Positions 1 to 64,000 of a DNA stretch of 64,000 bases are shown here, in pieces; the first letter of the stretch is position 1; each line of letters begins with the position of its first letter. The position numbers and the translations under genes are program-made. The DNA is from Octopus bimaculoides. Its lineage: Eukaryota. The stretch lies in the NCBI RefSeq assembly GCF_001194135.2, contig NC_069005.1, forward strand, positions 31,594,571 through 31,658,570, read 5' to 3'. The notes beneath the pieces are model-generated. The model ran no database searches, was not told the DNA's origin, and was given only the letters and a program-made list of their open reading frames with translations.

Positions 1-180
1 TGTTTGTTAGCCTGCACAAGACAGGGCAGCACTTATCTTAATAATAGTACCTCCCTAGATTAGGTGTCGGTTGTTCGTGCTGAACCCATATGTGTATGGT
101 ACCCAGCGAATCACTGTTCTTGGGTGATTCGTTGTTTGTTAGCCTGCACAAGACAGGGCAGCACTATCTTAATAATAATA
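1..180 (+). repeat. 132-bp-period direct repeat ending in (AAT)n, possibly the duplicated 3' end of a retroelement
   Basis: TGTTTGTTAGCCTGCACAAGACAGGGCAGCAC..ATCTTAATAATA occurs at 1 and 133. Confidence 0.55.
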
Positions 181-1017
181 GTTAGGTTGGATACCAACAG
201 AGGAAGATAGTCTCTCGATTCTATACAGGCTACATTCATTTGTACATTGAAAACATTCGCATTCCATGTATATACCATTTGTATTTAATACATGTTTTCT
301 TTTTCATGTCGGTTTTATGGACCCTTGAGTCTTCAAACACCCTCTGCAACATGCTGGTTGGTGTCATAACATAGTTGCAAGGTGTGCGGGCTGTGTCACG
401 TAACCGTATAGGCTCTTAACCAGGCTCTTTCAGTGCAGGAAACCTGGGGGTTCCAACCAGAAACCAGACTTTTTGTAATAAAATCTTTGAAAAAATTTGT
501 AGTGGTATTTTAGAAATTTAATTGTAAGCGTGTACAGACGCACAAGTACAAACATACAAGTGCGTATGTGTACGCGCGCACATATGTCCGAGAACGTGTG
601 AATAAATGATGATGATATGCGCATGTATTACATGTACATACATGCGTGTGGGATATTGTATAGTTTGTATGTGTATAAATGTTCCAGTGAGTATGTCTGC
701 GTGTGTGTGTGTGTCTGTTCGAAGACATGCATGCGAATAGATGTGAGTGCGCGCGTGTAAATTTTTATATATACGCACATGTGTGAATACATCTTGTCTT
801 TTACTGATTTCGGGTATTGGACTTTGGCCATACTGGGGCAGCATATCATTCTCTATTTTATTCATCTTTGCCAGAGAAACTCATAAAAGTGCTGGTGAAA
901 ACTGACAACTTTAGCGACATCAAATGAGAGAACAGAAAGAACAGGGAGAGAAGAGGAGAGAAAGACACCCGAGTCTTTGTCAGCGTGACTCCATTTGAAA
1001 TAAAATAGGTGAGGGAA

Positions 1018-1360
1018 GGCGCATGCGTGACTGTGGTATGAATTTTGCTACCCAACCACATGGTTCCGAGTTCAGTCCCACTGCATGGTACCTTCAACAT
1101 TTTTTCTTCTACAGCCCCGGGTCGATCAAAGCCTGAAGTCGACTTGGTAGACGGAAACTGAAAGAAGCCCGCCGTATGTGTGTGTGTATCTGTGTTTGTT
1201 CCCCATCACCGCTTGAAAACCAGGGTTGGCGTGTTGACGATAGAATAAGTAGCAGGCTTAAAATAAGTAAGATTCATTTTGGGGGTCGATTGGTTCGACT
1301 AAAATTCTTCAAGGCGGTGCCCCAGCATGGCCAGGGTCTAATGACTATAACAAGTAAAAT
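1018..1360 (+). mobile_element. SINE family B (GGCTGTGTGGTAAG...GGTTCAGTCCCACTG head, GACTGAAACAAGTAAAA tail)
   Basis: tRNA-like head and shared body. Other copies or parts at ~3990-4090, 6352-6515, 8368-8560(-), 20062-20200, 25490-25730, 27216-27326, 31090-31190(-), 32788-32955, 49635-49730(-) and 61100-61280. Confidence 0.75.
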
Positions 1361-1516
1361 GAAAGCAAAGTTAACCATTTGAGAATTTAGGTGAAGAGAT
1401 GCTGTTTCAAGGCGAATACCGCAGTGTCACGACCCTCTTGACAGTATATCCACGTTGCGGAAGATATACAGATTGCTACTTCCGTCGCTGGTACCGAATT
1501 AGATTAATACTGAGAA

Positions 1517-1745
1517 AGGCGGCGAAATGGCAGAATCGTTAGCATGCCTTGCCAAAAGATTAGCAGCATTTTGTCAGTTTTTTAATTTTTCTTTTTTATG
1601 TTCTGAGTTCAAATTCCGTCAAGTTCGATTTTACCTTTCATCGTTTCGGAGTCAACAAAGGAAGTACCACTTGAATACTGGGGTCGATGTAATCGACTTA
1701 GTTCCTCCCCCGAAATTGTTGGCCCTGTGCCAAGATTTGAAACCA
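1517..1745 (+). mobile_element. SINE family C (GGCGGCGAGCTGGCAGAATCGTTAGCA...TCTGAGTTCAAATTCCGCCGAGGTC)
   Basis: tRNA-like A and B boxes. Further copies at ~7434-7645(-), 21290-21500, 38140-38340(-), 40400-40560 and 63205-63415(-). Confidence 0.7.
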
Positions 1746-1807
1746 ATATTAAAACTTGAGAATAACATTGAATACAGGATATATAATGCGTCGAGCGTAG
1801 AGTAACG

Positions 1808-1850
1808 ACGCATGTCAAATACGAAACCGGATGTGATAAACAGCTGATAA
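1808..1850 (+). promoter_or_regulatory. Distal (DSE-like) element upstream of U3 copy 1; homologues at 2951 (copy 2) and 5237 (copy 3)
   Basis: ACGCATGTCAAATAC(G/A)AAACCG...CAGCTGAT is conserved at -273, -285 and -286 from the three starts while the flanks diverge. It contains the octamer-like ATGTCAAAT. The DSE role is inferred from position. Confidence 0.6.
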
Positions 1851-2020
1851 TACTACAAACATTAATTTTATACAAATCAGTTTATACGCATTAAATCGAA
1901 TGTATTTTCTAAATAATATATAGGACACTTTTAGAATACCTTTAGAAAGGTATTCTAAATGTTGAGGCTTGAGAAACTTCAAAGGGCAATTAATTAATTT
2001 GTTAAATATATTTTGTGAAA

Positions 2021-2070
2021 TCACTACAGGATTGTAGCAGCCATGTGTATATTAGGTTGCTAGGTAGCTG
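2021..2070 (+). promoter_or_regulatory. Proximal promoter of U3 (PSE-like YCACTAY at -59/-60, TATA-like at about -33, TGCYRGKTWGCY at about -24); homologues at 3177, 5464, 5721
   Basis: The same three motifs occur at nearly the same spacing in front of all four copies. Confidence 0.6.
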
Positions 2071-2080
2071 TTGCTAATTT

Positions 2081-2316
2081 AAGACCATGCTTTTAAGGAT
2101 CATTTCTTAAGTATGTGTCGCAACGGTATCCGGTTCTATTGAGCGGATCAACAACATCACGATGATGCGTGATCGTATTGGGTCCTGAGCGTGAAGCAGG
2201 ATTTCCTTAATCGTTCGTTACTCCGCTTTCAACGAATGTGAGAAATCCATTGAAGATCGTTCTTGAGAGGTTTAACAACTTCTTAAAGAGGGACTCAATA
2301 CTTTCTGAGTGATGTT
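2081..2316 (+). ncRNA. U3: U3 snoRNA, copy 1 (complete)
   Basis: Starts AAGACCATGCTTTTAAGGATCATTTCT (boxes A'/A; human AAGACTATACTTTCAGGGATCATTTCT). Has box C' GATGATG (2161), box B CTGAGCGTGAAGC (2185), box C CCATTGAAGATCGTTC (~2247) and box D CTGA (2305). An 8-bp terminal stem forms between AACATCAC (2153-2160) and GTGATGTT (2309-2316). Confidence 0.93.
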
Positions 2317-2408
2317 ATTTTTAACTAAATTAACAATAGATTACGTTTCTCATGCAGCAGTTAATACGGTATTGTGAATTTCGGTTCTAGATATCTCTTC
2401 GTTGTTAC

Positions 2409-2484
2409 AGAAATCCATTGAAGATCGTTCTTGAGAGGTTTAATAACTTCTTAAAGAGGGACTCAATACTTTCTGAGTGATGTT
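2409..2484 (+). pseudogene. U3: U3 3' fragment (box C to box D plus 3' flank), tandem duplicate of the end of copy 1
   Basis: AGAAATCCATTGAAGATCG...CTGAGTGATGTT recurs 168 bp after the same sequence in copy 1, and the flank homology continues to ~2555. Boxes A, C' and B are absent. Confidence 0.85.
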
Positions 2485-2830
2485 ATTTTTAACTAAATTA
2501 ACAATAGATTGTGTTTCTCACGCAACAGGTATTTCGGTTCTAGATATCTCTTCGCCGTAAGCGGATGAAAATATAAGCTTAGGTTTGTTCGACTAAATCA
2601 GTGGGTGCAACAAAATAACAGCTTCTTAGGTATTCCAATTTTTAAAAACTACCTAATAAAAATGAAATCGGATTATTTAAAACGTCGAATAACGATGGGG
2701 GTCCATAAGCAATAGAAAGAAAAAAAATTGTTGAGAACCTTTCAGTAAGGTATCCCTAGCACAATGAATTGCAGGCCCCAAAAAGGATTAAAATTAATCA
2801 AAGGACGTGACTAAGTATGTCTACCAGCTG

Positions 2831-2861
2831 GTATTGGGACCTGAGCGTGAAGCAGGATTTT
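2831..2861 (+). pseudogene. U3: Isolated U3 box B fragment
   Basis: GTATTGGGACCTGAGCGTGAAGCAGGATTTT matches the box B region of copy 2 at 30 of 31 nt. Confidence 0.7.
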
Positions 2862-3235
2862 CTCTATCTACTACTACTGTTGCTGTTGCTGCCGCCGCCA
2901 CCACTATTTACCACTAAATAAGCTGTAAACAAAATATTTCAACAAGGTAAACGCATGTCAAATACAAAACCGGATATTAGAATCAGCTGATGATGTCATC
3001 GCACAATTTAACAAAAACATCTTATACAAACCAGTTTCTAAATATTAAATCAAATGTATTTTCCCAATTTTAAGATGTAGAACAATTTAGAATAAAATTA
3101 TTAATGATAATATATAGAGTGACTTAAATTTTCTTCAGAGCATTATTAATTAATTTATTTTAGGTATTCTCTAGCACCACTACATAATTATACGGAGCAT
3201 ACGTATATTATTTTGCTGGGTAGCTAAAGTTAATC

Positions 3236-3471
3236 AAGACCATGCTTTTAAGGATCATTTCTTAAGTATGTGTCGCAACGGTATCCGATTCTATTGAGCG
3301 GATCAACAACATCACGATGATGCGAGATCGTATTGGGTCCTGAGCGTGAAGCAGGATTTTCTTAATCGTTCGTTACTCCGCCTCCAACGAATGTGAGAAA
3401 TCCATTGAAGATCGTTCTTGAGAGGTTTAACAACTTCTTAAAGAGGGACTCAATACTTTCTGAGTGATGTT
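3236..3471 (+). ncRNA. U3: U3 snoRNA, copy 2 (complete)
   Basis: Same boxes, length (236 nt) and terminal stem as copy 1, with a few substitutions, all outside the boxes. Confidence 0.93.
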
Positions 3472-5522
3472 ATTTTTACTACATTAACAATAGAAAATTA
3501 ACAGCGAAGAAGGGCGAATGCGATTGAAATTCCTTAGATAATTGCTATCAACTCCATAGTGAACAATGAATCCGCTAACAGTGGAAGGGAGAGAACTCAA
3601 ATGATATTTCTGGGAACGTTTGTTCAGGATGACTTGTGACATTTTTCCGTCTCTTCTTTCGTGTTTATAATATCGGGAAACGATGCGAATCTATGAAGAT
3701 GATTCATTAATTGCCATTAGTTCGTTTGACTAAATTTATGCCGTAGGGGTAGTTTCAGAGAATTTGTTTAATTCTGCCGGAATATGAGTAAGACAGTGTG
3801 AGAGAGAGGGAGAGAGGACAATCACCTCAATTAAAGATATTTTAGTCGTCAATGGAGCCTCTAATCGGTCGCTAGAATTGTTAGAAATAGCAGTTAAATC
3901 TCGTTCAAGTCTCACACATCATTTAAAAAAAAAAATGATCTGGACAAATTAGATCAGACAGACTACATGGTGCTACATAAGCTCCCTCATTGGGGGAGTC
4001 ATATAGGGGTCGATTCATTGGCCTTACAATTCTTCAAGGCGATTCCCCCAGCATGGTCGCAGTCTAATGACTGAAACATGCAAAAGATTAAANNNNNNNN
4101 NNNNNNNNNNNNNNNNNNNNNNNNNNNNNNNNNNNNNNNNNNNNNNNNNNNNNNNNNNNNNNNNNNNNNNNNNNNNNNNNNNNNNNNNNNNNNNNNNNNN
4201 NNNNNNNNNNNNNNNNNNNNNNNNNNNNNNNNNNNNNNNNNNNNNNNNNNNNNNNNNNNNNNNNNNNNNNNNNNNNNNNNNNNNNNNNCGTTTGGGGATC
4301 GATCTCAGTAACAAAGATTTTCTTTGACTTTCGTAAAATAAAAAGTAAATTCACCGTAGAAGGAATTCGAACGTCAAGTGACGGAATGCGTAAACATAAT
4401 ATGCACTGTCATGCTATTAGCTGTCAGAAGTGAAAGTGCTCACTGCTAGTGAAGTATCTGTCTGTCTGCCTGCCTGTCGATTCTTTGGCTACGGCCGCGC
4501 GAACTTTCGAGTAATAGATAGAGAGAGAGAGAGACAGACAGACATATAGCTCGCTCCGGCCAGTCATGGTATTAGCTGTCAGTAGCCAAAGAATCGACAG
4601 GCCAGCAACAGTACAGTACGCAACTGGTACTTAATTTATCGACCTCGACGGAATTTGAACTCAGTAAACATAATATGGTATAACCTTAAAATATCATTAA
4701 GGTTGGTGTTTAATGAATATAGATAATTTTAAATAATCCTTTGGGATGCGGGGCAAATCGATTTTATCGATCAACTGGTATTTAATTTATTGATACGGAA
4801 AAGGTGAAAGGTAAAGTTTACATCAGCAGTATTAACAAACCGATAGTACTAAGTAATCGGAACTTCGCCTAAATTTCAGTATCATCTCTTAATAATTTAT
4901 AGTTTTCTGTTTGGGGTGTAGTTTATTTCATATTTGAATGAACACAATAATTGCAATTTACACCGAAATTGATTTTGATAATCATTTGATATAAATATAA
5001 AACAATACGATTACTTATGGAGATAACATCAGTCGGAACGTTTATTGGTGTTTCACCGGGAAGTAATTTCTTAAGCTTGTAAAAATATAATTCACTGTTG
5101 AACCATACGGAATTTGAATTAACAACGTAAAGTGAAATAATGTGTAGACATAAAGTATTATCATCTGAAAATATTAAGATTGATAATTATATTAAGTATA
5201 AACAGCGATAAGTGATAATACAAGCGAAGAATAATGACGCATGTCAAATACGAAACCGCATATTAGAAGCAGCTGATGATACAATCGCAAAATTTAACAG
5301 AAGTAGTTTATACAAACCAGTTTATACATACTAAACCTAATGTTTTTTCTTAATATTTAGATACAAAACAATTTAGAATAACTTTAAAAAGGAAAATATT
5401 TATTTAAACTTTACATTTACTTGAAAAATTAATTAATTTCTTTGTTAATTGTATTCTTCGAGACCACTACATAATTAGAACACCAAAATGTATATTAATC
5501 TGCCGGTTGCTGTTGGTTATTT

Positions 5523-5568
5523 AAGACCATGCTTTTAAGGATCATTTCTTAAGTATGTGTCGCAACGG
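5523..5568 (+). ncRNA. U3: U3 snoRNA, copy 3 (5' 46 nt, cut by the 100-N gap at 5569-5668)
   Basis: Identical to the 5' end of the other copies and has its own upstream elements (5237, 5464). Confidence 0.8.
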
Positions 5569-5779
5569 NNNNNNNNNNNNNNNNNNNNNNNNNNNNNNNN
5601 NNNNNNNNNNNNNNNNNNNNNNNNNNNNNNNNNNNNNNNNNNNNNNNNNNNNNNNNNNNNNNNNNNNNTTGATTTATTTAAAACAATAATTACTGAATTT
5701 GCTAAATGTATTCGGTGAAATCACTATAGGATTGTTGAAGCCACATATATATGGGTTTGCTGGGTAGCCAAAGTTAATT

Positions 5780-6015
5780 AAGACCATGCTTTTAAGGATC
5801 ATTTCTTAAGTATGTGTCGCAACGGTATCCGATTCTATTGAGCGGATCAACAACATCACGATGATGCGAGATCGTAGTGGGTCCTGAGCGTGAAGCAGGA
5901 TTTTCTTAATCGTTCGTTACTCCGCCTTCAACGAATGTGAGAAATCCATTGAAGATCGTTCTTGAGAGGTTTAACAACTTCTTAAAGAGGGACTCAATAC
6001 TTTCTGAGTGATGTT
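5780..6015 (+). ncRNA. U3: U3 snoRNA, copy 4 (complete)
   Basis: Same boxes, length (236 nt) and terminal stem as copies 1 and 2. Confidence 0.93.
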
Positions 6016-7662
6016 ATTTTTAGTAAATTAACAATAGATTGTTTTTCTCATGTAGCAGGTGTCACGAGATTGTTAATTTCGGTCATCGACACCCATCAGC
6101 TGGATAGATGAAAGTCAGACCTCGGCGGAATTTGAACTCAGAACGTAGTGCAATTGATTGATGATTCATTTTTTTTTTCTTTTTAAACGAAAGACTTAAT
6201 ATACCTGCTAGAAACAGCAGTCAAAGCTCTTGTTTAAATCGGCGATTTAAATAAGAGTTTTGACTATTATTTCCAGCTGGTAGACATACTTAATCATGTG
6301 TTGCAATTAATTTTAATGCTTTTTGGGGCCTGCAATTCATTGTGAATATGCTAGTGTGTTTACGTCCCCGTAACTTACTGGTTCAGCAAAAGACGCTGAT
6401 TGAATAAGTACTAGGCTTACAAAGAATAAACCCTGGGGTCGATTTCTTCGACTTAAAAACTCTTAAAGACGGTGCTCTAGTATAGCTGCAGTCAAATGAC
6501 TGGAACAAGTAAAATAATACATATACACTGACTAACTTAAAAGCCGTCCTATCTGGCGGCTTTTAAGCAACTGACCCCGAATAGGAAGATCCGCAAACAG
6601 ATCTCTGTTTCCTCCAGAGTCATATCCCAAAGATGATCATATTCGTCGCAAAAAAATCGCCAAAAACAGTCGCAGTAATGAAAACATAGGAATTGCGGAT
6701 TCGGTCCGGAATGTTTTTAATTTACTCGCGGAGTCAGCCTGATTCCAAAATGGTATTATATGTTGGGCTACGGCCTCTAGGAGTAAAGTTGAAAAAGTGT
6801 GACACACTGACATTCGCATTTATTATATTAGATGTTTAATTTTGGGGAAACTGTATTTCAATCTAAGTGTATTTTATATATAGCTTAACGCTTTAGCAAA
6901 AAATGAAATAAGTAGCAGGCTTTAAAAATATAAGTTCCAGGGTTGATTAATTCGGCCGCTGTCTAATGACTGGAAGAAATTAATAAAAACACACACACAC
7001 ACACACAACCAATCACATATTTTTATATATTTATATGTTGGGGTAATAGTGATTCTCGAAGCACATCACATACAGCTATAAAGTGTAGCATGTAAATGCA
7101 CACACACAATATTGATTTCTGACGAAGGGACAATAGAGTTGAATGAATTCGCGTCTCCCTGTATAAGACTGATACCTTTTGTTTTATGAACCAAGGAAGG
7201 GATCAAGAAGGCAAAGTTTGAACTATTTGTCTATTATTATAATTTTATTCACCTGAAATTATCACAGACGAATTTCGTATTTTGTGGGTCAGTTTTGTTC
7301 CGCAAAGGAAACGGGACATAATTAAGAAACATAACCACGTTTTCTTTTGTTAGAGTTATGCCCCTTTAAAATCTTTTACTTTTTTACTAATGTGTAACGT
7401 AAAATCAGGCCTCCTTCCAGGGTGGACTATAATAATCCCTTCTGCTATAGGTACAATGCCTGGAATTTGGGAACAAGGGACTAATCGATTACCAGTACAC
7501 AACTGGTACTTATTTTATCGATGCCTGAAGGAGTGAAAGGCAAGAGTCGACCTCGGCGAAATTTGAACTCGTAGCGTAAAGGCGTACGAAATTGCCGCTA
7601 AGCATTCTGTCCGGCGCGCTAACGATTCTACCAGCTCTCCGCCTTCCTGGGTGAAACTATTC

Positions 7663-8051
7663 TTGTTGGCACTCCGTCGCTTACGACGACGAGCGTTCCA
7701 GTTGATCCGATCAACGGAACAGCCTGCTCGTGAAATTAACGTGCAAGTGGCTGAGCACTCCACAGACACGTGTACCCGTAACGTAGTTCTGGGGGATATT
7801 CAGCGTGACACAGAGTGTGACAAGGCTGACCCTTTGAATTACAGGCACAACAGAAACAGGAAGAAAGAGTGAGAGAAAGTTGTGGTGAAAGAGTACAGCA
7901 GGGTTCACCACCATCCCTTGCCGGAGCCTCGTAGAGCTTTAAGTGTTTTCGCTCAATAAACACTCACAACGCCCGATCTGGGAATCGAAACCGCGATCTT
8001 ATGACCGCGAGTCCGCTGCCCTAGCCACTGGGCCATTGCGCCTCCACATGA
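7663..8051 (-). mobile_element. tRNA-derived SINE family A, full length with TSD
   Basis: Minus-strand head has A box TGGCCCAGTGG and B box GGTTTCGATTCC; tail is CGACGGAGTGCCAACAA. Direct repeat GTGAAACTAT flanks it at 7651-7660 and 8052-8061. Confidence 0.85.
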
Positions 8052-9099
8052 GTGAAACTATAACACAAAAAACAACGTAAATAGAGGAATTGATAAGTGT
8101 ATTTTTAAACTGTTATCGCCATAAATCATGTGATACATTTACGCATCTAATTATATCGTTTAGACTCTGCACAGTTTTGCACTCTTTCCTGTCAACCCCA
8201 AAAAGCTACCGTTCCAAATACTATCAGTCCGGTGGGATAAGGGAGTGGAACAGAAGGAGGGATGGCTATCAGCTGAAATGCCATGTGACAGACATGATGA
8301 TTTTTACATCCTTCTTAGTTTTCGATTCTGTAAACCGTGTTCAAGTTTCCAGTCCAATTCTTTTATTCCTGTATTCTTTTACTTCTTTCAGTCATTTGAC
8401 TGCGGCCATGCTGGAGCACCGCCTTTTGTCGAGCAAATCGACCCCAGGACTTATTCTTTGTAAGCCTGGTACTTATTCTATCGGACTCTTTTTGCCGAAC
8501 CGCTAAGTTACGGGGACGTAAACACACCGACATCGGTTGTGAAGCGATGGTGACACACACACACAAACGACGGGCGTCCTCAACCATCGGGCCTCGGGCT
8601 AGTACCAGGCCGCGCAGAAAGAATAGATTTTAAGATTTTGTTTCCATTTTATTGACTTGACAGAATGTTTTTTCATTATATATGCATTATATATGTAATA
8701 ACTAAATTATATATCATGTACTTAATTGGCGGGGTTGGGGGGTTGTAATGGGCGTGATTCCTTGAGACCCGTCCGTGATGCAACAAAGGTTGGGCACATT
8801 GAATAACCATCTCCAAGACCAGAATTTATTTTGCGATGGCGGGCAAGAAGCGAAACAAATAAACGGTTGATTGTATCGATTCCAGTCTTTGACATAATAC
8901 TTTATACTTTATTTTATCAATCCTGATGGATGACAGAAAAACAAACAAGTTGACCTGGGTGAGATCTGAACTTGTGAAACAGAGAGGTCTTATCGTTAAT
9001 ATACTAAGGTATTTTGTCCGACGCTCTTGTGATCCATAAAAATTAATGTAATTGTCTTTCGTCACAGGATTTGCTTTGTAAATGTCGTCTGCGTTCATC

Positions 9100-9242
9100 T
9101 GCTTCCTTTTAACTGTCAATTTTCCTTTCCTTTCTTTCTTTCGCTCATATTCTATAATCTTTTGTCACTTCTTTTGCGTCCCTTTCGCTTTCTTCTTCCA
9201 TATCTCTCTCTCTTTTTCCAATCTTTATATCTTCAACTGTTA

Positions 9243-9302
<60 letters not shown>

Positions 9303-10203
9303 CTTCTTTTCTTTCTTCTTTAGGCTTCTTTTTTCTTTCTTCCTTTCTTCTTTTCTTTATCTCTTTCTCTCTCTCTCTCCACCGCTATCCCTCCCCCTCG
9401 CTCTGTTTTGCAATTTCCATCTTCATTTTCAAATACTAACTTTTTTTTTTTATCACCGTTGTTACTTTTTGTAGTTGTTCAACCCCAGATCTGCCCCGGT
9501 CGAGCTGACCTATCATTAAAGGCATTACAGCAGTTCAGCCATGACCATTACTTCTTATTTTCAATCCTTATATGTATGTATGTATGTATATATGTATGTA
9601 TGTATATATGTATGTATGTATGTATGTATGGTAGGGGGGGCACGTCTAATCTATCAACCCTTCTTTAAGACAGGAGAGTGATTTTTGAAGGAGAATTGGC
9701 TTCTATTTCTAGACCACCCAGATGTTTCCCTATTCAGTTAATTCATTCAAACGGTATTCATATAACATGAGATGTGGTTATTTATTAAAAAAAAAACTAC
9801 CCCAATGATTTCTACTCTATACTTTCAGACTTTTTTCACTTTTCATTTTCATTAAAGATCATCTTGTCTTCGTATTTTACCATCTTTTATTAAAAGAATG
9901 AATAAGCAGAAGGGAAAGATCGTATATTACAATCTTTCCTTTCTCCTTATTCATTCTTTTAATAAAACCGTTTTTTTTCTTTTATCATATTCTTAAAACA
10001 CTTTGTCATTCATACCAATTCTTTCTCTTAGACTCTCATTTTAACACTCCTAGCGCTTTTTATATTCCTCGTTTCAGTTAGCTGTCAAGCAGTTGAGCCT
10101 TTTACACTTTTTCTTGCCTTTATTTCATTTTATTTTTACTACATTTTCTTTTATTTATGAACTCCTGTCTCTCCATTTTCTTCCCTCTATAGAATTCCCT
10201 CCC

Positions 10204-10239
<36 letters not shown>

Positions 10240-10916
10240 AGCACACTTGTCTTTCTGTCACTTTACATCATCTTTCTCTCTTATCTCCCTCTTTCATTTT
10301 TTATCACTCTATCACTCAATTTCCTTGTCATATTTTCGATGTTCCTCCATAAAATAGTTGCTCTTCACCGCACACACACACACTCATACGTACACATTGA
10401 CACATACAGACACACATACGTACACACACACACACTTCCCCTCTCTCTCTCTTTCCATTTCTTTCAGTCTTTTTCTAGCTTTCCTCCTACTTCTATTGAC
10501 ACTCCTCCCCTTCGTTCATAATTTCCTCCCTCCTTCACTTCTTTATATATTTCACTCATTCTCTCTGCTATTCTGCCCATCTCTCTCTCTCTCTCTCTCT
10601 CACACACTTGCTGCTCCTCTCTCACTCACTCCCTATCTCACTCGCTCACTATCTATCTCTTCGCCTCTTTCTCTCACCCTCTGCATTTCTCTTTCTATCT
10701 CACTCGTCGCTTCTTTCGCTATTTTACTTCCTCCCTGTCTTATTTCACTCCCTCTCTGCTATCCTTTTCCGTATGTATATCTCATCCCTTCTCTCTCTCA
10801 CTCTACTTCACTCACTCACTCTGTCTCTTCCTTCTAACCTCTCTCTATTTTTCCTCTCCTTCTCTGTGTTTCCCCAGCGTCGCGTAACTTTCCTCCCACT
10901 TTTCTTCCTCCCCTTC
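9100..10916. repeat. Long CT-rich low-complexity region upstream of the AGTRAP start codon
   Basis: (CT)n, (CA)n and (TATG)n tracts; these account for the spurious L/S/F-rich ORFs in the track. Confidence 0.85.
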
Positions 10917-10980
10917 TCACGTGACACCACGATAACGGCTCCTCTTCAGTTACACAGACTGGATTCAGTCTTCTCTGGCC

Positions 10981-11007
10981 ATGGAACCTCCTCAAGTTTC
11001 TCTTAAG
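10981..11007 (+). CDS. AGTRAP: AGTRAP-like (type-1 angiotensin II receptor-associated protein) exon 1: MEPPQVSLK
   Basis: GCCATGG Kozak context, donor AAG|GTAAGA, phase 0. Matches human MELPAVNLK as recalled. Confidence 0.85.
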
Positions 11008-11224
11008 GTAAGAAATCATTTACAATATAACCGGAAGTATATACCCCATCTATGTGTATATATACATATACTATACACCTTCTTCTATGTCGTATGTATT
11101 TAAAATATTTGTATATACGTAAGTATTCAGAACTTTAGTGGTGCGGTTTACGGGTTAACGCGCCCTTCACAATCAATGGATGAATGGGTTTTGCTGTGTT
11201 CTCTTATTATATTTATATATATAT

Positions 11225-11278
<54 letters not shown>

Positions 11279-11345
11279 AATATATATGTATCTATATATC
11301 TATGTGTGTGTGTAGAGAGAGAGAGAGGAGGAAGGGAGAGAGATA

Positions 11346-11388
<43 letters not shown>

Positions 11389-11455
11389 GTGAAGCTACAT
11401 GCATGGACATGCACATGTATAATGCATTCACACGCAAAAATCATGAATACATGTC

Positions 11456-11486
<31 letters not shown>

Positions 11487-13273
11487 TACAAACACGTATA
11501 TACACATGCATAACGTATACAGCATATATACGCATTTTGTTTACACGCATAACCTATTTATTTTTTTATTGTTAAAATGCATAGCTATAACGATTGAACA
11601 TTATTAATAAGCGCCCTCCACCATACATACACACGTATTTACACACATACTCTCTCTCACTACCACACACTTCAGTATTGTGTGTGTGTGTGTGTGTGTG
11701 TGTGTATCAGTCATGTTCAAAGTAGTCCCAAAAATCAACAACCAGGGATTTTTTGTCAGGCGCTCTACCGATTTCGAACCCAACCAAAAAAAAAAAGGAC
11801 CAGTTACGTGGTCTACTTGACATACCAGATATAGCAGTCAAATCTCTCCTGTTCATCCCCTTCGTCCAGACCACACATTTAGGGGCGGAGGTCAAGAATA
11901 CGCACACCACCCGTTTTCGGCGTAACCCTAACCCTAAACCCCGGGTGTGCATATTCTTTACCTTCGCCCGTTTAGTAATGTTGTTAGTCTTAAATGTGCA
12001 CCGATTGACCAAAAGAGGGCTAGCTCCTATGTAAGCTCTCGACCGGCTAAAAAGAGCAGTCAAATCACACTCTAGAAGTCTTTATATATATAAAGTGATG
12101 TGGAGTTAGTGAAGTTTTAGATGGCTTTCCTTCGAAGTCCCACCATACCTTATAGAAAACAAGAAGAGGGTTCGGAGGCGGGTAAAAAATCTGACCCTTA
12201 CCTTTTTCCTTCCCTCATGTGGTATGACAGACATTCCGAAGCTCTGCTAAAAAGAGGGAAGGAACATGTTGGTGGTGGGGTCAAGTGAGAGGTTCATTAT
12301 GAAAAGAAATGACAGCTTATAAGATGGATTATTTATGGTAACAAGTCTGCAGTTCAGAAACTGATCTGAGGTTTATCATTTAACAACAAAAACAGTAAAA
12401 AAGAAGAGAAAGTCTAGATGATCACGGCGGGAGCGCCTTTGACCATAGAGCTCGCTCAGGGCTGCGTGACCCAGGTAGAGAAAGGGTGATTTTAAAAAAT
12501 CTAATACTTGACATCTGGCTATGCAAGATTGTATATATTACGTAGTCATATATATACAAATGCACGTACACATACTACCTCTACACGACCACTGGATGGC
12601 TAGAAATAGCAGCCAAACTTTCCTCGGTCTAGTTCGCAGTGGTTCCCTGGATTTTCACCCCCGAACACCCTTTTTATTTCAATTAATTTTCCCAACAAAT
12701 GCCCCCCAGACTCTTTTAAAAGCTTTGTTTACTTGAATTTTTTGAACCCAGCTCATGGCCGCCAAAATTTGCGAACTTCTTCTCCTACGTGGATACCCGA
12801 CAGGTTAGAAATAGCAGCCAAATAATCCTTCCGCCCACTCACATGTACTATCTCAGAGAACACCGTGCGTACGATTGTAATTCGTGATGTAACATTGATA
12901 AAAGATATGATGGTCTTAACTGGAACGCTTATCGTCATAGTTCTCTTTCTATTCGGTGTGGGCTAACCTGGGTTTAAAAAAAGAAACATTACCACCACCA
13001 TTATCACACATATACACTCATAACTTGGGGGGAGAATTTAACGAGGTTAGACCAAATGGATTGATTCGATAGACATTGATGATGATGGTGTGAAATGAAA
13101 GAGAAAACTGATGGAAGGACAAAAAAATCTGGATTTGACATTTGATGGCGAAAGAGGAATAAAGAAAAGAAGAAAGAAAACAACCGTCCCGTCAATTACA
13201 AAGAGCAAAGATTTTATTTTATTTTATGCAGTTTCTCTGCATCAAAATAAAATAGGAATTGATGTGTTTAGAT

Positions 13274-13509
13274 TAGTGGTTCTCAACCGGGGTCCATAGA
13301 AGATTTTGTAAAAAATCATGGGCAATAAATGGGTTATATTTCTATAATACATAAAATATTTTTGAAATTTTCTCATACAACTCCTAATAATAATTAATTG
13401 GGAAAATATGATAGAATTTTTTTAGACATCGAATGGCTAAGGGGATCCACCCGAGTAAAAAAAGGGAATCAACAAGGACCACGGGTAGAAAAATGGTTGA
13501 GAAACACTG
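13274..13509. mobile_element. hAT (Charlie-type) MITE
   Basis: TIRs TAGTGGTTCTCAACC and GGTTGAGAAACACTG, with a perfect 8-bp TSD GTTTAGAT (13266-13273 and 13510-13517) resembling the Charlie target nTCTAGAn. Confidence 0.85.
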
Positions 13510-14349
13510 GTTTAGATACATAGGAAAGTATTGTAATTTTTTGCTCTCTAATGGGACAACTGGTGGTGATAGAAGTGCCCCACGGTGCTAGTTTTATGTA
13601 AAAAAAAATAATAACGTCCAAACACAACAAGGTCCACGGATTTGGGGCGAAAGGCGTTCTGTTTGTTGATTGTATCGACACCCGTACTTGATCGGTTTTT
13701 TTTTTTTGTTGTTTTGTCTTTTTTTCCGGCCTGGTGGGAATGAAAAGCAAAATCAACCCCGTTGAGATCCGAACGCAGGATGCTCTGCCATTTCTCCCAG
13801 TCTTTCACACATACACACACACGTGTGTTTCTTTGTGGAATAAATAAGTATATATATATATATATATCACACACACACACACACACATTACTGCTCTGAC
13901 GTTTAGTCTGCTTTTTTTTTCGGATATCTGATCCACTGACGTTATATATATATATATACACACACAGACATACACACTTCTGTGTATACATATATATGTG
14001 TGCGCTTGTGTATACGTAATATAACTTATGTTTTGGTCACTATTAGTCTAAGCTGTGTCTAACTTAATAGCAGCAGCACCACGGGGGTGTATGTATGTAT
14101 ATACAACATTCGTTCGTTTTAGAGATTGTGCTTAGAACAATTCTGATGTTATCAGAATTGATTTCGTCATCATATATTTATATTTTTAACTGCGGAAATT
14201 GAAATGATGCCGACACGAAGATAGGAGATAATCCATACCCAGACAAAATAAATCTAAACAAAGTTACATTACAACGAATTAATCCACCTTTTTATACCCC
14301 CATCATCATCAACATCCACAACATTTATTTTCACAAGATAACATCGCTA

Positions 14350-14490
14350 CCTGGTCACGCGATATGCTAGAAATAGCAGCTGAATCTCAACCTATTCCCA
14401 AACGATGCCGTCTTAAACAGAGGGAAAAGTTAGATAAGGATGTCTACCCTTAAAACTTTGCAGAGATGGTCACGCCTGGAATACCTCTGA
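14350..14490 (+). repeat. Dispersed repeat family E (GCTAGAAATAGCAGCCAAATCT core)
   Basis: Core recurs at ~3880, 12600, 12805, 15720, 17940(-), 27620, 28775, 36385(-), 49560(-) and 54040. Class unknown. Confidence 0.6.
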
Positions 14491-14878
14491 TTAGTATATC
14501 AGTTGTGCGCATGTCTTTAGTTTTCATTGTGTATGTTGACAAAATTTCAGTCGAGCCTTCCTCGTCCTGTACGTATAAAATCACGACCTATATATATATA
14601 TATATATATATAATAGGTCTCGATAGATGGGCGTTTATAGATGTGTGTGTATAGTGTGTGCGCGCGCGCACGTATATTTATGTATATTTATGTGTTTGAT
14701 GTTTTCTCTGGTGTCTCCGTCCGTTTTCACTTTTAAACTGTTTAATATGAATATTAGATGTGTGTGTGCGCGCGGTCATTATAATTATTTTATCAGCTAT
14801 TGCACCATTAGCCATTATGTGGTGATATGATGTTTACGTATGTACATATGATTGTGGACATTAGCAATATGAGTGTCT

Positions 14879-14920
<42 letters not shown>

Positions 14921-15354
14921 CTTGAATAGAGAAATAGAGGAAAATTCTTGGAATAGGAACCTCGAATACTACAGTTTAGTGTTAGTTTCGCATTTATTTT
15001 GCGTAGAATTTGTGCTGTTTCACGCATACACACACAGTGTGAAGCTGGATAGGGTAGGTAGACATACATACATACATACACACATACATACATACTCACT
15101 CACTCAAATATACACGTTCGCGCTATCGAGTGTGCATATGTATATGCACGCACAACAAAAGCAGACATGTACTCACACACAAACTGAAGGCAATTATGGA
15201 CATACATACTGAAATCTGACATAGACTCGTACACACACACACACACACCAAATACATCCATAGTCCAAGCAATAGAAACACATCTAGGAGACATGTAAAC
15301 ACACTCACACTCCCTCCCATTATCCCTCTCTCACTGAAGTTACCCAAACACATG

Positions 15355-15385
<31 letters not shown>

Positions 15386-16326
15386 CCGCCCTTCTAGGAA
15401 TGTTTGCTAATGTTTTTGTTTCTTTTAAAATCAAATATAGGCAATGGAATCGTGTGTGTGTGTCGCTCGCCCGCGCATTATTATTATTATTGGCAGAAGT
15501 CACAGACTAACTCACGGGCCGGAAGTTTCGTACATTGGCATTTATCAAACTGACTTCAAATCACACTCCCACACTTATATATATAACTATGTCTTTCTAG
15601 CCCCTGTGTTTCTCTTGTCCTCAGTGCCAAATCTTGGTCTCCTAAATTGATAAAGACTTAAAGACCGGACCAGTCGCCTCGAGCTGACCGATAAACCCCC
15701 CACGCCTTTGCTCAACTTGCTAGAAATAACAGCCAAGTCTCCTCCTCGAACCACACCCTACCATCTTTCCAACAAGAAACGACACTTTAGATGACGTATT
15801 TTTAATTCGTGTCGGAAAAATAAGTTTGGACGGTCACCGTTGGAATATATTTGATTACAGATCTCGTTACTTGCCATCCTGAGGCTTACTAACGTGACAG
15901 CTGTTTGGTCCTCCCGCCACTTCGATGGACACTAATCAAAGGCGTTCCAGCCATGACTATTCCAATCACTCTCTTTACGATATAGTGTATCCAAGATTGC
16001 ACATTGTTGTATGTCTTTCCTTTAATTTAAACGAACCTTTAAAAAGAGTTGGTCCGAGTAGACGCGTGTGTGTACGTGTGTCACACCCACTGACCTTTAC
16101 TGAAGAATCTATAATTTTTCCGAAGAAATATTAGGAGACAGAATGAACGATTGGAGCAATTCTAATTCTTAAGCCTTCCTCTCGACTAAAAACACATTTC
16201 CAGTTTTGTACTTCACAAAACGTCATCTCTCTCTCTTTATGATTATATTATGTGTGTGATTCTACCTAGCCAATTAGTGGCGTCCTACATATTGGTGTGC
16301 CTCGATTTTTAACGAATCCTTTTAAC

Positions 16327-16365
<39 letters not shown>

Positions 16366-16860
16366 TATTGTCTGAGGAGAGTCATTCTGTTTTAATGCCT
16401 TATTAACACACTCACCGGTTCGATTTCCACTCATTTACTTATTTATTCCGAAATATACATACATACATACATACATACATACATACATACATACAATGCG
16501 TGGCGTCGTGAGCAGGGGTCACTGGGTTGACATTTATCTTGTGAGTGTACCTTTAATTCCAAAGGTTACAGTTTTGTGTCGGCTTGTTCTATCTGAGAAT
16601 TACGTCAAGGGTACACTTGTATGTGGAATACCCAGACACTTATAGGCTGATTCAATGAGCTGGTAATTCGATTGGTTGAACAACCGAATCCTTCTCGTTA
16701 AAGACAGAGATACATTTGTCTATTCATCCATCTATCAATCAGTCTTTATCTGTCCATCCATCTGGCTGTTTGTCCATCTGTTTGTCTAAACATGTCTGTC
16801 TCTGTCTCTCTCTCTATATATGTGTGTGTTTCTATCCCTCTGTCTGTCTCTGCATCTATC

Positions 16861-16923
<63 letters not shown>

Positions 16924-16977
16924 ATCACCATTTATTCATCTACCTGATAGATGGCTCTGTCTGTCTCTATCTATCCC

Positions 16978-17013
<36 letters not shown>

Positions 17014-17076
17014 ATTTTCCACAGGATGTTGAAGTTTCTATTTCTTTTAAATATACGAATTTAAAAGTTAAAAACC

Positions 17077-17117
<41 letters not shown>

Positions 17118-17654
17118 GGAAGAGGTTTGTGAGTGTGACTACGAAAGTCTAGGACAACTTGGATATAGATATAAATCAAAAATATATATATATATATATC
17201 TTTCCATTTATCAATCCATTTGTCTGCCTGCATCTCTGTCTATCTTTCCGATAGATGACTCTGTCTCTATCTATCTATCTATCTATAACTTTTTTTTTTG
17301 TATACACACACACAAATTCAATAGAGATTGTTTATGAGAACAATATACTTTGCAAAATAAACTAATAATCTTGATGTCTGACAAAATGCCACTTGTATAA
17401 GGACATTATTTTTCTATTGACAAACACCAGAAAACACATACACACAGAATCGGATGTTGTATGGCCTGAAAGAGAATATAGTAAAATTTCTTTTCTGAGT
17501 AAACGTCTGGTTGACAAGTTGTTTGATGCTTTGCTCTTGTGTAATTACAGCCATAGGGTGTGTGTCTGTTGTGTATGGATGGCTGTGTAAACTCTTGTCT
17601 CTATTTTCTGTTTTCGTCTATATAATATCTTTCTGAGTACATGTATATATTATC

Positions 17655-17705
<51 letters not shown>

Positions 17706-18566
17706 CATACATATATTTGTTAATAAATGTATATAGGTCTATATGTGTGTGTGATATATTTATGTATTAACGGCTGTGTTCGTTGCTGTTCCTGAGCAAA
17801 CAGTCTTATGATGAAAGACACCCAGTCCAGTCGTGACCACCCCACTTTTTTTATTCCATACATAGTGTGTATCTGGGATGCCATTATCTCATTTGCTTTT
17901 CCTTTCGCTTCTTTATAGCTGTAAGGGATGAGTTGACTGCTATTTCTAGCAAATCGAACATTTCATTAGGCTTCGATATGCCTGTACGTTGTTGTTGTTT
18001 ATTTCTGGAGCAAACCAATGGTCTAACCATGACCATCCCGTCTTTTTAGGAAAATTCGAGAACAACATTATCCAATGTATCCTTGCGTTTTTTTGAGACG
18101 GTAAGGTGAGCTTTGATGGATATTTGACTGTCCTTTTTAGCATGCCGAGCTACCTTGTCGGTTTCGATATATTTGTAGTCAGGTTAATCAATCGATTGGT
18201 CATTTGTCGAAACAATATTCTGTGGTCTTTCTCCAAATCCGAAACCCATTTTGACGAGCATATATATATATTTTCGATTTTTGATTTGTGTATAAAAACC
18301 TTGTGAATGGTCCATTATTGGCGTTTGTTCTTTTTGTCAACTCTGGAAATCATTTTAACGTCTATTTCGGACGACAGACTGTTTTAACGCCTGTCTTATA
18401 TATATATATATATATATNNNNNNNNNNNNNNNNNNNNNNNNNNNNNNNNNNNNNNNNNNNNNNNNNNNNNNNNNNNNNNNNNNNNNNNNNNNNNNNNNNN
18501 NNNNNNNNNNNNNNNNNNNNNNAAATCAGAAATCCGAAAAAGAAACACAGTTATAGAGCAGTAGAG

Positions 18567-18701
18567 TATATAAAGATAGATATGGCCGGTTTCTGGGGTT
18601 ACCTCTTAGGCCCAGGGTCTGAAGAAACGCTGTAAAACTAATCGCTTTATGGACGTGAAACCTAGGGTAGCCCCATAGACCGGCCATATCTATCTTATAT
18701 A
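18567..18701. repeat. Imperfect inverted repeat (~40-bp arms), MITE-like
   Basis: AAGATAGATATGGCCGGT...GGGG.TACC on the left is mirrored by GGTAGCCCC...ACCGGCCATATCTATCTT on the right, with TA-rich ends. Confidence 0.75.
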
Positions 18702-19839
18702 GGAAAAATAGAAGTTGGAAATGCATTGAGAATAGTTAAAATATTTTTTATTAATATAGTTGAAGTTCCATATTATTATTTGAAACAAGTTCCATGTACT
18801 GAATCAAACTGTTTTAAATTTAAGGGTTGGATGATTAGACAGGATCCGTTGGGTCCAAGGACTGCACTGTGCTCCAATGTCTTTTGGAATGGTTTCTGCA
18901 GCTGATGCCCTTGCTAATCCCAACCATTTTACAATGTGTCCTGGGTGCATTTTTATGCCACCAGTGCTGCTGAGGTCACCATGCAGCATGCACGACTACG
19001 AACTCTGAAAGTGGGGTTAGTTTTATGCTAAGGAATAAAGGGTGAGAGTATGAGAGAAGGGAGGGGCAAAGCAGGTTAAGACAAGCTTCTCGGTTCTTCA
19101 TAGATGCTCTACTTTCTTCACAATTTTGGTGAGACATTCATATCCACCAGGCAGTTGTTTCTTCTCCATATTTTCATCTCTTTTATCCTCAATTCTTCTC
19201 TTTCACTCTTCTGCTACTCGTTGCCTTCTAAATTCTACAGTTTTTATTTACTAAAACTCAAGTGTAAAAGGACACCAAATGAAAGTCTACGGTGTGTCAA
19301 GTGACCAGATTAGACATCCGGTTAATTGTGTGTGTGTGTAGTTCTATTTTGGGACGGTCATTTTTTTTTTATTCTTCACTTCAGATTTATTTTATTATCG
19401 TTCTTATTTTATGTCCTATGTCAGAACAGGAGGAGACACATGGAATGGAGAGTCGCTGAAGAGGTCACAGGATGCGTAACAAAAGATTTCCAGACAAAGG
19501 ACATGAAACAAGAACAATAGTAAATCTGAAGTGAAGAACGAATATACAGTGCACGTGTTTAGTTGGCAAAAAAAAAAAAAATGACCAACCCAAAATATAA
19601 CAAGTTTCAACACGATTTCACATCAAGAATTTTGCAAAACAAATACATAAGCACACACACATATATATATATATATATGTGTGTGTGTATTTCTTCTATC
19701 TTAATGAATAAAAATTCTTCTGATAGAATAAATGGGTTAATAGAAACCAATGTAGCAAAGAACACACAATAACTGTGGTTTAGTTCCTATTTTTAAGGCA
19801 GGAACTCCTTGAAATTTTGGGTATTTGAGTATATTTAAA

Positions 19840-20025
19840 AATTTAAGGAATGGAGAAAACGCATGTTATAATTGCATACTTTATTCCTACATATGTTTCA
19901 AAGGATTACAACCTGTGTGATCCATAGGGATAGATCCCTATGGATCACACAGGTTGTAATCCTTTGAAACATATGTAGGAATAAAGTATGCAATTATAAC
20001 ATGCGTTTTCTCCAATCCTTAAATT
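19840..20025. repeat. Near-perfect palindrome with 92-bp arms, 2-nt loop and 1 mismatch
   Basis: 19840-19931 is the reverse complement of 19934-20025 except for 19850/20015. Confidence 0.95.
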
Positions 20026-20438
20026 CTTATATATATATATATAAATAAATATACAGGCACAGGCATAGCTTTGTGGTATAAAGCTTGCTTCCAACCCACA
20101 TGGTTTCAGGTTCAGTCCCATTGCGTGGCACCTTGGGCAAGTGTCTCAACCCGGCCAAATCCTTGTGTGTGGATTTGGCAGATGGAAACTGAAAGAAACC
20201 CATTTTGTGTATGTGTGTGTCTGTACCCCACCTTCGGCAAGTGTCTTCTACTCAGCTGAGTGGACTGGAGCAACGTGAAATGAAGTGTTTTGCCCAAGAC
20301 CGCAATGTATCTCCCGGTCAAAAACCACAATTTTATGATCATGAGTCCAACACCCTAACCACTACGCCGTCTTCCTCCATATGCCATGTATCTAAACACA
20401 TTTAATGCCAACTCCTCATCTCATGGCAATACTCACAT

Positions 20439-20475
<37 letters not shown>

Positions 20476-21501
20476 TGGTATACAAAGCGTCCTGCATTAA
20501 CATAACTACAATCACACATTTCTGTAATGTGGTAGACATCAGTGCACCATCATGAATAATAAGCTATTGTGTTCGTTCATTGTGCGCTCTCAATGTTTTA
20601 CAAATGGCATGAAGATATTGTGTTTTAAATGCATTGAATTTTGATCATTCTGTTTGGGACATGGTGACATTCTTGGGTACAGTGTTTGAGAATGGGGCAG
20701 TGAACCAGTCTTGCTTTTTGTTTAAGTCTGTAGTCGACATGTTGGCATAGACAATGTGCTCAACAAAAGGCCTCATATTTTAACTGGCACTCCGTCGGTT
20801 ACGACAAGGGTTCCAGTTGGTCCAATCAACATAACAGCCTGCTCGTGAAATTAACGTGCAAGTGACTGAGCATTCCACAGACACACGTGCCCTTAGCGTA
20901 GTTCTCAGGGAGATATGGCATGACACAGAATATGACAAGGTTGGCTCTTTAAAATACTTTTCATTTTTGCCAGCTGAGTGGACTGGAGCAATGTGAAAAT
21001 AAAGTGCCTTGCTCAAGGACACATGCCTCTGGTTATTGAACTTATAACCTTACAATCGTGAGCCGATTACCCTAGCTAATAAGCCACACACCTTCACCCT
21101 CATTTAGATTTCTGTGTCAAATGTAATGCTTATTTATTCACATTGTTTTCAGTTAATCATACATTATCTCATAGCTTTGAGATTTCAATGATGTAATTGT
21201 TTAGAATGACATTGTTAGGTCAGTGTGAGAGACCAGCTCTGGTCAGTTTGAACATAAGAGGTAGATTATTTGGCTGGATATGGCAGGGTTAAGGCAGTGA
21301 GCTGGCAGAATGGTTAGCATATCGGACAAAAATACTTTGTGATATTTCTTGCAACTCTTTACATTCTGAGTTCAGATCTTGCCGAGGTCAGTTTTTTTCT
21401 TTTCATCCTTTTAGGGTTGATAAAACAGGTACCAGTTAAACACTGGGGTTGGTGTAATCAACTAGCTATCTCCAAAATTTCAGTCTTTGTGTCTGTACTT
21501 T

Positions 21502-21706
21502 TTACTCTTTTACTTGTTTCGGTCTTTTTGACTGTGGCCATGCTGGAGCACCGCCTTTAGTTGAGCAAATCGACCCCAGGACTTATTCTTTGGAAGCCTA
21601 GTACTTATTCGATCTGTCTCTTTTTTCGAACCGCTAAGTTACGGGGACGTAAACACACAAGCATCGGTTGTCAAGCGATGGTGGGGGGACAAACACAGAC
21701 ACACAA

Positions 21707-21755
<49 letters not shown>

Positions 21756-21862
21756 TACGACGGGCTTCTTTCAGTTTCTGTCTACCAAATCCACTCACAA
21801 GGCTTTGCTTGGCCCGAGGCTATAGTAGAAGACACTTGCCCAAGATGCCACGCAGTGGGACT
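21502..21862 (-). mobile_element. SINE family B, near-complete copy running into a gap
   Basis: Reverse complement of the family B body with an internal (CA)n/(TA)n tract. Confidence 0.8.
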
Positions 21863-23654
21863 NNNNNNNNNNNNNNNNNNNNNNNNNNNNNNNNNNNNNN
21901 NNNNNNNNNNNNNNNNNNNNNNNNNNNNNNNNNNNNNNNNNNNNNNNNNNNNNNNNNNNNNNNNNNNNNNNNNNNNNNNNNNNNNNNNNNNNNNNNNNNN
22001 NNNNNNNNNNNNNNNNNNNNNNNNNNNNNNNNNNNNNNNNNNNNNNNNNNNNNNNNNNNNNNNNNNNNNNNNNNNNNNNNNNNNNNNNNNNNNNNNNNNN
22101 NNNNNNNNNNNNNNNNNNNNNNNNNNNNNNNNNNNNNNNNNNNNNNNNNNNNNNNNNNNNNNNNNNNNNNNNNNNNNNNNNNNNNNNNNNNNNNNNNNNN
22201 NNNNNNNNNNNNNNNNNNNNNNNNNNNNNNNNNNNNNNNNNNNNNNNNNNNNNNNNNNNNNNNNNNNNNNNNNNNNNNNNNNNNNNNNNNNNNNNNNNNN
22301 NNNNNNNNNNNNNNNNNNNNNNNNNNNNNNNNNNNNNNNNNNNNNNNNNNNNNNNNNNNNNNNNNNNNNNNNNNNNNNNNNNATCTCCCAAGTCCTTCAG
22401 CCTCCTTAACTAATCTATTTTTGTTTGGTTTTCTTTCTAAATCTACTTTTTTTTTATTTCCAAAACAAAAGAGAAAGTTCTAGAAACACTACCAGTTGTC
22501 TTGTTTCTCACATCTTTGTTCTAACCACTTGTAGGCTTCTTCCTCCTCTTCCTCCCCTTCTTCCTCTTTCTCTGCCTCCTCGTCCTCCTCACTCTATCTC
22601 TTATATAATTTTTTTTTTTTTTTTTTTTTACCTGCCTTTTCCTTCAGGGTGAAATTATTAATCTCAAGCGTTTCTGATTCGTTTTTATAATGTGCAGTGT
22701 GTGTGTGAGAGAGAGGGGGAGAGAGAGAGAATGTGCACATGTGTGTGAGAATGTGCATGAGTGTATGGGGGGATGAGACAGTGTGCCTGTGTGTGTGAGT
22801 GAATGTATGTGTGTGTGTGTGTGAGAGAGAGAGTGAGTGAGTGTGTGAGACAGTGTATGTGTTGTGTGTGAGAGAGAGAGTGAGTGTGAGACTGTGTTTG
22901 TGAGAGAGGGAAAGCGAGGGCTGAAACTGTGTGTGTGTGCATGAGTATGTATGTATGTATGTGAATGAGTGCGAAGGAGTGAGTCGATGTGCATTTGTAT
23001 GTATGTGTGTGTGTGTGTTTATTCTTAGTAACAGCCATCTGTGTTGTTCATTGTGTAATCACATAGGTCTTTTCTTCAATTTCATTCAACATTTATAAAG
23101 TAATTTTTAGCATTGAAAACAAAAGACAAACAAAACACCGTACCATCAAAAGGATGCATTCATGAATTAATTAGGCCTGATGATATTAATTTGTAAAAAT
23201 AATAATTATTATTATTGCTGATTTAGGTACAAGGCCTGCAATTTTGAAGGGGGGTGGGTATTACTCAACACCATTGATCCCCAGTACTTGACTGGTACTG
23301 TTTTGTCAACTCTGGAGGGGGTGAAAACAAAGTTGGCCCCCCATCAGGAATTGAACTCAGAACCACAATCAATAACAGATAATGGTTTCAGATCTTTGGC
23401 ATGGGGCCAGCGATTGTAGTGGGTAGGGGTTCCTCGACTACATTGACCCCCATACACACCGTGCTTGATGAATGCTTTATTTTATTGACCCAGAAAGGTA
23501 AAGTTGACCTCGGCAGATTTTGGGCTTAGAACAAAAGTCAGAAGAAATGTTGCCGGCCATTTTATCCGACATGGTAAAAATCATACCAGCTTGTCTTATT
23601 CTTAAATGTAACTAAAGATTGCCATGCATTTAATGCAACCATATTATAGATTGA

Positions 23655-24039
23655 GTGGAGGCACAATGGCCCAGTGGTTAGGGCAACGGACTTGCGGTCA
23701 TAGGATCGCGGTTTCGATTCCCAGACCGGGCGTTGTGAGTGTTTATTGAGCGAAAACACTTAAAGCTCCACAAGGCTCTGGCAGGGGATGGTGGTGAACC
23801 CTGCTGTAATCTTCCGCCACAACTTTCTCTCACTCTTACTTCCTGTTTCTGTTGTACCTGTAATTCAAAGGGTCAGCCTTGTCACACTCTGTGTCATGCC
23901 ATACCTCCCCGAGAACTTTGTTAAGGGTACACATGTCTGTGGAGTGCTCAGCCACTTGCACGTTAATTTCACGAGCAGGCTGTTCCATTGATCGGATCAA
24001 CTGGAACCCTCGACGTCGTAAGCGACGGAGCGCCAACAA
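23655..24039 (+). mobile_element. tRNA-derived SINE family A, full length
   Basis: Colinear with the reverse complement of 7663-8047. Confidence 0.85.
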
Positions 24040-24775
24040 TACAAATGTTAAATAGAGCAGAGCCTATTGAGGAAAAGAAACTGGTGTTTGTGAGATTGAA
24101 TTGTGTAGAGGAGGTCCTATGGCATGTGGCCCCAGCCTTGGGTGAATTCTCAGTCAGATGTCAAAGTTCATTTGGGCAAGGCTGGTGGTATATTCTCCAC
24201 ATTGTGCAAATGATGCAGTGCTCAGCGAATGGATTGAATTGAATTGAACCAGATTCAACTCACGAGCTGTGGCCATGCTGGGGCATTGCCAGTTAAAGGA
24301 ATGTGCCAACCACCAGATGTCGAAACCCAGAATCGAACCAGGGAAAATATTCAGTCTAACTCTCTCACAACTGAGCAAAATTCAGCCGATGAACCATATT
24401 AAAATTGTTTTTGTTTCCAGAGGGTTTGTCTTGTGCGAGAGTACACCTTATGTACTCATAGATGCAATACGCTGGCATTAATTTAATAAAAATTTGTGGA
24501 TATTGATTTGGAATGTATTTATGCAAACCACATTTTGGCATTTGTAGGAAACTGTGGCAGCGAATCAAAAAAATACAAGAGCTGTACACGAAATCATTAA
24601 ACCAGTTTATAAATTTAGCTTTTTCGTGCAACATCTGGACTTGTTTGACTGCAAATCTTCTGATCATAATCTTCATTGTTTGACTGGGGTCTCTCTTTCA
24701 CTCTCCCCACCTCTCCCCCACCTCCATTCGTTTTGTTTGTTTATTCCCTACTTTGTCCAGGTGCTCCCCCTCCTT

Positions 24776-24990
24776 TCTCCTTCCTCTCTCTCTATCTCTC
24801 CCTGACTTTTCTCTCCTCATCTTCAATCTTTTTCTCCTTCCTCTCTCTCTATCTCTCCCTGACTTTTCTCTCCTCTTCTTCAATCTTTTTCTACTTCCTC
24901 TCTCTCTATCTCTCCCTGACTTTTCTCTCCTCTTCTTCAATCTTTTTCTCCTTCCTCTCTTTCTATCTCTCCCTGACTTTTCTCTCCCCC
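24776..24990. repeat. 57-bp pyrimidine-rich minisatellite, ~4 copies
   Basis: CCTGAC recurs at 24801, 24858, 24915 and 24972. Confidence 0.9.
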
Positions 24991-26993
24991 TCTCCTCATT
25001 CTTCAATCTTTTTCTCCCTTTCTCTCCTCTATCCCACTCCTCTCTCTTCTTTTCCCTCCCTTCTCTCAATTCCCCTTTTCCACCTCTTCTCCCTTGTTCC
25101 CCTTCTCTATATCTGTCCCCTTCCAGTCTCCCTCCTCCCACTTCCCCTCCCCCTTCTTTACATCTTGACCACAGATGTCACCAGCAGTCAGCATTATACA
25201 TATTTACAGTTGATAAGTTGACAAATTAACTAAGATTGAGATTTTAACCACTCACTGTGTTGAGCTGTCCTTAAAAACCAGATTTTTATCAGCGTTTGTC
25301 TCTTCTTATTTGAACTCAGGCCATAAAAAGGTGGTAAGTAAACACAGGAGAGCATTCAAGTGATTCTGCTGTCCATCACACTATTAGTAGTAGCAGCAGC
25401 AGTAGTAATAGTAATTTTAAACAACATGCTGCGTGGTAGATCAAGCTATCCGGTGCCAGCATGAAGATAATGGTCATGAAAACTATTCAGATTGGTTGAT
25501 GGAAACTGAAAGAAGCCCATCATATATATAGATATGTGTGTGTTTGTCCTCCCCACCATCGCTTGACAACCGGTTTTGGTGTGTTTACGTCTCCATAACT
25601 TATTGGTTCAGCAAAAGAGACCAATAGAATAAGTACTAGGCTTACAATAATAAGTCCTGGGGTTGGTTTGTTTGACCAAAGGCGGTGCTCCAGCATGGCC
25701 ACAGTCAAATGACTGAAACACATAAAATAGAATGTAAGACTTTAGCTGAAGTTACTCTCGGTGTCGTGCAATGGAATTGAACCTGGAATCCCATGGATGT
25801 AAAGCAAACTTTTTAACCACGTGGCTATGTTTGTACCTGGCTTTCACTTTGCTAAACTCCAGCATCTTCCTAGAGAGACCAATGGGAATTGGCCCTTTTT
25901 TGCCACCAGCATAGGGGTGGATGGTGGGGACGGAAATAGGTGTGAGGTGTTTATTTAGCCTGGCAAATCTTCCTGTCCCATTCTTACAGTTTCNNNNNNN
26001 NNNNNNNNNNNNNNNNNNNNNNNNNNNNNNNNNNNNNNNNNNNNNNNNNNNNNNNNNNNNNNNNNNNNNNNNNNNNNNNNNNNNNNNNNNNNNNNNNNNN
26101 NNNNNNNNNNNNNNNNNNNNNNNNNNNNNNNNNNNNNNNNNNNNNNNNNNNNNNNNNNNNNNNNNNNNNNNNNNNNNNNNNNNNNNNNNNNNNNNNNNNN
26201 NNNNNNNNNNNNNNNNNNNNNNNNNNNNNNNNNNNNNNNNNNNNNNNNNNNNNNNNNNNNNNNNNNNNNNNNNNNNNNNNNNNNNNNNNNNNNNNNNNNN
26301 NNNNNNNNNNNNNNNNNNNNNNNNNNNNNNNNNNNNNNNNNNNNNNNNNNNNNNNNNNNNNNNNNNNNNNNNNNNNNNNNNNNNNNNNNNNNNNNNNNNN
26401 NNNNNNNNNNNNNNNNNNNNNNNNNNNNNNNNNNNNNNNNNNNNNNNNNNNNNNNNNNNNNNNNNNNNNNNNNNNNNNNNNNNNNNNNNNNNNNNNNNNN
26501 NNNNNNNNNNNNNNNNNNNNNNNNNNNNNNNNNNNNNNNNNNNNNNNNNNNNNNNNNNNNNNNNNNNNNNNNNNNNNNNNNNNNNNNNNNNNNNNNNNNN
26601 NNNNNNNNNNAAAAAAAAACTGAAAATAACATGATCACCTTTCTCCCCTCCTTGAAAAATAGAAGCTCCCATTTACTATATTGTACCAAATAATGCAGCT
26701 GATCTGCATTATTGAACACACACACACATACACTTGAATACACACATGCACACGCACAAACATGTTCACATATCTACATGTATTTACACATGCACATACA
26801 CACATACCCATGTATGCACCTGCACGTGTACACACACACACACACATTCTTCAGTAGCTGTCCCCAAGCAACTCCTAAGGCTGCATGTAGCCCTCAAGCA
26901 TCCTCCAGGCGGTCCCCTGACAGTTTTCCCTCTATAAATATAATAAATTTTCTTTGACTGGTGTTTTACCTTTTCTTAGTGTTTAATATATAT

Positions 26994-27058
<65 letters not shown>

Positions 27059-28139
27059 AGTATTAAACAAAATACAGAAAGCATGCATGGTATTCTTTTA
27101 AAACAGAAAAGCAATTTGACAAATTTACTGCCAGAATTACATAATTGTTTGCTGAAACCTTATACAATCTCCCTAAATTACTGCTCCAGTGTTTAATTTC
27201 ATATATTTTTATGTAGGCGCAGGAGTGGCTGTGTGGTAAGTAGCTTGCTTACCAACCACATGGTTCCGGGTTCAGTCCCGCTGCATGGCACCTTGGACAA
27301 GTGTCTTCTACTATAGCCTCGAGCCGTCAATGGTTTATACATAAGGAGGGTGTGATAGATGTCTGTCTGTGTGTCCATCCATCTGTTTATTCTTCTGTCT
27401 GAATATCCCTTGCATCACACCCTACCATCTTACAAAAAAAAAAAAAAGAGCAGGGTGTACATTGGATAATGTAGTCCTAGATACACTAAGCCTGAATAAA
27501 AGATGCAATGTCCTCAGTTGAAACACCTTTGATCTTAAGTCTTCTCCATTAAGGCTGGTTTGGTGCGAAATAGCAGCAACAACAATAAATATGGAAGTCT
27601 GTATGCGGTCACTTAGTGTACTAGAAACAGCAGCCAAAATTCTCACAAATCACTTCACGCTGTGATATTTCTTTTGAAATGATGACCTTATTTGAATAAT
27701 GTAGTCTTAGCTATATACTATTTCTGAAAATGGGATGTTCTTTGATTGTAGCTCTCTGTTGGATCAGGGTTAAAACGACCACAAAACCTAGCAATTTTGC
27801 AATAATGCAATAATGCAATAATGCAACAGCCTGCAAAGAAAAAAAAAGTTCTTTTGAATTCTCTCAACTCTAAAAATACTGTAAATGTATATATGTTCGA
27901 TTGTCACAGCTTGTCCATGCCAAAGTTGTGGCAAGCTCAATTTACTCTGTTAGATTAGAAGCTAGATGAGATATTATCACCATTCTCGTTTTAATGTCAA
28001 CTTTATTTCCCCCATGGGCAGATACATTTTCAAAGAATATTGGAAATGAATGACACTGCTTGTATGACAGTGATACTCATTTACTACTATCACACAGTGT
28101 CAGTACAAGGAGATACACACACACACACACACTATATAT

Positions 28140-28474
28140 ATACTGGCACGAGGGCCAGTCAGGCTGTCCTGGCATTGGCCACGCTTGAATGGTGCTTTTT
28201 ACGTGCCACTGACTGGATCCTGTGCCGGTGGCACATTAAAAAGTGCCATAAGTGTGGTTGATGCCAGTGCCACCTGACTGGCCCTCGTGCCAGTTGCACG
28301 TAAAAAGCACCCACTACACTCTTGGAGTGGTGGGCATTAGAAAGGGCATCCAGCTGTAGAAACCTTGCCAGATCAGATTGGAGCCTGGTGCAGCCTTCTG
28401 GCTTGCCAGTCCTCAGTCAAACTGTCCAACCCATGCCAGCATGGAAAGTGGACATTAAACAACGATGATGATGA
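28140..28474 (-). mobile_element. Dispersed repeat family D ((ATC)n-associated, CCATGCTAGCATGGGTTGGAC...CAGCTGGATGCCCTTCCT)
   Basis: Related copies at ~33575-33760, 36470-36560, and two back-to-back copies at 55468-55771. Class (SINE or LINE tail) not determined. Confidence 0.65.
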
Positions 28475-29519
28475 TACATATATGTATATAGATTGTTGGA
28501 GTGCCGTAGTAATATATGTATGTATGTGTGTGTGTGTGTGTGTGTATACACACACATACATACATGTACAATGGGCTTCTTTCAGTTTCTGCCTACCACA
28601 TCTCACAAGGCTTTGCACTACATATTCGTAGATAGGACTCTTTTCATTGAGAGTCTAATATATCATGTCCATGTATATAGCTACCCCACCCCTTAAAACA
28701 AAATACAAACTGGAAACAATTCAACCTGCCAAGTCAATGAGAGAGTCTGTATGTGATCGCTTGACCTTCTAAAAATAGCAGTCAAATCTCCATCAGATTA
28801 CTCGATGCTGCAAGGCTGTATTTGGATGGTTATTTCTAGATATATTACGTCTGAACAGTAGACAGAATGGTCGTAGCTGGAATTGTGTTGTTAAATCTGT
28901 CTGATCAGAGCTGACCTAATCAACGAATTTAGTGTGCAGGCTTGATACCTTATCATCTCGCCCAGTTGCAACATTCACACACACCAATTCACACCTTCAC
29001 CTACATCACATACAGGCACAGCAATACATATCTGGACGTGTGTGATATCGTTTATTTTATTACTCGTTCAGCTGTCTCGGATCAGGTGGATTTGATATAT
29101 GTTAATCTTCATATCATTATTCTCCATTATTGCATCCAGAGCGGAAAAAAATCAATACATTCAGGGCTAATTAAAGCGTTCGTTATTGATGAAAGCAATG
29201 TTGTATAATAAGTAAATAGAGTGCTGCTGAGCTCTGTAGAATATAAAGTTACTGGTTTCAAGCCATCTCTACACTACTAATTCGTGAATTCCATGGGGTG
29301 GTCAAATCATTATAGTAACTTGCATTTCACCATTTACACTGGAATCATGATTAGTCTCACTTCAGATCATGAATAGTCAAGCACCTTACTATCATTTTAT
29401 ATATGTATGTGTCATCATTTAACGTCCGTTGTCCATGCTGGCATGGGTTGGACAGTTTCACACTTTCACTGTATGCTACGTGGTGCTGAAATCTACTTCT
29501 CAGCCACACAGCCATCCCT

Positions 29520-29553
<34 letters not shown>

Positions 29554-30094
29554 TTATATATAGACACCCATTTACATGTACGTGTGTGTATACAAGTGTG
29601 CACATGACACAATCTCCTGTCGATGTATTCAGCATATCTAATTGGATTCATTGAATACTCAGCAAATACCTTCTGTTCAGAATATATAATTTCTTTTATA
29701 TTGATTTAGAGCAGAACATCTATTTTTTTTTTTTTTTTTACCTTTTAACTTCAGTTAGTGGGTCGATGGTGGTCTGATCAAATACCGTAAGACCTCACTT
29801 CTCTAACATAGTTAGTCGAAAAGCCTCAAACTACACAGTGGTGTTTGTTAAAAAGCAAGAAGGGAGGTAACTCCAATAAGCTCGGTTGATTGAAATGTTT
29901 GTACACTATACACCAGTGGTTCCAAATCAATTTTCACCAACAGACCTTTTTGGTTCCTACCTTGTTTGTGTTGACTCTCAGACCCAATCAATGTTTAAAA
30001 AATCCAATTATATTTTAATAATTAAATTTTATTAGGAATTGTGCTGAAAGAAATTGTTGAAACATTTTGTAGAAGTATAACTAGTGTGTGTGAT

Positions 30095-30488
30095 TTTGTT
30101 GTTGTTGGTACTCCGTCGCTTACGATGTCGAGGGTTCCAGTTGATCCGATCAACGAAACAGCCTGCTCATGAAATTAACGTGCAAGTGGCTGAGCACTCC
30201 ACAGACATGTGTACCCTTAACGTAATTCTCGGGGATATTCAGCGTGACACAGTGTGACAAGGCTGACCCTTTGAATTACAGGCACAACAGAAACAGGAAG
30301 AAAGAGTGAGAGAAAGTTGTGGTGAAAGAGTACAGCAGGGTTCACCACCATCCCCTGCTGGAGCCTTGTGGAGGTTTAGGTGTTTTCGCTCAGTAAACAC
30401 TCACAACGCCCGGTCTGGGAATCGAAACCGCTATCCTATGACCACGAGTCCGCTGCCCTAACCACTGGGCCATTGTGCCTCCACATGA
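30095..30488 (-). mobile_element. tRNA-derived SINE family A, full length with TSD
   Basis: Colinear with 7663-8051, with a (TTG)n tail. Direct repeat GTGTGAT at 30088-30094 and 30489-30495. Partial family members at ~20783-20945 and ~42880-43015. Confidence 0.85.
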
Positions 30489-31644
30489 GTGTGATATGAA
30501 CACATGAACTTGATTACAAACCCAGAACTAAGGCTGTGAACAGTCAGCATAATGGTTGCCGAGGAGAGAGAGAGAGAGAGAGAGACAGAGGCAATAGTCT
30601 TGCTACGGATCACAAAACAAATAGCCTGATTGTTATTCTATTACTTGGCAAGGGGGACATCAATAAATTGACAATTGAACAGGCTGGAAAGGTTTGAGAC
30701 GGGAGCAACAGTTTTTTTTTTTTTACGACCCAGCCAAGCAGGCTCTGCACGTACAATCAATATTGATAACGAGCAGGATAATAAAAGGCCAGGGGTGGTA
30801 GGGGCTTGAGTACTGATTATAATTAATGAAGACACGTGTGAATCGGCTCATCAACCTGGCAACGAGGTTTTTATCTGTTCAACTGTTTCCATTCCATCAC
30901 CAATATGGTGGAAAGACAGCAATAATCCCTGGAGGTGGGGGTGGGTATATTCTGCCTATTAAATACGGATAAAGGAAAGGCTCTCACCCATGTAATACAG
31001 AGATCATCTGCTATCTTGTTCCAGTTATTGGACTCTGGGCATGCTGGAACACTCCATTGAAAGATTTACTCAAACAAATCAAGCTCAGTAGACTTTTTTT
31101 ACTTTTTTTTTTTGAAAGTCTGGTACTTATTCTATTGGTTTTTTTTGCTGAACTGCTAAGTTACAGTGATGTAAACAAACCAACACTGGATGTCATAGTG
31201 TGTGTGTGTGTGTGTGTGTGTGAAGGCTCATGGCCTAGTGGTTTGGGTGTTATACTCATGATCATAAGGTTGTAGTTTTGATTCCCAAACCGTTGCATTC
31301 TTGAGCAAAAACATTTCATTTCATGTAACTCCAGTCCACTCAGCTGTAAATGGATAACCTTGCAATGGACTGACCTTCCGGTCAGTGGGGGATGTTGGCC
31401 TGCTTGCTTAGCCAGCAGGGTGGCAATTGGAAAGCGAAACGCATTGTCACCTGCAATGTATAACAAGATCCGATAGTCTGGTCAATACCATGATATACAT
31501 ATATATACATATATATATATATATAAGTTTATGTATATATTAATATTATCTCAGTTTTAAAAAACCTTTGACAACCTTAGCCATGTAACATCTTAGCTCG
31601 TAAGTTACCTCATCATTTCGCATTTGTCTTGCTTTTATATGTTG

Positions 31645-31733
31645 ATTCCCTGAAGATGAATATATGTGGAATTCCAGCAGCTCTTACTTCTTTGAAGGAG
31701 AGCTCACATATATTTTGAAACATGTGTAGGAAT
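31645..31733 (+). ncRNA. Minimal type-I hammerhead-ribozyme-like motif inside a ~250-bp (TA)n-flanked element
   Basis: ATTCC-CTGAAGA-[stem II, AATATATGTG/CACATATATT plus AGCTCT/AGAGCT and CTTC/GAAG]-GAAA-C-ATGT-GTA-GGAAT. Confidence 0.6.
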
Positions 31734-32089
31734 TAAAGGAACTTTTATTTATATGCGTTTTGCTCCATTTATTGTTATACATATATATAAAATGAGCTTC
31801 CACAAAGTTCCTGTCTACCAAATTCTCTCATAAGGTATTGGTTGGCCTGAAGTTACTTGCATATAGTGCCACACAGTGGGACTGACCCTAAAACCATGCA
31901 GTTTCAAAGCAAGCTTCTTAACCACACAGCCACACCTGTCCCTATGTGAATTTCTTAAAATATTCAATTTAATGTTGACTTTCTGAGTTTTGTTTGTTTG
32001 ATTTTTTTTTTCTCTTTTTATTTTTTTTTCTCTTTATTTTTTTTTCCATTTAACTAAATTCTGTTTCTGTTTTTTTTTTAATTTTCCAG

Positions 32090-32124
32090 GTCATTGTTAT
32101 AGTTCACTTTATTTTGACAGTATG
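32090..32124 (+). CDS. AGTRAP: AGTRAP-like exon 2: VIVIVHFILTV(W)
   Basis: Acceptor TTTTCCAG|G, donor ATG|GTGAGT, 35 nt. Matches human VILLGHWLLTTW. Confidence 0.9.
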
Positions 32125-34073
32125 GTGAGTAACAACTTTTAACTATCACTAAGATAAGATTTTCGATTTAACTTTCGCTCAAGGACACCACAAATTTGAG
32201 AACGAAAGGGAAATAGCATTATTTATCTATTTATTTATTTTTGTCATATTGACCTGGTAGAAGACTACTACACCAGGCTGAAACAGACACTAGCAATATG
32301 AGAATGTCTGTCATGGCAACTACCACAGGGAAGTTTGTTCTAATAAAGCATCCATGCTTAAGTGGTTAACTTAATGCTGCCTCTGTTGCTAATGTATATT
32401 TTTTTAACTAGCCTATGGAGGGAACATATCTGAGGACTGTAACTGCCACCCACTGACGACCCTCCCAGGAATAGAGCGGGGGACGGGAGAAAATAGAGAG
32501 GGAGCTGATGTCCGTATTATATTAATGTTTGTTTTATTGACTCTGGTTGACCTCTCAGCTCTTTGAAGACACAGTGGTATGGGGGGGGGGTCTGACTGAG
32601 GAGGGTGGAGGTGGTGGTGTCATTAGGGAGAGAGAAAGAAAGAAAAAGGGTGTCTAGAGAGGATTGAGCAACTATATTGACAAGGATAATTGTGTGTGTG
32701 TGAGAGAGAGAGAAACAGAGGTGTTTGGGTGTACAAATGAGGGAAAAAGAATTTGGAACATGAAACTTTGCATCACCACTTGACAACTGACGGTGTGTTT
32801 ACATCCCCATAACTTAGTGGTTCAGCAAAACAGACTGATAGAATAAATACTAGGCTTTCAAAAAGTCCTGGAGCCAATTTGTTTAACTAAAAACCTTTCA
32901 AGGCAGTGCTCCAGAATGGCCACAGTCAAATGACTGAAACAAGTAAGAGAATAAAAAAATGTGTGTGTGTGTGTGTGTGTACATAGATAGATAGCTGTGG
33001 ATGTAGATGTTATACCCACAGACATATACACATGTATGCATGAATTGTGTATTGAAATTAAACTAATCCGGTTGAGTAATTTTTAACAAGCTTCGCTCAT
33101 CTTTTGTTCCATTAACTGATCTTAAAATTTCTTTCAATCCAACTCCTTGGTTGACCTGTTTAAACAAACCAGGTATTGTATAGGCCTAACATCAGCTTCG
33201 ATAGAGCAAATCTTTGGAAATTAGCTGTCCATTGTGATGGTAGGATGAACTTTGAAAGAGATTTAGCTGCTAATTCTAGCTGGTCAGACTTCCATTTAGA
33301 GGTTTTGACACTGACAGAAAAATTTTCTAAAGAAATACTAATGTCTTGAGTGTTTATCTAGGCCACTCCTACACCCGTGTCTTATTTCTGACAATCAACA
33401 ACAGACTACCAATTGACAAACACTTCCAGCTATATAAACATTGTTGTTGAGCCTGTTGTTAAACTAGTTTAGGGGAAAATAAACTTGCATTGTGTGTTTG
33501 TTTTCATGTGTGGAAGTTAACACGAGTTACTCATCTATTTAGTATCAAGTTTATCATATTTTTGTTGTGTGTCCTCATCATCATCATTGTTTAACGTCTG
33601 TCTTCCATGCATGGGTAGGATGGTTGACAGGAGCGAGCCAGGTAGAAAACTACCTCAGGCAACCGTGTCTGTTTTGTTAGGGTTTTTGCAGCTGGATGCC
33701 CTTCCTAACACTGATCATTTCTGCAGAGAGGACTGAGTGCTTTTTACGTGGCGTCAACACCATTTTATATCTACCTTCCGTGCTACCATGGTTTGACAGA
33801 ATTTGATGCATTGGATGATAGCATTATGTTCTGTGGCCAAACACTTTGAGTGTGCTGGGTTCTCCCCCCCCCCCCCCNNNNNNNNNNNNNNNNNNNNNNN
33901 NNNNNNNNNNNNNNNCCCCCCACTGACAGCCAGTCTTAAACACCTCTGTATTGGTTAGGGGAGAATTATAATAAACAGGAGAGGGATGAGGACTAAGCCC
34001 TGAGGGACCCCTACCTGCATGCAGAATTCATCACTGTCCTTATTGTTAATTCTCATCTTGTTTTGATTTGCAG

Positions 34074-34188
34074 GGCATCGATGCCAACCAGCTTTTTACC
34101 ACTTTCCTATACATACATGAATGCCTTTGTCTTGGCATTTGGAGTTTGGGGAATTGTCAACCAGGAATCTACAGATGCCATTAGTATG
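34074..34188 (+). CDS. AGTRAP: AGTRAP-like exon 3: ASMPTSFLPLSYTYMNAFVLAFGVWGIVNQESTDAISM
   Basis: Acceptor TTTGCAG|G, donor ATG|GTAAGT, 115 nt. Matches human SYAWANFTILALGVWAVAQRDSIDAISM. Confidence 0.93.
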
Positions 34189-34734
34189 GTAAGTTAAGAG
34201 TTAACAGCAGTTTTATGTCTTCATTTTATCTCTTGCACTTAGCTGTTGGTGTTTATGGTAATAGTAGTCTTATATTATAAAAGAGAAGTGGATTTTCATC
34301 TGTCTGTTCGTCACAATATCTGTAAGAGGGAAGGAGAGGAATCAAAATATACATCACAACTTATTTTTAGAAGAAAAGGTGGAGAAAAAGTTGAGAAATA
34401 CAGTGAAAGAGAGAGAGAGAGTGTGTGTTCTGATCAGAAATGCAGGAATTTTAAGTGCAAGTCTGTCACCACAACACAACACACTTCAGAAAAAGGCTAT
34501 ATGTATCTATATAATATACATTTGGGGGGGGGGGGGTATTTGTGTGTGTATTTCTGTCTTTCAACAAGGTAATACAAGCCTGAAAAATAAAATGCCTTTC
34601 ACTTTGAACAATTTATGAAAGTATGTGCATGATTAACAAATATTTTTACCAGAAGTGTAACTACAGGCAACACCCTAGTAATAATAATAGTTGACTTGTT
34701 TCGTTAATAGATATTTATCTTTGTCTATTTTCAG

Positions 34735-34828
34735 TTTTTAATATTGAAAATATTTACTATAATTCAAGACATTGTTTTCTTGGGTATCTATCAACCAAGG
34801 GCCTATGCAGATAATGGAAAATCTTCAG
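34735..34828 (+). CDS. AGTRAP: AGTRAP-like exon 4: FLILKIFTIIQDIVFLGIYQPRAYADNGKSS
   Basis: Acceptor TATTTTCAG|T, 94 nt, GC donor CAG|GCAAGT. Matches human FLGGLLATIFLDIVHISIFYPR. Read-through meets TAA five codons later. Confidence 0.88.
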
Positions 34829-36690
34829 GCAAGTATAATTAATATCTGCGTATTCTGTGCAAGTTAAGAGTGATGAGTGAATATTTTCTGCCTTGTATTG
34901 GCTATAGAAAATAGCCTAATATTAGGGCTTATAAACCCCTGAGAGAAACAAAATGAGCATCATTGCACATACCAATGCCCTTTTTTGTCTTTCTCATCAG
35001 GGGTTTATATTTTCTAACAGATTATTTTCTATAGGTCTATATGCAATGAAAACATATTTATAATCAGCACAGAATTTTGTCAGTGAACAGGTCGCGGTCT
35101 CAAAGCGACGAAAATATTTTGACAAATTAAATTTAAATGTTGAAGTGAATCTAACGGATTTTGTGTGTTATTTTAAATGGCTTATAAACACCTTCCACGC
35201 TGCAATTGTTTTCGTTCCAGCACACGATCTCAGATCAGGTCACTTGCTATGCAAGTGCATCTCCATATTTATAAGGATATCCATAGATTTCAGTTTATTT
35301 CCATTCACAACTGATATCCTGTTTAAAAAAACGTTTTCAGTACTGATAGACCTGTCTGTTCCCCACTGCCTCTCTCCATCCCCCATTTATTTTCTATGTT
35401 ATGCTTTGTACGTGTTCTGCCAGGTTTTTGCTTTATTATTATTATTATTAGTAGTAGTAGTAGTAGTTTTTCTTCTTTCAATTTTATTTCTATTTCTTGC
35501 TGAAGTAGAAACAGTACTGTACTGTATATTCTTTTTATTTTTATAACTTGTATATGTTTATTTTATTATAAATGCAAAACAACACCACGGAGGACTCGAC
35601 AGAAGCTTAAATAATAAACCATGATAGGTGAACCACAATATGACAAGGGATTACTTACTGTATACCAAATCAAGTTAAATTAAATTAAAAAAAAAGAATA
35701 CATTTACATGGAAGGTTATTGTTGTTTAAGTGACAATGCTTCTTCTCAATACATGTGATGTTCCAGTTAAAACAAATCTTTTGCACTTCTTACAGGGATG
35801 GTAAGCCAGAGAGCATTCTCAAACCGTTTTCAGTTTCTGTTTTGGTCATTCCTTGCTTAATCAAGGTTGATCTAGGATTCAGATCAATCACTGATCCAAT
35901 TGGCCATTCTGTGGTCACTTGAATAGAAAATCTAGTTGGAGGTCAAATAAAGAATTTGAATAGTTGGAAACCTTGCCACAGCAGTAACTGCAATCGGTCT
36001 ATGGGGCAAGGTAGATAACTCTGCCCAGAAGAAACCAGCTCCATTTTTGGCGTACAGGTGAAGTGGTGAGCACTAGGAAGAGATGATGGTGATGAATATT
36101 CTGTTCTTTAAAATGTCTACAAAGTAATTTTCTCTGAGACAAAAGCAACAGCATCATACCTTTCAGTGGTGTATATATGTTAAGTGTGATCCACAAGTAG
36201 CTATTTTAAAATTTAAAATTCAAGAAAAAAAAAAAAACAGATGTTGCTGTTTAACCCTAGGTCATCCCTGGTCAACTAGGCCCATGATGAAAGGTGTTCT
36301 AACTATGGGCTTTTCTTTCAAACTCATCCTTTTATTTATTTATTTTTTTTAAATGATGGCAACATGATAAAAGGGAGATTTGCTTGCTATTTCTAGCAAT
36401 TCATACAACTGTGTAGCAGCTCTCTTGTTGGCTCAAAGAGAAAGTGTTTGTGTCATTAGATCATTCATCATCATTTCCAGGCTTGCACAAGTTGGACAGA
36501 ATTTGTTGAGGCAGGTTTTTTTCTACGGCCGGATGCCCTTCCTGTTGCCAACCCTCACCTGTTTCCAAGTCAGGTAATATTTTCCTATGACCGGAATATC
36601 ACAGAATATTGCAAATGGAGGCCACTGCTTGCATTCACATAACAGTGACACTTGTTTACAACTTAACATGCAATGCCAAAGCAAGGAGAC

Positions 36691-36738
<48 letters not shown>

Positions 36739-36921
36739 GTACAGGGCTATACAAAATGAAACTTGCTCGAGGTGTCACACAGTGGAATTGAACCTGAAAC
36801 CATGGGGCCCAGAAGCAAACCACACAGCCATTCCTGTGCCTGTTTGATTCAAATGTGTTCTTTAATTACGCTTTCTATCTTAACCACCAAACTTCAGCAC
36901 TTTTTAATCCTTTTTGCATGC

Positions 36922-36955
<34 letters not shown>

Positions 36956-38800
36956 CATAATCTCTGCTTTCTTCTGCTTTTAATTCTCAAATGCACGCTG
37001 CACCTTGCATGTCTTAAACCCTGCTTTGTCTGTATTTTCAGAAATGAGCTGTGTTCATGAATACAGATTCTCTCTTGCGTATCCTTTTCCCCATTTAGTT
37101 TTACCTGAGTTTCTTTTTGTTTGTTTGTTTGTTTGGTTGTTGTTTTCTTGCTTGTTACATTCCTTTCTTTTTTCTTTTTTTTTTTGCTGCACCATTTTCT
37201 TAACTCTTTCAAGTCTTCAAGCATGTGGTTGTGGTGTGAGGTTTGCCTACGAGCCTGGCTGCAGTAGTTTTTAGTTAATTATTAAGATCTGTTAATTTTG
37301 AAGAATTCTAAGGAGTTAAAAACAAATTGGGGGTGTTTTTTTTTTTGTTTTTTGTTTTTTGGTGGAGTGGAGAGTGACTACAATACAAAACAATATAATA
37401 TCAAAACAGTGAAATCTAAGGAAGTTTGTCATTATACTGTGACCATCGCTGTAACCAACAGTTTGCCAGTTATTCACCCTGTACTTTGAGAGTACACCTT
37501 CACTCACTCTCTCTCTCTCCCCCCACCTGTCTCTGGGGAAACAGACACCTGTTCTTATCCCACTCATAGTTCCACATAGCCTTGGGTCAACTCATACTTT
37601 GTGAATGAAACTTGGAGAATGGAAACTGTACAGAATCCCATCAGATGCACCTGGGTCCTGCAATGTCACACTGATCCTGCCTGAGAATTACATTGATGTA
37701 CATGTGTTTGTGTGTGTGTGGAATACTCAGCCACTTACACGTTAATTCAAACAACTAAATCCTCATCACTGAATGACAGGAAACCAACTAAATGTGTGTG
37801 TGTGGGTGGTGTAGGTGGTGTGTGGGTGGGTGTGGAGGTGGTCTATTTGTGTGAATGTGTATGTATGTATATATATATATATGTATGCACACACATTTAC
37901 CCACACAGAAAAAAATGTCTGACCACATGAATCCTGGTTTTACTGTGAGTATATTGTCCTGGAATTTAGCCCACCTCCCACACATGCCCACCTCCCTGCT
38001 ACCATTTTTATAGAGAATAGTGGGGGTTGTCGAATATGTGACTGACTTGTCCTATTTAGTTCAAGTACTGGAAGGAAGTACTTGTCATTTATAATGATGG
38101 TGATGATAATTTTTTTTTTTGTCTATTTTTGGCTCAAGGTCAGCAGTTTTTAGGCAAAGGGTCAAGTTGATTACATCAACCCCAGTATTCAACTGGTACT
38201 TATTTTATCGACTTCCCCCAAAAGGTGGAGTAGCAAAGTCAACCTCTGTCGCATCTGAACTCAAAAGATGATGTGTCGGAAGAAATGTCACGAAGCGTTT
38301 CGTTCTTCCTGGTGACAATTCTGCGAGTTCATCACCTTAATAATAACGGTTTCAAGTTTTGGAACAGGGCAAGCTATTTCAGAAGTTCAGGTACTTGACT
38401 GGTGCTTTATTTTATTGCCCCCCTACCCTCCTCCCTCTCTCTCTCTCTCTCCTTTGATGGAAAGCTTCTTACAATGTGAAAAAGTAAAAGGTGTAATAAT
38501 CTTTATATTTCAAGCACAAAAGCCCACCATCAGAGGTAAATAGTCAAGAAATGTTAGTCTATTTCGTACCTATATGGAACCAACTATCAACATGGCTAGC
38601 ACTGCCTAAACTCTCATTTCTTAGCTGTTTGTCTCTGATGGTGGGCTGTTATGCTTGAAATATATAAAAGTTATGAAACCTTTTCCTTTTTACAATATAA
38701 GAAGCTCTCTGTCTTCACTATTTTGTAATACTAATAATAATAATAATAATAACAGCAACAGCAATAATCATCTCACTAAGATATTATTTTTCTATTTCAG

Positions 38801-38831
38801 ATCTCATTGGTACATACCAGTTTGGTCTTGG
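38801..38831 (+). CDS. AGTRAP: AGTRAP-like exon 5 (31-nt micro-exon): (D)LIGTYQFGL(G)
   Basis: Acceptor TCTATTTCAG|A, donor GG|GTATCCTT (U12 consensus). It links the phase-1 upstream intron to the phase-2 downstream intron. Matches human DTGRFGVG. Confidence 0.82.
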
Positions 38832-39224
38832 GTATCCTTACCATTTGGGACTTTTTTCACAACAGGAAAAATGTTCCTTGCACATCCACCTATCTACTCT
38901 TGTACAGGACTTTAAACAGTCACATCGTATATTATTTCCTCCCACATGGATTTGGTCTGCAGTCTGAGTTGTCTCTGTCAACTTTTGTCTTTCATCCTCA
39001 GAGGGAGGATTTCAAGCTCAGTTGTGTTCTATGTTCTTCTAAATCTTCCAATTTGCAGTTTAGTGTGTGTTCTTACTATGAATAACTGCAAATATCAGCT
39101 TTACCACACTTTTCCTTTCACTCAATGTATTAAGAATGAATATGTACATTACTGTTTTGGTTTTCTGTTCTCCATGCATGGGATTATATAATCATAAATA
39201 TAGAAATCTTGATTGATAGATATC

Positions 39225-39490
39225 CTAGATAGATAGATGGATAAATATCAATGGTAGGTGGATAGATCAACTGATAGATAGGTAGATAACAGATTGACAG
39301 ACCGACAGATTGACAGACAGCTCGACAAATAGATTGACAGATCGACAGATAGACAAATTGACAGACAGGTTGACAGACCGAGAGTGACAGATCAACAGGT
39401 AGGTAGGTAGGAAGACAACTAACCTAATAGACATTGACAGATCAACAGATAGATTGATAAATCGACAGATAGACAGACAGACAGACAGAT
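39225..39490. repeat. Degenerate (GATA/GACA)n microsatellite inside the U12-type intron
   Basis: AGAT, GACA and TTGACAGA units. Confidence 0.8.
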
Positions 39491-42393
39491 ATCTGCTAGA
39501 TTGTTGATCATATGATCATAAGTCACAGTTTTGTTTCCTCCCTTATGGAAAAGCATCTAGTGCAACTCTAATTTCCCATTGTTCCTTCTACTCTACACAA
39601 TAGTGGTTAGCAATGGGAAGGACATAACCACCAGAGCAAAATTTGCTATTCCGACAAAATGTCAAAAAGGAAGAAATTGAAGTGGAGGCTTGGAGACTTG
39701 TGAGTTCATCTCTTAGAACTAGGGAACGTTATTTTTAAAACCTCATTCTCTCTCACTGAAGTGGATTTTAAGTTTTAGCTTCCGTCACTTCATTGGAACA
39801 TTAATAGCTTTTATGTCATCATTTCCTCGAACAAATGCACTTGGAAGAAACAGCAGCACTGGTGGTTGTGGTGGTGAGGATGGTAGTGGTGGTGGCTTTA
39901 AGGAGATAGCAATGGTAGCTGTGGTAGAGGTGAGAGGCAGTGGTTGTAATGAGGATGCTAGTGCAACTTGTTTGATGGTGATAATGAGAGCTTAATGATG
40001 GTGATGGATCATATGACAGTGTTCACATATTGACAGCTGTGGTGGTAATAAAAAAAAAGCGCAACGGGCCACAATCATGGCCGTCAGGCCACAATTGTGG
40101 CCCAGATAGATGCATTTAATTTATGGGCATTTGTTGGGGTCTAATGTCACACAAATGTTCCAATACCCCTCAGAATGCAAGAGGACTAATAGTTCAACTA
40201 ATGACTTTCCAGATGGTGTAAAACTTACCACCATTATATACTAAGAAGATATTTTAACTATTTTTTGTTTTTTGTCTGCCATCGTGCCTAGTATATGAAT
40301 TCGTCTCACACGTCTTATATTAACATATTATATTGTGTCTATATGATATAAAACACAACTGGAGAAATCAACGAACATTCATATCAGCTATTATTAAGGG
40401 CAGCAAGCTGGCAGAATTGTTAGCATGCCAGGCAAAATACTTAGCAACGGTTCTGAGTTCAAACTCTGCCGAGGTCAACTTTGCCTTTCATCCTTTCGGG
40501 GTGGATGAAATAAGTACCAGTTGAGCTCTGGGGTCAATGTAATTGACTTACCATGCTCCCCAAAGGAGATTCAGTATGACACAGACTGTGACAAAGCTGG
40601 CCCTTTGAAATATACGTACAACTCATTTTTTTGCCAGCTGAGTGGACTGGTGCAATGAGAAATAAAGTGCCTTGCTCAAGGACATAATGCAGCACTGGGA
40701 ATCGAGGTCACGGCCTTACAGTCATGAACTGACTACCCTAACCACTTAGATATAGACCTTCACAAGAAGTACAGCTTATGAGAAGACTGAAGGCTGACTG
40801 CAATAAAGACAAGGGGACTGGTGTCCATTGAAATTTATCTAAATATACCACAAAAACAGGTATGCTTCCCAGTTTTTTTGTTTTTGTCTTTGTCTCTCAC
40901 CACCACTCATATTGTAAGAAACATTTCCTTTCTCTCATCTAATTGACAGGGGATTCTAACTATGAAAATGTTCACAAATATGTATATATATCCATGACCA
41001 ATGAATAATCAAAATGGAGAGGAGAAACCGGTTGAGGTTATTTTAGTTACCATTGTATTATTAATTACTCTTTCTCTTTTTGTTTTGAGAATTACACTTA
41101 GTTGTGTTTTGGTTTTGTTACTCTCTCCCCTCCTTGGCCCAGCCTCGTCTAAGCTTTTCTATTTTTCAGAATTAACACTTTCATTAACATTTTCTAAAGT
41201 AGTACGTTATGTTTTTTGTTAATTTTTTAAAATAACTGTAAATTTGGAAAGATTTAATTAACAAGCTTTATTTTTAAACTGTTTGTTTGAATTTTGTTAA
41301 ATCAGACAAAATTTGTCTGAGAAATTATTATTGTTCTTGGAGAAATCTTCTGAAATGTTGAGATTTTAGCAACCAGGATGAGGGCATTAATCCAAATATA
41401 TCAATGTATTATGATATTAGCCCTGTTGATACCAATCCAACTGTGACCACCACTGTCTCTTTCAAAGTAATCTAAATTAAAACCTTTCACCAAAATTTCA
41501 TGTTCATTTATGTTTCAAACACCATCTTAATAATGACAAAATTATCTTATTAAATTCTTGATTATTTTCAAAACTTATTGAAACAAAAGCAGTGTCTTTC
41601 AACAGAAATATGACAAGAGAAGGATTAACCCTTTTGCTACCAACTCACCTGAGACATGTCCTGCTTCTATGATATACAAACTTCCTGTTTTAATCCTTTA
41701 GCATTTAGATTTTTCTGTCAATTGTAAAGCTTGTCTATTCACATTATTTCAAATTAGGCATTATCTCATAGCTTTAAGAATTCAATAATGTGACTGTTGC
41801 ATTTTTAAAATGACATTGTAGGGTAGGTGTGAAAGATCGAATCTGGCTAGTTGAACATAAAACATTAAATATCTGGGCTGGATATGGCCAGTTTAAATAC
41901 TGAAGTGATCTAAATTTTAAATCTGCCATTTAAATTTCATGTTAATTAATATTCCAAATACCAGCTTAATAATGACAGTTATTTTTAGTAAGTTCGTTGT
42001 TATTTTCAAAATTAGTTGAAACCTAGGCAACATATTTCAACAGAAATATAGTAACAGTTGGGTTTAGTTGATGTTTGAAATATAGCAAACAAAATATTCT
42101 GATATAAAAGAAAATTTCGAGTTTCAGTTGAAATACAAACATTTTTAAAAGGAACAGTTTTGTACCCTGGAAACTAGAGGTTGGATTGTTATCAAGAGTT
42201 TAGGCTGGGTGGATTTGTAATTTAGTCTCCAACCTACTCGAGATTGTATTTTTGAGATGTATAGAGATGTATTTTTGGAGCGTTGTAACAGCAGTTTCTT
42301 GCCATCCTCATGCATTATTTCTCTTCCGTTGTCTTCAAATCAATGAATGTAAAAAACACGAACAAGTTTCAATTCCTTGACCTCAGCTGTTAG

Positions 42394-42500
42394 CATGAGC
42401 ATTGTCAACTTAATTCTAAAGCCAGTCTCCTGTTTCTTACTGTATCGTATCTATCAAGATCGAGGAGGAATCTATGAGACATTCAGCATACCAGGCCTCA
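42394..42500 (+). CDS. AGTRAP: AGTRAP-like exon 6: MSIVNLILKPVSCFLLYRIYQDRGGIYETFSIPGL
   Basis: Matches human MAILSLLLKPLSCCFVYHMYRERGG. Preceded by U12 branch site TTCCTTGAC (42373-42381) and TAG at 42391-42393; donor A|GTAAGT. Confidence 0.92.
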
Positions 42501-43317
42501 GTAAGTAGACTTTGTATGTCTCCTCTTTTTGTTCTTTCAGTTTTGTTTGTTCTTGTGGTTCTTTCTGATAATGGACATTAATACAAGAGATAATATCTGT
42601 CTCATCACAATGGGAGATGGGATTTGAAAATATATAGAGTTCACATATTTATCTTCTTTTTATCTATTACAAAATTCCTAAAAATTTCTAATTCGTAGTA
42701 ATTCTGTGTTCCACTATTTCATTCTTTTTAGAACTCTTCAGCATATTTCATTAAAATTAAGCTGAATTTAACTGCAATGTAGAAGAAATTCATACTACAA
42801 GCAGTACTGTTCATATAGTGTAGTCTATACTGCTAACAATAAAGGCACTTTGTTAGTCACGATAATTAGGGTTCTGGTTAATTGGATCAACGGAACAGCT
42901 GCACATGGATCATCATGCAAGAGGTTGAGCGCTTCACAGACACATGTTCCCTTAATGTAGTTCTCAGAGATATTCGGTGTGGCACAGAATATTTGGCCTT
43001 TGAATTACGGGTACAACTCGTTTTTGCCAGCTGAGTGGACTGGAGCAATGTGAAATAAAGCGTCTTGCTCAAGGACACAAGGCACAGCTGGGAATTGAAC
43101 TCGTGACCTTATGATTATGATCCAAATACCCTAACCACTTAGCCACATGCCTTCACACTACAAATAATAGTGTGCTCCCAAAACATGCCAATCAGCCATC
43201 ACTACCCCCATTTTAAATAGCTTTTGTTTCCATGGTTACTCTATTGTTATTCTTATTTGTTCATGTTTGTTTTATCTTGTGTTGATTTTATTTATTTTTT
43301 TGTATTTTATTTTTTAG

Positions 43318-43427
43318 CATCCCATACAGGTGGAACATATGAAAACATTGATCAACCTGTCCCCACTAACAACCTCGAGGCAGCGTCCCCTCGTCATATG
43401 GCAGACAAGCTCCCTCTGGACCCCTGA
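43318..43427 (+). CDS. AGTRAP: AGTRAP-like exon 7, last coding exon: (T)SHTGGTYENIDQPVPTNNLEAASPRHMADKLPLDP*
   Basis: Acceptor TTTTTTAG|C. YENID matches human YQTID. The spliced CDS totals 27+35+115+94+31+107+110 = 519 nt, which is 172 aa plus stop with no internal stop. Confidence 0.9.
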
Positions 43428-43737
43428 AGTAACGAGAGGAAGCTGAGTTTACATGCAACAAGTTATTGATGGCAAGGTAATTCACAATGTCTTTCTTTTT
43501 TTAACACTTTGGTATTCAAACAGGCCAGATCTGGCTTCTCACGTCTATCTTATAATGTCATTCTTAAAATAAACTATTACTTTGTCAAAGTCTCAAAGCC
43601 TCATGATTAATACAAAACAATGTGAATAAATAAGCATTACATTTGACAGAGCAATCTGAATGCTAAAGGGGTTTATATTTTGAATTTATTTTAACAAAAA
43701 AAAAGCTTTTTAAGGTTTATTCACAAGCAGTACTGCT

Positions 43738-44075
43738 GGACTACTGACCACATGGTCTGCAAGGGCTGGTCTAACTTCATGGTCAAGTGCTGGACAATTT
43801 GACCACATGGACTCCTGGTGTTGGACTACAAACCACACGATCTCCCGGTACTGGACTAACCAACCACACAGTCTCTAGGTGCTGGACAAATGACCACATG
43901 GTCTGCAAATGCTGGTCTGACACCATGGTCAAATGCTGAACAAATGACCACATGGTCTCCTGGTGTTGGACTGCTTAACCACATGGTCTCCTGGTGTTGG
44001 TCTACCAACCACATGGTCTCCAGACACTGGACTAACCTACCACACGGTCTTTAAGTTCTGGACTGCTGACCACTG
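43738..44075. repeat. ~30-bp degenerate minisatellite (ACCACATGGTCTCCTGGTGTTGGACTA..) with a ~146-bp higher-order duplication
   Basis: About 12 units. The block starting at ~43747 is repeated at ~43892. Confidence 0.85.
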
Positions 44076-45191
44076 GTTGCTATGGTATGAAATGGCATAT
44101 GATATTAGGTCATCTCCCAGACCAGACACCTTATTCAAACAATTGCAAGAGTCAGGACCCAAGGGACAAATAATGATATTAAACTGGGCAACAGATTAGT
44201 TCTGTCATCCAGCAGGCTTCCACACAGTTTCCATCTCCCAAATTTTATTCCTAAAGCTTAGGTAAGGCATGGGTAACCTTCTTCAAGAAGCAGTCCCCTT
44301 AAGACACGGCTCAATCAAGTGGGCTGTCGTACTGAAATAAATGAAGGCTATTTTCATCAGGCACAGCTTTCAGAATGTCCCACAGGCTGCAGTTTGCCCA
44401 GGACTAGTTCCGGGTCAATGTGAGGTTGGGGTTGAAGTCTGTTGTCCCAGTTTAGTTGAGAGAAATTTGGCTGGTATTTTTAGCCAGTGGATCAACGACA
44501 TAGACATAGAGGCAGTCTAGTTGGCTCCCCCCACCAATTTTTTTCTTCTTTTTAATTTTATGGAAGCAAAGATTTACCCCTCTCTCTTCTTCTTCCTCTT
44601 CTCCATTTCTTTACATATTTTATATTTTGAACTATTTTTTTTTTTTGTTATTGTTGTTTCCTGTTTGAAATACTTTTTTTTTTCTGTTTTTCTTTTTCTC
44701 TTTCAGAAGAAAGGAGCCTCAGTTTCTCTGGCTTATTTCTTGAATTAATAAAAGAAGAATGTGAAGAATTACAAAAACAACAAACACCACCACCACCAAC
44801 AACAACAACAACAACTACTACTACTACTACTACATATAGAACAACAACAACATTGTAATCATTATCATCATCAGTATTTTTTCTCTTCCCATTACTTTCC
44901 AAATTTTCAGAATTGAATAAATTTCTTTTATTTTAAATCAGCCCTTACTCCTACCCTTAAATATGGCCTCAACCTAATTTAATTTGGGAGTAAAAGGATT
45001 ACATTTTGGGGTAGACTTTCCGTCATCAGCCATCAGCATTGTTGTCATCAATCTCACTCTAGAACTTTCTACTTCAAAAGTCTTTCCCATTCGTTTTGCT
45101 CATTTGTTCCTGCTTTCACTAATCTCTTTGCTACTACTACTACTACTACTACTGCACATTTTTCTTTTTTTCCTCAATTAATTCAGTCCAT

Positions 45192-45228
<37 letters not shown>

Positions 45229-45748
45229 NNNNNNNNNNNNNNNNNNNNNNNNNNNNNNNNNNNNNNNNNNNNNNNNNNNNNNNNNNNNNNNNNNNNNNNN
45301 NNNNNNNNNNNNNNNNNNNNNNNNNNNNNNNNNNNNNNNNNNNNNNNNNNNNNNNNNNNNNNNATAAAGAAATGAATGAGACAATGGATAGTAACATTCT
45401 TTATTTCATACCTTTACTAATGCTTCCACACGTCGTTACACCCGTAGTACTTTGGTGAGATGATATAATTAGCATATTGTGCAATTACTGCCATCCATCA
45501 CCAATGTACTATGGGTGTAACGATGTGTGGAAATAATTGTAACGATGTGAAATGAAGAATGTCGTGCAATCATTTTCTCTTATTCATCTGTTTATATAAA
45601 CTTTACACATACTATGGAATTCCAGATATATATCCAGTGACAGGAGTATTCCTACTGAATGATGACATTTGATAGCCAATAACTGTGGAAGAGCTTTGTA
45701 TAGCATAGTACAAGGTTTTTACCCAAATTTTATTCCACTATTCATATA

Positions 45749-45831
<83 letters not shown>

Positions 45832-47499
45832 TTAGTGTTGACTGTTGGAAGAAAGAGTACTTTATGCCATAGTAGAGTTTAATATTTTATTTTGGTTTGA
45901 GTCTGTTGCTTCTCTGAGTATCGCCTGTAGGTGGACAGGGTTTTAGGCGAGTTGTCATAACTTGCTTGGATACCCTGTGCACCCTCAAGCGAAATTCAGA
46001 GAAGCAGGAGATTGACTCCACCAAACTAACTAAATAAATATACACTCAAGCATAAGCATGCACTCATACACACACACATACAGACACTGTCTTGGTTTGT
46101 TTTGAAGTATTTCATGTTTTCGTTTTGTTTTCTTTCTTCTGTTGATTTTTTTTCATTTACATTTCTGATTAATTTATTCAAAAACTATATTTGTTGAGAT
46201 TATTTTTTTAAATCTTTGAAATTCAGTTACTCTCTCTCTCTCTCTCTCTCACATACACACACACATGCATGTGTGTATATACTCATATACATGTTTGTGT
46301 GTGTGTATATACATATATAACAAATATATACATGCATACATACATACATACATGCACGTATGTGAAACAACTAGCAGTTTTGTCATTGTCTTTATCTGTA
46401 GACCTGTAGGTTTACATCCAATTTCATCATTTCCATTTCCTACATTACATGAAGCAACAATAAGGTGAAATCCCCTCTCAAATTATAATATTTTCCTTTT
46501 TATTTTTTTGATATTTCCTCCCTTTGTCCACAATCTCAATTCTAATTTAAAAAGAAAATATCAAATTTCATTTGGGAAAGAAATAAATGAAATATAACAC
46601 TAATAATAATAATAATAATAATAATGATAATAAAATCTGGTGTGTTCAGTGAATGTGATATACAATATAACTCCAAGGCATGTTTACCTTGTTGTTTTAT
46701 ATATAATAGACAAAATTTATCACACCAGATGAAGACCAGGATCAAATCCTGGTCCCTGCTTTTCATGTTTTTTTTTTTTTGTTTTTTTGCTACATTCTAC
46801 CTCCCTGTCCTCATCCTTCTGTCCCCACTCCCCCAGTTTTTTTCTAGTTATTTTTATTGTCAGGCAACAATCTCCCCCCTCCCCACCTACCTCTCATCCA
46901 CTCCCACTTTCTGCTGATTTTCAGTTACAAAATTTTGACATAATATATATATGTACATACATACATATATATATATACATATGTATATATATATATATAC
47001 ATACATATATATATACACATACATATATATGTATATATATATAGATATATACACATACATTTGCATTCCTACATAAATATATTTATACATTCATACGTAT
47101 GTACATACATTCATATATATNNNNNNNNNNTACATACACTCAAAAATAAACCTGATGAACCAATAAATGAATAAATAACAACAACAATTTAAAATATGAA
47201 GAGACAAAAATATCTATATATTTTTATTTGTTAAATTACTTGTTTAGCTATTTTTTTGCCTGACTAGCCCTGCATATAATTTGGAAATAAAATAATTTTA
47301 AAAAAATGAGAAAACTGTGAAACAATAAAAAACAACAAAAAGTGAAAATTTGAAAAAAAAAACAAAAAAAACACAAAAAAACAATTGAAAAAAATTTGTC
47401 TATCTGTGTGTCTACTCAATGCTAATTTGAAGTTTTAAATAAAATTAGAATTAAATGTTAAATTTGTTTTGTTGCCTTTTGTTTATGTTATGACTAATA

Positions 47500-47790
47500 A
47501 TATCAAGTGTCCAATAAAGAAGTGATGACTGACGCTGCAGTGAATAGGAAACTGCTTCATGAGACAAGGGCCAAGCAACCGAGATTTCGGGGTCATGAGA
47601 TGAGGAAAGAGGGCTTGGAGAATTTAGAAATGACCAGAAAGAATTGAAGGGAAAAGAAGCAGAGGAAAGAGAAGAAGGATATGGATGGCCAAGATTGATG
47701 AATTGGTTGGAAGAAAGTGACATTAAAAATCAGGAAGTGGAACTGTTACAAAATTCAAAGAACAAAGAATTGCAGCAGGATATGTCTTCT
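47500..47790 (+). mobile_element. Degraded RTE-clade LINE, C-terminal region of the reverse transcriptase ORF
   Basis: Translates with one frameshift as FRGHEMRKEGLENLEMTRK / IEGKRSRGKRRRIWM, matching the RTE motif GH(V)MR...GKIEGKRSRGR.R..W. Confidence 0.7.
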
Positions 47791-48315
47791 TGTGTCCTAC
47801 ATTCTGCACATCTCACCTAAAGATTATTAACCTTAACATGTTGCCTGGTTTAAGACCACAACTTGGTACACTTTGAGGAAAGAATTGACATAGTTCTGTT
47901 TAGCAGGTATGGTAAGAACAGCAACATCTAAAAAAAACACTAATTAACCTGAAATTTTGATAGGTTTTGATTAAGCTCTCTTTAAAACAGAAACTTTGTA
48001 TCATAGAAGCAGGAATAGTCTCAGACAGGTTAATCAACTAAAAAGGTTAATCAACCATAAATCAATGGTTGTCGACCATTTTGTCTTCATGGTGCACTGA
48101 ATATCAGATAAAATATCATTGGTGCATTCCTCACGGAAAATAAAGAAAAAAATATAGAAATTTTTTAATTTTTAAAAAATTTGTAGAAAACTGTTATCTT
48201 GATTTATTAAACACACTTTTATATAATGACATCATGAATAACATTTTTCAATCATTTAAGCATTGGGATATTCTATATCTTAAAATACATTTTTTGAAAA
48301 TCTATGGTGCACCAT

Positions 48316-48739
48316 TTAACCTATTTGTTACCATATGTTAAAATCCACTGCTTTTGTTTCAATTAATTTTGAAAATATCAAAGAATTTAGTAAAATAATT
48401 TTGTCATTACTAAGCTGGTTTTTGAAACAAAAAGTAACATGAAATTTTTTAATGGAAGATTTTAATTTAGATTACTTTTAAAACAAGAAATTTGTATCAC
48501 AGACTTATGGGCAGTCTCAGGCAGATTGGTGTCAAAAGAGTTAATCCTTTTGTTACTATATTCCTGTTGAAATACATGACTTTTTGTTTCAATTTTGGAA
48601 ATAATGAATAATTTAGTAAAACAGCTGGGGTTTGGAACAAAAATTAGCATGAAATTTTGATTGAAGGTTTTATTTAAAACAGTAAGTTTGTATCACAGAA
48701 CAAGTAGAGTCTCTGGTGGGTTGGTGTCAAAAGGGTTAA
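48316..48739. mobile_element. Two head-to-tail piggyBac-like MITEs type 2 sharing one TTAA (48541-48544)
   Basis: TTAA-CC(T/C)(A/T)TTTGTTAC...GGTGTCAAAAG(A/G)G-TTAA occurs twice. A third interrupted copy follows to ~49140, and reverse copies lie at ~41395-41630 and ~41625-42065. Confidence 0.7.
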
Positions 48740-49797
48740 TACTATTGACACCATATTCCTGTTGAAATACATGTGTAGGGCACTGCTCATGGGCTGATAA
48801 CAGATGAGCTGTAGATAAGAACTTCACTGTGGGCTACATAGTGAGCTGGTCTGCAGAGAAGGGACTTCTGGTTTAGCAGGAAAGGTGTCTGGGGATTTAG
48901 ATGGCCAATCATATTCGCCCACAAAGTATGCAGCTGATTGAAGCGAAATAAACAATGCACCTACACACCAAAGCTATATATGGCTTTCTGTCTCAGTTTG
49001 AAAATAATGAAGAATTTAGCAAAAATAGCTAGTGTTTGGAACAAAATTTAATATGAAATTTTGATGGAAGGTTTTAATTTAAGTAATTTTAAAATAGTGA
49101 GTTTGTGTCATAGAACCAAGGTGTGTGTCAGTTTGTCAACAAGTAAAAACCATTGCCAGATATAGGACATCCGATATGCTTGTGTACATAAAGTTGAGAT
49201 AAGAAATGTATTCGTTTCAAATTCCAAATTGACTAGAATTTAATATACATTATGTTTACAATAAGTTTCAGTCAAATCACAAACACATACACACACACAA
49301 ACATATATATGTATGCATTTATGTCAGCTAAACAAGTTAGATAAAATGTTTACTTGTGCTATTTAAAATAGGCCAGCTTTTTTAACAATCTTACGATAGA
49401 TCTATGTTGTTTAGCCCTAGGCCAACTCTGATCATCGAAGTATTTCATCCATGACGAACACATTTTGTTTTCAAATAATGTATCCAGGGCAGCATTATTC
49501 AATGTGACTTTCCTGTTTTTAAGGTGGTAAGTTTTGGTTTGAAGGAGAAATTTGGCTGGTATTTCTAGCAGGGCCAGTGACCACATAGTTCATTCATTCT
49601 GACTAAAGAATGAATGACTGATCTATTGATTAACAAGCTATAGTAGAAGACACTTGCCCAAGGTGCCACGCAGTTGGACTGAACCTGGAACCATGTGGTT
49701 GATAAGCAAGCTACTTACCACACAGCCACGCTTTTTTTTTTCTTTTTTCTTAGTTGTAACACATATGAGCACAGTATAGAACAATTTCTCCCATACA

Positions 49798-49874
49798 CAG
49801 GGTGCAGCAGAAAATTTGCCCCGATTTCAAATTATTAACCTTTGAAATCAGGGCAACCTTTCTTCCGCACCCTG
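49798..49874. mobile_element. Tc1/mariner-type mini-MITE (77 bp)
   Basis: Imperfect ~35-bp TIRs starting CAGGGTG. Flanked by TA on the right and CA (possibly mutated TA) on the left. Confidence 0.6.
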
Positions 49875-50260
49875 TATACAGTGTAATATATATACACAAA
49901 TGCCTCCTTTATNNNNNNNNNNNNNNNNNNNNNNNNNNNNNNNNNNNNNNNNNNNNNNNNNNNNNNNNNNNNNNNNNNNNNNNNNNNNNNNNNNNNNNNN
50001 NNNNNNNNNNNNNNNNNNNNNNNNNNNNNNNNNNNNNNNNNNNNNNNNNNNNNNNNNNNNNNNNNNNNNNNNNNNNNNNNNNNNNNNNNNNNNNNNNNNN
50101 NNNNNNNNNNNNNNNNNNNNNNNNNNNNNNNNNNNNNNNNNNNNNNNNNNNNNNNNNNNNNNNNNNNNNNNNNNNNNNNNNNNNNNNNNNNNNNNNNNNN
50201 NNNNNNNNNNNNNNNNNNNNNNNNNNNNNGCTCTCCAGGCTTTGTGCCTATAGTAGGAAA

Positions 50261-50632
50261 GAGTCGCTGTGTGGTAAGAAGTTTGCTTCCCAACCGCGTG
50301 GTTCCAGGTTCAGTCTCACTATGTGGCACCTTGGGCAAGTGACTTAAGCCTAGGGCTGACCAAAGCCTTGTGAGTGGATTGGGTAGGCAGAAACTATATG
50401 AAGCCCGTCGTATATGTGTGAGTGTGAGTGTCTATGTATCTTTGTTCACCCCACACACACACACACCAACCGGTGTTGGTGTGTTTACGTCCTCGTAACT
50501 TAGTGGTTCGGCAATAGATACCGATAGAATAAGTACCAAGCTTTAAAAAAAAGGGGTCGACTCGTTAAACTAAGAATCCAAGGCGGTACCCCCAGCATGG
50601 CTGCAGTATAATGCCTGAAACATGTAAAAGAG
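50261..50632 (+). mobile_element. SINE family B, ending ~190 bp upstream of the XXYLT1 ATG
   Basis: Head GCTGTGTGGTAAGAAGTTTGCTTCCCAACC through tail CCTGAAACATGTAAAAGAG. Confidence 0.8.
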
Positions 50633-50825
50633 AAACACATATACGCGCGCGCGCGCACATACATACATACACTTACATATACACACAGACAAGCACAAAC
50701 ACACACACACACGCACACAAACGCGCACACGTACCTCTGGTAACGTTTACACAAAGAGCCATTGAGGTCATCAATTACGTGTGTGAGGACCATGAAGGGC
50801 CGCTTGTGTCGTTCAGTAATCAATT

Positions 50826-51344
50826 ATGGCGGAAAGGCGCCGGGCAGCACCTGTCTCAGACAACGAAGTATCACCGGAGAGTCTTCGCACTTACAAATCC
50901 AAAAGACATGCTAATACCAAAGAGAAAAGCTTCTTCGATACCCACTTGAAAAGGAAATTCTTATTAGGGGTCCTCATCGTTTCTCTGTTGTTGTTTTTCT
51001 GTTTCGTATTATGGAATACCTTTTTTTCAGACTTAGATCAGGACTCGGACGGCGTAAAACGTTCGTCCAGCTCCCATTCTCAACCTCTTAATTACAGGAC
51101 TGGTTCCGGTAATTTAAAAGGGTTTCGGGATATTAAAGACCAGATCAACATCGTACTCACTTTCACAAATATCGAAAAAAACCCGCGCTTGAGAGAAAAG
51201 TTGAAGATATGCGTGAATTCAATTTTGAAACACACTTCAAGTAAATTGGTTATTTTTCTCATCGGCGATCGTTTCAGCCAAATTGTGGCAGGAGAAATCA
51301 TCGATGGTGCTGCTCTTGCTGTCAATTCCAGGATCAGGTATCAA
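50826..51344 (+). CDS. XXYLT1: Xyloside xylosyltransferase 1 (GT8 family), coding exon 1
   Basis: 173 codons with type II topology: short N-terminus, transmembrane FLLGVLIVSLLLFFCFVLW, stem region. Donor CAA|GTAAGT, phase 0. Confidence 0.88.
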
Positions 51345-54192
51345 GTAAGTAAAACAAGTTTCCTTTCCTTTCCTTTTTAAGGGGAGATAGTTACAAACAT
51401 AAAGCTTTATGTAAAGGTATGTCTACACTTTAGGGCTCCATGCCGTCGACTTTAATTTTTTTATTATTCTTTTGAAAATGTATGTTTTTAAATCAAATTT
51501 TACACAGATGCACTTTCGAATGTGTAGATTATGCTTATTTCGATATCATTTTAAAATGATTTATCTTTCAGGAGTTTCGAATTATTCTTTACTCCCAAAT
51601 GACTTTGCTCCAGATAATTTCCGTTACTTGCGCATTAAAATTTTTGTTTTCAAATTTATATATTTGAAATATTAACATTACATTATATGCACTTTCGAAA
51701 AAATATTTTTCCAAAATATCATTTAAAAATATGCTTTCCAAATTATTCTCTCCTCTCTCGCCTGTGTTTTGAAGAAATTCAGTCGAGGAGAGAATGATCC
51801 GAATTTCCTCTCTATTTTTTAATTTTTTAGTGTTATCATAAAAAAAAAAATAATATTCTACACTGTCGATAAGATATCTACAGAATTTTGTTAAAATATA
51901 TATACATTTTCCCCCTGAAAGTTATGAGGAAGCGAGTTCTTGGGATACCAAACTATAGTTATGCACACAATTTTACAACCTTTAATGCAGAGAGGTTGGA
52001 TATCGTAATATCTTTAGAGTCTACCCACAAAATTCCGTAGGAAAGGAGGAAAAAAAAAATTTTCTATTCACCGATATTGTTTCGAACCTAGAATTATTCC
52101 AATAAAGAATAAAAGAGATCGGATTAAAATTTAGGAGAATGGAATATTTTCCTAGAGGTGAGTTTATAAACAAGTGACAATTACTGGAGTACGTAGACGC
52201 CCTGGGAAGCAGATGAATTAACAAAACAAGGAACACAAGAATTTAATAGAAAGCGATTACGTTCCAAATCTTTCACAAATCAAAGAATTCTTCAAAAGGA
52301 TGGGGAAATATTGGGAAGAATCAATAGATAAACAATCGAATTTTAATCCCCCGTCAATGTATAAAATGTATCATACACTGAGAAAAATTAATAAACACAA
52401 ATTTCGTAAGCTTTGAACAGAGTCGTGTTTCTTAAAGCTATCACAAACAGGTCACAATGGAATCAGTCACTTTTATATTCTCGTGGGAAATATTCAGAAA
52501 AAATGTTTGGCATTTATTGGTTCGAGTGTAAAATGTACCAGTCTTAGAAAGAGAGGGGATATTTTAAAAAATGCTCTTAAAAAGCCCACCAAAGCTAGAA
52601 GTACGATTCCTTTTCAAAGATCCACCAACCAGTTTATATAGGCTACAATAAGATTTAACAACAGAAACATATAATTGTTGTTTAGTTCGGTAAAAGAGAC
52701 CTATCGAACAAGTATCAAACTTGAAATATATATTGAAGGCAGTTTGTTTGACTAAACCATATCAAGGTAGTGCCCCAGCATGACCGTAGTCCAATGATTG
52801 AAACAAAAGATAAAACAACTGTTCTACCTTTGATCTTATTTATTATTTTTTTTTTTTTTATAGTTCTTTTAAATAAGGGTTCTAATATATCTTCCACGGT
52901 TTGTTATGTCCTACCTACACAAACGTATCCCCTGCACGAATTTGTTTCCTCATAACTTTCAGAAAAATGGCAATTTTTTTTTAATGAAATATTCTATAAT
53001 AAGCTTCAGATGGTGTAGATTCCTATTATATTCGGAATTAATGGGGGGGGGATTCCGAAAGTGGGGAAGAGAAGTTTCGGAAAATTCACGTAAGTCGACT
53101 TCGTTTCCTCGTAATTTTTGAAAAAATTATATTTTTAATGAAATTCTCCACAAATACTTTTTAGATGGTGTTGAGTAAATTTTATCGGAATTTGATGGGG
53201 AAAAAACTTTTAAAAGTTATGAGGAAACAAAATCGATGGGGTAGGGCACACTTGTGTAAGTATACCATCAGCTTTAGCAGCAGATATTTAAATAAATAAA
53301 GCTGTTTGCTTGGCTTATGCAAGGTGGTCGAATAGTCACGAAATGTGTTAATAGTTCGTTTATGTTACGTTTTGAATTTACAACACATTACCATCATATA
53401 CAGTAGGTAGATAGATAGAAAGGAAATATATGTAGGTTAGGTGTGAAAAATCACATCTTGTAATTTACGAAATAAAAAAGAAATAATAATAGTAATAAAA
53501 CACATTTATTTAAATTTCAGATCCCTTTGTGAGTTAATCCACCTTGTATACTAGAATCGAGCAAATATGTCCTGTACTTAACAGTACAGCGATGTTTCGA
53601 GGTAGAAGACCCGTGTCACATGAGGAAGAAAAAGGTTACGGAAGAAGGGAAAAAGCAAAATGCTAAAAATATAAAATAATAATAATAACAATCAAAATTT
53701 TGGGGGAAAATATTTCTTTTTTCCCCACTAAAATCGTAATTTCTGTTGTATGAAAGTCAGCAATACTACTTGTAAAAACAAAAAGGATAGAAAAAAAAAC
53801 TACCCTTTTCTTTTCCCATGTGGCATGGGACTTATTAATCCGAAACTCCGGTTAAAGAACCTACAATGTTCTCAGTCCAAGTAGTGTGGAGCACCTTGCT
53901 GAAGGATGCAATGTACAACTAAGAATCGAGAGAGGGGGAGGGAGTACACATATAGCAGTACGTAAAGGGAGATAACTAAACATTCAATATACCAGACTAA
54001 TAAGTCAACGACGAAGCACGTATGTGGTCTCACGATCTGCTAGTAATAGCAGCCAGATCTCTTCAAATCATACCCTACTTAAAAAGAAATCGTTATTATT
54101 ATCAGTTAAATTAATTTCTCTGTTTCTTTTAAATGTTAATCCTCTGATTTTTTTTTTGTTCAATTTTTTTTTTTTTTTTTCATATTTTGCAG

Positions 54193-54867
54193 TTGATATC
54201 TGTCGATATTGAAAGTCTCACTCGGACGCTTAGTGGAATTTTGGGAAACATCCGATCTCATTTCATTTCTAAACCAGGTGATTATTACAGCGATGATCTT
54301 TTTTTCGTCTCAATGGCCATGCATCAAGTGATGCCCACTCTACTACACAAGGTAATTATGATGGACATTGACACCAAACTACAGGCGGATGTGGCCCAAC
54401 TCTTTGGACACTTTGACCACTTCGCCAAGGACAATGTCATTGGGATTGCTCACGAACTCCAACCAGTCTATCGGCATATTCTTCACCATTATCGGAATGA
54501 AAATCCGGCCACCCATGTCGGTGAACCACTCCCTGATGGCTTCCCAGGGTTCAACAGCGGGGTCATGTTGCTTGACCTCGATCGTTTACGAGAATCCACG
54601 CTCTACAACTCGCTGCTTCAGCCGGAGGTCATTAAGAATTTGACAGAAAAATACAAGTTCAAAGGACATCTTGGCGACCAAGATTTTTACACGCTGGTTG
54701 CGTTAGAGCATCCGCAGCTGTTCTATGTGCTTCCTTGCACTTGGAATCGGCAGCTTTGTCAGTGGTGGCGAGACAAAGGCTACGAAAGTATTTTCGATAA
54801 CTATTATCGTTGTGAGGGCCACATCAATCTTTATCATGGCAACTGTGATACAGTAATTCCAGAGTAA
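54193..54867 (+). CDS. XXYLT1: Xyloside xylosyltransferase 1, coding exon 2 (catalytic domain)
   Basis: Acceptor TTTTGCAG|T. Contains DxD (MDID), FNSGVMLLDL, HLGDQDFYTL, WNRQLCQWW and YHGNCDT, all characteristic of XXYLT1. Joined protein is 397 aa. Confidence 0.95.
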   Translation: MISVDIESLTRTLSGILGNIRSHFISKPGDYYSDDLFFVSMAMHQVMPTLLHKVIMMDIDTKLQADVAQLFGHFDHFAKDNVIGIAHELQPVYRHILHHYRNENPATHVGEPLPDGFPGFNSGVMLLDLDRLRESTLYNSLLQPEVIKNLTEKYKFKGHLGDQDFYTLVALEHPQLFYVLPCTWNRQLCQWWRDKGYESIFDNYYRCEGHINLYHGNCDTVIPE

Positions 54868-55412
54868 GACCAGAGCNNNNNNNNNNNNNNNNNNNNNNNN
54901 NNNNNNNNNNNNNNNNNNNNNNNNNNNNNNNNNNNNNNNNNNNNNNNNNNNNNNNNNNNNNNNNNNNNNNNNNNNNNNNNNNNNNNNNNNNNNNNNNNNN
55001 NNNNNNNNNNNNNNNNNNNNNNNNNNNNNNNNNNNNNNNNNNNNNNNNNNNNNNNNNNNNNNNNNNNNNNNNNNNNNNNNNNNNNNNNNNNNNNNNNNNN
55101 NNNNNNNNNNNNNNNNNNNNNNNNNNNNNNNNNNNNNNNNNNNNNNNNNNNNNNNNNNNNNNNNNNNNNNNNNNNNNNNNNNNNNNNNNNNNNNNNNNNN
55201 NNNNNNNNNNNNNNNNNNNNNNNNNNNNNNNNNNNNNNNNNNNNNNNNNNNNNNNNNNNNNNNNNNNNNNNNNNNNNNNNNNNNNNNNNNNNNNNNNNNN
55301 NNNNNNNNNNNNNNNNNNNNNNNNNNNNNNNNNNNNNNNNNNNNNNNNNNNNNNNNNNNNNNNNNNNNNNNNNNNNNNNNNNNNNNNNNNNNNNNNNNNN
55401 NNNNNNNNNNNN

Positions 55413-55469
<57 letters not shown>

Positions 55470-56337
55470 TGGAGGGGTTGGTGTTAGGAAGGGCATCCAG
55501 CTATAAGATCCCTGCCAAAACAGACACAATAGCCTAGGGTAGTTTTTCTACCTGGACCAGGTCCTGTAAACTGTCCTACCCATGCATGCATGGAAGATAG
55601 ATGTTAAACGATGATTTTATCATCATCATCATCATCATCATCATCATCGTGTAACGTCCGCCTTCCATGCTAGCATGGGTTGGACGATTTGACTGAGGAC
55701 TGGTGAAACCGGATGGCAACACCAGGCTCCAATCTAATTTGGCAGAGTTTCTACAGCTGGATGCCCTTCCTNNNNNNNNNNNNNNNNNNNNNNNNNNNNN
55801 NNNNNNNNNNNNNNNNNNNNNNNNNNNNNNNNNNNNNNNNNNNNNNNNNNNNNNNNNNNNNNNNNNNNNNNNNNNNNNNNNNNNNNNNNNNNNNNNNNNN
55901 NNNNNNNNNNNNNNNNNNNNNNNNNNNNNNNNNNNNNNNNNNNNNNNNNNNNNNNNNNNNNNNNNNNNNNNNNNNNNNNNNNNNNNNNNNNNNNNNNNNN
56001 NNNNNNNNNNNNNNNNNNNNNNNNNNNNNNNNNNNNNNNNNNNNNNNNNNNNNNNNNNNNNNNNNNNNNNNNNNNNTATATATATATGTTTTCACACACA
56101 CAACACACACATATATATTTCAAATGCAGTATCACCATTAAAACAACAGAAAAATTGGGTATCATTACTCTTACAAGGCGGAAAAAAGTTGTCAGCTTCG
56201 TCTTGTAAGAGTAATTTTTCTGCTGTTTTAACAGCAATACTGCATTCGAAATATCACTTTCTTGTCTGTATCGTATGATACACATGTGACGCTTCTAAAA
56301 AACAAATGTAAGTTTGCTTATATACTCACAAGGTTAG

Positions 56338-56389
<52 letters not shown>

Positions 56390-56891
56390 TATACTCACAT
56401 TATTGTTATAAAATGACTCAGGAAGGATGAAAGGTAGGGTTGACTTTGGCACGATTTGAACTCAGAACACAAAGGGCCATAAATGTTCTCCTGACTCTGC
56501 CAGTCTATCACCCAGAAGGTTTACCTGATGTCATTGCGATACTCAGGTGGCATCTGAAACAGGGTTCACTTCATCTGCTGACACTAGTAAATACCAGTGA
56601 TATCCTAAGTTGGATTGGCAGAACCATTAAAGCATTGAACGGCATGCTTTGCAAAATTTAAATGTGGCTCTTTACATTCTGAGTTCAAATTCCACCTGGG
56701 TCAGCAACCAAATACTTGGGTTCATATGATTGACCAGACTCCTACACCAAGATTTATGACCCTGCGCTTATGTTAAAAATAATATACTAAAGTCAAAGGT
56801 CATGTATACAGGCTATATTTTTCTTACTCTCACAAAATTTGGATTTTATGCTAGACAAAAGAGTTCTACCTCTTCGCTTACACTTTATATA

Positions 56892-56923
<32 letters not shown>

Positions 56924-57861
56924 TAATCATAAAGCTAATTTAATCCAGGCAATCACCTCAACAGCAGTTTATGCAAGAGCCTGGCTGCCAAGATGTTCAA
57001 ATAGTAGTGTAAGAACTACACCTTTCAACCATCCAAAGAGTGATTGGTTATTCTTCAGATAATTATCATAGGAGCATTCCACAAACCCAAGACATGTATA
57101 CTAAGTAGATAATGTTATAATCGTTGCTGAGTAAATGACAGTAATTTTAATAATGGAATAGAGATGTCATGTTGATGTTACATATGTTTCAGTGAATTAT
57201 CATTTATTTCATACTGCATACAAGATTTATGTAGTGTTATATAATTCATCTAAGAATGTCTGACAGAGCAAATTGGCTCTAAATTTATTATATAACATAA
57301 CTCCTAGATAATGAAATAAATGGCTATTCATTGAAATACATAACATTAATTTGATTTCACTATTTCTTCATTAAAAACATATAATTATTATATATACATA
57401 TATATATGTGTATTATTTACATTATTATAATATATATACTATTATTATTATATAGTATTATTATTTATATTATTATATTACTATATATTATCTTTAATAT
57501 TATATTCATATATTGTTATTATATAATGGTTGTTGATTGGTAAAGTTCAGATTCCTCCAAGCTTGACTGTGCCATTTGTTCTCGATACATACATTGATAA
57601 AATAAACCACCACTAGTCAAATCCTGGGAGTTGAATAATTCAATTGTATTTTCCTCCAAAGTTGGTTTTGTCCCTATGTTGGGCATTGCTTTTGTTATAT
57701 GTATATATACTATTAAAGCACCAATATGTGAGTTATGATTAAATGTATATTTATTTATATATTATATGTCTATCTTAAAAAACATATTGCAAATCCTTAC
57801 TGTGAAATTCCTTTAATTTTTACCCAAGCAAGTAACCTCCTCAGAAATCAACATCATTCTA

Positions 57862-57910
<49 letters not shown>

Positions 57911-59163
57911 CCATAATCCACTCTGACCAAGCTATCTGGATAGGAAAATACTTTCTAGCATTCCATTTGACATTAACATGGGCGGGGGCTGTTCAAGGTT
58001 CAGCAGAACTCAGCAATATTATTGGTCTATATTTCTTAACTAAATGAAAATTTAAACTTCTTTACACTGAAGGAAGTCTCTCCAGAGATAAGAGACTTCT
58101 GTCGTTTAAAAATCTTAACTCTTGATAAACTCCAGAAAACTTACATCTCTTTCTTTTAATAATTAAAAGTTCAAATTCTTGTAGACTCTAGTCTTGAGTA
58201 ATGAATATTTTAACTGTAACAATGAACCTCAATAATTTCCTATAATTTATATGTTAATAAATGAGGCCCTACACTACATTCACAAGAGCTCTAACTATCC
58301 TAGGAATATAAACAACTTTACAATGACACTATTACAAAACTGCTCTTATATACAGTGAGTCTGAAAAGAAAATAATGGTATAATCTGCTGAATAATTTAT
58401 CTATAACCATACCAGTCATGAAAATATTTTTTTTTTCATCTATTAAATAACATTCCCCCATTCCCCACTGCATAAATATGAAGAATTTTTTAATCAAAAT
58501 ATATTCTATTACACAAAATTTAGTAAATTCTAACTAATCCTGGTTATGCTTAACTCCCACACTATTCACTGTAACTGTACATAAATCTAAACAATTACCC
58601 CAGTCTGTAGAAACTAACAACTTGTCTATGTCATACATTGGTCTTCTTGAGAATCCCTTCAAATTAATATGTAACCTGCATCCCTACACTTGTCACAATC
58701 AAAATATAAGCATAGATCTTAGATTATTTCTATATTAATTAATCTCAATTCTTTTTTTTATCTTACTTCTTATTCTTACAACACATACCTCTTTTGTTTT
58801 TCACTCTACCTCTTTATTCACTTCTTGTTATGTATATGTATGTATATATAATTTAATATACACAATTACAAAAGAGTTACTAATAAATTCATACTTTAGG
58901 AATTGACAGATTTGTATAACGTGTCATGTATCTCCTGAAAGATTGCTTGAAGATACATGACATGTTATATAAATCTGCCAATTTAATGTAACTTAAAGTA
59001 TGAAAATATTGGTAGCTCTCTCATAATTGTGTATATTAAATGATATTTATTTCTCACTGGATGGAGTACTATTTTTGTTGATTCTACCTATAATGGAACA
59101 GTAAACTATATATATATATATATATATATACTTTATTTAAAAGCAGCAGAAATATAACAAAAG

Positions 59164-59203
59164 ACTGTTACTCTGAGTTTCACGTTCCCGTTCATCGGAC
59201 AGT
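59164..59203 (-). ncRNA. 40-nt minimal type-I hammerhead-ribozyme-like motif (U4C core variant)
   Basis: Minus strand reads ACTGT-CCGATGA-ACG GGAA CGT-GAAA-CTC A GAG-TA-ACAGT, inside an 83-bp insert between (TA)n tracts. Confidence 0.55.
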
Positions 59204-59217
59204 TTTACTCCGGTATA

Positions 59218-59262
<45 letters not shown>

Positions 59263-59900
59263 TATATTTCCTGAATCCAAATTTAATTCATTTTGAAATG
59301 ATTTTGTTAATATTATTTATTTATTATTTCTTTGGGGTTTATTTAAGTTTTTTTCCTTTCCAGAATTCATGCTGGTCACTAACAAAGTGACAAAGCTTTT
59401 AACAGGGTGTGTGGATATGTGAATTAATTAGTGCGTGCAAATATGTATGCTTGTACAGATGTGCATGTCATTTTAGTACAGAAGTGTGTGTGTGCTTCAT
59501 AATGGTTTATGCTTGTGTGTGTTTGTGTTCATTCCAGAAACTTCAAAAGTTGAATCCCTGGAATGTTTTACAAATTTTCACAGTTCCTCTAATCGATCAT
59601 CTTTGGAGAATGTAAATCATTTTGCTTTGTTCTTGCTTGGAAAACCCTAGAATTTCTTGGCCCAGGATACCTATAATAACAAGTACAAATGGATGTAATA
59701 TATTTTTCATTAGTTCTTCATTGATGTTTTCTTTTCCCCTAATTTTTGATAAAACATTCACATCTGCTTGACAGCTGATCTCTACAACAATGCATGTATT
59801 TTATTCCCCGTGCCATAGAACAATATCTGGTTCATTGCATTTATGTCAGATTGCTGTTTTTATTGGAATATTCCTCTAGTAATCTATATTTTTAATAAGT

Positions 59901-60045
59901 ATTATTGCATATGTTTATATAAAAATATATACGAGTATATATACAGGAGGCCACTAGGTGATCTTCCTCTAGCACATTACCAGTCCACCTAGTGGCCACC
60001 TGTATATATACTTGTATATATTTTTATATAAACATATGCAATAAT
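59901..60045. repeat. Inverted repeat with 60-bp arms (58/60) and a 25-nt spacer
   Basis: 59901-59960 versus 59986-60045. Confidence 0.9.
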
Positions 60046-60502
60046 CCTTGAGATCTCAGATACTTTTTCTGAATCTCCCTGATTCTTTTAATGTGCTAGT
60101 TACTTGGTATTAAATTGATATTAATTAATATCCAATTTTTTACCCCATTGTTTAATTTTTATATTTTTAATAATGTAGCTACATTCTATTTACGTATGAA
60201 TGTATGTATGTACACATGCACACTACGTCCTTCCTAGCTTCCTTTTTATTTTCTGTTATTTTTCCATACACAATATTGAAATTTGATTTTAAGATTTTTT
60301 TTTATTTTTAGAAACTTTGCAAGATAGAAAATAAATCATTTTAATGATATAATTCTGAGTAGATAAAAGCTACAAATAATAACATGTAGGTTATTGGGTT
60401 AAAAAAAGAAAAAAACTCTTGCATAGAAAAAGATGTCATGGTAGCACATCTGTCATGTTTGCAGATTATTGAAATGATTTGCATTGATTTGGGCCTTTTA
60501 AT

Positions 60503-60732
60503 TTAACCCTTTAGCATTCAGATTACTCTCTGCCAAATATAACGCTTATTCGTTCACATCATTTTGAATTAATCATACGTTACCTTGCCTCCTTGGGATT
60601 TCAATGATGTGATTATTTAGTTTTAGAATGACATTGTAGGATAGGTGTGAGAGGCCAGATTTGGCCAGTTTGAAAACGAATCAGATAGAATATTTAGGCT
60701 GGATGTGGTCAGTGAAAATGCTAAATGGTTAA
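60503..60732. mobile_element. piggyBac-like MITE type 1 (TTAA-CCCTTTAGCATT...AATGCTAAATGG-TTAA)
   Basis: TTAA at both ends and short TIRs. Related copies at ~21095-21290, 41690-41900, 43500-43672(-) and 62920-63125. Confidence 0.7.
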
Positions 60733-61605
60733 ACTTCTGCAGAGTTTTTCTAATGATTTTCTGTTTACCTTGTGAACTTACGAAGGTGTGTGTATGCATG
60801 TATTCATTTTTAACAGTGGAACTTGAAGCAGATAACGCTATAAATAATAATATGTAAATATTAGGTTAAAAATCTCTTTTCATAGAAAAAGTTAAAGGCT
60901 TTTTCTAACCAAAGGCATTTTTAGTAGCTTTATCTTTGAGTTCCAAAGTTAAAAATGAATCACTTTATGCTTCTCAAAGTTCTTGTATTCTCATGACATA
61001 AATATATACGCACTTATACAAACACACATACACACACATTATCCAGTGTACCTCCCCATTTACCCTTCAGTACTGTGTTTTTGTGTTTGTTGATCCTACA
61101 CCAATACCATTGCTCAACAAACAATGTTGGTTTGTTTACATCCTCCCAACTTATTGATTTCAGTAAAGAGACCAACTGAATAAGTACCAGACTTACAAGT
61201 GCTGGGGGTCAATTTATTTGATTAAATTCTTCAAAAGGTGCCCCAGCATGGCTGCAGTCCAGTGGCTGAAACAAGTAAGAGGTAACAGGAAGTACCCTCT
61301 GTAAAATGGTGGGGTGGGTGCATAGGAGGGGGCGTCCAACTGTAGAAACCATGGTGAAGTGAGATGTTTAAATGAGTCGTGATCTCCTGGCCATGCGTGG
61401 GCAGGCAATAACTCTGAAAGATAAACCATGACAACCCACCCTGTCCTTGTCAGCATGAAAAGCAGGCAGAAAAGGATGATAAGGTTAACAATATATATAT
61501 TTATATGTGTGTATATATGTATATATATATGTGTGTGTGTGTATATGTGTGCGTGTATATATGTGTGTGTGTGTATGTATATGTGTGTATATGTATGTAT
61601 ATATA

Positions 61606-61657
<52 letters not shown>

Positions 61658-61720
61658 ATAGTAATGGTAAGACGACAAAAGAATGAAAGAGACCTCAATA
61701 TTATGTAAATAGAGGAATTT

Positions 61721-61842
61721 ATCGGTAAATATAATATGTGACAATTATTCGGTAGCCATAATAAGACTCAGGGTTTTCCGCCCCGACATCTGAAACTCAG
61801 AGTTTTATCATGGCTACCAAATAATTGTCACATATTATATTT

Positions 61843-61848
<6 letters not shown>
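61721..61848. repeat. Inverted repeat with 57-bp arms (51/57) and a 14-nt spacer, abutting (TA)n
   Basis: 61721-61777 versus 61792-61848. Confidence 0.85.
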
Positions 61849-61883
<35 letters not shown>

Positions 61884-61999
61884 TCAACTACAATATTTTG
61901 TCATTTAGTCAGTGTGTTTAACATTCATGCGAGGTATCAAAATGTGTTATGTGTGTGATATTTATGCAGTGTATCATTATTATTATTATTATTATTATT

Positions 62000-62600
62000 A
62001 TCCATGTAATATGTGTTGAATTCATGAAATATATTATCATCCCTGTAATATGTGCTGCCATAACATATTATTATATATCTGTCATCCCTTGTGTAATATA
62101 TGTTAAATTTATGAAATATTTGTTGTCAGTCATGTAATATGTATCATTATAATGTGTTGTTGTTTATATTTTATAACTTATTCAATATGGGCAGCCACAA
62201 GGCATTATTATTTATGTGTCATCTTTTATGTAATATGTGTTAAATTTATGAAATATGCATTATTGGTTATGTAATATGTACCATCATAATATGTTGTTAT
62301 TTATAAGTCATTATTTATAGAATATGTCATTATTTATTTAATCTGCGTAGCCATAAGGCATTATTATTTACATGTCACCATTTATGTAATATGTGCTGAA
62401 TTTATGAAATATACGTTATCAGTTATGTAATATGTTATAATTTGTTATTATTTATATAACATCATTTATGCAATATGTAGTATGTGTTAAATTTATGAAA
62501 TGTATGTTTTCTTTTGTGTAATGTTATCATTTATGCAATATGTGTTATATTGTGTTATTTATATTATCATTTATGTAATATGTATTATCATGTATGTGAT
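62000..62600. repeat. Degenerate AT-rich tandem repeat (GTAATATGTGTTAAATTTATGAAATAT core)
   Basis: The core recurs about five times at irregular spacing of roughly 80-160 bp. Confidence 0.65.
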
Positions 62601-63441
62601 GTTTGTTAATATTAATGTAACATTCAGTCATTATGTTTTTTATGTAATAACACGATTTATTATATAGACAAAAACTTCCCTCATAGTTTTGTGTAAGTTT
62701 TTTTTTTTTTTTTTAAACTTGTGTTCTAAGCACCAGTTTAATTTAAATAGCAATAAATAAAACCATTAACACTTATTTTACTAATTATTCTCCGAATTCA
62801 TGATTGTTTTGAAAATTAATTGGATAACCAATTAGTGGAGCCACTAATGAAGTTTTATCCTTTATCGGTTTTTGACTATGTCCTAAAACAAGTTGGCAAT
62901 TCTGTAATCTCTTGATTAATTTTATAGCATTCAGGTTACTTTGTTACTTATCTATTCACCTTGTTTTGAATTAGTCAGGCATTATCTCATAGCCTTGAAA
63001 TTTCAGTGATGTGATGGTTTATTTTTAGAATGATATTGTAGGGTAGGTGTGAGAGGCTGAGTCTGGCCAGTTTGAAATAAAACAGAATATTTGGGCTGGA
63101 TGTGGCCAGTTTATATGTTAAAGAGTTGGGCAACGGTAACATTAAGCTTTCGGATTACCCTGCCAAGTATAATGCTTATTTATTCAGATTCATTTGAATT
63201 AATCTTCTATAGGCACAAGGCCTGCAATTGGGGAGTCAGGGGTGCTAGTCGATTACACTGATCCCAGTGCATGACTGGTACTCATTTAATCTACCTCAAA
63301 AGGATGAAAGGCAAAAATCAACCTCAGCAGAATTTGAACACAGAACACAGCGGCAGAAGAAATGCTTCTAAGCATTTCGCCTGGCATGCTAATGATTTTG
63401 CCAGCTCACTGCCTTAATAATGATAATAATAATAAATCGAC

Positions 63442-63719
63442 CTCAGGACTTATTCTTTGTAAGCCTAGTACTTATTCTATTGGTCTCTTTTGCTGAATCA
63501 CTAAGTTACGGGGATGTAAACACACCAGCATCAATTGTTAAGCGATGTTGTGGGGAACAAACACACATACGACAGGCTTCTTTCAGTTTCCGTCTGCCAA
63601 ATCCACTCAAATCGGTCGGCCCAAGGCTATAGAAGAAGACACTTGCCTAAGGTGCCGTGCAGTGGGACTGAACCTGAAGTCATGTGGTTGGTATACAAGC
63701 TGCTTACCTCACAGCCACT
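63442..63719 (-). mobile_element. SINE family B copy
   Basis: Reverse complement of the family B head and body. Confidence 0.75.
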
Positions 63720-64000
63720 TCTGTGAAAAAATACTGCAAAACAGTTTCTGATGCTCTAATGAATCTGCCATATTGCTCTGTAGTTGGTATTGAGCTTATT
63801 GTTAGACACACATAAACCTTTACATGGATGGATAAAACAGGTATCACCATGGGTGATATTGGGAGACATTTTTCAGCAGGGTAAAAAGTGCATCTTTATA
63901 TACCAGTAATTAGAATAAAAGAAAAAACAAAATTTAACTGGAAAACAACAGGAGAATTGTAAATATATTTATTAGCATGATATTAAAAAATACAAAAGTG

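What the first reader, a model, noticed from the sequence alone, without database searches (positions are those of the whole stretch)
38832..42393. U12-type (minor spliceosome) intron in the AGTRAP-like gene
Seen: the donor is GTATCCTT, a branch site TTCCTTGAC lies at 42373-42381, and the acceptor TAG is at 42391-42393, 13 nt after the branch A. The nearer CAG (42384-42386) is only 6 nt from the branch A. Only this join gives FGL-G-MSIVNLILKP, which aligns with human FGV-G-MAILSLLLKP. Established: RTATCCTT and TCCTTRAC 10-20 nt from the acceptor define U12 introns, which are rare and biased to phases 1 and 2; this one is phase 2. Inference: as I recall, human AGTRAP encodes this segment inside one exon. 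The intron would then be an ancestral U12 intron lost in vertebrates, or a lineage-specific gain.
Basis: partly seen in the sequence, partly recalled or inferred. Interest (0 to 1): 0.8.

Follow-up and report, generated by a model that had tools for sequence, protein, structure and literature searches.

The report
Octopus AGTRAP U12 intron exon switch
The octopus AGTRAP gene has a minor-spliceosome (U12-type) intron that is shared with oysters, scallops, a lamp shell and a worm but is missing in vertebrates, and in Octopus the tiny exon in front of it occurs twice, wired so that only one copy can enter each mRNA.

Summary
GTATCCTT starts at 38832, TTCCTTGAC lies at 42373-42381, and the TAG acceptor at 42391-42393 is 13 nt after the branch A. 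The join 38831/42394 reproduces RefSeq XP_014780950.1 (Octopus bimaculoides AGTRAP isoform X2) exactly. The intron meets every sequence criterion for a GT-AG U12-type intron.

The orthologous phase-2 intron is also U12-type in O. vulgaris, Argonauta, oyster, scallop, Lingula and the annelid Owenia. It is absent in a hemichordate, a teleost, a frog and a macaque, where one continuous exon covers the region.

A second micro-exon (37042-37078, EMSCVHEYRFSLA, isoform X1) lies 1.7 kb upstream and has its own GTATCCTT donor at 37079. Both micro-exons have U2-type acceptors and share the single U12 branch site and acceptor. The interval between them is therefore a hybrid (U12 5'ss, U2 3'ss) that neither spliceosome should remove. 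Including both exons or neither also shifts the frame. This is the interlocked mutually exclusive layout known from vertebrate MAPK8/9 and TMEM87A/B. Argonauta has only one micro-exon.

It is a new member of a known, rare kind. No junction reads were available.

The parts
10981..11007 (+). AGTRAP exon 1 (coding part, MEPPQVSLK), GT donor
32090..32124 (+). AGTRAP exon 2 (VIVIVHFILTV + TG of the W codon), U2-type sites
34074..34188 (+). AGTRAP exon 3
34735..34828 (+). AGTRAP exon 4. It ends in phase 1 and is followed by a U2-type GC donor (CAG|GCAAGT, 34829-34834).
   Evidence: The GC donor is conserved in O. vulgaris.
37042..37078 (+). Alternative micro-exon a (37 nt; (E)MSCVHEYRFSL(A)), preceded by a U2-type acceptor (16/20 pyrimidines, CAG). 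Used in isoform X1, XP_014780949.1.
   Evidence: Conserved in O. vulgaris at L002 52993-53029.
37079..37086 (+). U12-type 5' splice site of exon a (GTATCCTT)
37079..38800 (+). Hybrid interval between the two micro-exons: U12-type 5'ss, U2-type branch region and 3'ss, and no U12 branch motif within 45 nt of the acceptor
   Evidence: Analogy with JNK2: PMC1874599.
38801..38831 (+). Alternative micro-exon b (31 nt; (D)LIGTYQFGL(G)), preceded by a U2-type acceptor (ttatttttctatttcag). Used in isoform X2, XP_014780950.1.
   Evidence: O. vulgaris L002 63310-63340; Argonauta L001 37497-37527.
38832..38839 (+).
42373..42381 (+). The single U12-type branch-point sequence TTCCTTGAC (branch A at 42380), shared by both alternative U12 introns
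42384..42386 (+). CAG 6 nt after the branch A. It is too close for U12 use and gives a stop after exon a or b. It would be in frame only for a direct exon 4 join.
   Evidence: That product is absent from the collection.
42391..42393 (+). U12-type 3' splice site TAG, 13 nt after the branch A
42394..42500 (+). AGTRAP exon 6 (MSIVNLILKP...IPGL), followed by a GTAAGT donor
43318..43427 (+). AGTRAP last coding exon, including the stop codon

Best explanation
The window carries the Octopus bimaculoides AGTRAP (ATRAP) gene. Its intron before exon 6 is a GT-AG U12-type intron removed by the minor spliceosome. The intron is old: it sits at the same phase-2 position (EYRFSLG|M) with U12 signals in molluscs, a brachiopod and an annelid, and all sampled deuterostomes lack it. 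In the Octopus lineage the 31-37-nt micro-exon in front of it exists in two tandem copies. Each copy has a U2-type acceptor and a U12-type donor, and there is only one U12 branch site and acceptor downstream. Exon 4's U2-type (GC) donor can pair with either U2 acceptor, and either U12 donor can pair with the single U12 3' end. Exon a's U12 donor cannot be joined to exon b's U2 acceptor, so each mRNA gets exon a (isoform X1) or exon b (isoform X2), never both. A frameshift backs this up, because 37+31 nt or 0 nt both break the frame. The two exons encode alternative versions of the segment just before the third predicted membrane helix. Shown here: the motifs, their geometry, their conservation, the reading-frame consequences, and exact identity to the two RefSeq isoforms. 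Inferred: actual dependence on the minor spliceosome, strict mutual exclusion in vivo, and any regulation of the choice.
For: The 5'ss is GTATCCTT at both 37079 and 38832, the BPS is TTCCTTGAC, and the branch A lies 13 nt from the TAG. These match the defining features and the 11-13 nt optimum in PMC3584512. The A-rich sequence upstream of the BPS is not a polypyrimidine tract. Phase 2 fits the bias of minor introns away from phase 0 (PMC10639083). The spliced models equal XP_014780949.1 and XP_014780950.1 exactly, and O. sinensis and O. vulgaris have the same X1/X2 pair. The orthologous junction is GTATCCTT plus (T)CCTTRAY 10-13 nt from the AG in O. vulgaris, Argonauta, C. virginica, Mizuhopecten, Lingula and Owenia. 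No intron is present in macaque, Glandiceps, Alosa or Ascaphus. The acceptors of exons a and b are pyrimidine-rich and have no U12 branch motif. a+b, skipping both, and a or b joined to the CAG all give premature stops, and none of those products, nor the in-frame exon 4-to-CAG product, is in a collection of about 15 billion proteins. The same interlocked layout of two U2 3'ss and two U12 5'ss drives mutually exclusive exons in MAPK8/9 and TMEM87A/B (PMC1874599; PMC8329584).
Against: I had no RNA-seq junction reads or cDNA from O. bimaculoides. Both isoforms are RefSeq 'PREDICTED' models, and no transcript-assembly contig carries them. No PWM or intronIC score was computed. DNA similarity between exons a and b is not above chance (z about 1.1; exon bodies 78/1000 shuffles). 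The duplication is therefore inferred from the shared protein motif (YRF.L[GA]), phase, splice-site types and similar (TAA)n-containing upstream flanks. Dependence on the minor spliceosome and the absence of a-to-b splicing are inferred from rules established in vertebrates.
Confidence: 0.8

Rival explanations
1. The intron is an ordinary U2-type GT-AG intron that merely resembles the U12 consensus.
For: The motif counts in the window are at chance level. GT-AG U12 introns are easily confused with U2 introns (PMC8329584). No PWM score or knock-down was available.
Against: The donor matches 8 of 8 and the branch site 9 of 9, in the correct 13-nt geometry. There is no polypyrimidine tract. The same U12 signals are kept at the orthologous junction in nine junctions from eight genomes spanning four phyla, while the surrounding intron sequence is unalignable.
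Confidence: 0.03
2. Exon b is an annotation artefact or a decaying pseudo-exon, and the gene constitutively uses exon a.
For: Exon a keeps the pan-animal EYRFSL motif better than exon b. Isoform X2 is only a predicted model.
Against: Exon b keeps an open frame, its U2 acceptor and a perfect U12 donor in O. vulgaris, with amino-acid changes that stay within the motif (DLIGTYRFALG). An independent O. vulgaris annotation (CAI9740889.1) uses it. Argonauta's only micro-exon is b-like and 31 nt long. The invariant F and the G before M are retained.
Confidence: 0.05
3. Mutual exclusion is achieved mainly by other means, with the U12/U2 mix incidental. Candidates are nonsense-mediated decay of frame-shifted double-inclusion or double-skipping products, or competing RNA pairings between a (TTA)n(GTA)n 'docking' tract (35433-35470) and (TAA)n 'selector' tracts upstream of each micro-exon.
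For: 37+31 nt and 0 nt both shift the frame. Two of only three (TAA)n>=5 tracts on the + strand lie 88 and 49 nt upstream of exons a and b and are complementary to the tract after exon 4. The layout is kept in O. vulgaris and is absent in single-exon Argonauta.
Against: The 'docking' tract pairs equally well with unrelated sites (-31.3, -30.7 and -30.0 kcal/mol, against -23.0 and -28.4 to -32.6 for the two tracts). The two Octopus species are too close (about 87-93% intron identity) for conservation to be informative. The tracts are more simply a footprint of the duplication. NMD can only remove errors; it cannot explain two perfect U12 donors.
Confidence: 0.12
4. Evolutionary rival: the U12 intron and its micro-exon were gained in the spiralian stem rather than inherited from the bilaterian ancestor and lost in deuterostomes.
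For: All four deuterostomes sampled, including a hemichordate, lack both introns that flank the micro-exon. I could not obtain a cnidarian or ecdysozoan outgroup.
Against: Minor-intron gain is described as extremely rare and loss as common (PMC10639083). The simultaneous absence of two or more adjacent 3' introns in deuterostomes (the hemichordate has lost everything 3' of exon 3) looks like cDNA-mediated loss. These are arguments from general patterns, not a test on this gene.
Confidence: 0.3
5. A third, U2-spliced isoform joins exon 4 (GC donor) directly to the CAG at 42386, skips both micro-exons and restores the vertebrate-like spacing (...KSSAVSMSIV...).
For: The join is in frame in both O. 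bimaculoides and O. vulgaris, and the PR-to-M distance then equals the human one.
Against: The product lacks the invariant F and the R/G of the RF.LG motif. The CAG has no polypyrimidine tract and sits 6 nt from the only branch-like sequence. Neither species' product is in the protein collection.
Confidence: 0.05

Closest known systems
Vertebrate JNK genes (MAPK8/MAPK9) exons 6a/6b, and TMEM87A/B exons 11/11a: interlocked U2/U12 mutually exclusive exons
   Same: The order of elements is the same: U2 intron, alternative exon, hybrid interval (U12 5'ss + U2 3'ss), alternative exon, true U12 intron. Two U2 3'ss compete for one U2 donor and two U12 5'ss compete for one U12 3' end (PMC1874599, PMC8329584). 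As in JNK, the two exons are related in sequence.
   Different: The gene family and lineage differ: octopod molluscs, and apparently arisen after the split from Argonauta. The exons are micro-exons of 37 and 31 nt that are not multiples of three, so a frameshift backs up the exclusion. As I recall, the JNK exons are 72 nt. The upstream U2 donor is GC rather than GT. There is no experimental or tissue-expression evidence here.
Canonical GT-AG U12-type introns (U12DB / intronIC catalogues)
   Same: The 5'ss is /GTATCCTT, the BPS is TTCCTTGAC, the branch A is 13 nt from the 3'ss, there is no polypyrimidine tract, the phase is not 0, and the intron is conserved at an orthologous position across phyla.
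   Different: Nothing in the sequence signals differs. It is not described for AGTRAP in the literature I could search, because vertebrate AGTRAP lacks the intron. It was probably scored silently in the pan-eukaryotic survey that included Octopus sinensis and Lingula.
Drosophila prospero twintron / vertebrate nested U2-U12 introns
   Same: In isoform X1 the U12 intron (37079-42393) contains U2-type signals (exon b's acceptor) nested inside it, and the major and minor spliceosomes compete on one pre-mRNA.
   Different: In twintrons, one intron is removed by either machinery using nearby alternative sites. Here each machinery removes its own intron, and the outcome is a choice between exons.
Docking-site/selector RNA pairing (Dscam exon 6, 14-3-3 zeta, ATE1)
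   Same: A tract after the constitutive exon is complementary to tracts upstream of each alternative exon.
   Different: The tracts are A/U trinucleotide microsatellites with no pairing specificity, so I do not file this locus under that mechanism.

Membership tests
U12-type (minor spliceosome) intron, GT-AG subtype | 5' splice site matching /RTATCCTT | tested here: met
   GTATCCTT at 38832 and at 37079, 8 of 8 matches. The same holds in seven orthologous loci.
U12-type (minor spliceosome) intron, GT-AG subtype | Branch-point sequence matching TCCTTRAC | tested here: met
   TTCCTTGAC at 42373-42381, the only match in the window. Orthologues have TTCCTTGAC, TTCCTTAAT, ACCTTAAC, ACCTTAAC and CTCCTTGAC.
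U12-type (minor spliceosome) intron, GT-AG subtype | Short branch-to-3'ss distance (optimum 11-13 nt) | tested here: met
   13 nt to the TAG at 42393, and 10-13 nt in all orthologues (after correcting my 1-nt offset for O. vulgaris). The criterion is from PMC3584512.
U12-type (minor spliceosome) intron, GT-AG subtype | No distinct polypyrimidine tract upstream of the 3'ss | tested here: met
   The sequence upstream of the BPS is gtaaaaaacacgaacaagtttcaa. The pyrimidines counted in the last 20 nt (13/20) are the BPS itself, against 15-17/20 at most of the gene's U2 acceptors and 13/20 at exon b's.
U12-type (minor spliceosome) intron, GT-AG subtype | The junction is actually used in mRNA | tested here: inconclusive
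   The spliced products equal the RefSeq models XP_014780949.1 and XP_014780950.1, and O. vulgaris CAI9740889.1 has the same b-type structure. These are annotations. No reads or transcript contigs from Octopus were accessible.
U12-type (minor spliceosome) intron, GT-AG subtype | Removal depends on U11/U12/U4atac/U6atac snRNPs | not testable with these tools
   This needs knock-down or in vitro splicing. Octopus sinensis is reported to be rich in minor introns (PMC10639083), so the machinery exists in the genus.
U12-type (minor spliceosome) intron, GT-AG subtype | U12 classification by a trained model (intronIC or PWM log-odds) | not tested
   No such model or training set was available offline.
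Interlocked U2/U12 mutually exclusive exon pair (MAPK8/9-type) | Two adjacent alternative exons, each with a U2-type 3'ss and a U12-type 5'ss | tested here: met
   Exon a (37042-37078) and exon b (38801-38831). Both acceptors are pyrimidine-rich with CAG and have no YCTTRAY within 45 nt; both donors are GTATCCTT.
Interlocked U2/U12 mutually exclusive exon pair (MAPK8/9-type) | The upstream flanking intron has a U2-type donor, and the downstream flank has a single U12 branch site and 3'ss | tested here: met
   The exon 4 donor is CAG|GCAAGT (U2-type GC-AG). There is one TTCCTTGAC and TAG before exon 6.
Interlocked U2/U12 mutually exclusive exon pair (MAPK8/9-type) | mRNAs contain one exon or the other, never both or neither | tested here: inconclusive
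   Only the a-only and b-only proteins exist in the collection. The a+b, skip-both and exon 4-to-CAG products are absent. But truncated products would rarely be annotated, and no reads were examined.
Interlocked U2/U12 mutually exclusive exon pair (MAPK8/9-type) | The arrangement is conserved in related species | tested here: met
   O. vulgaris has both exons with both GTATCCTT donors and the shared BPS, and O. sinensis has both isoforms. It is not present in Argonauta, which has a single exon, no gaps and no second RTATCC donor.
AGTRAP / ATRAP protein family (Pfam PF06396) | Significant match to the family profile over most of its length | tested here: met
   Both isoforms score E about 4e-44 and 150 bits, covering profile positions 1-142 of 156. 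Orthologues from molluscs to mammals align throughout.

The most novel reading that the evidence does not exclude
Octopus evolved a spliceosome-incompatibility exon switch independently of vertebrates, by duplicating a micro-exon that happened to lie in front of an ancient U12 intron. This would be the first such interlocked U2/U12 mutually exclusive pair outside vertebrates. It would show that any exon upstream of a U12 intron becomes a ready-made mutually exclusive pair as soon as it is tandemly duplicated. The (TTA)n/(TAA)n tracts might add an RNA-pairing layer that selects between the two copies.
Probability: 0.55. Interest if true: 0.6.

Novelty: new member of a known kind. Interest (0 to 1): 0.5.

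Why it matters
U12 introns are rare, and the interlocked U2/U12 arrangement that forces mutually exclusive exon choice is documented for only a few vertebrate genes (MAPK8/9 and TMEM87A/B).

An independent and evolutionarily young example in Octopus comes with a natural single-exon control in Argonauta and an ancestral single-exon state in bivalves, brachiopods and annelids. It shows how such a switch can arise in one step, by tandem duplication of the exon upstream of a pre-existing U12 intron. It also offers a compact system (37- and 31-nt exons, 1.7-kb hybrid interval) for testing spliceosome incompatibility outside vertebrates.

The locus adds a clear case of a U12 intron that is conserved across Spiralia but absent from all sampled deuterostomes. 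That is useful for reconstructing minor-intron loss.

For AGTRAP biology, it predicts two protein variants that differ just before the third membrane helix.

Tried and rejected
1. Docking/selector RNA pairing between the (TTA)n(GTA)n tract at 35433-35470 and the (TAA)n tracts upstream of exons a and b. The layout was suggestive, but the duplex energies are not specific: unrelated sites pair equally well. I kept it only as a minor rival and as a footprint of the duplication.

2. DNA-level proof that exons a and b are duplicates. Global alignment of the exons with their proximal flanks, and of the exon bodies alone, is not above shuffled controls. The only significant local match is the (TAA)n-containing upstream flank, whose score is inflated by low complexity.

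3. Inverted repeat 38164-38212 / 40501-40549, which brackets exon b and could loop it out. It belongs to a dispersed repeat family, so I rejected it as a specific element.

4. A vestigial exon a in Argonauta. I found no second RTATCC-like donor (even allowing one-mismatch patterns), no EYRF-like ORF and no assembly gaps between exon 4 and exon 6.

5. The human locus (P0100) and Ptychodera (P0106) could not be fetched because only the longest product of each gene is indexed. I used macaque and the hemichordate Glandiceps instead.

6. Literature search for AGTRAP together with U12 gave only irrelevant co-occurrences.

7. An Rfam scan of the window found nothing in or near the intron, only U3 genes elsewhere.

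8. The species behind the unnamed cephalopod transcript clusters (P0002, P0003, P0005, P0012) could not be identified. They show a single micro-exon type, but that does not exclude a second exon in those genomes.
Full report
**The observation**

I read both ends of the proposed intron and recomputed the coordinates.

- GTATCCTT occupies 38832-38839.
- TTCCTTGAC occupies 42373-42381, with the branch A at 42380.
- The TAG acceptor is 42391-42393, 13 nt after the branch A.
- The nearer CAG is 42384-42386, 6 nt after the branch A.
- Joining 38831 to 42394 gives ...LIGTYQFGLG|MSIVNLILKPVSCFLLYRIYQDRGG..., a phase-2 junction.
- Joining the same exon to the CAG acceptor runs into a stop.

The motifs are not over-represented in the window. 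GTATCCTT occurs 3 times against 2.4 expected, and TTCCTTRAC once against 1.4 expected. The signal lies in their exact placement and in conservation across species.

**The gene**

The exons in the window are 100% identical to Octopus bimaculoides AGTRAP, the type-1 angiotensin II receptor-associated protein. I built the full + strand model:

| Exon | Coordinates | Note |
|---|---|---|
| 1 | 10981-11007 | |
| 2 | 32090-32124 | |
| 3 | 34074-34188 | |
| 4 | 34735-34828 | followed by a GC-AG donor, CAG\|GCAAGT |
| micro-exon | see below | |
| 6 | 42394-42500 | |
| last | 43318-43427 | |

Both isoforms match Pfam AGTRAP at E about 4e-44.

RefSeq isoform X1 (XP_014780949.1, 174 aa) differs only in this segment, reading EMSCVHEYRFSLA instead of DLIGTYQFGLG.

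- It is followed at 37079 by a second perfect GTATCCTT.
- Both micro-exons are preceded by U2-type acceptors: pyrimidine-rich, ending in CAG, with no YCTTRAY motif within 45 nt.
- The window contains only one TTCCTTRAC, the one in front of exon 6.

The U12 intron therefore has two alternative 5' ends (37079 or 38832) and one 3' end (42393). [quoted passage not shown]

**Reading-frame logic**

| Splice combination | Product |
|---|---|
| exon a only | X1 |
| exon b only | X2 |
| a + b | frameshift, stop after 140 aa |
| neither, TAG acceptor | stop at 91 aa |
| a or b joined to CAG 42386 | immediate stop |
| exon 4 joined directly to CAG 42386 | in frame, 164 aa |

The exon 4-to-CAG product lacks the invariant F and the RF.LG motif. 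It is absent from a collection of about 15 billion proteins in both its O. bimaculoides and O. vulgaris versions, and so are the two truncated products.

**Mechanism**

This is the interlocked layout described for vertebrate JNK genes. There, a hybrid intron with a U12 5'ss and a U2 3'ss separates exons 6a and 6b, with a U2 intron upstream and a U12 intron downstream (PMC1874599). [quoted passage not shown] An earlier review counted "at least three cases" of mutually exclusive U12/U2 site use (PMC3584512).

The most likely mechanism here has three parts.

1. Exon 4's U2 donor pairs with the acceptor of exon a or of exon b.
2. The chosen exon's U12 donor pairs, through the U11/U12 di-snRNP, with the single U12 branch site.
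3. Exon a's U12 donor cannot be ligated to exon b's U2 acceptor, so the two exons cannot be joined.

The frameshift of double inclusion or double skipping is a second safeguard. The sequence logic is shown here. Minor-spliceosome dependence and exclusivity in vivo are inferred.

**Conservation within cephalopods**

- O. vulgaris (L002) has exon a (52993-53029), exon b (63310-63340, DLIGTYRFALG), both GTATCCTT donors and the shared TTCCTTGAC/TAG. It also has the GC donor of exon 4.
- O. sinensis has both isoforms.
- The two Octopus genomes are about 87-93% identical in alignable intron sequence, so that comparison alone says little.
- Argonauta hians (L001) has a single micro-exon: 31 nt, DFFGTFNFAFG, b-like. 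It has GTATCCTT, TTCCTTGAC and a CAG 11 nt after the branch A.
- Between Argonauta's exon 4 and exon 6 there are no gaps, no second RTATCC-like donor and no EYRF-like ORF.
- Unnamed cephalopod transcript clusters show one exon type, D.LSEYRFALG.

The duplication is therefore most simply placed in the Octopus lineage after its split from Argonauta, although loss in Argonauta is not excluded. Exon b has the length (31 nt) of the Argonauta and oyster exons, while exon a keeps the ancestral EYRFSL motif better. I cannot say which is the original.

DNA similarity between the two exons is not significant. The duplication rests on the shared motif, phase, splice-site types and similar (TAA)n-containing upstream flanks.

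**Conservation beyond cephalopods**

A profile search recovered AGTRAP from many animals, and I fetched genomic loci for a selection. A micro-exon ending ...RFS.G is followed by GTATCCTT, and exon 6 is preceded by a U12 branch motif 10-11 nt from the AG, in:

| Species | Group | Micro-exon |
|---|---|---|
| Crassostrea virginica | bivalve | 31 nt |
| Mizuhopecten yessoensis | bivalve | 25 nt |
| Lingula anatina | brachiopod | 37 nt |
| Owenia fusiformis | annelid | 40 nt |

In contrast, one uninterrupted exon encodes FL...RF..GM...ERGG in a macaque, the hemichordate Glandiceps talaboti, the teleost Alosa and the frog Ascaphus. The human locus itself could not be fetched.

A cephalopod-specific gain is therefore excluded. 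The intron is at least pan-spiralian, and it is missing from all sampled deuterostomes, not only vertebrates. I favour loss for two reasons:

- Minor-intron gain is reported to be extremely rare (PMC10639083).
- Deuterostomes lack both introns that flank the micro-exon, and the hemichordate lacks all 3' introns. That pattern is typical of cDNA-mediated loss.

This is an argument from general patterns, not a test on this gene.

**U12 criteria**

[quoted passage not shown] All of these are met here. [quoted passage not shown] That survey used Octopus sinensis and Lingula as minor-intron-rich reference species, so the intron was probably scored there without comment. I found no paper linking AGTRAP to U12 introns.

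**Alternatives examined**

- A docking/selector RNA-pairing scheme was suggested by a (TTA)n(GTA)n tract after exon 4 that is complementary to (TAA)n tracts just upstream of each micro-exon. The pairing is not specific.
- An inverted repeat that brackets exon b is a dispersed repeat.
- The view that this is an ordinary U2 intron is contradicted by cross-phylum retention of both U12 motifs and their spacing.
- The view that exon b is an artefact is contradicted by its conservation, by Argonauta, and by an independent O. vulgaris annotation.

**Verdict**

The more interesting result is the two-donor, one-acceptor micro-exon switch. It is a new and apparently independently evolved member of a rare, known class.

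The main gap is the absence of direct transcript evidence: both isoforms are predicted models. I rate interest at about 0.5, and novelty as a new member of a known kind.

Noticed in passing
window 2081-2313, 3236-3468, 5780-6012 (+): Three tandem U3 snoRNA genes, 99% identical to each other (Rfam RF00012, 120-125 bits), lie upstream of AGTRAP. Assembly gaps lie between and near them (4093-4288, 5569-5668), so the array may be larger.
   Followed up: partly
window 50826-51380 and 54187-54867 (+): A second gene lies downstream of AGTRAP. One exon-like ORF has a signal-anchor-like N-terminus and no Pfam hit. Another matches Pfam Glyco_transf_8 (E = 1.3e-6), which suggests a family-8 glycosyltransferase. 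The model is interrupted by N runs (54877-55412).
   Followed up: partly
window 34829-34834: The intron after AGTRAP exon 4 uses a GC donor (CAG|GCAAGT). It is conserved in O. vulgaris, whereas Argonauta has GT (CAG|GTCAGT).
   Followed up: partly
L005 (Lingula anatina) 4815-4922 and 6146-6235; Lineus isoforms P0020/P0042/P0025: Other spiralian AGTRAP genes carry tandem alternative copies of different exons. Lingula has second copies of the exon-3-like and exon-4-like segments that match isoforms X3 and X4. Three Lineus isoforms differ only in the exon-4 segment. The family seems prone to exon duplication with alternative use.
   Followed up: no
L008 (Glandiceps talaboti) 3207-3554: In the hemichordate, everything from the exon-4 equivalent to the stop codon is one exon, so all 3' introns are absent. 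That pattern is typical of reverse-transcript-mediated intron loss.
   Followed up: no
window 35433-35470, 36922-36954, 38732-38752: Two of only three (TAA)n>=5 tracts on the + strand lie 88 and 49 nt upstream of the two micro-exons and are complementary to a (TTA)n(GTA)n tract after exon 4. The layout is kept in O. vulgaris and absent in Argonauta. The pairing is not specific, so this is probably a duplication footprint.
   Followed up: yes
L002 (O. vulgaris) 54780-54787 and 58720-58727: Two further GTATCCTT motifs lie inside the enlarged (10.3 kb) interval between exons a and b. They are not preceded by exon-like sequence. One shares 13 nt (GTATCCTTTTCCC) with exon a's donor flank. They could act as decoy U12 5' splice sites.
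   Followed up: no
window 38164-38212 and 40501-40549; also 38504-38664: A 49-nt inverted repeat brackets exon b, and a 58-nt-arm hairpin lies 140-300 nt upstream of it. The former belongs to a dispersed SINE-like repeat family (6 copies in the window, 12 in the O. vulgaris locus).
   Followed up: partly
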